64,000 nucleotides of DNA from Piromyces finnis finn (lineage: Eukaryota; Fungi; Neocallimastigomycota). The notes beneath the pieces are model-generated. The model had not been told where the DNA came from. It ran no database searches and saw only the letters and a list, made by a program, of their open reading frames with translations. This document shows positions 1-64,000 of the stretch, piece after piece (the stretch's first letter is position 1; the number at the start of each line of letters is the position of its first letter). The position numbers were made by a program, and so were the translations under genes. Location of the stretch: contig MCFH01000023.1 of NCBI GenBank assembly GCA_002104945.1, positions 620,001 to 684,000 on the forward strand. Direction: 5' to 3'.

Positions 1-179
1 GTCTTATTGATTAAAACAATAATTATTTATTTTAATTATTATTATTTAAATTATTTCAATTATAATACAATTATAGCACAATTAAAAATTTACAATATGC
101 ATCATACTATATTTTTAACTATAAAATTAATATTATTATATACATATATATTCTCTAATTGACAGTACTTTTAATATAT

Positions 180-1442
180 TTATATTACAGATTTTAATTC
201 TTGAACAAAATTATCCAGCACTTCACCAACAATTTTTTGATCGGATGGAGTACCATATAAATTAACACAAAATGATAAAATTTTATCAAAAGAACAAATA
301 GACATTTCGAAATTTGGGGCATACTTTGTTGAACCAGTTAATAAAACAGAAGATGCTTCAATATTCTTAAAATGTATTTTTGATTTATCAATAGTACCCA
401 AATTGGTAATTTCTAATGGATATGGTGAATAAACACTATCTATAATACTTTTACATAATCGATATGGGAATAATTTTTTAATAATCTCAGTGATATATAG
501 ACCCTTGATACAAAATATATTCTCTTTTTCTCTATTTAAACATTGTGCTACTTTATTCAATGTTTCCTCAAAAGTATCTCCAAGTTCTGAGCCAATATCA
601 CAATCAATAGTAGTTAGCATATTAGTAAAACCTTTTGTTTGTTTGTTTTGTAAATATTTTCGCATATTAATATCACATAAAATAATAACAGTTCTATTAA
701 ACTTTTTATAGAATGTTCTCATTAAAGCAGTAAAGAATAAATCATTAAGAGTAACTTGTTTTTCCTTTGAATACACCTTAAGTTTATCAAAATCTTCTTG
801 GGTTAAAGTTCTTTTTTCCAAAAATAGGCGACTTGGATCACCTTCCAATTCTAAATGAATATTTTCATACTTTGGTTTATCTTTTGAAAATAATATATTA
901 AAATTTTTTTTTAAAGAAAGGGAACGGTAAAACTGTGCCATACCTCTATCCCCCATTGATGAATAGTCAGTTACGTTTTCTGGATATGAATATAAATCAC
1001 AAAACATGTATAATAAATTTTTAAAATCGGTAGCATCACAAATCATATGATTAATAGATATAAGAAGTGAATCATGATCTTCATACTGAACAATAACAAA
1101 TCGAATTTGAGGTCCATTGTCATAATCTATATTTTTTTTAAAGTTTTCCATTATAATTTCATCTTCTTTTCCTTTTTTACCTTCAATAACAAAAATAAAA
1201 TCTTCTATTGGAAATTCATAAAATATCCATTTTGAAGTAAATATATTTTCAGAAGCTTTGCATGAAATTAATGGGAACAAGTTAATGGTTAATTGTACTG
1301 TTTTTTTAAATTGTTCTATATCAATTTTTCCTTTTAATTTTATGATAAATCTCATTATGCTATTAGAGTATTTTCTATCAATGAAAATACGTTGTAGCAT
1401 ATCAAATGACTCAAACTTGAAAATTTTGTTTTTATTTCCCAT
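180..1442 (-). CDS. Stand-alone condensation-domain / CoA-dependent acyltransferase protein (NRPS C-domain-like, Atf/PapA-type), 420 aa, intronless
   Basis: Uninterrupted ORF. Active-site-like motif SINHMICDA (HHxxxDG variant keeping the second His and the Asp), preceded by GPQIRFVIV. C-terminal ITNLG segment typical of these acyltransferases. Confidence 0.75.
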   Translation of the reverse strand: MGNKNKIFKFESFDMLQRIFIDRKYSNSIMRFIIKLKGKIDIEQFKKTVQLTINLFPLISCKASENIFTSKWIFYEFPIEDFIFVIEGKKGKEDEIIMENFKKNIDYDNGPQIRFVIVQYEDHDSLLISINHMICDATDFKNLLYMFCDLYSYPENVTDYSSMGDRGMAQFYRSLSLKKNFNILFSKDKPKYENIHLELEGDPSRLFLEKRTLTQEDFDKLKVYSKEKQVTLNDLFFTALMRTFYKKFNRTVIILCDINMRKYLQNKQTKGFTNMLTTIDCDIGSELGDTFEETLNKVAQCLNREKENIFCIKGLYITEIIKKLFPYRLCKSIIDSVYSPYPLEITNLGTIDKSKIHFKNIEASSVLLTGSTKYAPNFEMSICSFDKILSFCVNLYGTPSDQKIVGEVLDNFVQELKSVI

Positions 1443-1590
1443 TTTTCACAAATTTAACAATTATAATAGTTTAATTTGTTAAGAAAAATATTTATTTTAT
1501 TTAAAATACATAAATAATTTTTTTTTTATTATTTTTCTTATTAAATAAACTCATTAATTTTATTTGATATTTCAACCTATCATAAAATAC

Positions 1591-1593
<3 letters not shown>

Positions 1594-1627
<34 letters not shown>

Positions 1628-2147
1628 CTTCCATATATCCTCATCTAACCCCCCTGAGTTATATATGGTATGTGATTGTACATTATTGTACATTGCCATA
1701 TCAGAACGACGTCGGCACAATCATCCCTCTGGGCAGGGCTAATATGGAATGGCTTATTGCTCTTAACGATCCTATCACACAAAGACCGAGCTACCAACAC
1801 CAGTGATCTCCTGAACCTTTATTGGCGAAGGATGATTAACGATGAGAACAACCCTCAAAGACCATAGTTAGTAATCTGTGAATTAATTGATACCCCTTCC
1901 TACATATACTCTAAACTTCAGTGGGAAAACCGCTTGATACGGAGAAAACTACCAATCTGAATTAACTGCTTAGGGTAGAGTCCGGTGGTATAGTTATACT
2001 TACCTGAATTGACCTTTAACCCCTATACTTTAAGCGCAAACCTGAAACAGGAAAATCGCTAAAGAACTGTCAATGGCGGGGGTCGAACCAGAAGCCTTAT
2101 GAATGCTAAGCGGGGGTCTTAACAACCAGGATAGAAACTGGAACGAC
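1594..2147 (-). mobile_element. tRNA-derived SINE, full length, with poly(A) tail and 15-bp TSD
   Basis: TSD ATCATAAAATACTAT at 1579-1593 and 2148-2162. T-run to 1624 is poly(A) on the minus strand. The 5' 79 nt (2147-2069) keep tRNA arm spacing: D-stem GTTT/AGAC, loop TTAGCAT, B-box GGTTCGACCCC (2089-2079). Body is roughly 40% GC in a very AT-rich background. Confidence 0.85.
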
Positions 2148-2713
2148 ATCATAAAATACTATAATTGTTTTTGTTTTGTTAATTAATAATTCATAATTCA
2201 TATGAACAAAATGTTAAAATGAGCTAATACTTTTTTATGAATTAAAAATAAAATGACATAAATATTTTATTGTATGTATGTATATAAAAGTAATCATGTT
2301 AAAACAAATATTATTTTTATTATTATTGTATTTCTTATTATAAATATATAATAGCATATTTTCTTTATTATTATTACATATTTTCATTCATACCTGATAA
2401 TTATATATTTATAATATTTTATGAAATATTAATCAATACGATAAATAGCAATATAATGCCTAAACCTAATATTTTTATATTCTTCTTTTTTAACTTTAAT
2501 ATTTTCTATATTAACTTTACTATGTAGACTTTTGTGTTTTTATTAATATGAAAAAGTTCAATATAATAATATCTATTATTAATTTATTAGATAGGTCAGC
2601 TTTTCCGTAAAAAAAATTTTAAAACCTTATTTTTGTATAATGTATAATAATTAAAAAAAATTAATAGTAAATATTTTGAAGTATTTAATACATAAATTTA
2701 AAAAATAGATAAA

Positions 2714-3363
2714 ATGTTTTTAGGAGTACCAAAATTAAAAAGGCGTCTTTCAATTAATACTCTCACGGAGACTGTAAATGACCAAGTTTTACAATGTGAT
2801 AATTTAAGAAAAAAGCTATACCAAGTTAAAAAACAATTAAATGAAATTCACGAGAAAGTACTTTCTGAAAAAAAGCAACAAAATGATTTTGAAGTATTAT
2901 ACAAGGAAGCTCAAGATTTAATAGAAAAAACAGATAAAAGAATAAAAGAAAATTATAATATGGTTAAACAGTCAGTAGAATTAGATGCAAAATTAGAAGC
3001 CAACGGTAGAGGTGAATTAAAAACTTTAAATTTGAAATTTCATAAAAACAAAATGTTTTTAATGAGAAATTTATTAATTATTATTTATATTATTAAAGCT
3101 ATTTAAATATCATTTCATTACAATAATTAAAAATTATTTATATAAAAAAAACTTATTCATCTTTAATAACAAATAAATAATATTATTATAACCATATAAT
3201 AGATGTAGTATCCATTGAAAATAAAAAACTGAATGACAAAATTGAATGTTCTAAAGAAGAATTTAGAAAATTCAGAATAGAATTTCATGATAACTTAAAG
3301 CAAATTAAGATAAAGTTAGCGAAATATGAATATTATTATGGATACAAAACTGAAGAAGCATAG
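2714..3363 (+). CDS. Small coiled-coil protein of unknown function, 2 exons (2714-3011, 3203-3363)
   Basis: Donor AGAG|GTGAAT at 3012 and acceptor AATAG|AT at 3202 join in frame (NGR-D-VVSIENKK...KTEEA*). Heptad-rich, charged sequence. Confidence 0.6.
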
Positions 3364-3728
3364 CATATAAAATTAACAATAGATTTGTTTATTTTAATAT
3401 ATTTCTATTATGAATTGTTGTTAAAATGACATTGTTTAAAGGTTGACATTATTAAAAAGTTTTATTTTTAATCTTTGATAAATAAATAAATAAATAACAA
3501 ATAATTATAGTAAACGTTGTACATAGGAATTAATTTTAAAGTAAAAATACATTTTATTTTGTATTGTACTATTTATATATTATTTAATAATAAAACAAAA
3601 ATGATTTTTATATGATTATATATAAAATAAAAAAAATAAACACTTTTAAATAATTAAAAATTTTGTATTTAGTATTTTTTATAAAATTTCTTTTTTTTTT
3701 TTTTATTTGTAAAAACATTTATAATTAG

Positions 3729-4097
3729 AATGACCTCGCATATGTAAGTTCCCATTGATTTTCCCCATTGGTTTTACCATGGGTTAGGTTGTGGTATTCA
3801 GGTAAGTTTTAATACACTTTCTAATTTACTACTATGATAATAACACTCGTCAAGCCGACTAAAAGTGTACATGGCACATTTCAAATTAGAACTTTATAAG
3901 TGGTAACTTAAACTATACCAAAATACACAAGCAACATTAGTGATTAGTGTAAACATTAGGATGCTGTTGACACACGTGATCATGTTGAATATATGAGGCT
4001 TGGCATTACTGTTGGAAATATCGTACAACAGCATGAATCTAATGTAAATGGATTATTAAGCCAGCCAGATCATATAAATTTTGAATTAATAAGATAA
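3729..4097 (+). pseudogene. Possible decayed intron-containing gene or TE relic
   Basis: GC-elevated island with splice-like signals (CAG|GTAAGT near 3801, TTAG|GAT at 3959). One clean 46-codon terminal-exon-like frame at 3960-4097 (DAVDTRDHVEYMRLGITVG...). Upstream segments contain stops. Confidence 0.3.
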
Positions 4098-5095
4098 TTG
4101 ACAATTAATAATGGAAAAACATATTTAAAACATAATAATTTTCATTTACTATTTATAAATAATTACTTAACAATCATAGTAATGTATGTATCTATAAAGA
4201 TTTTATTTTTAAAATTTTATATTAATAATTATATGGTAATAATTGTATTTTATTTATTCAATTAATAATAATTATAATAATAATAATCCTATTATTTATA
4301 TCAAGGTATTCATAAATATTTATTTGTTTTTATTATTATATAATCAAATATGTAGCATTATATTTAATGTAGACATTGTTATAGTAAAATCTAAAGTTGT
4401 TTTTTTTTTTTCATCCCCACCATCAATAGTATATAAAAATAGTTAATTCATTAAAATCTTGATTTCTACATTGTATACATTCTTATCAAAATATTATTTA
4501 AAAAAAAAAAAAAAAACTATTTTAGTATGTTCATAATAGTAATTATTTATATTTATATATAATTATAATAAAGATTTAATTATATAAATATAAATTAAGT
4601 TCACTATATTTTTAATTTTAACTATTAATATTGGCATGGCTAGGATTATATATATATATTTTTCATTACTAAAATTAATTAAATAAAAAAAAAAAAACAT
4701 CTAAAATGGAATACAAATACATCATTAAATGAGTTAATTACTATAATAGTTAATAATAAAATTTATAATCCTTATCATCTATTTAAAAAGAATTGAAAAT
4801 ATTACATTTTAAAAATAAAATAAAAAATACATTTATTTGAAATATACTTTTTTTATTATATTAAAATTGTGATGTGTTAACTTTCAAATGATATATCATA
4901 TATATATATAAAAATATATATAATTCAAATATTATAATATATAATTAAAAAAAAAAAAAAAAAGAAAAACTATAATACAATTACTTTTTTTAATAATACT
5001 TTTAAAATATCAGAATTAGTAATAATAATAACATTTAAAAAAAAAAAGAGAGAGAGAGAAATTAATATAATAAAAAATTAAAAAAAAAAAATAAA

Positions 5096-7909
<2,814 letters not shown>

Positions 7910-8195
7910 AATAATTAAAATTACCTATTATTATGACATGCATATAATCAAAAAAAAAGAAAAAAGAAAAAGAAAAAAATTATTTAAAAAAGGGTTATAA
8001 TAACAGAATAATAGGATTAAATAAATAAATTTTATATATTTAATAATTACTTATAACTTATCATTGTAACAACTTCAATAATAAATAATTTTATTTAAAA
8101 AAAAAAAGAGGTTAATTATTATCCTATTAAATCCCATTAAACTTTTCTATGTTTTTATTATATATTTATATTTTTATAGTTTTTTATTACGCTGG

Positions 8196-8227
<32 letters not shown>

Positions 8228-8303
8228 AAATGATAGTTAATCTGATTATTTATTTACATCTTATAATATATATTAATAGGTAATTTTAACTTCTTTTTTA
8301 TTA

Positions 8304-8412
<109 letters not shown>

Positions 8413-8505
8413 TCTAGAAATATTTAAAAAAAAAATAATAATTATTTGGTTTTATTTCATTTTCTACTTGAATAATATTTTATAAACACTTAAATATATA
8501 TTTCT

Positions 8506-11013
8506 TTATACTATTAAATTATATATAATAATGAAAAATAAGGTAAAGAACCAAAGATAATAACTATTTGCATTAAATGATAGTGAAGATGAAGAGGCAA
8601 TAGATTGTAATATTTTATAATTAGTCATTTCGACATTAAGTGAAAGAGATGCATGAATATCGTTTTTATCAACATGTTTATCAAAAAAAGGTCCTAATAC
8701 TAAATCCATTTTAATAGTTGAATTTTGTCTATCAGTAAAAATATCTTTTCCACCTTCTAACGATCCTTTATCCCCATATACTAGAGTCACTTGACCTTTA
8801 TCAAAATTTATCGTATTTGAACTAACATCAGACCAATACATTTTTGATGAATCAACATCAATTAAAACTTGTAATTTTGCATCTTTCTGAGATTTAATGT
8901 TCCATTTTTTTACCATAAAATTTAATCTATATTTTGTAGGATCTACATCTAAATTGAATTCATCTTTTTGTCTCATGCCACATTTTGAACTGCAAGTATA
9001 TAACTTTTGAAAAACTTCAACTTCTTTATCTATATTACCATTTGAATCCATTTGCCTAAACAATCTCTTTATTTCTACAATACCTCCACTAACATTTTGA
9101 CTATTATCTACAACTATCGGTTTTTCAGCTTCGTTTTCATTATTTAGATCTAAATAATTTAATACTTCGAAATTAGTTTCATTAAAACCTATTTCTATGA
9201 TCCGTTTTATCTTAAAAAATAGTTTTAATGAAAAATCATTTTTTCCAATAATATCTTTTACCAAATAGTTAGGCTTATTGCTATTAATATTATTTGGCTC
9301 TCCTTCATATGGTCCTATTTCAAATTCATTATTATTATATACATTATCTTTTTTACTATATGGATTATTTCTAAAATCATTATTATAATTATTGAAATTA
9401 AAATTATTGTTGTTGAACGTATTGAAATAATTTCTTTCATTATTTATCATTCTATTGGCATAATTGTTTTCTATATTATTATTTTCTATTAAATATTTAT
9501 TTAATTGGCTTCTTTTATAATCATAATAATAATCTCTTTTTTTATTATGGTTCTCTAATTTTTTTATTTCCACACCCATGGCTAAATCATTGTCCTTTTT
9601 AATTTTCCACAAAACTTCTGTATTTTCGGGATCTTTAAAAAATACTCTTGAAATAATTTCTTTTTCCGGAATATCCTTTACTTCATTTGCATCAATTATA
9701 TATGTAGGAAAAGGTCTATTAACAGTTGTTGTTGCAAATATAATAGTTGAAGTGGTCTTTCCTTGTCTATCATCAATAGACTTTATATTACCAATAACAT
9801 ATGGAATTTTTTTCATTTGCTGTGGTCCTTCTTTTCCTTTATCTAATAGTATTTTTCCTATAATTACAGCTAGAAAAGTCGATACCATTACTCCTATACA
9901 AAGACACGAGCATCTAATAACATATATATAAATATTTTTTTCAAAAATAAATATTCGAATAAACTTATAGTAATTAAAATAAATATAAAAATCATATATA
10001 TTATATACATACATCAATACAGATTTTTGCAAAGTTATTGATTTTTTATCCCTTTTTATTAATTTATTTTGATTTGGAAATTGACTGAAAGAATTGTTAT
10101 TTATATTTGAATTGTATGTGTTATTATTTGGCAATATATTCTGCCTTTTATTTGAAATTGCATCATAGGAAGGAGGTATGTCCTCTTCAGTTGTTGTTGA
10201 TAATACTTTTGATACTGATGGAATATATTCATTCGCTGGAGCATTTGGAAACTGATTTATATCATGTACTATATATTTATTTTTTAACTCTACACTACGA
10301 TTTAAATTATTACAATTATTAACATCTGTATTATTTATATTATCATCATTAGTATCATTTGGTGGTGAAGGAAATCTATCTATATTAAATATTAATGATT
10401 TAGTTCGAGGTATAATATCTGATGAAATATCTACATTACTAATATTTGAATGTGAATTTCCTTTACTGATCTTTTTTATTTTTTCACTTGTACTTTCTTC
10501 ATTTTCAAAAGAAGGGGGTGAAGGAAACAATGATGGATCAATAATAATTTCATTTTTATTTAATAACGTATTAGGATTATTAGTAACTATAGCAGATTCT
10601 CTTACAACTGCACTTACTGGTTTATGAGGTGCCATTACTTCAGTTTCTTTTTCTTTATTATCAAGTATTGCAACGGGTATATTATTATTTATAATCACTA
10701 TAACATCTAATGGAAATTCCTTCAAATTTTCATCTTTCGATGAAAAATATTCATCTAATATCTGAAAAGGTTTATCTAAATCTACTGAATCAAATAAATC
10801 TTTAGGATTAGATGACTTTTTAAGTCTTTCATCATCTAAAGTGATAAATTCTTTCAATTTTATTATTTTCATTTTTCTATATACATGACTTTCAAAATCT
10901 AAATGTTCTATAATTTTTTGTTTTAAATTATAAATTGTATCTTTCGGTGAAACATTCACCATAAAACCCTGACTAGGGTCATCACCCCATAATAAACAAG
11001 TTATATTTAACAT
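8506..11013 (-). CDS. Membrane protein with Crinkler-type N-terminal ubiquitin-like domain; one probable 99-bp in-frame intron (9914-10012); internal TM helix; hydrophobic C-terminal tail
   Basis: N-terminus MLNITCLLWGDDPSQGFMVNVSPKDTIYNLKQKI resembles CRN N-domains. Removing GTATGT...TTAG (10012-9914) gives KSVLICSCLCIGVMVSTFLAVIIGKILL (TM). C-terminus SSSSLSFNANSYYLWFFTLFFIIIYNLIV is GPI-signal-like. Confidence 0.7.
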   Translation of the reverse strand: MLNITCLLWGDDPSQGFMVNVSPKDTIYNLKQKIIEHLDFESHVYRKMKIIKLKEFITLDDERLKKSSNPKDLFDSVDLDKPFQILDEYFSSKDENLKEFPLDVIVIINNNIPVAILDNKEKETEVMAPHKPVSAVVRESAIVTNNPNTLLNKNEIIIDPSLFPSPPSFENEESTSEKIKKISKGNSHSNISNVDISSDIIPRTKSLIFNIDRFPSPPNDTNDDNINNTDVNNCNNLNRSVELKNKYIVHDINQFPNAPANEYIPSVSKVLSTTTEEDIPPSYDAISNKRQNILPNNNTYNSNINNNSFSQFPNQNKLIKRDKKSITLQKSVLMYVYNIYDFYIYFNYYKFIRIFIFEKNIYIYVIRCSCLCIGVMVSTFLAVIIGKILLDKGKEGPQQMKKIPYVIGNIKSIDDRQGKTTSTIIFATTTVNRPFPTYIIDANEVKDIPEKEIISRVFFKDPENTEVLWKIKKDNDLAMGVEIKKLENHNKKRDYYYDYKRSQLNKYLIENNNIENNYANRMINNERNYFNTFNNNNFNFNNYNNDFRNNPYSKKDNVYNNNEFEIGPYEGEPNNINSNKPNYLVKDIIGKNDFSLKLFFKIKRIIEIGFNETNFEVLNYLDLNNENEAEKPIVVDNSQNVSGGIVEIKRLFRQMDSNGNIDKEVEVFQKLYTCSSKCGMRQKDEFNLDVDPTKYRLNFMVKKWNIKSQKDAKLQVLIDVDSSKMYWSDVSSNTINFDKGQVTLVYGDKGSLEGGKDIFTDRQNSTIKMDLVLGPFFDKHVDKNDIHASLSLNVEMTNYKILQSIASSSSLSFNANSYYLWFFTLFFIIIYNLIV

Positions 11014-13654
11014 TTTGATTAAAATATGAATTATTAAATAAATTGGAAATCTAAAGAAAAAATAAAATACTTTTAATTATACTTTGAATTTAGTAATAAG
11101 TAATGGATTGATTGTAAAGAGTATTTAATAGATTTGTTTTGTTTTGTTTTAATTACTTTTGGTAAGAAAATAACATATTTATTCTCATTTTTATATTGTT
11201 AGTTTTCAATTTATTTGTACTATTATCTATTATTAAGATACTGTCACAATTTATTTTAATTTTACTTTATTTCATAATTTGCTTATTTTTATTATATGTA
11301 TTAAAATGATTATTTAAATCTTTTGATAAATGTTACTTTTACTATTAAATAAAAATATCTTATAAATTTATTCAAAAAAGAAAAAAAAAATAAAGAAAGA
11401 AAGAAATTAAAAAAAAAGTGTACTTAATCCAAAAGATTTTTTACTAAATTAAACTAGATCTTTTTTTATTTGTTTGTTTGTTTGTTTCAGTAATTATTCA
11501 TAAATTATCAAAAAGTTAAATCCCTTTAATTTTATTTTATTTGTTCTTATATATTTGTATATTTTAATATTAAGGATTTTTAATTATTTTTTCATTTATC
11601 AGAAAACAATTAAATTACAAAAAAAACTGAAGTACAAAGTCCACCTTATTTTTTAAAAAAAAATAAAATACAATAAAATACAATAAAAAAAAAATAAAAT
11701 AAAATAAAATAAAAATAAAAATATATATAATTAATAATAAACTTTATTATACTATGAATATGATTATAATTTTATATAATTAAGTTTTAAAATATATTAA
11801 ATATTGAAAAAAGTATTTTCATTTTTATTATTATATTTTACATATATAAACATTACAAATTTAAAATTAATATTCTATAAAACAATGATATTATTTTTTA
11901 CAACTAATCTATATAATTATTTATATAATATATTGCAATTTATTTTACAATATATTTGTATCATAGAATTATATATGGGCTTTTTATGAAATTATTATTA
12001 TTTTATTATCTTTTTATATTTATTTATTAATTCTTTATTTATGATGCTATATATATTAAAGTTAAATTCTCAAAAATATTATCCAACCAAAATAAATAAT
12101 TAATATTTAAGGTTAACCATACAATCCTATTTTTTAATACATAATAGAATTTAATATATTATATATTAATAATAATTAATATTTAATATATGGTATAGTA
12201 TAGTATTGAAATATAAAAACTAAGAAATTAATATAATGTTAGTAATATCATAATATAGTTTATAATTTATAATATAAAAATATTAAGAATGAATTTTAGG
12301 TTTTTGACAGGTAAAATTTCAATTACAATATTTTTGTATAAAAAATAAATGTATATAATATGTATTTGTTTATGTAAGATATCCATTCTATAATAAATAA
12401 AAATGATGTTGGCTCTACATTCATTTATTACATTATGTAAAATGCCTATACATTAGTTGTATTACAATATATTTTTTAATAAAAAATTTTAATTTCATCA
12501 CTAAAACATAAAACAGTCCTTTTAAATATAATTTATTATATTATTTTACTTTCCTCAGGCTAATACTTAATTAGATATTATACATATTTATTTTTCATAT
12601 TAAGGAATACAAAGATTTGTTATCTATTTAAAGCCTTTAGAATTATAATTTTTACAAAAACATATAATAAACATTTATATGAAAATTATTTTTAGATTAT
12701 AAATTTAAATAATTAAGTTTAATTTAATAATTAAGTCACATGTATATCAGCATGTGTGATCATATTTATATGTAATGCATAAAACAAAATAGTATATATT
12801 AAAGATCAATTATACCAATATATTTATTATCTTACTCATAATACATTATGTATTATAAATACATTATCTATATAACATTCTAACTAAAAATTTGGTAAAT
12901 ATTAAATATGTAATAAGGAATAACAAACATTTTTATTAAAATAAGATATTTTCTAATATACTTATATTTTTTTTATCTTAAAATTATTTGAATCGTTTTT
13001 AAATATCATCAATTAAAAAAAAAGGTGAAAGTAATAAAAATAGTTTATCCATGTTATATTTACATTTTTAGGTAATTAAATAATAAGAATAATAAAGAAT
13101 AATATCGTTTTGGCATATTGGTATTAATCTTTATTTATAATTTTAAATAATCTGATTAAAATTTAAATAATTTCATTTCAAAAGATGCGTTGATTAAATA
13201 ATATTTTAGAATATTATACAATTAGTAAAGTAATATTAAAATACTGTTTTAATTTCAAATAGAAATCTACAATATCGTTTTCATTAAAAGTAAATAGAAT
13301 TTCATAAAAAGTGTCGTTTATTTGGTATCAATATTTAGAAATTATTATTTTATAGCAAAAATATATATAAATCATAATGTTAAAAATTTAAATGTTATTA
13401 AATATAATTCATTATCATTTTAATAAGAAATTTCTATTATTATATTTTATATATTATACAAAGATACTATAAATTAATAAAATTTGAAAAGAAAGAAAAA
13501 AGAACTATCAAAATATTTTTTAATATCTATAAAATAATATTAAAATAAATCAATATCTGTTAAATTAATGAATTAATGTATAAATTAAATTTTTAAATAT
13601 TTAATATGGCTTTGCTTTAAATAAAAAAGTTCATATATATTGTATAATATAATA

Positions 13655-13703
<49 letters not shown>

Positions 13704-14181
13704 ATATAATAATATTTACTTCTTATTATTAAAAATAATGATAGGTTTAAATGATGAATGTAAATGGTATAACGGTAGATTATTATTTTCTTTTTATTAC
13801 AATTAATCTTGTTTATTATTATTGTTATTTATTTATTCATTCATTCTAAGTTTCTTAAAAAATATATTACTATGTACTAATGCATTTTTTATATGTTTTT
13901 TTTATTATTATTAAATACATATTTTAGTTCTGATTGATTAAGATTCAATAATACAAAATCATATACCATATATATTAAGAAAATAAATTAAAATAAAATA
14001 TTATTATGGAAATTTTGATGATACTATCCTGTTAAATATAATTATATTAGTAAGTGAAATTAAAAAAATAAAATTTCTATACAAATATTTATTAAATATA
14101 TAAATTTATTATAAATAAATATATAAAAATTAATTTTTTTTTAATATAATTTTAAATATATAATATTAAAAACATAAAGAT

Positions 14182-17100
14182 ATGCAAAGGTAATATATGT
14201 TTTATAATATAAATATTTCATATTTTAATAAAATATAAAATAATTAATATTTTTTATGTAGTTCAAATGATATTTTGAGTATCTATTCTAATAAATCAAA
14301 TAGTAAGTAAAGGATAACTTTTATAAAATATTAATAAAAATTATAATATTCTATAAAAAGCTTACATATTTACAACAAAATATTCTATCCATCCATACTT
14401 ATATATAATAAAAACAGAAAATGATGTTGATGATATAAAAAAATATGAAAATAATTCAAAACATCAAATAGATCAAGATAATATACCATCTTCCAGTTTT
14501 GAGGATAAATTATTAGGTGGGAGTTCAAGTGTAAGTGAAGTTAGTATGAGCGATGATTTAATTTCAGAATTATCATCAGATGAAGACGATATTATTAAAA
14601 AGAAAAAAAAAGAATCGTTGAAATTGGAAAATAAAGAAAAGAATATAAAACTCAAAAAAAAAAAATACGAGAGTTCATCTAATTCATCAAACTTTTCGGA
14701 CGATTCAGATGAAGAAATCATTTCCAAAAATAAATCAAATAAAAAAAACAAAATTAAAGAAATAAGCGGATATTCTGAATTACCAAAGAAGAAAAAATAT
14801 ATAGGTAATTAAATCATTTATTATTAATTAACAATCCATGTTATACTTAATTAACCTCAAAAATAATTATTATAACAAAATAATATTAATAATATTAAAA
14901 TAATGTATATATAGATTTACATGAAAAAAAGATGAAAAAGAATATTTATACAGATGATTCAGATAATACCACTGTAAATGGATTTGAAATACCAAAACGT
15001 AGAGGACGCCCAAGAAAGAAAAAAATTGATAATGATAAAACTAATAATAAATATCATCAAACCTATTCATCATATACATCCGATGATGATGATATGTCAT
15101 CAATTCAATTAACCAATAGTAGTCATAAAAAGCAAAATAAAAATATATCAGGAATTCATCAGTTAGCTACAGTAAATCGTTATAATAAAAAACAAAATCA
15201 AGAAAAGAAACTCTTTCTAGGAGATGATAAAAAACGAAAATATATATTACTTTCTCAAATCAATATTCCTGATAGAAGTGGACAAACACCAATATTTAAA
15301 CATGCAATTAAAGGAAATATTAAAGCATGTAAAGCCTTAATTAATGCAGGTGCTGATTTAAATATTAAAGATTATGCTGGGTATACACCACTTCACGATG
15401 CATGTTTACATGGTAGATATGAAATTGTTAAATTGATGATTAGGTTTGGTGCTGATATAAATGCATGTGCTGAAAATTTAGATACACCATTACATGATGC
15501 CGCGGAAAATTGTCATATTGATGTTGTAGAATATTTATTAGCCAATGGTGCAATTCTAAATGCAAAAAATAATAAAGATTTAACACCAATTGAAGCAGTA
15601 AGTAATATAAGTGATAAAAAAGATGTTAGAGATGTTTTACTTAAATGGGAAAAAATGTTAAAAAAAATTGAAGAGGTAGATGATACAGGGCAAACAGTAC
15701 TTCATCATTCAGCAGCAAACGGTAATCTAGAACAATTACAAGAATATTTAAAATATGGTGCAAATGTTAATACAAAAGATTATGCTGGATGGACACCAAT
15801 ACATGAAGCATGTTTATCTGGGCATTATAAATGTGCAGAAGAATTACTTCTTCATGGTGCAGATTTTAATATTCCAGGACCTGATGGAGATTACCCATTA
15901 CATGAAGCAAGTTGTAATGGTCATGAAAAGGTAAGAAAATATATCATTAATATAATCAAAAAAATATAAAATTATTTATAAAATAAATTAATAAAGTAAC
16001 AGCGGAATAAAAATGAATAAAAATTAATAAAACTTGTTACTAATGTTATTAAATAAATAAAAAAAATAATAAAATAATAATACATAGAAAATATTAATAT
16101 ATATTTATATATTAATATTATTGTTATTATAATTATAATTAAAAAAAATACGTAGTTATTATAACCAAATAACATAAAAATATATTATTTTCATCATTAT
16201 TAAAAACTAGATTATAGAATTATTACTGTCTTTTGGTGCAAATCCTGATCAGATTAATGAAAAAACGCAAAAAACACCAAAAACATTAGCAAGAAATTCA
16301 GAATGTTTAAAAATATTAAATGAAGATTCTTCAAAATTTAAACCATTTAGAAAAGCAAAATATGCAATAACATATATAGCACCATTTGATAATTCAGGAC
16401 ATATTGATTATAATCATTCAGCAAGTCAAAGACCTAAACCTGATCACAATGTTATGTACTCAGCTTCAAGTGATACATCGCATACAATAACTACCTATCA
16501 GCGGGGAAGTAGAACTTGGACAAATGTTAGTGGAGGAAATAGAATTCCAGAATCAACAAATAGTGTCAGTATCGATGGAGGAAATCACTTCTCAAGTTCA
16601 AGAGAAGAACGAAAATTCCAAGCCATTATGCATCAATTTAATGAAATTGATAAAAAAGAAAAGAAAAGAAAACACATTAGTGAACATCGTGAAGCAGGTA
16701 GAGTTAAAAAAAAATCAAAGACATTATCTAATGAAAATAAAGAAAAAGTAGAAAAAATAGAGAAAGTAATGAATAAAGAAGAAAACCAAGTAGAAAAAGT
16801 ATATAAGAGTAATTTAAAGCATAAAGAACTTGACTCTGATAAAGAAGAAAGTACTAAAATAATAAAGAAAAAGAAAGAAAAATTAAAACATGATGATAAC
16901 TCGATTATAAAAAAAGAAATTGATAAGATAAAATTAAATGATCCATCAAAAACAAAAGATAAAGAAAAATTGAAACAAGAAAAGCATAAAATATTAAAAA
17001 ATAAGCACATACCAAGTAATCAAGATAAATTATCATCAACAGATGAAAAAGGAAAGAAAAGTTCAATTAAAGAAAAAATAAAAGATAATAAAAATAACAA

Positions 17101-20027
17101 TAAAAATAAAAATGATAATAGTAAAAACAATAAAAATGAAAGTAACAGTATAAAAAATCATCATTCAATAGGCAATTATAACAATAAGATAGACGAAGAA
17201 AGAAATACTGATGTTAATGAAACAACAAATCCAACCTATTCTGAAGAACCAATTGTAGATAATGATGATGTTTTACTTTCTAGTGACTTAGGTTTAATGT
17301 ATACGCGTCAAAGATCTACTCGTAGAAATATTAATTATGATTTAACAAGTGAAACATCAACACCCCAACTAAGCCCTACAGCACAGCATAGTATAGGTGA
17401 TTATGATATGAGTTGGGCAGAAGATATGAGTTTCTTAAAATCTATTAAAGAAGATGAGACAGATGGAGATTGGTTGGATTCTTCAAAACGAAGTGGTGCT
17501 ACTAGTAGTCGAAGGAAGAAACGTCCAATAAAGACAAATGATATAGATGAAAAAACAAAATTACATGGTAAAAATAAATACCTTATTATAATACAATTTT
17601 TATATTTATATCATTTAATTAACATTCTTTTTTTACCACCTATAAAATTTTAAATATATATATAATTATTTAAAATAATATTACAAAGAAAATCCAGGAA
17701 TTAAAAAAATAAAAAGTGATAAATCTTCTTCAAAGGGTGAAAATCAAGTGAAACGAAGAAGATTAATATCAGGAAGTGAAGCATCATCACAACATAGGCA
17801 TCAAATAAAGAATGAAAATGAAGATCAAGAATCATTATCATCTACAAATTCTTCTTCAAAAATACATAAATTATTAATAAAGAAGGATAAAGAAAAAATA
17901 AAAGAAAAAATAAAAGAAAGAGAAAGAGAAATTGAAAGAGAAAGAGAAAAGAAAAAAGAAGATGAAAATGAAAAGGATAAAGAAATAAATACAGAAATCG
18001 AAAAGGAAAAGGGCATAGAAAAAGAAACAAATAGTATTAAGTCTAATATAACTAAAAAGAAAACTAAAAAGTGGAACTTTTTAGGTATTAGTGGATATCA
18101 AAGAGTTAATAATGACGATGATGATGATGATAATAGCAATGAAAATAATGAAAATGAATCAAAGGATAATATTAAAATTGAAAAAGAAACTATTTCTGAA
18201 GCAACAAATGATAATACTGTAAAAATTAAAAATGAAGAATCTAATTTAATTAAAAGTGATTCAATAAAAAAAGAAGATGATACGAAACAAATTAAAATAG
18301 ATAATCCACTCGTAGATATTAAAATAGAACCAGTTAATGATAACAACAAGAATGTCGAAATTAAGGCAACTATTATACCCATAAATGATGAAGTAACTAA
18401 ATCTAAATATAAAACCTATTTACCTGAAGATAATTATATAAACTCAATAAAACCTGAAATAGAGGAACCTCCACAGAAGAAAACAAGAGCTCAAATTAAA
18501 CAAGAAAACAAAGAAAAGAGAATATCAGAATTAAAAAAGCAATCACAATCTCAATTAAAATCTGCTTCTTTTGATGAAAATACAGAAAGTAAAATAAATT
18601 TAAATAAAAAAATAGTTAAAAATGAATCTTCTCCGTATAACTACAATAATAGTAAGAATTTGGATCTAGATGAAATGTTAAGAACACCTTCACCAAAAAT
18701 CGAAAAGAATAAAAGCCCACCTTCATCATATAATAATTCGCCTTCATCAATTTCAACTCCTTCAGTGATACCATTCCTAGATATTGAAAATATGACTTCG
18801 AAACTTAGAGCAGAAAATATGATAGAAAGAAAATTTATAAAATCTATTATTACTAATTATAGGAAATGCCGTTGTTTACCACTTTATTCTTTCAAACTAC
18901 CAGCACGAGAGAATATATCTAATATATTACTAGCATCTCAAGATCAAAGAATCAGCCCAAAAGAAGAAGATGAAAAGAACAATGATATTCGATATGTAAC
19001 AGATATCCAGATTGGTTTGTTTTTAGGTTATAAATCAGGTAGAGAATTATTAGACAAATTCCCAACTCTTAAAAGACGCGTGGCTACTTTGGCTGAAAAA
19101 GAAAGATTAGAAAATAGTCCAATATCTGAATTAATTGTTGATTGTTTATTAAGTGCAAATGAATCTAATAAATGGAACAAATTTGAAAAACAACTAAAAC
19201 TAACTGATTTAGATATTCAATTCCTAAAATTAGATGAAGTCATGAGTAAAGTAATTAAGCATAAGCACTTTGATCAAATTCTTCAAGATGAAATAGATGA
19301 GATTACTCAAAAAATATCTAAAGCTGCAGGCGAACGTTTTAAATCTCTACAAAATAAATATTTAGAATCTTGTATAACCTCAAACCAATCGCATTCCTTA
19401 AATAGTTCTAATAAAATGATGTTCTTAACAATCAATGTTAATCTTTTAAGTTTTCCTAGTGATATGTCATCTACAAATAAAATAAATATTCAAAAGTATA
19501 TCAATCACTCACCATCTTCCAACAACAGTGTGAGTAACAGTGAATCAACTAACACTCCAAGTAGCGTTAAATTTAATAAAAATGATACCCCCTATCGTAA
19601 CGGTTTTAAAAAAAGTTTTATTAAATATCAACAACAACTTTCCTCCCTTTCTATAAATAATAATGAAACATCAAATGATTTTAAGCCCCATCAAAGTTCC
19701 TACCATAGATCAAATAACAAAACCATTCATCATCCACCTATTCAAATAAATAAGAATAATATATCTAATTTCTCTTCAAATCCAGCCACAACGAATACCT
19801 CACCAGAACAATCGCCATCAAACGCATCCTCTTACACCAAAGATTATAATAACATTTCTCATTTACAACAACAACAACAACCAAACCACACTACCACAAC
19901 AAACATGAAATCTTCTAATGAAGAAAATACATCCTCTGTTAATAACTTTACTCATAAATTAGAAAAGATTCATAAAGCATTACCCCTCAAAGCTAAATTC
20001 AAATTAGCTTCAAAAGAAAATATATGA
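14182..20027 (+). CDS. Large nuclear ankyrin-repeat protein (Hos4/BCOR/ANKRD-like) with AT-hook, 1715 aa; 6 exons (14182-14189, 14262-14302, 14418-14804, 14915-15930, 16211-17567, 17689-20027)
   Basis: All five GT-AG junctions preserve frame (5148 nt in total). Two ankyrin blocks (YAGYTPLHDAC, YAGWTPIHEAC), AT-hook PKRRGRPRK, long Lys/Glu-rich disordered regions. Confidence 0.8.
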
Positions 20028-20152
20028 TAATATATACTCATATTCATATCAGATTATTTATATTAAATAACAAACATTTTAAATAATTATCATAATATCC
20101 TCTAGCTTTTTTTTTTTTATTTTTTTCTTTTTATTATTTCTTTATTATCATC

Positions 20153-20184
<32 letters not shown>

Positions 20185-21518
20185 TTATTTATAACACCCT
20201 ACAAAAAAAAAAAAAAAAAGAAAAAATATTAATAGAGATTAACAAGAGGGATGGTTAATTTAATATATTGTTGTTATTATTATTATTATTATTATTAATC
20301 CTGTAGTTTTTAAAAGTAATTATTTGTTTTATTTTTATTTATTTTTTTTTTTCTAATAAATTTTATTTTATTATTAATATTATTTTCATTCTTTAATGTT
20401 ATATATAAAACATATCATCATCAATATTTCTTATCATAAAATGAATAAAAAAAATTAAAAAAAAAAAAAAATCATATTTTTTATTTAAAATCATAATAAT
20501 GAGTATTAATATATAAAATATATGTAATAAAATAGTAAATAGTAATATGTATATCCTATATGGGATATAAATGTTTTTCATAATTCTTAAAAAAAAAAGA
20601 CATTTTTAATGAAGGTATTTTTTATATTTTTTTTTTTTTTATTTTTTTTTTTTTTTTTAACTTTTCAATTGTTTACAAATAATAAATATACCACTTTCAA
20701 ATAAATACTAAAAAAAATAAAAACTAAAATATAACCTATACTTTATACTATTTTTTTTTTTTTTTTAACAAATTTAAATATAAATAATCATAGAATAATT
20801 AATTAATAGAAGATTTTTTTTTTTTTTTTCTAAAAAAAAGAAATTATTTAACATAAATAATAATAAACTAATTTATAGTAAATGATAAACGTTTAAAGCT
20901 ATAATTGTTTTTTTTTTTTTTTTTTTAAAGAACTTTGATTTTGTTTCTTTTAATTTTTGTTTTTATATTTTTTTCTTTTTTTTTTGGTTGTTATTGTTGT
21001 TACTATTATTATTCTTTTTTTTTTTTTTTTTTTTTCTAATTTTATTATCATCATTATTATTATTATCTATTGTTTTTTATTTTTTTATTTTTGCTTTTCG
21101 TTTTTTTTTTTTTTTTTTTTTTTTTTTATATTTTTCTTTTATATAAACGAAAAGTAAAAAACATATATATATATAAAAAAAAACATATAATATAAAATAA
21201 ATAAATAAAATTAAAATAGTTTCGGATTATATTAAAACATAGAAAATAATAGATTTAATGAATAGATTTAACTGATATAATGATTATTGCCATTAAATGT
21301 TATATAATGCTAGCAATTGATTGTTCTTTGGTATTAATTTTCTTAATAAAGATTATCTATTTGCTTTAATGAAAATTGGATTAATTGAATTATCATTGAA
21401 ATATCAATTGATAATATTATATTATATATGTATTCATTATTTGATTAATGATTAATTTTGATTTTATATTTATTCATATTTATCTAATTTTTTTTATTTT
21501 ATTATTTTATTATTCCGT

Positions 21519-23161
21519 TTAATCAAACTTTTTTAAAGTATTCATTGATAATTCTAAATAATATTATATGTATTTATATATAAATTAATTGTTAGTTAAT
21601 ATTTATAATTATTGTTTTAATAATATAATTATTTAATTATTAGTAGCATTAAATGTACCATATATAACAAAAGTAACAGCATTCTAAAATTTTTATTATA
21701 TTGAAAAAATAATATATTATTATTAAATATATTAAATCATTAAAATACTAAATAAGAAATAAAATACTTACAGCTGGGAATGCTCTAATAATAGTTGGAC
21801 AGAAACCTCTAAAGAATCCCTTCATACCATATAATCTATATATTTCTTTAGCAGCATTTCTAGCAGTCATTCTATTTTATCAAGAAGATTAAATAATATG
21901 TGTTAAAACTAATCAAAAATAAAATATTTGTAAAGTATTAAATTAATGATTCTTACCCAGTAGTTTGTGCTCTAAAATAAATATAATTTTATTTAGAAAA
22001 ACAAAATTAATTAGCAATGATTAGGAATTAAAATAATATTATATTTAGCAAAAGCAATAAGTAAATTTACCTTGATTTAATTACATCTTGAGGAATACAT
22101 GGAATCCAACAAGCAACACCAGCAAGACCACCAGCCATTAATAATTCAAATTGATTAAAACCATTAAAATTATCTTTTCTAAGATGCTTAAATCCTGCCT
22201 TTACCAATTCATATGTACCAAAGTAAGCTGAGAAACTTGGAATATCACGAAGAAGAGTAATACCGTAACCATGATATAAACTTTTAATTCCACCAGACTT
22301 TAAAGTTTTAATGGTACAATCAATAAGACCGTTATACTAATCAAATATAAAATAATATTATAAAAAAGGATTTTAATGTAATTAATTACTGATTAATTAT
22401 ATATTTCGTCATAATGGTATTAATTGTTTTAGTTTAGATAATTTAATTACCTTTGCTGGATGTATTTGAAGTCTAATTTTCATATGTTCCATTGGTGTAC
22501 TAACAAAAGGCATAACACTACCACTTAAAAAGCCAGAAGTAATATGTTGTTCTAGCAAAATTTAAATTGAATTGACAATTAATATAGATATAGCAGGTTA
22601 AAATGATAATAATAATAATAAATATTTACTTATTGACATCTCATCATCTGGAACACCATTAGCAATGATGCGCTTAAAATAACCATTAGCAACAAACATT
22701 AATGAATTACTTTAAATCATAGAAATAATTAATTTCAAATAGTTTATATTATACATTTATAATAGTTATATATTTATTTAAAATAATGATAATAATAACG
22801 AAATTAATTGTAAAAATTAATATATATTATCAACAAAATAAATTATTAATTAAATATTTTATTTTTTTATTTTTATTGTTTTAATTAAATAGAAAAACTT
22901 ACGCAAAACCAATTCCAACTAAAGGTGATTTTACACCTTTATAGAAACCATTAAACTTTTAATGTTCAAAAATATATATATTTATATTTAATCAATAAAA
23001 TTGATATTAAAAATGATGTTAATGACATTTTAATATATATAATATACTTACACCTTCATTTTTTGCAATTGATTTAACACAATGCATTGCACCTTTATAA
23101 TGTGATTGGGTTTGTAAATTAACCTTTATATGAATTATAGAAATAATAATTATTATATATT

Positions 23162-23195
<34 letters not shown>

Positions 23196-23642
23196 TCTGT
23201 AATACTTTATTAATAATTAATTATTATTGCATTTGCAGTTGATTATCTTAGTTTCATACTCTATTATAAAGTTTAGTAATTTAATTCAAAAAAAGAAAAT
23301 AAAATATAAAAATAAATTAGCAATTTGAAATCTTATAATTATATTTACTACAGTTTTTAAATTAATATTTTAAAAAATAAAATAAAAATATAACTTACTT
23401 GACTGTATCAAAAGGATGACCAACTAAAACTTGTGCCCAACCTTTTATTTTGAAAAAAAAAAAAAAAAAAAAAAAAAGATAATAAAAAAAAAATTGTTAA
23501 TATTCCATTATAAATAATAATAATGTTTTAAAACTGTTTTATTATAAACATGTCAATTGTAAGATATATTATATAATAAATATAATAAATATATACCACT
23601 AAGTAATCCTGAAATAAAATCGTTAGTTGAATCGCTTGGCAT
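21519..23642 (-). CDS. Mitochondrial carrier family (SLC25) transporter, carnitine/acylcarnitine or basic-amino-acid carrier-like; multi-exon, including a 15-nt micro-exon at 21957-21971
   Basis: Spliced product MPSDSTNDFISGLLSGWAQVLVGHPFDTVKV...TPMEHMKIRLQ...IPQDVIKSRAQ...GFFRGFCPTIIRAFPANAVTFVIYELSMNTLKKFD* carries three Px[D/E]xx[K/R] signatures. Not detected by the ORF track because the exons are short. Confidence 0.88.
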
Positions 23643-23831
23643 TTTAAATATATATCTTTAATATTACAGAAAAAAAAAAAAAGAAATGAAAGAAAAGAAA
23701 ACCCCAACTTAAATTTTCAAAATATATTACTACTAAAAATAAATATTTCAATAATAATTGAATCTTTTACTATATAAACTTCAATTCTAAATACTCTATA
23801 AATATTAATTTCTCTATTTTTTTTTTCTTCC

Positions 23832-23862
<31 letters not shown>

Positions 23863-26138
23863 TTAAAAATATAATAATCACCCCATTAATTATATTTTTT
23901 TAATATTAATATATAATACAAATATATTCTATTTAATTTAATAATATATTTATTGTTAAAATTAGTTAAATGTTTATAATAAGCTTTTTATTTTAATTAT
24001 TATAAAATTATATATTATAAAAATTAAAAATTGATCAAGATTGAAATTATTCTTAAAACTTTATTGTGCCACAAAATAAACAATTTATTTGGTGCTATAT
24101 GAATAATTTTATTAATATTATAGTTAATACGCCATATTAATAGAAAAATTAAAGGATTGGATAATACAAATCAAATTTGTTCATCTCTCACAAATTATAC
24201 AAAAAAAAAAAAAAGACAAGATGAACAAAATTAATTGTTAAAGGAATAATTTATTATTGAATGTATTTTGGTATATCTTTGAATTCTATGTATGTTTATG
24301 GGAATTATTGTGCAATGGAATAATTTAAATAACAATATCTTAATATATAACTTTTTCATGCTTAAAAATATAGACTATAATAAAATTATATATTCTTATA
24401 TTCTATAAATAATAATTATAATATACTTTTTTAATTATATAAGCAATATTTTTAATTTTTTTATAAAATTTTTGATCTAAAATAATTAATATTATATATA
24501 AATTCTAACCCTAGAGTTTATAATTTTTTTTATAAATAACACTTTATTGGAAAAATAATAAATCAATAGATGCATTAACAAGAATATAATACTATAATAA
24601 TAATACTTTTGAAAATATAAAATTCAATATATATAATTTCGAAATAAAAATAAATATTACATTATTACTATTATTAATAGTAAAAAAATAAGATATTATT
24701 ATAAACTAAAATATATCAAAAGGTTAGATTTATCAATAATTCAGGATTAGATTAAAATTAATAATATTTTTAGAATTTAATAATATTATTATTTATTACA
24801 AAGTTTTATATATATTGGTGTTTTACTTTAATATTGGTTGAAATAACTTAAAAGTTGGGATTTTATAATAATAAGCTAACTTATTATTGTTATTATGAAA
24901 ATAAAAATACTAATGATATACATTCATATAATATCTGTAAAATAATTTTTAATAAAATTTTTTAATTGAAATCTAATAACTTTAACTTTTTACTTACTCA
25001 TTTAATAAACATATTTATATAAAAATGATAATGCTAATGGATAATACTATGAAAGTAATTTTAAAAATATTAATAAAAAAAATGTATAATTGCATTAAAT
25101 GAACAAAGTAAACTTATAAAATAAAAGTTACATTATAATTAGGAATAATTTTTTTAAATAAAAATTTAAATAAAACTTTTCAGTTATTTTTTTTATTCCC
25201 AAGAAATATACATTTTTAGTAGTAAACAAGTATTTTCGTTACTTATTGAATAACATTTGCTAAGATAAAAAATTAAAATTTATTAGAGTAGTACTTAATA
25301 TTTTTTATAGTAATGTATTTTTTAAAATTTAAAATAATAACATTCTAACCTTGGTATTTAATACAGAAATAAAATTAAAATTTTCTTTCTTTTATTGTAA
25401 AAAAATAAATAAAATACGTCTCCATTAATACAATAATCATATTATGTACAATTTAATATAATTACATTATATTACAATGTATACGAAATAAAGTTTTACC
25501 AATAAATTAGAATATTTTAAAAAGTTTATATTATGTTATTTATTTTAATTTTAATTGATGGATAAATTGCAAGAAAAATAAGAAAAATGGTAAAGTTTTT
25601 TAAGATTAAAAAAAAAAAAAAGAAATATTATTTTATTTTTGTAACACCTTTTAATATTTAATTTAAATTTGTTTATATTAATTTTTATATATATGTAAAA
25701 AAAAGTAAACTAAATATTATTAATAATTAACAGTACAATTTAAGATTTATATTAACATTAATATAAGATAGAAAACAATGTTACCTTTCTTGATGCTTAT
25801 TCTTTACCTTGATACTTTATACTTAATCAAAAACTATAAAAATTTATAATATATATTTTTATACTTTAAATTAACATTATTATATTATTACTTAGTAGAT
25901 AATAGTTGTATTATATTTAATTGAAAGTATTATATTTTTAATATTTATAAAATTATATATATACAAAATATAATTTTTTAGGATTAAATATAAAATATTA
26001 AGAATAAACATAATAAATCTAATGATTATAGTATTTTTAAATTATACAATTTAAATCAAAGTAAAACTTTATATAAAAAAAATTTGAGAATATGTAATGA
26101 TAATTAACAATAAGCAAATAGTATATCTTATTTTTAAA

Positions 26139-26172
26139 TTTTTTTAACGGCATCAAATATTTTTAAACTTTT
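26139..26172 (-). mobile_element. Extreme 3'-end remnant of LINE family A with short poly(A)
   Basis: TTTTTTTAACGGCATCAAATATTTTTAAACTT matches the family A terminus (...AAATATTTGATGCCGTT(A)n). Possible low-complexity TSD TTATTTTTAAA at 26128-26138 and 26173-26183. Confidence 0.6.
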
Positions 26173-29100
26173 TTATTTTTAAAGTAACAAAATAACAAAA
26201 TAATATTGATTATTATATAAACTTTTTTTTTGAAACTACTATAATGACTCTATTTAAAGGAAATAATTCAATTTAAGTAATGTTATTAATGAAAAATGAA
26301 TTTATGATATATTCTTATTTTATAATATTACTTTTATTTGAAACATAACTTTTTTCCTAAAATCTTTCTTGCTTTTTATTTAATATAAAGTAGATTATTT
26401 CAAAGTTTATTGTTAGCTTTTTTTTTTTTTTTATGACTTCAAATGAATTTAAATCTTTATCATTTAAAAGTTTTTAATACTTTCCATATATAGTAAGTGT
26501 AAATAAAAGTTCAAAAATTTAATAATTAATTAATAATAGAAGAATAAAAAATACAAATATAGTAATAAATAAGAATATTAATTAGAAAGTAATACTATAT
26601 TTAAATAATATAATAATTAATCGATATTTTAATATAAATTAAGTTAAATACTATTTATATGCCATCAATATATTAGATATATTCATTCAATTATTCATCG
26701 TTATAGTAATTTTTTTCATTTTCGAAAAATGCACAGTATATTATATATCATATATTATATTATATACTAATACATGATTCAATATAAATAATAATTTATT
26801 TTTTTCCATTTAAATAATAAAATCAAAGTTTTTAAAGTTAATTCCTAAATTAGGCAATTTTTCAAATTAGCTTTTTTTTTTAGAAATTTATTTTTTATGG
26901 AATTTCTATTTTATATCAATTAAAGTTTTATTAAAAAAATTGAAATTTAATTAATTATAAATGATATGGATGTTACATTTGAAAAATAGAGGAAGAGGAA
27001 TTAAACTGATTTGAATTTGAAAATAATAATAAAAAAAGGTGTAAACTAATTATAGATATTATTAATTATTATGAAACTTTGTGCTAAAAAACATCAAATT
27101 ATATAGTATATCAATAAAAATTAGTATTTTAATATTAATTATGGTTCTAATGTTATTTATTGTGCTTTTATTTTAATAAATAAAAAAAAAGTACATATAT
27201 TAATTTGTTATAAAAATAGTTTAGAATGGTATTTTAAAGAATTTCGAAATATATATATATATTTACTTTTATAAATTACAAAGAATTCGGATTATATATA
27301 TTTTTTTTAAAAAACAAAGTTAGAAGTTATATTAATATAAATGTGTGGATTATTTTTAAATAAGAATTTGAATAATTAATATAAATATATTAACATATCT
27401 AAATATATAAATATTGATTAATGAATTTATTTCATTTTAATTTTATATCAATGTTGGATTTAAAGGTATTATTAATGATCTTTTTTGAATTCAAAAAAAA
27501 AAAAAAAAAAAAAAAAATAATATAAGTCAGTAATTAATTATAAAAAAATGAAAAACTTTTTTTTTGCCTTTTAGTTAATATATATAATTTATAAGGTAAA
27601 ATATTCAAGATTTAAACAAAAAAAGAAAATATTTTTTAAAATGTTCTATTATAACCTCAAACAATTAAGTAACTAAAGGTAATAGAACTTTTTTTTAAAT
27701 ATGTTCATTAAAAGGTAATAATAACAGAATAATAGAATAATAGTTTTCGTTCTTTTGCAAAAAACTTAATTATTTTTATAACTATTAAAGCTTTAAAAAA
27801 GTTTTAAGATATTTCTTCAGAAAAAAAAACAACTTTTTTTTTCAAAGTTATTTTTTTAATTACATATAATTCATTTTGTATAAGAGATGTAATATATTTA
27901 ATGAAAAAAATAAATACTTTACTATTTTTTTAAAAGTTTTATTTAATCATCTTTTTTTTTATTATATATATATAAAAAAAATAGTTTTTCTTTTTATAAA
28001 AAATAGTAAAAGGAGGTTTTCATTGTGTCATCTTAAAGTTAGTGTAATTTTTCTATGCTTAAATCGTTTCTTTTTTGAAAAGTTTTTTAATTAAATAATA
28101 TATGCATTATATATTTTTATTTAAATCACATATATATATATTTTATTTAAATATAATATATTTGAAATATTATTTTTATTCATTATTTATTTGTCATTTT
28201 TTTTTTTTGGAATAATGTATATTTTATATATAGGTATGATATAATATTAGAATATAATAATATATTGTAAAAATAAATATATATTTAACTTTTATAATAT
28301 GTATTAAAACAATTACTATTATATATATTAGTATTAATTATTACAAATTTTAATAAATATATTTTTTAATAATTATATTGGTTATATAATAAAATAATAT
28401 ATTTCTTTATAATCTTACATCATTTTTACAAAGAAAAATAACATATTATAATATATAACAATAAATAATGGTAATAAATAAAATTAATATTTAATATATA
28501 TAATAATAATTTTTGACGTTGTACAAATCTTTTTTAATTACTTTAAAATTATTAAAAAAAATATTTAGCCAAAGAATTGTTATTGGACTAGAATCTTTTT
28601 ATATAGATATTTTAAGCCTAAATCTTTTAAATAATAAATATTAACTTTTTATTTATGATGAACTTCTTTTGTATTTTAAACATTTTAATTATTAGTTTTT
28701 TTTGTTTATTTTAGCAGTAAATTCTATTTAATATAGAGAATAATTAGTAATAAATAACTATAATGACTAGTAAAATTTGTCCATTTAGGAAATGTCATAC
28801 TATTTACAGATTATTTTCTAATTTTCTTCCTTTTTTATAAATATTTATTTTTATAATTATTATTATTTCTTCAAAGCCTTACTAGCATTTTATGAATTTT
28901 TTAATATACTATTCTATATATTAATAAATTAAATAAGAAATGCATATATATATTGAAATATTAATTTTTTTTTTTTTACTATTTTAATATAAAATTAAAT
29001 TATACACTTATTAACATTTCAATTTAATATAAAATTGTATTGATAATAAATTTTTTAATGGAATAATTAAAATGAAATTAATTTATAATAAATAATTAAT

Positions 29101-29493
29101 ATATTGTTAAGTGTATTTATCACATATATCTATATTATTTGTAATAAGTTTTTTTTTTTTTTTAAATTTTTTATTTATTTATTTGACTAATTTATGAATA
29201 AAATTTTTCATTATAAAAGAAAATAAAATTCCTAATATTTTCTATTTTTTCTTCACAAATTTATCATTAATTTTGTTTATATTTACATTATATAAAAGAG
29301 AAAAGAATAAAATTTTATAAAAATTTTATTTTTTCATATTCATTTTTATTTTCGCATTCGCACTTAAAACCAACAATAATTAAATTCGCATAATACATTT
29401 TTTCTTTTATAAAAAGAAAAAAAAAAATACATAATTTAATAATAGAATATAATATAGATTTTTATTTATTTATTTAATTTATTATCGTTAAAC

Positions 29494-31044
29494 ATGGCCG
29501 ACGTTGCTACTCAACCAGCTCTTACTGAAGAATCTGTTCCAACTTCTTCTCGTAACAAGGTTAAACAAAGAGTTGCTGATACTGTTAAGAACAAGTTAAC
29601 TCAATTAAACATTGATGATGCTGAAACTCTTTCTAACCGCATTACTGAAATGCTTGCTGAAGGTAATTCTAAGGATAAGCTTAATGAAGAATTAACTAAG
29701 CTTATTGGTGCTGATAAGTTAAAGAGTTCTTTTGTTGAATGGTTATATGGTTACTCCAATGTTTTCTTCCCACCAACTCCAGCTCTTTCTGATAAGGAAG
29801 ATGAATCCGAAGAAAAGACTGAAGGTGTTAAAGGTAACAAAAAATCCAAAAAGAGTAATGATAAAGGTAATTAGCTTTTTTAATTCAAATAAAAAAGACT
29901 TATTCACCTTCTTATTTTACACTCTTTGTCAAAATATATATATATATATAATTTTCGATAGTAAAATATTGGTAATTAAAAATAAAATATTTTTTTTAAA
30001 TACAAAATAGATACTAAGACTAAGAGAAGAGCTTCTCAATCTCGTCGTGCTCGTAGTGGAAGCAAATCTTCTGTTTCTTCTATTGATACTGATAAGAGTG
30101 GCAAGAATAAGAAGCCACTTTCTCCACCAGCTTCTCCATCTCCAGCTCAAGATAAGCAAGCTAAGGAAAAGAACAAGAGAAGATTAAGCCGTTCTGCTTC
30201 TTCTCTTGACCTTGCTAACAAGGTTCAAACTGAAGTTATGGCTCAAGCTATTGCTATTGCTGCTGCTGCTGAATCTAACAATGTTAAACATACTAGAGAA
30301 CGTAGTAGTTCTATTTCTAGTAACCGTAGTGTTGAACGTCGTAATTCATTCAACCGTGAACGCAAGAACTCTATTTCTTCTAATGCTTCTAATAGTGAAC
30401 GTGTCCGCTGTCAATACTGGCCAGAATGTAATCGTGGTGATCAATGTAAATTCTGGCATCCAAAGGAATTATGTAAGAAGTATCCAAACTGCCCAGCTGG
30501 TGATAAGTGTTTATACATTCACCCAGCTTCTCCATCTAACCCACCAAGTCGCCCACAATCTAGCCCATACACAGCTCCATCTAAGCACAACCGTACTAAG
30601 AGTGATGCTTCTTCTGTAATTTCTACTGCTTCTGACAGAAGTGTTATTGAATGTAAATTTGGTGCTAACTGTAACCGTCCAGATTGTAAATACTCCCACC
30701 CAAGTCCAGCTGCTATTGCTGCTCAAATCGCTAAGAAAGCTACTGCTGCTGCCACTGAAACTTTAGAACAAACTAAACAAGAACTTCAAAAGCAATTACA
30801 AGAACAAGCACAATTAAAGGCTAACAATGCTGCTAAAACTCCAGTTAAAACTAATGTTCCATGCCATTTCTTCCCTAACTGTAAGAACCCAGATTGTCCA
30901 TACCAACACCCATCTCCAAGTCAAGCTATTAACACTCTCAAAACTAAACAAAGTAACTCTGAATTTAATGTCCCATGCCGTTACGATGGTAACTGTACTC
31001 GTGCTGATTGTAAATTCATCCACACCAACCGCAAGAATCATTAA
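29494..31044 (+). CDS. NAB2: Nab2/ZC3H14-like poly(A) RNA-binding protein: N-terminal PWI-like domain plus five CCCH fingers; 2 exons (29494-29866, 30011-31044), 468 aa
   Basis: Fingers CQYWPECNRGDQCKFWH, CKKYPNCPAGDKCLYIH, CKFGANCNRPDCKYSH, CHFFPNCKNPDCPYQH, CRYDGNCTRADCKFIH. PWI-like helical N-terminus (...SSFVEWLY). Phase-1 intron keeps frame. Confidence 0.8.
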
Positions 31045-32382
31045 ATAATTTAACATTTATTATTGAAACAAAACTATAGTTATGAACTTTATCTATTATT
31101 TATTAAAAGATTAATTAATATAGAAATGATTTTAAGTATTATTAATAAAAAAGTATCTTAAATTTTATACAATGAAAATAGTATAAAATAATTAAGAAGT
31201 AAAATATTTAAAATCAATAAATAATGATAAAGCATAATTTATAGAATCTTTTAATTATATTAAAATACAATCATTAAATAATTCAAATTAACACTAATTA
31301 TAAAAATGACATTTAATACAATCAATTAATTTTAATAGACATTTAATAATACTTTTTTTTTATAAAAAATCAAATAAGTAAAATATAAACAATTAATTTT
31401 AAAACATAAAATATAGAATAATTATTAAAAGTAAAATTAAATTAATATTTCAAGAAAATCATAGAATAATTAAAATATAATAAGGATCCTAATTAAAATG
31501 AAAATATAGTAATTTATTTAAAGAAAAACAAAGAAAGTATAAAAAATGTTGAAAAATAGTCAAAAATGATCATTTAAATCTTTTAAAATCAATTTACTAC
31601 GCATAATACTATTCAACACACGCGGTTATATTTTTTTTTAATATTTAAATATAAAGTAAATTTTATATAAATATTATAATTAGTTAAAAACAAAAAAATT
31701 AATTTAATATTAAAAGAGGTAAAGTTTTTATTAAATCAAACTATAATAGAATGAAGAAAATAATTTTTAATCGATAAAACATGGAGGATCTTGAAAAATA
31801 ATTTTTCTATTGAATGAATCTCTAGAGTATAGGAAAATTATTTTAATGAATAAAAGTGTCCCATCAAATCAAATTATCAACATAAATTCAAAATCTAAAC
31901 AAAATAATTCAAAAAATGAACAAAATTAACAAAAGAATTACAAAAATTAAATAATGAAAATCAAAATCCATTAAAAATATTTTCTTTAAAATACCTTTGC
32001 AATAGCGCAACATCAAAATAAAAGATACTATTAAATATTAAAATAATTAAACAACAATAATAAAACTTTACTTTTTTTTTATTTTATTAATTTATTTATT
32101 TACTATTAAAATTAATTATAATATAGTTATATAGATTAAATAAAATATTTAAAATATTTAATATTTCTAATTTTAAATGTAAAATAATTTTTTATTAAAT
32201 AAAATGTAATATAATTAAATATATATAAAACTTTTATATTCAAAGGTTTATAAAATAAAAGTGTTTTTTTTTTTTATTAATTTTGTAATATTCTTAGTGT
32301 AAATTATTTTGATTTTCTTTTACTTTTTATTTCATAATTAAACGGTCCAAATAAATAAAAATAAACAGGTAAATAGTTTCCG

Positions 32383-32758
32383 ATCATGCCTTTTGTTATT
32401 GACCAGCAATAGTCAATGCTTAAAAGGTTTAGAGCAACACCCAAGAGCGTCAACGCTGAAGAAACAGTAAGACAGGCCAGGAGGGCCAGCGCAACCAATG
32501 GAGATCATAATTTTGTCCCATGATAAAATTTTGATCTTTGGCTCGGTGTCCCATTGGAAGTCAAATACAATTATTATACTTTAGTATGATAGTGGCTTTC
32601 TTACTTTAATTAAAATTACTAGAATACATTATACCCAATTTTTATTCATTTGTGTTTATTTAAACATATTTTTTTTATTTTTATTTTATTTTAATTTTTA
32701 TATTTCATGTATTATAATTTTAATTAAATTAATAATAAAGTTTAAAATATTTGATGCC

Positions 32759-32806
<48 letters not shown>

Positions 32807-33011
32807 TTGGAAGTCAAATACAATTATTATACTTTAGTATGATAGTGGCTTTCTTACTTTAATTAAAATTACTAGAATACATTATACCCAATTTTTATTC
32901 ATTTGTGTTTATTTAAACATATTTTTTTTATTTTTATTTTATTTTAATTTTTATATTTCATGTATTATAATTTTAATTAAATTAATAATAAAGTTTAAAA
33001 TATTTGATGCC

Positions 33012-33057
<46 letters not shown>

Positions 33058-33262
33058 TTGGAAGTCAAATACAATTATTATACTTTAGTATGATAGTGGC
33101 TTTCTTACTTTAATTAAAATTACTAGAATACATTATACCCAATTTTTATTCATTTGTGTTTATTTAAACATATTTTTTTTATTTTTATTTTATTTTAATT
33201 TTTATATTACATGTATTATAATTTTAATTAAATTAATAATAAAGTTTAAAATATTTGATGCC

Positions 33263-33308
<46 letters not shown>

Positions 33309-33513
33309 TTGGAAGTCAAATACAATTATTATACTTTAGTATGATAGTGGCTTTCTTACTTTAATTAAAATTACTAGAATACATTATACCCAATTTTTAT
33401 TCATTTGTGTTTATTTAAACATATTTTTTTTATTTTTATTTTATTTTAATTTTTATATTACATGTATTATAATTTTAATTAAATTAATAATAAAGTTTAA
33501 AATATTTGATGCC

Positions 33514-33569
<56 letters not shown>

Positions 33570-33637
33570 ATAAAATTTTGATCTTTGGCTCGGTGTCCCA
33601 TTGGAAGTCAAATACAATTATTATACTTTAGTATAAT
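32383..33637 (+). mobile_element. LINE family A 3' fragment containing a 4-unit head-to-tail array of a 213-nt 3'-end unit plus poly(A)
   Basis: Units 32549-32801, 32802-33052, 33053-33303 and 33304-33567 each start TCCCATTGG and end GATGCCGTT(A)40/38/38/51. The 28-mer 32521-32548 is repeated at 33568-33595. Confidence 0.9.
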
Positions 33638-34336
33638 GTTCATCGGGGTCTCATGTTCCATATGTAGAGGGTCTCGCGGCTTTTTTTACTAAAATAATCC
33701 TATCATTAGTAGCTCTATGAAGCTATTTTTTGATAGGTTTAGTAAGACACCTAACGTAATCAAATCCGGTGAATATTAATGTGTATGATTATTCTAGTGT
33801 GTGCAGTAAAATATTTAAATTCCTTCTTGGGGGAAGAAGTTTTAACAATATTAATTACAATTCAAGGGAATGGAAAGAACTTTGTAAGCGTCAGATTCAA
33901 TCTGGTACTAACGAAGGAACACCATTCTTGACGGTAACAACCGCGGAACTTCTAACCAAAATCATGCCTTTTGCTATTGGCCAGCAATGGTCAATGTTCG
34001 AAAGGTTTGAAGCAACATCCAAGAGCGTCAATGCTGAAGAAACAGTAAGACAGGCCAGGAGGGCCAGCGCAACCAATGGAGATCATAATTTTGTTCCATG
34101 ACAAAATTTTGATCTTTGGCTCGGTGTCCCATTGGAAATCAAATACAATTATTATACTTTAGTATGATAGTGGCTTTCTTACTTTAATTAAAATTACTAG
34201 AATACATTATACCCAATTTTTATTCATTTGTGTTTATTTAAACATATTTTTTTTATTTTTATTTTATTTTAATTTTTATATTACATGTATTATAATTTTA
34301 ATTAAATTAATAATAAAGTTTAAAATATTTGATGCC

Positions 34337-34377
<41 letters not shown>

Positions 34378-34814
34378 AACGTAATCAAGAGCGCCGACGT
34401 CGTACCGATATGGCAAAGGAACATTTCCAATGTTCCGTACACAGGGTTCAATGTTAGTATTTCCTCAAATTCGAATGTAAACATTATGAACTCATGGGAG
34501 AGTTTAGTGGACACCACACTATCATACCTGATGTTACTTCTTTTTTTTATTTCATTTAATTTATTGAGTAGGGACCAATCCCACACAGTACAAATTGCAG
34601 AGTTCATTGAACTTTTATGCAACTTAAATAATTATTTTATATTTTTTTATATTTATATTTTTATTTATATATTTTATTATTTTTATTTATTATTTATTAT
34701 ATCAATATCAATATGTATTATCACCTAATATTATGTAATATCACTAATTAAATAAGTAAATAAATAAAAGATGTGTATTTTCTTCCTAGTCTAAAAAAAA
34801 AAAAAAAAAAAAAA
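33638..34814 (+). mobile_element. 5'-truncated LINE family B insertion (ORF2 C-terminus, 3'UTR, poly(A)), itself interrupted by a family A copy
   Basis: 15-bp TSD ATACTTTAGTATAAT at 33623-33637 and 34815-34829, inside a family A 3'UTR. Ends CCTAGTCT followed by a 23-A run. The coding remnant ...FDRFSKTPNVIK|SADVVPIWQ is continuous across the nested insert. Confidence 0.8.
33764..34374 (+). mobile_element. 5'-truncated LINE family A insertion nested in family B
   Basis: TSD CCTAACGTAATCAA at 33750-33763 and 34375-34388. Encodes an ORF2 C-terminus (33769-34101, ...TNGDHNFVP*), then 3'UTR and (A)35. Confidence 0.88.
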
Positions 34815-34880
34815 ATACTTTAGTATAATAGTGGCTTTCTTACTTTAATTAAAATGACTGGAATACATTATACCCGAATT

Positions 34881-36760
<1,880 letters not shown>

Positions 36761-37038
36761 AAAAGAAAAAAAATACTTAATTTCTCAATATAGAAAGATA
36801 TTTGAGTTAAGATTAAAATGTCTATATTAATAATTGTGTAACTATTGTTAAATAAACTAAAAAAAAATAAACATTATTGAAAAAAAAACTAATCTTTATA
36901 ATGGAAGTAAAACAGTTAATTTTTATTAATTTTTATTAATTATGAATTATCAATTTAAATCATTTGATGCTCAAATAGTTTTTTTTACAAACTTTTTTTT
37001 TCCTTCAAATATAGGAATTATTTAGATTATATGTATTC

Positions 37039-37160
37039 ATTGAAATTATATGAATTGTTATTGTTATAAATAATAATACTTTCTAACTATTTTTGTGTAT
37101 TGAAATTATATGAATTGTTATTGCTATAAATAATAATACTTTCTAACTATTTTTGTGTAT
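37039..37160. repeat. Tandem duplication of a 60-bp unit (2 copies, 1 mismatch)
   Basis: ATTGAAATTATATGAATTGTTATTG(T/C)TATAAAT...TTTTTGTGT at 37039 and 37099. Confidence 0.9.
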
Positions 37161-37161
37161 C

Positions 37162-37256
37162 TGTCCATGTTGTGGTCATGATGAACAATCTATTTATTAT
37201 TGGATTTTAGAATTTTCTGTATTTATTTAATCGGGATTTATTGGCAATATTTTTAT

Positions 37257-37290
<34 letters not shown>

Positions 37291-37536
37291 TTAGATATAA
37301 AAATTTGTTTGTCTCCTACTAATTTTCTGAAAGGTATATAAGAAAAATTATTAATAGCTATTCTTTTATATTTCTTCATAATATAATTATAATTTGTAAT
37401 AAACAATAAACTATTAAATTGTATGGTGGAACAAAAAAATTTAAATGAATAATAATGTTTCAACTGTATTTCATACAATATAGCAATTCCTATTATTAAT
37501 AACATTATAAAATTACTTTTTGATAGGCTAAATAAA
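37162..37536 (+). mobile_element. Heavily decayed LINE ORF2 C-terminal relic (family B-like)
   Basis: CPCCGHDEQSIYYWIL (37162-37210) parallels the RT copy's zinc knuckle. AIPIINNIIKLLFDRLNK (37483-37536) parallels family B IPIISSSMKLFFDRFSK. Confidence 0.6.
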
Positions 37537-38032
37537 ATACTTTGCCTAATTAAGAACAAGGACATCGTATTAATATAACAAAAGAAAATTATAAATATTC
37601 TGTATGCAGGATATAATATTATGAGTTTTACAAATGAAAGCATTAATGATATTATAGGAGAGAGTTTAATGGAGGTTACAAAGTTTTCTTAGAAAATAAA
37701 TTTTAAATATACATATATATAATATAGATTTTAGTATTCATTAGTGACTAATAAAGTTATATACTTTTTTTTTTTTTTACTTTAAATGCATAATTTTAAA
37801 TATTCTATAGAAACCTGAATACTAATTATTAAGTTAATATTATTAACAAATATAAATATATGTAATTGTGAATATAAAATTATTTTAATTTTATAATAAT
37901 ATATTATAAAAATAATAGTAACTTTATGTAACATTTTTTTTAAAGTTTAAAATTATATATTTTAATTGGGGTAGTGATGATAAAATGAAAATAGAAAAAA
38001 AAAAAAAAAAAAAAAAAGGAAATATTATAAGA

Positions 38033-38897
38033 ATGGACTAAAAAAACTTTTATTTATTGATTATAAAATTAGTACATATTTTAACTTTTTTGATAGTCCT
38101 GAAGATATTGCTAATGATATTTATGAACTCTATGAAAAAAATCTTTAGCTATAGAATATGAAGGATTATCCTATATATTTTTAAATATTATGTGGGAATT
38201 TAATTCCAAAAAAATGGAAGCAAAGGTTAAAGTTTTAGGAAATACAACAAACAAATAACTTCAAATTATTCAAATTCAATTAATGAATTGAAATTAATAG
38301 TTTCTCAATTTAAAGAGGAATTAAAAGAAAAAGATACAAGATTTTCAAGATATGTATGATACTCAGATTCTCGATCTAATGCTATTTATAGTTTTTCAGA
38401 ATATGAATATATTTTAGATCAAGTGAGTAACGCAACAGAGAAAAAAGCAAATAGTTCAATCCTTTTATATAAATTCACAAGAGATGATAGTACGTATAAT
38501 AAAACAAAACACAGAGTATTACAAAAAAATAATATTATTGTTGCAATCAAAGATACTAATGGATATAGGTTTGGCGGTTATACATCAAAATATTTTTATG
38601 AAAATAATAAATATACTAATGCTATAATGGAGGATAATACTGCATTTTTATTTTCTTTAAATGAAAGAAAAAAAGCTTATCCAGTTAGTGATTGAAAGCA
38701 TGCTCTCCGCTTTAATTATAATAATTTTATAATGTTTAGTGATAGTGATATAGTTATTAATAGGAATAATAACTATACAAAATGTACTGCAATTCAGAAA
38801 ACTTATAATTGTTATGGTAAAAAAAAAAGCTTTATGTGGTGGTTCAATATTTTCTATTGATGAATTAGAAATTTATAAAGTTACATTTACTAATTAA
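38033..38897 (+). pseudogene. TLDc-domain gene, disrupted
   Basis: LLYKFTRDD...IIVAIKDTNGYRFGGYTS...DNTAFLFSL and terminal FSIDELEIYKV are TLDc hallmarks. Premature TGA at 38693, a later frameshift, and stops in the upstream part. Confidence 0.7.
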
Positions 38898-39108
38898 TCA
38901 ATGAAATAAAAAATAATATTATCACTTTTTTTTTTTTTAATTATGAAAAACAAATTCAAATTCAATTCATATTTATATAATAATATGATGATAAATTATT
39001 ATTATTATTATTTTTTTTGTAATCCTTGAAAAAAAAAAAAAAAAAAAAATCAAAATTATTAAAATTATTATGATATTATTAATGGAAAAACGGAAAAATT
39101 GTAAAGAA

Positions 39109-40365
39109 TTTTTTTTTTTTTAACGGCATCAAATATTTTTAAACTATATTATTAATTTAATTAAAATTATAATACATGTAATATAAAAAATTTTAAAAAT
39201 TAAAAATAAAAAAAAAAAATAAAAATATGTTTAAATAAACACAAATGAATAAAAATTGGGTATAATGTATTCCAGTCATTTTAATTAAAGTAAGAAAGCC
39301 ACTATTATACTAAAGTATAATAATTGTATTTGACTTCCAATGAGTCAAAGATCAAAATTTTATCATGGGGCAAAATTATGATCTCCATTGGTTGCGCTGG
39401 CCCTCCTGGCCTGTCTTACTGTTTCTTCAGCATTGATGCTTTTGGCCGATAGCAAAAGGCATAATTTTGGTTAGAAGTTCCACTGTTACCGTCAAGAATG
39501 GTGTTCCTTCGTAAATGCCCAATTGAATTTGACACTTGCAAAGTTCTTTCCATTCCCTTGAATTGTAATTGATCTTCCCTCAACAAGGAATTTAAATATT
39601 TTATTGCACACTAGAATAATCATGCACATTAATTTTCACCGGATTATTAGAACTATTACTATTATTAACTAAATTACTTTTTTTTTTTTTTTTAACGGCA
39701 TCAAATATTTTAAACTTTATTATTAATTTAATTAAAATTATAATACATGTAATAAAAAATTAAAAATAAATAAAAATAAAAAATATGTTTAAATAAACAC
39801 AAATGAATAAAAATTGGGTATAATGTATTCCAGTCATTTTAATTAAAGTAAGAAAGCCACTATTATACTAAAGTATAATAATTGTATTTGACTTCCAATG
39901 AGTCAAAGATCAAAATTTTATCATGGGGCAAAATTATGATCTCCATTGGTTGCGCTGGCCCTCCTGGCCTGTCTTACTGTTTCTTCAGCATTGATGCTTT
40001 TGGCCGATAGCAAAAGGCATAATTTTGGTTAGAAGTTCCACTGTTACCGTCAAGAATGGTGTTCCTTCGTAAATGCCCAATTGAATTTGACACTTGCAAA
40101 GTTCTTTCCATTCCCTTGAATTGTAATTGATCTTCCCTCAACAAGGAATTTAAATATTTTATTGCACACTAGAATAATCATGCACATTAATTTTCACCGG
40201 ATTATTAGAACTATTACTATTATTTACTAAATTACTATCTAAATTAGAATTATTATCTATACTATTGCTATCATTCCTAAAATTATTACTTCTACTATTA
40301 CTATTGTTATTATTACTATTATTGCTATCTCTACTGATATTAAAAAAATGTTAATAATCCAAATA
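39109..40365 (-). mobile_element. Two head-to-tail LINE family A 3' copies (39109-39677 and 39678 to about 40365)
   Basis: Both end GATGCCGTT(A)13/16 and share the same internal deletions relative to the 33764 copy. The right-hand copy extends into an Asn/Ser-rich ORF2 linker. Confidence 0.88.
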
Positions 40366-40475
40366 AAAAATAATTAAAATTTTAAATTATTCTATGAAAA
40401 TTAAAATCTAAAAAAAAAAAATTTAATTTTTTGTAATAAATTAAATTAGTATATTGTTGGAGACTAATAAATATT

Positions 40476-40550
40476 TTTTTTTTTTCTTTTTTTAACGGCA
40501 TCAATTATTTTAAACTTTATTATTAATTTAATTAAAATTGTAATACATGT
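40476..40550 (-). mobile_element. 75-bp 5'-truncated family A insertion with 15-bp TSD
   Basis: TSD AGACTAATAAATATT at 40461-40475 and 40551-40565. T-run followed by AACGGCATCAA...TAATACATGT matches the family A 3' end. Confidence 0.85.
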
Positions 40551-41339
40551 AGACTAATAAATATTACTTTAAAATTCATATATTTTTATGGTTACAAATC
40601 AGTTTTAGAGGGATGAGTAAAACTTATTATTTTTATTGTTACAACTTTATAGGTTATAAAAACAATTAACATTTATATTTACTTGTTTTTGTAATTATCT
40701 AATTTCAACCATTCATTCAATTTTTTTTTTAAAAGCAAATATTTTTAAACTTTATTGTTAATTACCATTAATTCAAAAACAACAACTTACATTAAAAGTT
40801 AATGAATATAAAAATTTATGGATGACCCATACTTTTAAAAAATATTAAACTTTGATAATAAAATTACTTTAAAGTTCTATAATATGAAAATAAAAATTCA
40901 TTTTGATTAAAACTACCTTTAAACATTTTAAAAGATAACATACATCATATATCCAATTTTTATTTAAAACTTTTTTATTACACATATCTGAACTTTGATT
41001 TTACTTTCCTCATTATTTCGACCTTAATTTGTTCACTTTTATTGATTTAAAAAATTCCCATAACATCATTTCATATATCCCCAATTATTAACTATTATTA
41101 ACTTCCAAACTTCTTTTCCCTTTATTATTTCTTCCGTTATACTTCTTCCATTTTTTCACTCAGACCATTTTCTTATTACTACTACTTTTATTTACTCTTC
41201 TAAAATATAAAAAAATAACAAATATTTAAATTTAACTAATAAATTAACTGTACTTTATTGGCACGGTTATTAATATTTTTTAATAATTTTTTTAATTATT
41301 ATTATTTTTAATATCTGTACATATTAAAATTTTATTAAT

Positions 41340-42346
41340 TTAGTTCTTAGTCTTGGAGCTGAGACGACGCTTCATTAATTGTTCGTGCTTTTGAGCGTTT
41401 CTTTCCTTAATACGTTGAGCTAATAACTTAGCGTATTGTTCGGAGGCTTCACGAGAAGCTTCAGCATTCTTACGCTTGAGAGCTAAGAGATGTCTCTTAC
41501 GTTGAAGAGTGACTGGAGTAACGAGTCTTTGGATCTTTGGAGCCTTAGTGTACTTCTTACCGTTCTTACCAGTAAGTTCACGACGAATAACGTATTGACG
41601 GACATCATCTTCCTTAGAGAGGTTGAACATCTTACGGATGTTAGAAGCTCTCTTTGGACCTAATCTCTTTGGGCAAGAGCGGTCAGTAAGACCTTCAATT
41701 TCTTGTTCACCTTGCTTGACAATAGCAAGAGAAAGGACGGCAATATCGCTACCAACGATACAACCACGAACAGACTTTCTCTTACGTTCACCGACACGAC
41801 GTGGACGGTAGCAGGAGTGACCCTTGGAAAGGAGAAGACGAACACGGTGGTTGGTAAGGAGACCTTGCTTCATTGGGAAACCTTGCTTGTCATTTCCACC
41901 AGTGATCTTGAAAATGTAACCCTTGAATTCATCGCCAATAGCAGCACCATCGACTTCAGCGGACATACGCTTTTCGTAGAAGACACGACTATTTTATACA
42001 AATATCTACATTTAATTTACAATCCTATAAACAATAATCACTTATATATAATACTTACATCTTGTGTTCATCTTCAATGTCGATGAGTTTTTGGGCACCG
42101 GTGGCCGGGTAGGAAATATTCAACTATTTTCATATAATAAATACATATTAAAAATTAATATCATTGTTTCACTTTTATACTAATTTGTAAATAAAAATAT
42201 GCATAATATTTCATGAATTATACATATAACAACATAACAAAAAATCACAACACATTAAAATACATAACATATCATTAATTAACCACTCATCCATTAAAAC
42301 ATTTATTTATTTAACACAATTCATTCATTAAATATTCACCTTCATG
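41340..42346 (-). CDS. RPS6: 40S ribosomal protein S6 (eS6); 3 exons (42346-42341, 42124-42059, 41988-41340)
   Basis: MK|[22 protein letters not shown]|[12 protein letters not shown]...[13 protein letters not shown]...[11 protein letters not shown]...KRRLSS. Strongly biased codons. Confidence 0.97.
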
Positions 42347-44493
42347 ATGACAAAAGTACAGTTCGTATAAGAGAGAAAGAACTAAACTAATGATCTGGAG
42401 GTTTTTTTTTGTTTGAATCAATATTAATCAATATGATTGGGAATTATTTTATATCCAATCATATTAATACATTGTATACATTTATATATATAAAATTTAT
42501 TTATAAATTCTAATTTTTATATAAACCTTGGATATAATATTCAAATAATTTATGTGTTACACATGATTTAATCAAATTTAAATGATAAAAAATAATTAAT
42601 CTATGTATAAAATATTAGAGAAATATCTAAAGCGCTATTTTTTTCTTTGTGTGAAGTTTAAATTTATAAAATTTAATTCTTATGCATATATTAATTTAAA
42701 AATACATAATCATTAAAAGTTTCAGTTGATATATATCCTTTCACTACTTATATTTTTTATTAACAACTACAATATATATCTTTATTAATAGTTATTAGGG
42801 AAATATCCTTTTACAAGTTTTTTTTGTTTAAAGTAATTTTGATATATCTTATACATATATGAACGAAACATTAAATAATAAATGAATATATGTAAATTAA
42901 TATTTAGTTTTAAATTAATAAGTTTTTTTTTTTTTTTTTAATGTATATGTTTTTATATCAAGTTTATTTTAAACTATATAAAATGCCTTTTATTAAAAGT
43001 TTTTTTAAAGTTAAGAGTCAATTTTTTTTTTTTTTTAAATTAATAATTATGCATTTATGTATTATAATTTGTTAATTATATTAAATTTTATGTTAATAAT
43101 ATTCACTACATATTAATCATTAATTAGGTAAATTTATAAATATTTGAATAATATTATTTTTAAAGTTGAATAAGTAGTAATTATAATTTTATTTATTAAT
43201 TATTTTAATTTGTTAAACCTTTTTCTTTATTTATATTTTTATTAGTAAATTATATTTATATATCGAAAAACCAGCATAATTTCAAATTAATGATACTCAA
43301 AATTTTCTTTTTATGTTTTTAAAGTTTTTTAAATTTGAAATTAAATTATAACTGTTTAATAAAATATTTATATTAATAGATAAACTTTAAAATACTTTCA
43401 AATACTATATTATACTTGAAATATATAAAAAACTTAATATATTTGATCAGATCTTTTTTCAATCATGATTTAAGCTTTTCAATAACTAACTTTATATGAA
43501 TAGATGAATAGATGTCATATATAATATAAAATGCGCTGAAAATAAAAATATAAAGTTTTAATGGTAAATTAAAGTTTTTTTTTTTTTTTTTTTATATTTC
43601 GATAATTATAAAATGTTATATATTATTGATAATGATGGAAAAATGAATATTTAGTATTTTTAATTATTTTCATTTTTTACTGAATTTTTGAATTTTTATG
43701 CTACAAGAAAAAATAAAAAAAGTCTTTTAATGATTTTATATGCTTTTATTTTATTTTTATTTTATTATATATATATTGATTTTATATAACATTTTTTGAT
43801 AATAATAACATTAAATATAATTACTGTTTTTTTTTTTTTTTTTTTTTTTTAAATAATATTATGAAGGATTGAAGTTTAATGATGGTGATTGAACAATAAT
43901 TTTTTATTTTTAATTTAATCCTTAATTAAAAAAAAATAAATTAAAATATAATTGTTAAGGTATAATTTTGGGTTGTATTTTATCTCAAACTATTAAAAGG
44001 AAAAAAAAAAGTATAATCGGCGGTAATTATTCATTTTTTTAACAAAATATTAAATAATTAAATGCAAAAAAGTAAAATTTGTTTGAATGTAGACATACCT
44101 TTTATTTACAGCATATTTAGTTCTGTATTTATAATGTATAAATGGTAAAATCTATAAATTAGTTTTTTTCTCATAAATCTATTATTCCTTTTATATATAA
44201 ATTAAAATTTTAAAAATAATAATGAAACCAAATCTATATATTTTTTAATATGTACTTTTTAGGTAAATTTATTTTAATTAAAAAGAAAAATTTTCAACTT
44301 TATTTTTAAATATTATGTAGTAAGTATTTTTATAATACATTACATACATTACCTACATCTTTTAATACTTTTATTTTAATTTTATTTTTAGGATTAATGT
44401 TATTATTTTACTTTACATACTTCATAAAATTAAATAAATATATTTCTTTAAGCTTTAATATTCCCCTATTTTTATTATTTAGTTTTAATTAAG

Positions 44494-44647
<154 letters not shown>

Positions 44648-45384
44648 GATATTTAATATATATAATATTGACTTTTCAATAGTTGTTAAAGCAAATCAAG
44701 TGTGTAGATAAGTATATAAATGAGAGCCAATTTATATTTATATTATTATTGATAATATAATAATATAAAAGTATTAAGTATATTTAAAAGCTATATAAAA
44801 TAAAAAATAGTTATAATAACATATTATATAATAACGATATTATTTTTATAAATACATTTATTAATTAAAAAAATTAATAATGAAATTTTAAATTTATAAA
44901 ATAAAATTATTTAATTTTAAGTATGACTATTTCAAAGTCATATTTATTATTAATTATAATAACTTTTTACAAGTTTATAACAAAAAAAGCTAAAATAAAA
45001 TATTAAAATAGTGTTTAAAATATTATTATAAAAAGCTATATTGGTACTAATATTTTATTATTAATTAAAAAATTTTTAAATTATAATAATTAATTAAAAT
45101 TATAAAAAAGCTTTTTTTTTTTTTTATATTAATATTGATTTAATATTTTTTAAGTTAAATTAGTATTAAATATAATAAAAAGATAAAAATAACATATAGG
45201 TAAATATAAGGAAAATTAATAAGTGTATAATAAATGATTAATAAAATAATAATTATAATTATAATAATTATAATTTCAAATAAATAAAATTAATAAAAAA
45301 ATAAAATTTTTTTATTATTTATTTAAAATAACAATTATACTATAAAAAATTTAATTGCTTATTTATTTAAAATTTTTATTTTTA

Positions 45385-45431
<47 letters not shown>

Positions 45432-46281
45432 CATTATTATTAATTAAAAAAAAAATAAGATTTAATCTTTTAAAGTAATTATAGCAAAATCAAAAAAAAA
45501 AAAAAAAAAAAAAAAATAAAATAAAATAAAAAAAAATACACTTTTTAATATATTATATTAATTTTTTTTCTTAAATTTTTAATTATAATAATATAATAAT
45601 TATATTATTGATGATATATTGACTATTTATTTAATTTTTTATATAAAATTAATATTATGAAAAAATTAATAAAAAGATTGAACATATTAAATTTTATTAT
45701 AATATTTTAAAAATTTCTTTGAAATATTAAATATTATATTTCGTCTTTTTTTTTTTTTTTTTCTTTTCTTCATTTATTTTCAAAAGGATAACAATTTTTG
45801 TAATAATTATAAAATATAATATAATTTAAAAGTATATATATTAAAAATAATATACAAAGAAATGAAATAATATTAAAGATTTTGTATAAATATGAATTTT
45901 GTATATAAAATTGAAAAAAAATTTAATAGGAAAAATATATTCACAAACCAGGAAAAAAACAATAAATTATATTTTTCAAATAAAGAATTTTTTATTGTAA
46001 ATAATATTATTTATATTTTCATTTTATTTATTATATATATTTAAGAAACAACATAAATACATTTTAAAACATTACAATTCAACTTATATAATTTCATATA
46101 TATCCACAATTCAAAAATAAGCAAACAATAACCAAAAAAAAAAAAAAAAACTGAATAAATTATAATTTATTCTTTAAATTATTAATATAATAGTATATCT
46201 AAAAAAGATATATTTTATTTTTGTTACTCTTATTTATATAATAAGAAAAATATTTAAAAAGTTTTTAGAAGTAAATTTTTA

Positions 46282-46334
46282 TTTGCGAAAAGTAAATAAT
46301 TTTTATCATTTTTTTTATTTGCTTCTCGCGCAAA
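46282..46334. promoter_or_regulatory. Candidate E2F/SBF-like cell-cycle elements upstream of the cyclin
   Basis: TTTGCGAAAA (46282-46291) and TTCTCGCGCAAA (46323-46334), 120-170 bp before the ATG, in an otherwise CG-poor promoter. Confidence 0.35.
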
Positions 46335-46454
46335 TATATATAATATTTTTTTTAAAAGAAAACAAGAAAGCATAAAAAGTAAAATTTCATACCATACTTA
46401 TTTATCATAGAAAACAAATCATATATTATAATACTATATATAAAAATAATAACA

Positions 46455-49075
46455 ATGGCATACCAAAGAAATATGTACGCATGTAACGATTTTACAAATA
46501 CAACAGCAAGCCAAAATCAAATATCATATCTTAATCCTCAACCAAAAGGAAATGAATATACCAATATACCAAATCAATATTCTTCTTCTTGTCCACAATT
46601 AAATATAAATTACCAACAGCAAAACTTATGTATCAACTCAAATCCACAACTACAGAAACAACAATTACATTATAAGCAACCAAATGCATATAATAGTTTA
46701 AATAGAACAGGTCAATCATATGTTATTTCCAATAAAATAACGCCTTCTTCAACAACAACTTTTCCAATTTTATCTATGTCAAATCAATCTTCTTTTGGAC
46801 CAGCTAGAAGACAACAAATACCCCCACAATCAAATATTCATTCAAATAATGGATTTTCAACCATTACTCCTTCACCAGATCAAAATACAATGTTAACCTT
46901 ACCTATATATAATTCATCAAATAATCCTTCTAATAGTAATGATATGATGATGACTTCAGCGTCTCTTGTTCATAATATGGGTTGTGCTATAGATCCTCAA
47001 TCTCAACATTATGTTCAAAAGCAAATTCCACCAACTCAATTACATAAAAAGTCAAAAGGTCATCCTCAATCATCACATCATCCAGCTCAAATACAACAAC
47101 ATAAACATCAACAACAGCAAACTTGGGGTCCATTTATTGTTGATGATGATAATGAATTAATTAATGTTGACGAGTATGCTGAGGACATTATAGAATATTT
47201 AAAAAGTCAAGAGGTATAATATCAAGCGTTTTTAAAGTTTCATGTTTTAAGTTTTAAAACACCATAAGAAAATTTATATATATGTTATATAAATGAAATG
47301 AAATAAACATTTTTTTGATATATAAAATATATTTTTATATTCATATTTTTTAAAAATAAATATAGTTATGTACTATGCCTGAAGCAAATTATATGGCCTA
47401 TCAAAACGAAATTACAAATGATATGCGTCGTATTTTAATTGAATGGTTAATTGAAGTACATGGTGAATATGATTTAAAGCCAGAAACTCTTTATTTAACC
47501 ATTAATTTAATAGATAGATACCTTTCAAAAAGAATTGTTCCAAAATCAGATTTTCAATTATTAGGTGTTACTAGTTTGTGGGTAGCAGCTAAATATGAGG
47601 AAGCTCATGGAAAGATACCATCCTTAAACCAAATGAAATTTATATGCTGTAAATATTACGAAGAACCAGAATTTATTCAAATGGAAATGCGTTTATTAGA
47701 AGAAATGAATTTCTCAATTGGTCACCCTACTCCAGAAGCTTTCTTAAAATTACAACTTCTTTTAGCAAATTATGAACGTACTGTTAGACCAGCAATTAAA
47801 TATTTAGCTAGATATATTATGGAGACATCCTTAATTGATTATAACTTTATAAGATTTACTCCATCTATTATATCTCAATCAAGTTTGATATTGGCAGTAA
47901 ATATACTAAATCAAAAATCATGGGTAAGAAATTAAATATTAACTATTTTTAAGCGAAAATTAGTTTAAATACCAAAATATAATAATAAATTATAAACTTT
48001 TTTTTTATTTATCAAATTTAATTATTAATAGACATATGTTAATGATGAATTATGGGAATGCATAAGAGCTTTAGTAGAAAAAATGATTGACCCACCAAAA
48101 AGTATATATACTAAATACTCAACAAATAAATACATGAGAACTAGTGTAATAGCGAAACAATTAATTATGGGGTAAATATCATTAATTTATATAGATTATT
48201 TTTAAAAAATGATTAAAAATAAATTATTTTATTAATTTATATGTAATATATATATATTTTACTGTTTAATTAATAACAGCAATCCTAAATTTAAGAATTT
48301 AACCCAAAATTTTGATTCTAATTCATTGTCATCTATGCCATTCTCAACGACCTCAATTCAAATTTTGACCACAACATCAAATTCTATACCAGTATCTGAA
48401 AATTCAGATCAAAAAAGCAATAAAAGCAATAAACCATTAACTACTACTTTTACTATAATAACAACATCAACTACTTCTCCACGTGACAGTATGGTTACTG
48501 ATATGGATCAATATGAGAATGAATATGTTTCAAATAATTCAATGCCAACTCCACCAAAAGAAACAGTTTTACCAACACCATCTATGATTGTAAATAATGC
48601 TTCTATACCAACATCTAATCAAGCTATACCATATACTTCTTCATATAATTCAATAAATAATAACCAATGGATAAATTCAGTAAATAATATGATAAATTTA
48701 GGAAATGCTAATGGTATAAATGCCATTAATCCAATGAATACCATCAATAACATGAACGGAATCAGTACTATGAATAATATAAATAATATGAATCATAGGA
48801 ATCAAAGAAATAATTTGGGTAGAATGGGTATTATGAACACAATGAGAAATGTAAATATGTTACCTGATGGCAAATGCCCAAATAATGATACCTTAATGGA
48901 TGATATTAAAAAAATTAATATCATGAATATGAATAGAATGAATTCTAAAAACATGAATATAGATATATCTGATATTAATTTAAAGCAATACCAAGGAAAA
49001 CCTACTGGAAAAATATATACAATGATGAATAATAATATAAATAATAAGATAAATAACTTTAATTCAAATGTTTAA
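46455..49075 (+). CDS. Cyclin (A/B-type cyclin box) with low-complexity N- and C-terminal extensions; 4 exons (46455-47213, 47366-47923, 48032-48171, 48280-49075)
   Basis: EYAEDIIEYL...MRRILIEWLIEVHGEYDLKPETLYLTINLIDRYLS...QLLGVTSLWVAAKYEE. Junctions keep frame. Confidence 0.92.
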
Positions 49076-49140
49076 CCGTACAAATAAATTTAATATCAAT
49101 TTAGGACTATAAATCGCAAAAATTAAATAATAATTCAAAC

Positions 49141-49173
<33 letters not shown>

Positions 49174-49926
49174 CACCAACTCCAAAAATCATAATTACCC
49201 ATAACTAAAAAAAAAAAAGATAATTTTAGAAAAAAATATAATAAATGTAATTTTTTTTTATTTTTTTTCTTTTTTAGTTAAAATTTTGTTAATACTCTTT
49301 TTTTTTTTTTTTTTTTTTTCATTATATAATTTATTAATTTTTTTAATTTATTTTTTTTTTAAATTATTTGCATTTTTTAATTATTTTATTTTTTTTCCCT
49401 TTACTCAAAAAACATTTTAATCATTTTATATATTGTTTTATATTAAATATATTATACCTTTTTTATTTATTTATTTTTTTTATTTTAAAGTCTTTCAAAA
49501 CTTTTATATTACGGGAATATAAAAAATAATAATAAATGTAATCAACAGCTTTTTATTTCAATAAAAAAAATAATCAAATATTTATTATAATATATTAATA
49601 TTAAAATTCAGAGTGTTACATAAATTCAAATTATATTAAATTTATTATAAATTGATAATATATTGATTGATGGTTTGAAATAGTTTGTGTATTTTCTTTT
49701 CAGAAAAAATAAATTCGATAGAAAATGAAAATGAGAAATCTAAAAACAAAATAATAAAATAATAAAAGTAATAAATATTTAAAAACAGGAACAACAATAT
49801 ACATATATATATAAAACAAATATAAAATTATAAATACACTGATAAAATAAAATAAAGTAAAATAAAATAAATGATATTATTCTAAGGAATATTAAAAGTT
49901 TATTATTAAAATTTTATTATATATAA

Positions 49927-49973
<47 letters not shown>

Positions 49974-49974
49974 A
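49927..49974. repeat. (TAAA)n tetranucleotide repeat, about 12 units
   Basis: Direct inspection. Confidence 0.9.
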
Positions 49975-50160
49975 TTAAGCATTTGATAAATCTATTCTAT
50001 ATCCTATTATCACTATTGTCATATATTCAGATAAAGAAATAAATTATTATTTATTATTCTTTCTACAATTTAAACAATAAAATTAGATATAAAAAATAAT
50101 ACATTTAATATAATTCGCATTTCATTTATTTTAATATATACATTATAATATATAAATTAC

Positions 50161-50354
50161 ATGGATTCAACACGCTTAAAAGAATTTAATTATTGTCCAA
50201 ATTGTGGAAGAAGATTTCATGATAATGAATCTGCTTGTGCTATCTGTGGAATAAAAAAAATTGTACATAATATATACACGATTAAATTAAATGGATTGAA
50301 ATTCCTTACTAATAAAACATTTTATTCATAATTTCTCATATTTAATTTTATAAT

Positions 50355-50390
<36 letters not shown>

Positions 50391-51999
50391 ACAACAAATA
50401 TTGGTCCAAGAGCAAGATGGCAAAAACTGTTATATATACAGCAATACTATCCTGATAATTATGTCGATGAAACATTTCTTGAAGAATTACAGAGAAATGG
50501 TAAAATGAAAATATATAGATTTAAAATCGGTTTAAATAAAAAAAGTTAACGACAATTATTTATTTAAATTTGTTTGGTATTTAGTTAATGTCCATACATA
50601 TAAATATTGGAATTTAGTCAGAGAATCAACAGTAATTTCACAACATTTTAGTTCTGTTATAATATTTATTGGTATTTTCATTCATTTATACAATGAAAAT
50701 ATAACTGAAAATTCTTTGTTAATATCAAGTTCAGCCTTATTAATCTTATTGTTTTTGATATGGACAATGAAAATGAAAGATATTGACCCGAGATTTATTG
50801 CTAATAGTAAATATTTATTTTATTTTAAGATTTTGAAATTCATATAGTAAAAAAAAAAAAATCTTTTAATGTCAAATTTTAAAAATTTTATCAATATTAT
50901 ATGTATGTATATAAAATAATGAAGAACCAGGAATGATAAAAACTGGTATATTAATTTTCGCTATGTTATTAGGCTTTTCACCGATATTGAAAACATTGAC
51001 AGAAAAAACAAGTTCAGATACTATATATGCATTAACAGTAATATTTTTTATAGGAAATTTATTTTTACATGATTACAGTGGAAAGATAACAAAAAACATA
51101 AGGTTTGTTGTTGTAATAATTCTTAAGAAAAATTCAAAATAATAAATAAAATTTTTATCATAAATATTTAGAAATACTTTTTTTTTTTTTAAAAAAAAAA
51201 GAGTATCAACCAAATATGAAATTAACTAATTATCATGCTTTTCTTCTTCTTCCTATTTTAGATTCCCAGATTCTTTATCAATTAATTTGGCCATTTTCGC
51301 TTCGGTATTGCTTGCTTCAAGATTAACGTCAAATAAAGGTGTATTTGGATTACTAGCATTTGCAGTAGAGTGGTTTGCATTATTACCATTTTTCTTAAGA
51401 TTTGTAAAAGTAATATATTTTTAAGTAATAAGTTTATAATTATAGAATAATAAAACTACAACTCTACAATTCTAAAACTCAACAATCTAACTATATTATC
51501 TTTTTAATGGATAAATATCATTTTATAATAATATTTTATATATAATATAGAAAGTATCAATTGTATATGATTTAATTAATACTGCAATGTTTATTATAAT
51601 AGTTATTGTACTATTTATACCTATATCAAAAGTAGTTATTTTTACATTTTGTTTTGTAGTATTTTTTGTTAACTTTATTTGCCCGATATGGTTAATCAGT
51701 GTTCAAAAATACAAAAAGTAAGTTGATGAATGAAATTTTTACTTAACCTATAATTTATTATGAGTAGTTTGGACATATTTTTCTAATAATTATAATAAAT
51801 ATAATAACATATTTTTATTTTTAAATTTTTTTCACTATAGCCAAATTAATGGACCATGGGATGAAGCAAAAAGTAAGTTTTGAAATAGAATAAAATTTAT
51901 TATTATTTTTTTTTTTTCCTTTTTTTTTTTTTTTTTTTAATATAATACTAATATTTATTAATGTTTAAATTAATAGTGAAAGTGTTTGTCAAAAATTAA
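50161..51999 (+). CDS. GPI2: GPI-GlcNAc transferase subunit C (PIG-C/Gpi2), multi-exon, with an N-terminal CxxC-x10-CxxC extension
   Basis: RWQKLLYIQQYYPDNYVDETFLEELQRN; LGFSPILKTLTEKTSSDTIYAL; SLSINLAIFASVLLASRL; K...INGPWDEAK. Confidence 0.9.
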
Positions 52000-52291
52000 T
52001 AAATAATTTTATCAAAATTAAACAACTGATGATTGTATTACCAAAGGAAGAAATAAAATTTCAAAAAAAAAAAAAAAAAAAAAAAGAAGATTAAAACTAA
52101 TTAATGTAAAAATATAATAAATAAGTAACGATAAATTTAAATAAATATTTCTTCTTTTATTCGTTCGTTATTTCCGATAGAATAGACATATCTATAATTA
52201 AGTAGCTTAAAAATAATTAATAAAAATAAAGATAATAATAATAAAAAATAATAAAATTTTTATATCATCTTTAAATGTTTATTTATTTTTA

Positions 52292-52562
<271 letters not shown>

Positions 52563-52663
52563 TTGTGTAATATATCAAAATTTTGCTATTAATAGTTTAT
52601 TATAATAACTAGCAGCATTGTCGTTATAATTAATATGTATTAAACATATTTTCATTCATAATG

Positions 52664-53915
52664 TTATGGAAACAATATATTATTATCTATATCGTTATTA
52701 CTGCTATCCATATTGAGAATATTATTATCATTATCGTTATCATCATTATCAATATAACTTTCACTGTTTTTATTTTCATTATAATTTACGATCTCAATAT
52801 TTTTTGGAACATGAGTTAAACAATATAGTAGCCCATTATATTCACAAAATTGCTGTCCTTTCAATAATGAAATATTACATATCTAATATAAATATAAAAT
52901 TAATAATATAATATAATTTAATATTTCTTTATAAATTTATCTATAAGCACTTTTAACAACAATAACAACAACAGTAATAATAATAATTACCGAACATATG
53001 AAACAGTCTTTATGCCAAAGTTTTTTTCTTGCTTTTATATACGACTCATCATTACTAATAAAAGCATTACATCTTGAACAAAAACTATTTGAAATATTCT
53101 TTAAGCAGTCATAACATAAATATGTTGTTTCAATATTATTTAATATTTTTCCATATTTTGTTTCTTGATCTTTACCAAGTATAACTTTTCTTTGGCATAA
53201 TGAACATTTAAAATGATCTTCATGATAAAATTGACGATCGACATATAGACAATTCTTTTTTTTTTTTTTTTTTAAAAAAAACATATTTTAGGTATAATAA
53301 AAAGAGCATTAAATATATAATCTTCAAATATATATAAAAATATATAAACAAGGGTTTATACCTCGGTTTCAATCTTCTTACTACAACCTTTACATGTTCT
53401 ATTTGTTGACTTTGAACATTTTTTACACCAAAAATTATTATCGAAACATAAAAATTCACCTTTAATTTTCTAATAAGTTATAAATTAATGATTTTAAATA
53501 ATTAAATAATATGTTTCTAGTTTCAAAACTTTAAATCATAATATAATTACTTTTTCACAAATTGCACAGACGAAATGTTCCTATGGTATTTAATCAAATT
53601 CAATATATATATATAATATTAAGTAAAAACAAATTTTTTTTATATATTTCTTTTCAAAAAAATATGTAATATAAATATTTATTTTTTTTATTATATAATT
53701 TAAATATTTACAAGATGAAAGTATGAACCACCAATTTTTAATACTCTTTCTGTTTTAATTGGCAATCTACATTTTGTACATTTTAATTCTGGATGATATT
53801 CTTTAACTTTTTTTTTTTAATAAAAAAAATATGAAAAATATTATTAATTTTGAGTTAAAATTTTTTAAAATAAAAAGAAATATGAATATTAACTAATTTC
53901 TTCTTCTTCGTTCAT
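52664..53915 (-). CDS. Multi-LIM-domain protein (about 3 LIM domains; paxillin/Pxl1-like), multi-exon
   Basis: MNEEEEI|IKEYHPELKCTKCRLPI...SYFHL|EHFVCAICEK; CKGCSKKI...FYHEDHFKCSLCQ; CSRCNAFI...LWHKDCFICS|RCNISL...LYCLTH. These are CxxC...HxxCxxCxxC...C patterns. Confidence 0.85.
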
Positions 53916-54613
53916 TCTTACTAATTATACAATAATTAAATGTAATAAGGATTTTTTATTTTTTTTATTTTTTTTTTTAACTGTTAATCTTTATTTATAA
54001 TAAATAAAATTTAAAGTATTTATGGTTTATAAATTTTATTTTGTAAATAAATATTCTAACCTTTTTTTTGAATTTTCTTTTATTAAATTGGTGGTACAAA
54101 ATATCAAAAAAAAAAAAAAAAAAAAGGCTTTATTATTTATATAATTTTACATATAATGATAAACAAGAAAGAAAATTAAAGATAAAAAAAGATAAAGTTT
54201 CTAAAAGTTATTTATCATTACTATGATCAAAAAACTAGAAATAATATTTATGAATTTTAATTGTTTTTTTTTTATATTATAATTTTATATATTATTAAAA
54301 ATTTTTAATTTTATTATTGTTATTATTATCACTTTTCTTTTATGTTACATTAAAATATTAAAATTTTTTTTTAAAAAAAAAAAGAGAAATATATGTTAAA
54401 ATTAATAATTCTTAAAAAATTGAATATTATTAAATAAATAAATAAATAAATAAATAAAAAAAAATCTTAAAAAGGTATATTACTTAATATAAAATTGAAT
54501 AATAAAAAAAAAAAGCTTATATATATTTATGTATATATTACTTTATAGGTATATAGTAAGTGCATTTTGTTATAAAACATTTGTTTAATATTTAACATTT
54601 ATGTATATTTAAA

Positions 54614-57600
54614 TTATTCAAATGATGATTTTGTTCTTTTGTGAGAATAAAGCCATCCAAGCCATAATACTTGTTCATGTTGTCTCCAATATTTAGCAAT
54701 AGAGAAAGTTTGAATTGTACGTTCTCTTAATTGTAAACCTAACTTTCTACGTTTTTCACGAATGTCTTCTTGACACATACGCTTTTCTACAGCTTCAGGT
54801 CCTTTACTTAACAAATCATCTAAACGGACAACAGGTGCATTTGGATCAATTAGTTGCTCTAAACCATCTGACATTGTTAATACTCTTAATTCACCAAGAG
54901 CTAATTGTCTTGCCTTTGCTGGTGGTGCAATAGCACCATATACAACACCAGTAGATAGATCAGAAATAACTTCTCTTGAACCACCAACATCTGTACATAC
55001 AACAGGTAAACCACATAAACCAGCTTCACCTAAAGCTAATGGTAAACCTTCAGTAATTGAAGAATTAACAAACATCCAACCTGCAGGGAGAACATCTGAT
55101 GGACTACCCAAACCTTTTAATATAACTTTTCCTTGTAAATTTAAGGATGAAATAAGATTTTCACTTTCAGCAGCATAAGCAGCATCCTTTTCCTTACTAC
55201 CATAAATATAAAGTTGATAGTTACTTATATGTAGTTGATTAACAATAACATTGGCTGCATAAATAGCATTATGAATATCCTTTACGGGTGAAATATGTGA
55301 AAGCATTACAGCTAATGGAGAACTGTTTTCTAATTCTGGTTTAGGTTTAAATCTTGCAACATTCATACCATTGACAACTGGATATATACGTCTTGAAATA
55401 TCAATCTTTTGTTTATCATCGTTATATTTACCACCACCCAACCATTTTTCCCAATCAACGTTTTGAATACTTGTACATGGATTAACATAATCAGCTTTAA
55501 CAAATACTAATCTACAAACTAATCTAGTAATACCAACTAAACCCATTTGAACAAATCTTGGCATGGCTTCAGAGGAACATAAACCAAATAATCTTTCTCT
55601 CCATAAGATACCATGATCCCATACAATGAGTGTTGATTTATGAATAGCTTTTGAAATAATACCTAAAATAGCTTGAATACCATGGTGAGAAACATGAACA
55701 ACTGGAATTTTTGGTAATGTGGCGGATAATGGTAATAATAAACGAATAAGAAGAGAGAAGAGCATATCAATTTCCTTCAATGTTGGCATTTCTAATAAAA
55801 TTGTATCTTTCTTTTTGTATCTCTTCTTGGAACATTCGATCCATGTAGAAATCCATGTTTGTTGTGTAGCAGCATGGTTCCAACTCTTGACCCAATCACA
55901 TTTTTGGAAGTAAAGATACATATCAACGAATAGTTCTTCATATTCGGTTAATTTATTACTATCTAATTCATCATCAGCAATAGCGTTAATCAATTGGTAT
56001 ACCATTGGAACAAATACAGAATTAATAAGACTATCTTTAGTAGCAAGCTTCTTTCTTCTTAAAGTTCTGAAATCGAGGTTTCTGTAAATATTTTCATCTG
56101 GAGAAGAGAAATCAACATCCCATAATGGCAAGTATGTAATTGAGCTAATGTTTCTTTCAATTTGATAATCACGTTGTACAGCTTCTGCGGAACCAATTTC
56201 AACAAAGGCGGTCCAACGAATTCTAGAAAGATAATCAATCAAATCTCTTCTGCAACTACCTACACCACCACCACCAGTTGGCCATGTACCACTATCTAAG
56301 TTCATGACAGAAAGAATTTCATTATCTTGACGAACAGATTGTCTACCAACTCTTACACCATCACCACCAGTACCAAGGGCATCTAAATCAGAGAATTTGA
56401 TATGTAAATTAGTACGAGTAGTTGGATTATCAGAAACAACTAAAATAACATCAAGAATTTCCTTGAATTCCATTAATGATGCTTGTGCTTCTTCTTTCTT
56501 TCCTCTATCACGAGCCTTCCAATAATTCTTCAATACTGGTTCATCTCTTAACAAATATTCATCAACATCCCTGGCAAATACACCTTCAATCTTATTTGCT
56601 CTCCAATATGTCCATAATTCTTGTCTACCTCTAGTAGTACCAAATGGTGCTGCATAAATATATTTATGACGTCCTTGTCTAGAAAGGAATCCAGTGGTTC
56701 TTGATTTCAAGTCATGAGTTAATAATTCATTATAAACATAGAATGATGATGGTGGTAATCTTGGAAGTAATTTCAATGGATCTTGAGCAACCTCAGTTGG
56801 TGTTGATATTGGAATAGACATACCAGTTTCTTGATTAAGTAATATAGTATTAAGTCTAGTATGTTGTGGGTGAGAATAATCAAATTCTGTAATGTAAACT
56901 TGTTTTTGTTGATCTAATCTTCTGAATTCAACACGTGAGAATTTTGGTGAAGAACCACTTGTTGTATTATCAATTCTCCAACCAGCAGCAAAATATGTAA
57001 CCATTAACCATCTATCTTGTGGACATTGGTATGAAGCATATTTTGGAACAGGGTGAGTTGATGCTGTATCAGATAATTCATAAACATAACTAACATGAAT
57101 ATCAACAATTTTTCCTTCATCATTCTTAATCTTTAAATAAAGCATAGAAGTTAAACTTGCAATATTTGATGCGAATAAACGAGTTTCAATTAACTTTTCA
57201 TTATTCTTCAAATCATTTGAATATGGATCAACCATACCATCAAGTACAAAACCTTGTCTTGGGAAGAATAAAGTACTATCTGGGTATGAATAAACTCTTG
57301 TTTGTGTGACTTCTCCTTTGTTATCTAGGTCAAATTCATGTGTTAATTGATTACTACGAGCGTCGAAATAACCTCTACTAAGTGGTTTATCTTTATCCGT
57401 TGGTCTCCAATTTGGCGGTTTTGGTCCTTTGTATCTTTCAGCAATAATAACATTACCTTCGTGTCTTAAAATACTAACCATAGTATTTAAAGCGGAATTG
57501 AAAGAATCAACACGTTCAAGTTTTCCATCACGACCAAAGAATTGTTCTCTGAATAAACCACGACTCATAGAATTGATTAAAGTAGTAGTTTCATTTTTAT

Positions 57601-60600
57601 GATTTAAGTAGAAATCTTTTGTTAATAACCAAACTAATCTTCTTGTAACACTATAAATATTGGAAAAAAATATCTTTAAAATTCCTGGGATATTAGCAGC
57701 ACTTAATTCACGACCAAAACGAGAATCACCAGTTAAAGCCATGAAAAATACTAAACAAAATTCTTCAAATCTTAATCTAAGCATTTCACTAAATGGTTGT
57801 TTTTCGACTTCATTATCATTTTGAGAATGTCTCATAGTATATCCACGCTTAATAGTTGGATTACGTCTAAATGGATCTAAAGTGTTCATTTGAACAGCAA
57901 ACGAGAATCTACGTAATTTCTTTAATGAATCGCTAGTGGCTGTAGCTTTTGGATTTTTATATTGCTTAACAATGAATGATGCAATTGTACGAGATATAAA
58001 AAGTGAGAATACATTAATAGCTACTATTTGTCTTATGGTTGTGGATGAATTCTTATGAACATCTCGGAAAATTGCCATAAGATCTCTTGGAATGGAGTCA
58101 AGGAAATTACTAAATCTACTATCATTATATTTACAATTCTTTTTCTATATTGAAGTAAAATCCATAAAATATAATTAAGTACATTTAATATTTAATTTAT
58201 ATGCTTATTTATACTAAGGATAAAAAAATAAAAAATAAAAAACTTACAATTTTAAAAGCAGCTAATGCATCTTCCCAATTACTAGCCCATCTAACAAGCC
58301 AATTTCTAGATTGTTGAGATAATATTGGCCAGTATTTATCAACATTAAGACCTAAAGCTCCTTTAATTGAATTTACATTAACGGTTCCCATTAATAATTG
58401 ACTTAATTGTAACTTATTGGAATTCTTAATTTGATATAACATACGACTTGGCAAAGTATCTAACACATTTGGTAGTGGGGAGAGTAAAAATTCAGCAACA
58501 CAAGATTCAGCATGAGTATATCCACATGCTGTTTCACAAAATTCATGAATAATTGCGTTTCCAACCCACATTAAATTTTCTTGACTTAATTCATCTGAAA
58601 CAATACCCATAGATTGTGTAATAAAAGTAAATATATGCAAGACACCACTTTCATCAAGTAAAGATGTAGCTGTGTATGTATGACCTGCAATAACTAAATC
58701 AGATTCTGGGACAATATGAACTTTTATATGATTGTCTTCTAAATTTCTTATGATATCATTAATAATAGTTGTGGCATATGGAATGCATGATCTTATAATA
58801 TGATGTTTAGGTAATTCTACTAGATTTTTATTACATTGTCTAAATATACCTATTAATTTTTGCTTTGATGAATTGTTCATTTGCTCATAACCTTTAGTTA
58901 TAGCCATTTGAACAAATGTATTTAAAGTTTTTTCAGCAAGTGAATCTTTTTGTTCATTGATATATCTTTGACCGGATGAAGCTAAATGTGGTGAAAGAGT
59001 TACATTATAGTGAACACTGCTGAAAGTTTCATGTACATAAATAAATACACAAGCAAATGCAAATAACCATCCACACATTGATGTTGATATAACAATATAC
59101 CATTGAGCACCAAATATTTGTGACATAACAATTGAATAAACAATACAAATAGCAACAATACCTATTAAACAATAATTTAATTTAACTTCACTATCATTAG
59201 TTTGGAAGAACAATTTATGGAATAAACCGATTAAGAATCCAACATATCCTAATACTGAAATACCATATATAGATATTCCAATATTAGTAATTTCTTGGGT
59301 TATGAAGAATACACCAGTAATAAATATAAATACACCTAACATAATAAGAATAAATCTAAATAATTCTTTTTTATACGCCTTTTGTTTTGCATTATTGAAT
59401 TTAATGAACATTTCTTCTGCGTTACATTCACCTAATCTTAACTGGGAAGATGAGTCTTTATGAACATCCAATAAATGAGAAAGTGAAATTTCTAAGAAAC
59501 CAGAACAAAGAAGCATAAATACTGTACCAAATAATGTACCAATAACATATTCAGTTAAACCGTCACCGACAATGAAAAGAGCTGGTTCACCATATGAGAA
59601 AAGCCATACCCATTTATCCATGAAAATGAAAATGAAATATAATACACCAAATACAATGACTGTATTTTCAAATTCAAATAATAAGTCACCTCTGTTTAAT
59701 TTTTCTACTTGATACTTCTTTTTTAATTCATTAATTGCAGCCTTTAACATTGTATCCCATTCGGTACTATATTTTGCGGGAGGTGGATTTGTACCAGTTC
59801 TTTGTAAAAACCATTGCATTAATTCAGATTCCCATCTTTGTTGTTTTTCTCTTTTATAAATAATAGTTGCGAGATTTTTGCTTTTTGAACCTAATGCTTT
59901 AGTAACTGTATCCATATAATGCTCTCTTGCAGCTCTTTCCCATAATCTAATTCTTTTTTCATATAATTCTTGTTCTTCATTAAGGAATGGTAATGGCTTT
60001 GGATAAGACTTTTCAAATAAGTTTTGAATATCACTTTCTGTTGGTACATTAAGTGAAAATGGCCAATCCATATAATCCTTTGCAATGCATCTGTATTCAT
60101 ATGCCATATAAATCCATGAAATGGTTAAACCAACAGAATAAATAGCCCATACTACAACTGAATAAGAATCATCAGCAAATACAAATCTCGAAATGCACAT
60201 CGGAACAATCATAATACATACACCCTTTAAAGCGGCAGATGGTCCATCTGAAGTAAATATAAGTTGAGTTGAATCTTTGAGACTAGCCAAAATCGAAAAG
60301 AATGTCATATATAAACAGAATGATATACCGTAAAGAAATGAAAATACAAAGATATACCACTTAAAACCATAAGATAAAAATAGCGTTAAAGCCAAAACAA
60401 ACGCAGAAACAAGATAAACTACAATTGCAAGTGAAAGTCTTCTAATAAAAGCACTAAGCATCAAGGGAATTGATTTCTGGAAGAAATAATATGTACATGT
60501 TCTTGCAATTGAATTAATAATACCACCAATAATTGGGAAAAGAATTAAGAAAACATAATTTAAACATTTTCTTGCTTCAGAATCCATTCTATCAGTAAAG

Positions 60601-63504
60601 AAAATACCAGAACCTAAGAATTTTGAAAAACCAAGATCAAGAACAACAGGATATACGAACAAAAATGCATTTGCTAAAACTCTTGCCGAATGTTCATTTA
60701 GTTCTTCGTTGTTAATTTCATCTGTAACTTTCTTGAAAATAGGTATTTTTTTGGCTCTTTTTCTTAATAATTCATGCATTGGATGCGATAATTGATGACT
60801 TGTTAAATCAAACAAGAAATTAAGATTAGCTTGTGTTGTTGTCATTTCCAAACTGACTGCAACCTGTATAATTATTTTTTTTTTACATTTTAATTAAAAA
60901 GTTAATATATATATAATATATATTACATTACATGCTTTAAATTTGTTTTTACTTACTTGATCTGATTCTGGTAAGAAACATGGATTCATAGCTACTAATG
61001 ATGAAAACAGTTCTAACCATGCAATACGTCGACATGCTTTCCAGAAGCACGAAAACAGGTAAACAATACATGCTGTATATGGTGAATTAATTTTTATTTG
61101 AGTACCTGTAATTGCTTCGGTTAAACATGTTGAAAATACTTTAAGTGTATTTAAACCTTCCGGATCAAGAGTAGCCCAACCTACAATTCTGCAAAATTCT
61201 TCTTCTAAATTATTTGTTTTTGTTGGTTGGTAACCTGTTTTAGCACATTGTAATAAATAATCTAAATAACGTTGCTTTTCTATTAATAAATATTCTGAAT
61301 ATATTTTAATATAATCTGCCATTGATGCTAAATAATTTATTTGCTCTGATGATAAACTTTTACACCTTTGAATATCTCTAACAACCCCTCTTGTATTTTG
61401 AATATAAGTTAACTTTTCGGAGTAGCTACTATTATTGAGTTGCCATATCATGCGCTCTGGAATTGGTAATAGATTATCAACATCTTGTGCATTTACTAAA
61501 CTTTCAAAAATCGTACATACTTTTGTATCATATCCTGCAACATGTTTTGCATATATATGTATAATTGCTTCAAGAATATTTGGGATTGTTTCTGATATAA
61601 ATATTAATAATACACCTGATTCATTTCTGTCTTCTGCTGCTAAACCCCAAACAAGATTATATGGAATATTGAAATTCTCTTTTAAATTAAACGAGTTACT
61701 GGTAGCAGTATATACTCTAATATTATTCTTTGCAAGACCGTCTCTTAAATTTAATAAGATTTTCAACGGGTTATAATTTCTTAAAATCTTTAATAAATAT
61801 TTAGCTGATTTACTTGGTTTCTTGATTATACTATCTAATGTTTTCATTAAAACCTCAAATTGAACCGAGAAATTATTACTTGGAACATCAATTGATGTTC
61901 TAACATGACTTAATAACTTTTTTTTTAATAATTCAAACATAACTTCTAATATACTGTTTTCAACATCAATTTTTCTTGTTATACCATAACTTGTACCAAA
62001 ATATGTTAAACTTGAACATGTTGTTTTAGATTTCAAAGGAACATTAAATTTTACTGATGAACTTTTTGAAATAACTGGTGATTGAGAACCTTTATTAATA
62101 TGATTTAGTATATTTGGAATTAAATCATGAAATTCATCTTCTTCACCTTCGTCCTTTTATTATTTAATATTAAATATTAATATATAACAATATGTAATTA
62201 AATATAATTAATATATATCATCCAATTAATTAAATTATAAATAATAAAATGTCTATTCAACATAAAAGAATGAAATAATAAAACTTATTTATATACATAT
62301 TTTTTATTTTATTATATTAATCTATACTTACTTGAATTGATTGAAGGATTTCATCAATTGATATAGGCTTTGGAGCTGGCTTTTTTTCATATATTGCGGA
62401 ATAAAAATCATTTTCTGTTGTTTTATATACAGATGGAATTCTTTCTCTTATAAATTTTGGGAATCTAATTAGATGCATTGTTTTTTTCCAAATTTCAGGT
62501 GTAATTTTAAAATTTCTCCAATCAACATGAAGTGTACATTCTTCCATAATTAAATGTATATCTTTGATAACACCATCATTAATAAATTCAAAAACACTAT
62601 CATCATCAACAGTCCTATAATCCAATGGTTTTAATTCTTTTAAATCAAGGAAATTTTTATTATTGCATGTAAATCCTTTGAAACCATATCCATTTAGCCA
62701 TTTAATATAATAACGATCTCTAATATACTCTTCATGATGCTGTTGACGAACAGGCATTATTTCAATATCAAGAACAATAAAATCTGAACGAATAGTAATT
62801 TCATTTTTTAATCTTTGAAGTAAATCTGGATAATCTGTTGTTAATGCATCTAAAGAAGTTTTCTGAGTACCATCTTCAAAAAAAACAGAATTTTTTAATA
62901 CTACACCATTAATATATGTTTTAACCTTATTAAATAAATCTAAATTATCAAGATCTACTAATTTAACCATGCTTTGGAAGAAGCTAGTCATATCTGCTAA
63001 AAGTTGAACACATCCAGGAATTCCAAGATTTTCTTCTAGATATGAAAATTCAAAAAATACAATACCTTGAATAATACCTTGTGGTAATTCATTGGTTGTT
63101 TCTTTAACTAATTTTTTTAAATATTTAAAAAAATGACCTTTTGAATGTTTTTGATAGTCATTCCATTTTTCACGAACATTAATGGAAGTCAATACCATTT
63201 TATATGAAGATACAAAATCATAATAAGAAACATTTGGATTTTTATTTTCACTCATAAACTTTAAATTTTCATTATGTGAGTTTAAAAGTTTATCAATTGG
63301 TAAAATTAATAGGTCAATATTATTATTACCATTAATATAATTTAATTTTCCTAAATCCCCATTGTATACACCAAAACTCTGAATATTTTTTGAGTTAAAA
63401 AGTGGTGTTTTATATGCTAAAATATCATTTTTTCTATTACCATTGTTACCATTATTATTATTATTATTATTGTTGTTGTTGTTATCTTTCTTTTGTTTTG
63501 CCAT
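54614..63504 (-). CDS. Giant (2838 aa) integral-membrane GT4 glycosyltransferase, PelF/Gtb3-like putative exopolysaccharide synthase; 4 exons (63504-62332, 62153-60957, 60863-58248, 58144-54614)
   Basis: Three phase-0 GT-AG introns fuse four ORFs from the track. A dozen or more hydrophobic segments in exon 3. C-terminal GT-B domain with WDHGILWRER (compare PelF EHGIYTRER), NGMNVARF, SHISPVKDI and the ExxxxxxxE motif EGLPLALGE...CTDVGGSREVI. Confidence 0.85.
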
Positions 63505-64000
63505 AATGAAATATTACTATATTGATATATAATTATTGATACATGAAAATTTGAAATATTGAGTTAATTAGATAAATATTTGTATAATTGCCATATATAT
63601 ATCATAATAGGCTCTGAATGAATAAGCACCGAGACAAAGATATAAATATTATAAATATAAGTTTATTAATTTTTATTTTTAAATGTAATTTTTTTTTATA
63701 TAATTAATTAGTATATATTTATATATATATTTATATAATTACTTAATATATTTTTAAGCTTATATATTTTGAATAGAATATATCTTTTTTAAATTTTGAA
63801 ATTTACTTTTTATATTTTAATAGATATATCTATTTATTTCATAAAAAAATAACCCTTTATACTATTGCTATACCCATACAAAAAAATTATTATTTTTCTT
63901 TTTTAAAAATATATATTTACAAATAATAAGATTTCACTTTATTTTAGTGAAGTGACTTTTTATAAATAAACTAAATTATAAATAAAAAGAAGAATGAACG

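Follow-up and report, generated by a model that had tools for sequence, protein, structure and literature searches.

A predicted single-chain PelG–PelF-type polysaccharide synthase of the anaerobic fungus Piromyces finnis, sister to Gtb3

A minus-strand gene (positions 63504–54614) in the window, a 64,000-nt stretch of P. finnis contig MCFH01000023.1, comprises four exons and three phase-0 GTAAGT...AG introns and is predicted to encode one protein of 2838 aa (326 kDa); judged from sequence, this protein belongs to the family of the Aspergillus fumigatus galactosaminogalactan (GAG) synthase Gtb3, to which it is an ancient sister. Its 12-helix membrane block is a homologue of bacterial PelG, a relationship newly described here and visible only by profiles and structure; the protein therefore represents a single-chain PelG–PelF fusion with extra eukaryote-only modules. 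On balance, we think it probable that it acts as a one-chain, synthase-dependent exopolysaccharide machine that makes an alpha-1,4 GalNAc-rich polymer of the Pel/GAG type, trimmed by CE18 and GH114/GH135 enzymes.

PelG-like membrane module, PelF-type transferase, and additional domains

Hydropathy analysis placed two sets of six helices within aa 852–1398, in agreement with a polytopic membrane block proposed in the preliminary description. Profiles and structure assigned this block to a PelG-like MOP-superfamily module (aa ~840–1405; 59019–60716, minus strand) with two six-helix bundles and a eukaryote-specific cytosolic insert of ~140 aa between the halves (aa ~1045–1184). The Pfam PelG model (PF16933) matched none of 21 eukaryote membrane blocks, even at E ≤ 1; when 1670 ORFs of 83 bacterial pelF loci were searched with a profile of the same 21 blocks, 52 matched at E < 1e-3 (best 1.4e-21). 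Almost all of these 52 ORFs were PelG-sized and located directly downstream of pelF (three were on the opposite strand), the profile covered both halves of the pelF-adjacent ORF, and five of the seven pelF-adjacent ORFs tested were Pfam PelG, two of them above the family cut-off. Comparison with PelG by hhalign gave a probability of 86% (E 4.8e-6). Foldseek matches to the AF2 model of the block were MATE/Wzx/MurJ proteins for the top 47 (TM by target ≤0.59, E ~0.01), and an Atlas shape search returned a PelG cluster as best match (TM 0.81), PelG also representing the nearest Atlas feature clusters. PelG, a 12-helix inner-membrane Pel protein of the MOP/PST-type superfamily, and the window module both consist of two six-helix bundles and have common motifs, e.g., GG(I/F)xxxIGRxxxYY and the LYF..F.DR helix; the ~140-aa insert belongs to the window module. 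While bacterial pelG is located downstream of pelF, the PelG-like module of the window protein is fused upstream of the transferase, and bacterial fusions seen in Chloroflexota present the order F then G, in contrast to G then F in the window protein.

The PelF-type GT4 domain (aa 2271–2838; 54617–56320, minus strand) contains DUF3492 and Glycos_transf_1, with Pfam matches to PF11997 (1.3e-13) and PF00534 (2.4e-18). It passed the NCBIfam PelF model (NF038011 equivalog; cut-off 100 bits) marginally, with 101.4 bits over model positions 4–426 of 489; the same model gave 75 bits for A. fumigatus Gtb3 and 134–193 bits for bacterial PelFs, a range that held all nine bacterial matches of ~500 aa, each of them PelF. 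The window protein keeps 34 of 46 PelF-invariant columns, as compared to 29 in Gtb3, and the kept residues include H2506-G, R2511-E2512, K2617-D2618, E2694/E2702, and G2716-G2717. The HGILWRER and ExxxxxxxE motifs reported previously for this domain were found at aa 2506 and as E2694-x7-E2702, respectively. The motif NLDSGTWPTGGGG..., previously assigned to a separate cytosolic region, is present at aa 2277; it matches the PelF consensus EGTYPYxxGGVSTW and was reassigned from a region of its own to the PelF-type domain, of which it forms the glycine-rich beginning. By these motif comparisons, the catalytic motifs of the predicted retaining GT4 domain are intact. PelF and the window domain both combine DUF3492 and Glycos_transf_1 with HG..RE, KD, EX7E, and a glycine-rich N-terminal motif, at about 26–30% identity; PelF is a free soluble protein of ~500 aa whose gene shares an operon with pelD, pelE, and pelG, whereas the window domain is C-terminal in a eukaryote protein of 2838 aa, in which no PelD/PelE-like parts were detected. 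With neither the operon setting nor these parts, the domain would therefore function in the manner of PelF but does not count as an operon-type PelF.

According to hydropathy, a soluble stretch of ~850 aa forms the N-terminus, close to the ~800 aa first described. A domain of ~120 aa is internally duplicated; copy 1 (aa 522–647; 61386–61763, minus strand), identified by hhalign, has lost the metal-type motif, while copy 2 (aa 1489–1619; 58377–58769, minus strand) carries HExxE...H...E, with H773, E777, H784, and E791 (exon-3 numbering) near-invariant in an alignment of 21 family members. Alignment of family slices by hhalign joined both copies over 117 columns (probability 97.3%, E 1.9e-11), and shape comparison of copy 2 gave weak zincin-like rows (SprT-like, DUF1570, Matrixin). 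The cytosolic linker combines a helical part with a Rhs/YD-repeat-like beta-hairpin sheet of ~300 aa (exon-4 residues 197–497; 56654–57556, minus strand), for which the AF2 model (pLDDT 80.3, pTM 0.71) matched Rhs, teneurin, and OspA by Foldseek (E ~1e-5) and RHS_repeat clusters by Atlas shape search with weak TM scores. A thirteenth hydrophobic stretch (aa 1702–1720) is probably not a membrane helix because its hydrophobic character is not conserved in relatives.

Relationship to Gtb3 and candidate product

Gtb3 (AFUA_3G07860; 2893 aa), the ~300-kDa GAG synthase of A. fumigatus, is, together with NCU05132 of Neurospora crassa, the closest known system. We identified its sequence (P0046/P0182) by the Agd3, GH114, and Spherulin4 neighbors; exon 4 of the window gene matched it with E 1.3e-114 and 35% identity, Gtb3 covering exon-4 residues 411–1164. 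Both proteins present the block order soluble N-terminus, 12-helix block, linker, and PelF-type GT4 C-terminus, as well as the HExxE...H...E domain behind the membrane block; about 44 giant proteins, Gtb3 among them, are collinear in this four-block layout, and from ~aa 520 to its end the window protein is collinear with P0047 and P0051, two ascomycete relatives from clade B. Two clades, A and B, were separated in the GT tree (support of 100 for eukaryotes and for each clade), and the PelG-module tree was congruent (B 98, A 90). In the concatenated tree (A 100/99, B 100/100), eukaryote sequences were monophyletic (100/100) and the order within clades was species-tree-like. Gtb3 belongs to clade B, whereas the window protein belongs to the separate and ancient clade A, in which two unicellular holozoans, then Gonapodya, and then chytrids with anaerobic fungi branch. 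Both clades are represented in Dinochytrium kinnereticum, by one gene each. The earlier assignment as a Gtb3/PelF-like synthase is thus retained for a full-length collinear homologue of Gtb3, while orthology is ruled out by the placement of the two proteins in different clades, each of which has its own gene in Dinochytrium. These trees indicate a single origin of the PelG–PelF fusion, followed by divergence into two old clades of eukaryotes. The family was found in chytrids, Monoblepharidomycetes, Mucoromycota, and unicellular holozoans, which contradicts the initial view of a system mainly of filamentous ascomycetes.

In the mechanism proposed here, the cytosolic PelF-like domain would polymerize a UDP-activated sugar and, by analogy with the presumed role of bacterial PelG, the chain would cross the plasma membrane via the PelG-like module; control of the PelD/PelE type by c-di-GMP would not be involved. 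Secreted enzymes with genes at other genomic sites, namely CE18 deacetylases and GH114/GH135 hydrolases, would trim the resulting alpha-1,4-linked, GalNAc-rich polymer and make it cationic, yielding adhesive surface or matrix material. A GalNAc-type alpha-1,4 product of the window gene is plausible, as bacterial Pel (PMC12022489) and fungal GAG (PMC9860509, PMC11356417) are both of this type and bracket clade A on the tree. For CE18 and GH114, the expansion is known from published counts for anaerobic-fungal genomes rather than from the window genome; these genomes contain 8–21 CE18 modules and 9–26 CBM87 modules (PMC12586995, Table 2), and GH114 ranks in the top five GH families by abundance in anaerobic fungi, where its substrate is not known (PMC6054980). 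Agd3 homologues have been described in Gonapodya and in anaerobic symbionts of herbivores (PMC7229062); a literature search for GalN in the walls of anaerobic fungi yielded no report. From indirect support outside the window, namely phylogenetic bracketing, these CAZyme counts, and two clade-A neighborhoods of other species, we infer a GAG-like product that may have a role in fiber adhesion.

These two neighborhoods are those of Siphonaria sp., where a Spherulin4/GH135 gene (35.8 bits vs. 30.2) is located one gene away from the clade-A synthase, and Gonapodya sp., where a GalE-type UDP-glucose 4-epimerase gene is located 3.7 kb from it. Each represents a single case in which an unrelated gene separates the two, and GalE has a housekeeping function as well. 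While Gtb3 belongs to a five-gene cluster with uge3, sph3, ega3, and agd3, which was present at the A. fumigatus locus inspected for contrast, no GAG partner genes were found at window positions 1–54600 and 63505–64000 by Pfam searches of the ten largest neighboring ORFs and tblastn with Agd3, GH114, and GalE, consistent with an earlier statement for the downstream side. Partner genes were likewise not found alongside the orthologue and paralogue loci of Anaeromyces robustus or the synthase loci of Rhizophlyctis and Dinochytrium.

The absence of such clustering from the window and from most clade-A loci would fit an unlikely but serious alternative, in which the same machine makes another polysaccharide (glucose-, galactose-, or GlcNAc-based), clade A having split from the Gtb3 clade before fungal diversification; CE18 and GH114 would then act on the product of a paralogue, on bacterial Pel of rumen biofilms, or on dietary or host glycans. 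The placement of the window gene in clade A rather than clade B is also in favor of this alternative; since the relationship to Gtb3 is paralogous rather than orthologous, the specificity of the gene product may have shifted. To our knowledge, there is no residue-level marker of donor specificity for the PelF/Gtb3-type family, and an early study reportedly proposed UDP-glucose as PelF substrate, which counts toward another product. In addition, reviews doubt that Gtb3 alone sets GAG composition (PMC9860509). However, the characterized polymers on either side of clade A in the tree, Pel and GAG, are both of the alpha-1,4 GalNAc type, more PelF-invariant residues are kept in the window protein than in Gtb3, and GH135 and GalE genes are located near clade-A genes in two species. 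A clade-B source of substrate for anaerobic fungi is also not apparent, as no clade-B gene with anaerobic-fungus-like composition was found among the 150 best of 163 matches (E ≤ 1e-30). These observations point to the GalNAc-rich polymer.

Gene structure and inheritance

The minus strand of the window contains four long ORFs (62317–63504, 60894–62036, 58209–60851, and 54614–58078), which enumeration of GT/AG pairs joined into a model identical to the 2838-aa protein of the preliminary description. Intron donors at 62331, 60956, and 58247 are all GTAAGT, the last intron bases are 62154, 60864, and 58145, and the exons contribute 391, 399, 872, and 1176 aa. When the spliced protein was compared with an A. 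robustus contig by tblastn, four blocks with ends at aa 391, ~790, and 1662 were obtained (84–94% identity); the exon borders of this orthologue are identical to those of the window gene.

Exon 1 (aa 1–391; 62332–63504; all exons and introns are on the minus strand), defined by ORF and splice enumeration, carries the start codon and encodes an N-terminus that is soluble and of low complexity, with poly-N; it aligned with the A. robustus orthologue from aa 1 to aa 391 (87% identity), and a Pfam search matched it to no family. Intron 1 (178 nt; 62154–62331) has a same-place counterpart in A. robustus. Exon 2 (aa 392–790; 60957–62153), also defined by enumeration and by tblastn against A. robustus, encodes soluble N-terminal region and gave nothing significant in Pfam. 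Intron 2 (93 nt; 60864–60956) is supported by a seamless junction (PESDQ/VAVSLEMTTTQ), across which single-chain homologues align without a break. Exon 3 (aa 791–1662; 58248–60863; AF2 model pLDDT 79.3) contains the membrane block and the domain after it. Intron 3 (103 nt; 58145–58247), placed by enumeration, has two possible acceptors, 58145 or, 6 nt downstream, 58139, with a 2-aa difference; A. robustus and rumen contig L002 also have an exon border at aa 1662/1663. Exon 4 (aa 1663–2838 and stop; 54614–58144), again from ORF and splice enumeration, encodes the cytosolic linker and the catalytic domain and presents 94% identity with the A. robustus and rumen-metagenome orthologues.

Annotation of the A. 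robustus record covers only a 734-aa fragment, which would fit four separate genes or a decaying pseudogene with an inactive catalytic domain. Such an annotation artefact is very improbable, however, as all four exons are open in frame with canonical phase-0 introns, exon borders are identical in A. robustus and the rumen contig at 84–94% amino acid identity, the protein is collinear with single-chain homologues of 2400–4400 aa, and the catalytic motifs are intact. That the anaerobic fungus, from a lineage known for massive uptake of bacterial genes, recently acquired pelF and pelG as a pair from bacteria by horizontal transfer is scarcely credible and was rejected by the trees; outside eukaryotes, the nearest relatives are PelF and PelG of bacteria, and CAZymes of bacterial origin are numerous in anaerobic fungi (PMC8778642), but eukaryotes are monophyletic with a clade-A branching that follows organismal phylogeny, three spliceosomal introns interrupt the gene, its composition is AT-rich and host-like, the module order is the reverse of that in bacterial operons and in the bacterial fusions seen, and ~1700 aa of eukaryote-only modules are unmatched in bacterial pel loci. 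By sequence comparison, the window gene is one intact, vertically inherited gene. The synthase that it is predicted to encode would be the best candidate source of polymer for the many "orphan" galactosaminidases and deacetylases of anaerobic fungi.

Exon structure and catalytic domain of the synthase gene

The minus strand at the synthase locus (63504–54614) carries four long ORFs in an AT-rich region, where coding parts have 26–35% GC and intergenic parts 8–15% GC. Enumeration of all GT/AG pairs close to the ORF ends yielded the same 2838-aa protein that the preliminary description had assembled from these ORFs, with exons of 391, 399, 872, and 1176 aa and a predicted mass of 326 kDa; the three intron donors (62331, 60956, and 58247) each read GTAAGT, the last intron bases are at 62154, 60864, and 58145, and all three introns are in phase 0. 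The four-ORF arrangement is shared by Anaeromyces robustus (MCFG01000386.1, locus L001), where the tblastn alignment of the spliced protein breaks at aa 391, ~790, and 1662, with successive identities of 87, 85, 84, and 94%. A rumen metagenome contig (L002) presented a similar tblastn pattern, and single-chain homologues cross the second junction without interruption. From these matches, the gene comes from an anaerobic gut fungus related closely to A. robustus. The presence of one giant synthase gene is confirmed; a reading of this gene as a pseudogene was rejected. The complete four-exon A. robustus orthologue spans L001:3152–12391, while the public annotation there consists only of a 734-aa C-terminal fragment (P0003). 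The synthase may have been overlooked because the A. robustus record contains just this fragment, and surveys using the public proteome of this species would miss or undersize it.

Exon 4, which contains the linker and the C-terminal transferase, matched the Pfam families DUF3492 (1.3e-13) and Glycos_transf_1 (2.4e-18) and narrowly passed the NCBIfam PelF equivalog model (101.4 bits; cut-off 100); against PDB, phmmer found a generic GT4 enzyme alone (SdgB, 3e-4). When 1.84 billion representatives were searched exhaustively with HMMER, 163 proteins were recovered at E ≤ 1e-30; among these, the bacterial matches of ~500 aa were all PelF (134–193 bits). The window protein keeps 34 of the 46 positions that are invariant among nine PelFs, including the motifs HG..RE, KD, EX7E, and GG, and Aspergillus fumigatus Gtb3 keeps 29. 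The motif NLDSGTWPTGGGG..., which had been described as marking a separate region, is the glycine-rich beginning of the PelF-type domain.

The membrane block and other modules

In the Gtb3 family, the membrane block is homologous to PelG, a relation that is visible only through profiles and structure; the Pfam PelG model detected none of 21 eukaryote membrane blocks searched as single sequences, even at E ≤ 1. The first pointer to PelG clusters came from a language-model feature search of the block. A profile built from the eukaryote blocks was compared with 1670 ORFs from 80 bacterial pelF loci and three more, and matched 52 of them at E < 1e-3 (best 1.4e-21); nearly all of these are PelG-sized and located immediately downstream of pelF (three are on the opposite strand), and they align in two segments, which represent the two six-helix bundles. 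Of seven such ORFs tested, five matched Pfam PelG, two of them above the family cut-off; comparison with one bacterial PelG in hhalign returned a probability of 86% (E 4.8e-6). For exon 3, the AF2 model (pLDDT 79.3) had a PelG cluster as its best shape match in the Atlas protein-cluster resource (TM 0.81); Foldseek against PDB placed MATE, Wzx, and MurJ transporters at the top (E ~0.01, TM by target ≤ 0.59).

Compared to bacterial PelG, the eukaryote proteins have an extra ~140-aa insert between the bundles, and their module order (PelG followed by PelF) is the reverse of the gene order in bacterial pel loci. Single ORFs of ~1100–1150 aa in Anaerolineae and Chloroflexales MAGs of the Chloroflexota (L046:6890–10345 and L054:1850–5176) represent an apparent PelF–PelG fusion, which looks independent of the eukaryote fusion because its module order is opposite to that of the eukaryote family. 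A literature search with incomplete coverage found no report that the membrane block of Gtb3-type proteins is related to PelG. This homology provides a mechanistic frame for Gtb3, which the galactosaminogalactan (GAG) field describes as a transmembrane transferase of ~300 kDa that has yet to be modelled (PMC9860509), and links the fungal and bacterial systems in the export module as well as in the transferase.

Two copies of a ~120-aa domain flank the PelG-like block, both on the minus strand (copy 1, 61386–61763, aa 522–647; copy 2, 58377–58769, aa 1489–1619), and match each other by hhalign (97.3%, E 1.9e-11). Copy 2 carries a family-wide near-invariant HExxE...H...E motif, which copy 1 has lost, and presents weak zincin-like shape matches. 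The linker (model pLDDT 80.3) holds a ~300-aa antiparallel beta-hairpin sheet similar to Rhs/YD repeats (window 56654–57556); as modelled, such a sheet in a presumably cytosolic linker is unusual for this type of synthase. No match to the linker profile was found among PDB sequences, and an Atlas feature search with the linker and exon 2 gave no usable result. Searches of the 1670 pel-locus ORFs with profiles for the N-terminal halves, inter-bundle loop, post-membrane domain, and linker had no hits; therefore, no equivalents of PelD, PelE, or PelA were detected. A candidate 13th membrane helix (aa 1702–1720) was dropped, the stretch being hydrophobic in only some close relatives.

Two paralogous clades of single-chain synthases

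Approximately 44 of the best matches are giant proteins (2400–4400 aa), and in a MAFFT alignment all of them present four blocks in identical order. They include proteins from chytrids (Rhizophlyctis, Nowakowskiella, Dinochytrium, Blyttiomyces, Siphonaria, and a Chytridiales sp.), Gonapodya, Bifiguratus (Mucoromycota), many ascomycetes, and the unicellular holozoans Corallochytrium and Creolimax, as well as a second A. robustus gene (P0007; 41% identity full-length). A. fumigatus Gtb3 (P0046/P0182), whose locus also contains Agd3, GH114, and Spherulin4 genes, belongs to the same family. The assignment to the PelF/Gtb3 family made in the preliminary description is sound and can be sharpened to a single-chain PelG–PelF synthase of the Gtb3 superfamily; the window gene is, however, not a member of the Gtb3 clade, as phylogeny places it in a paralogous clade A and Gtb3 in clade B.

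The GT-domain tree (74 rows) separated eukaryotes from bacteria with a support of 100 and gave 100 for each of clades A and B; the PelG-module tree set bacteria apart at 99 (clade A, 90; clade B, 98), and a careful concatenated tree (1009 columns) gave 100/100 for eukaryotes versus bacteria, 100/99 for clade A, and 100/100 for clade B. A recent transfer of the window gene from bacteria is ruled out by these trees. Within clade A, holozoans branch first, then Gonapodya, then chytrids and anaerobic fungi; within clade B, the order is chytrids, Bifiguratus, and ascomycetes including Gtb3. Since clades A and B are each represented by one gene in Dinochytrium kinnereticum, they are paralogous, and because the PelG and PelF modules share one history, a single fusion event pre-dating the A/B split is indicated. 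Among the best 150 of the 163 proteins, all placeable ones with the AT-rich amino-acid composition typical of anaerobic fungi fall in clade A. A literature search, of incomplete coverage, found neither a report of this ancient two-clade spread nor a paper stating that anaerobic fungi have the synthase. The GAG cluster has been reported solely from Pezizomycotina and Trichosporon (PMC4817252); the distribution of two old clades from unicellular holozoans to ascomycetes alters the view of GAG as an ascomycete speciality.

Gene neighbourhoods and putative product

The preliminary description had noted no partner genes on the downstream side of the synthase, and none was found in the window among the ten largest other ORFs or by tblastn with Agd3 and GH114 from A. 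fumigatus and GalE from Gonapodya (nothing below E 1.3). These ORFs include a 420-aa NRPS condensation-domain ORF (180–1442, minus strand; PF00668, 9.2e-9), which may belong to a larger gene extending beyond the window, and an 835-aa Crinkler-type ORF (8506–11013, minus strand) whose first 95 residues match the N-domain family PF20147 (4.5e-7). A GC-rich island on the plus strand at 30238–31044 (0.40 versus ~0.15 around) encodes a protein that contains five CCCH zinc fingers of the Nab2 type; further ORFs encode an ankyrin protein and RPS6e. Partner genes were also absent beside the A. robustus orthologue and paralogue (two loci) and beside the clade-A/B synthases of Rhizophlyctis (two), Dinochytrium (two), and Dothidotthia.

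In Siphonaria sp. JEL0065 (JADGJB010000110.1), a Spherulin4/GH135 gene of the Sph3 family (L095:8600–9688) is located one gene from the clade-A synthase, and in Gonapodya sp. JEL0774 (JADIIX010000048.1), a GalE-type UDP-glucose 4-epimerase gene (L093:24020–25300), the exon pieces of which match TIGR01179 collinearly, is located downstream of the clade-A synthase at a distance of 3.7 kb. By a rough estimate from a small sample, chance alone is unlikely to place two such rare families near two of ~7 clade-A loci; GalE is also a housekeeping enzyme. The public models at both loci contain fusions: a transportin-like gene is wrongly fused onto the Siphonaria synthase (P0022), and the Gonapodya GalE gene is joined to a ribosomal L1 gene. 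A chitin synthase gene and an alginate-lyase-2-like gene are located downstream in the Siphonaria locus.

A GAG- or Pel-like product with an adhesive role is plausible and, on balance, somewhat favoured. On the tree, clade A is bracketed by the lineages with characterised products, Pel and GAG. Anaerobic-fungal genomes contain 8–21 CE18 and 9–26 CBM87 modules each (PMC12586995), Gonapodya and anaerobic symbionts are reported to have Agd3 homologues (PMC7229062), and GH114 is a top-five GH family in anaerobic fungi, without a known role there (PMC6054980). This bracketing, the published data on CE18, CBM87, Agd3, and GH114, the Siphonaria GH135 gene, and the Gonapodya GalE gene provide indirect support for a GalNAc-type polymer. 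A word-index search with A. fumigatus Agd3 returned matches dominated by Eurotiales, and no relevant literature was found on galactosamine in the walls of anaerobic fungi.

A wider reading, which we consider possible but rather doubtful as a whole, is that Gtb3-type synthases are single-chain PelG–PelF fusions with a single origin that pre-dates the divergence of fungi and holozoans, followed by duplication into two lineages; that anaerobic gut fungi retain clade A only, with at least two paralogues; and that the clade-A enzyme, which is no Gtb3 orthologue, would make an alpha-1,4 GalN/GalNAc polymer remodelled by the CE18/CBM87 deacetylases and GH114 hydrolases of these fungi, which form large sets, in part linked to cellulosomes. 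Although anaerobic gut fungi play a major part in fibre degradation, to our knowledge published surveys name neither a substrate nor a synthase for their GH114 and CE18 enzymes. Concrete candidates for the synthase behind this substrate are now available in the window gene and its paralogue; if the joint reading is true, it would account for a long-standing orphan among anaerobic-fungal CAZymes and indicate that a glue similar to Pel or GAG takes part in fibre attachment or rumen biofilms.
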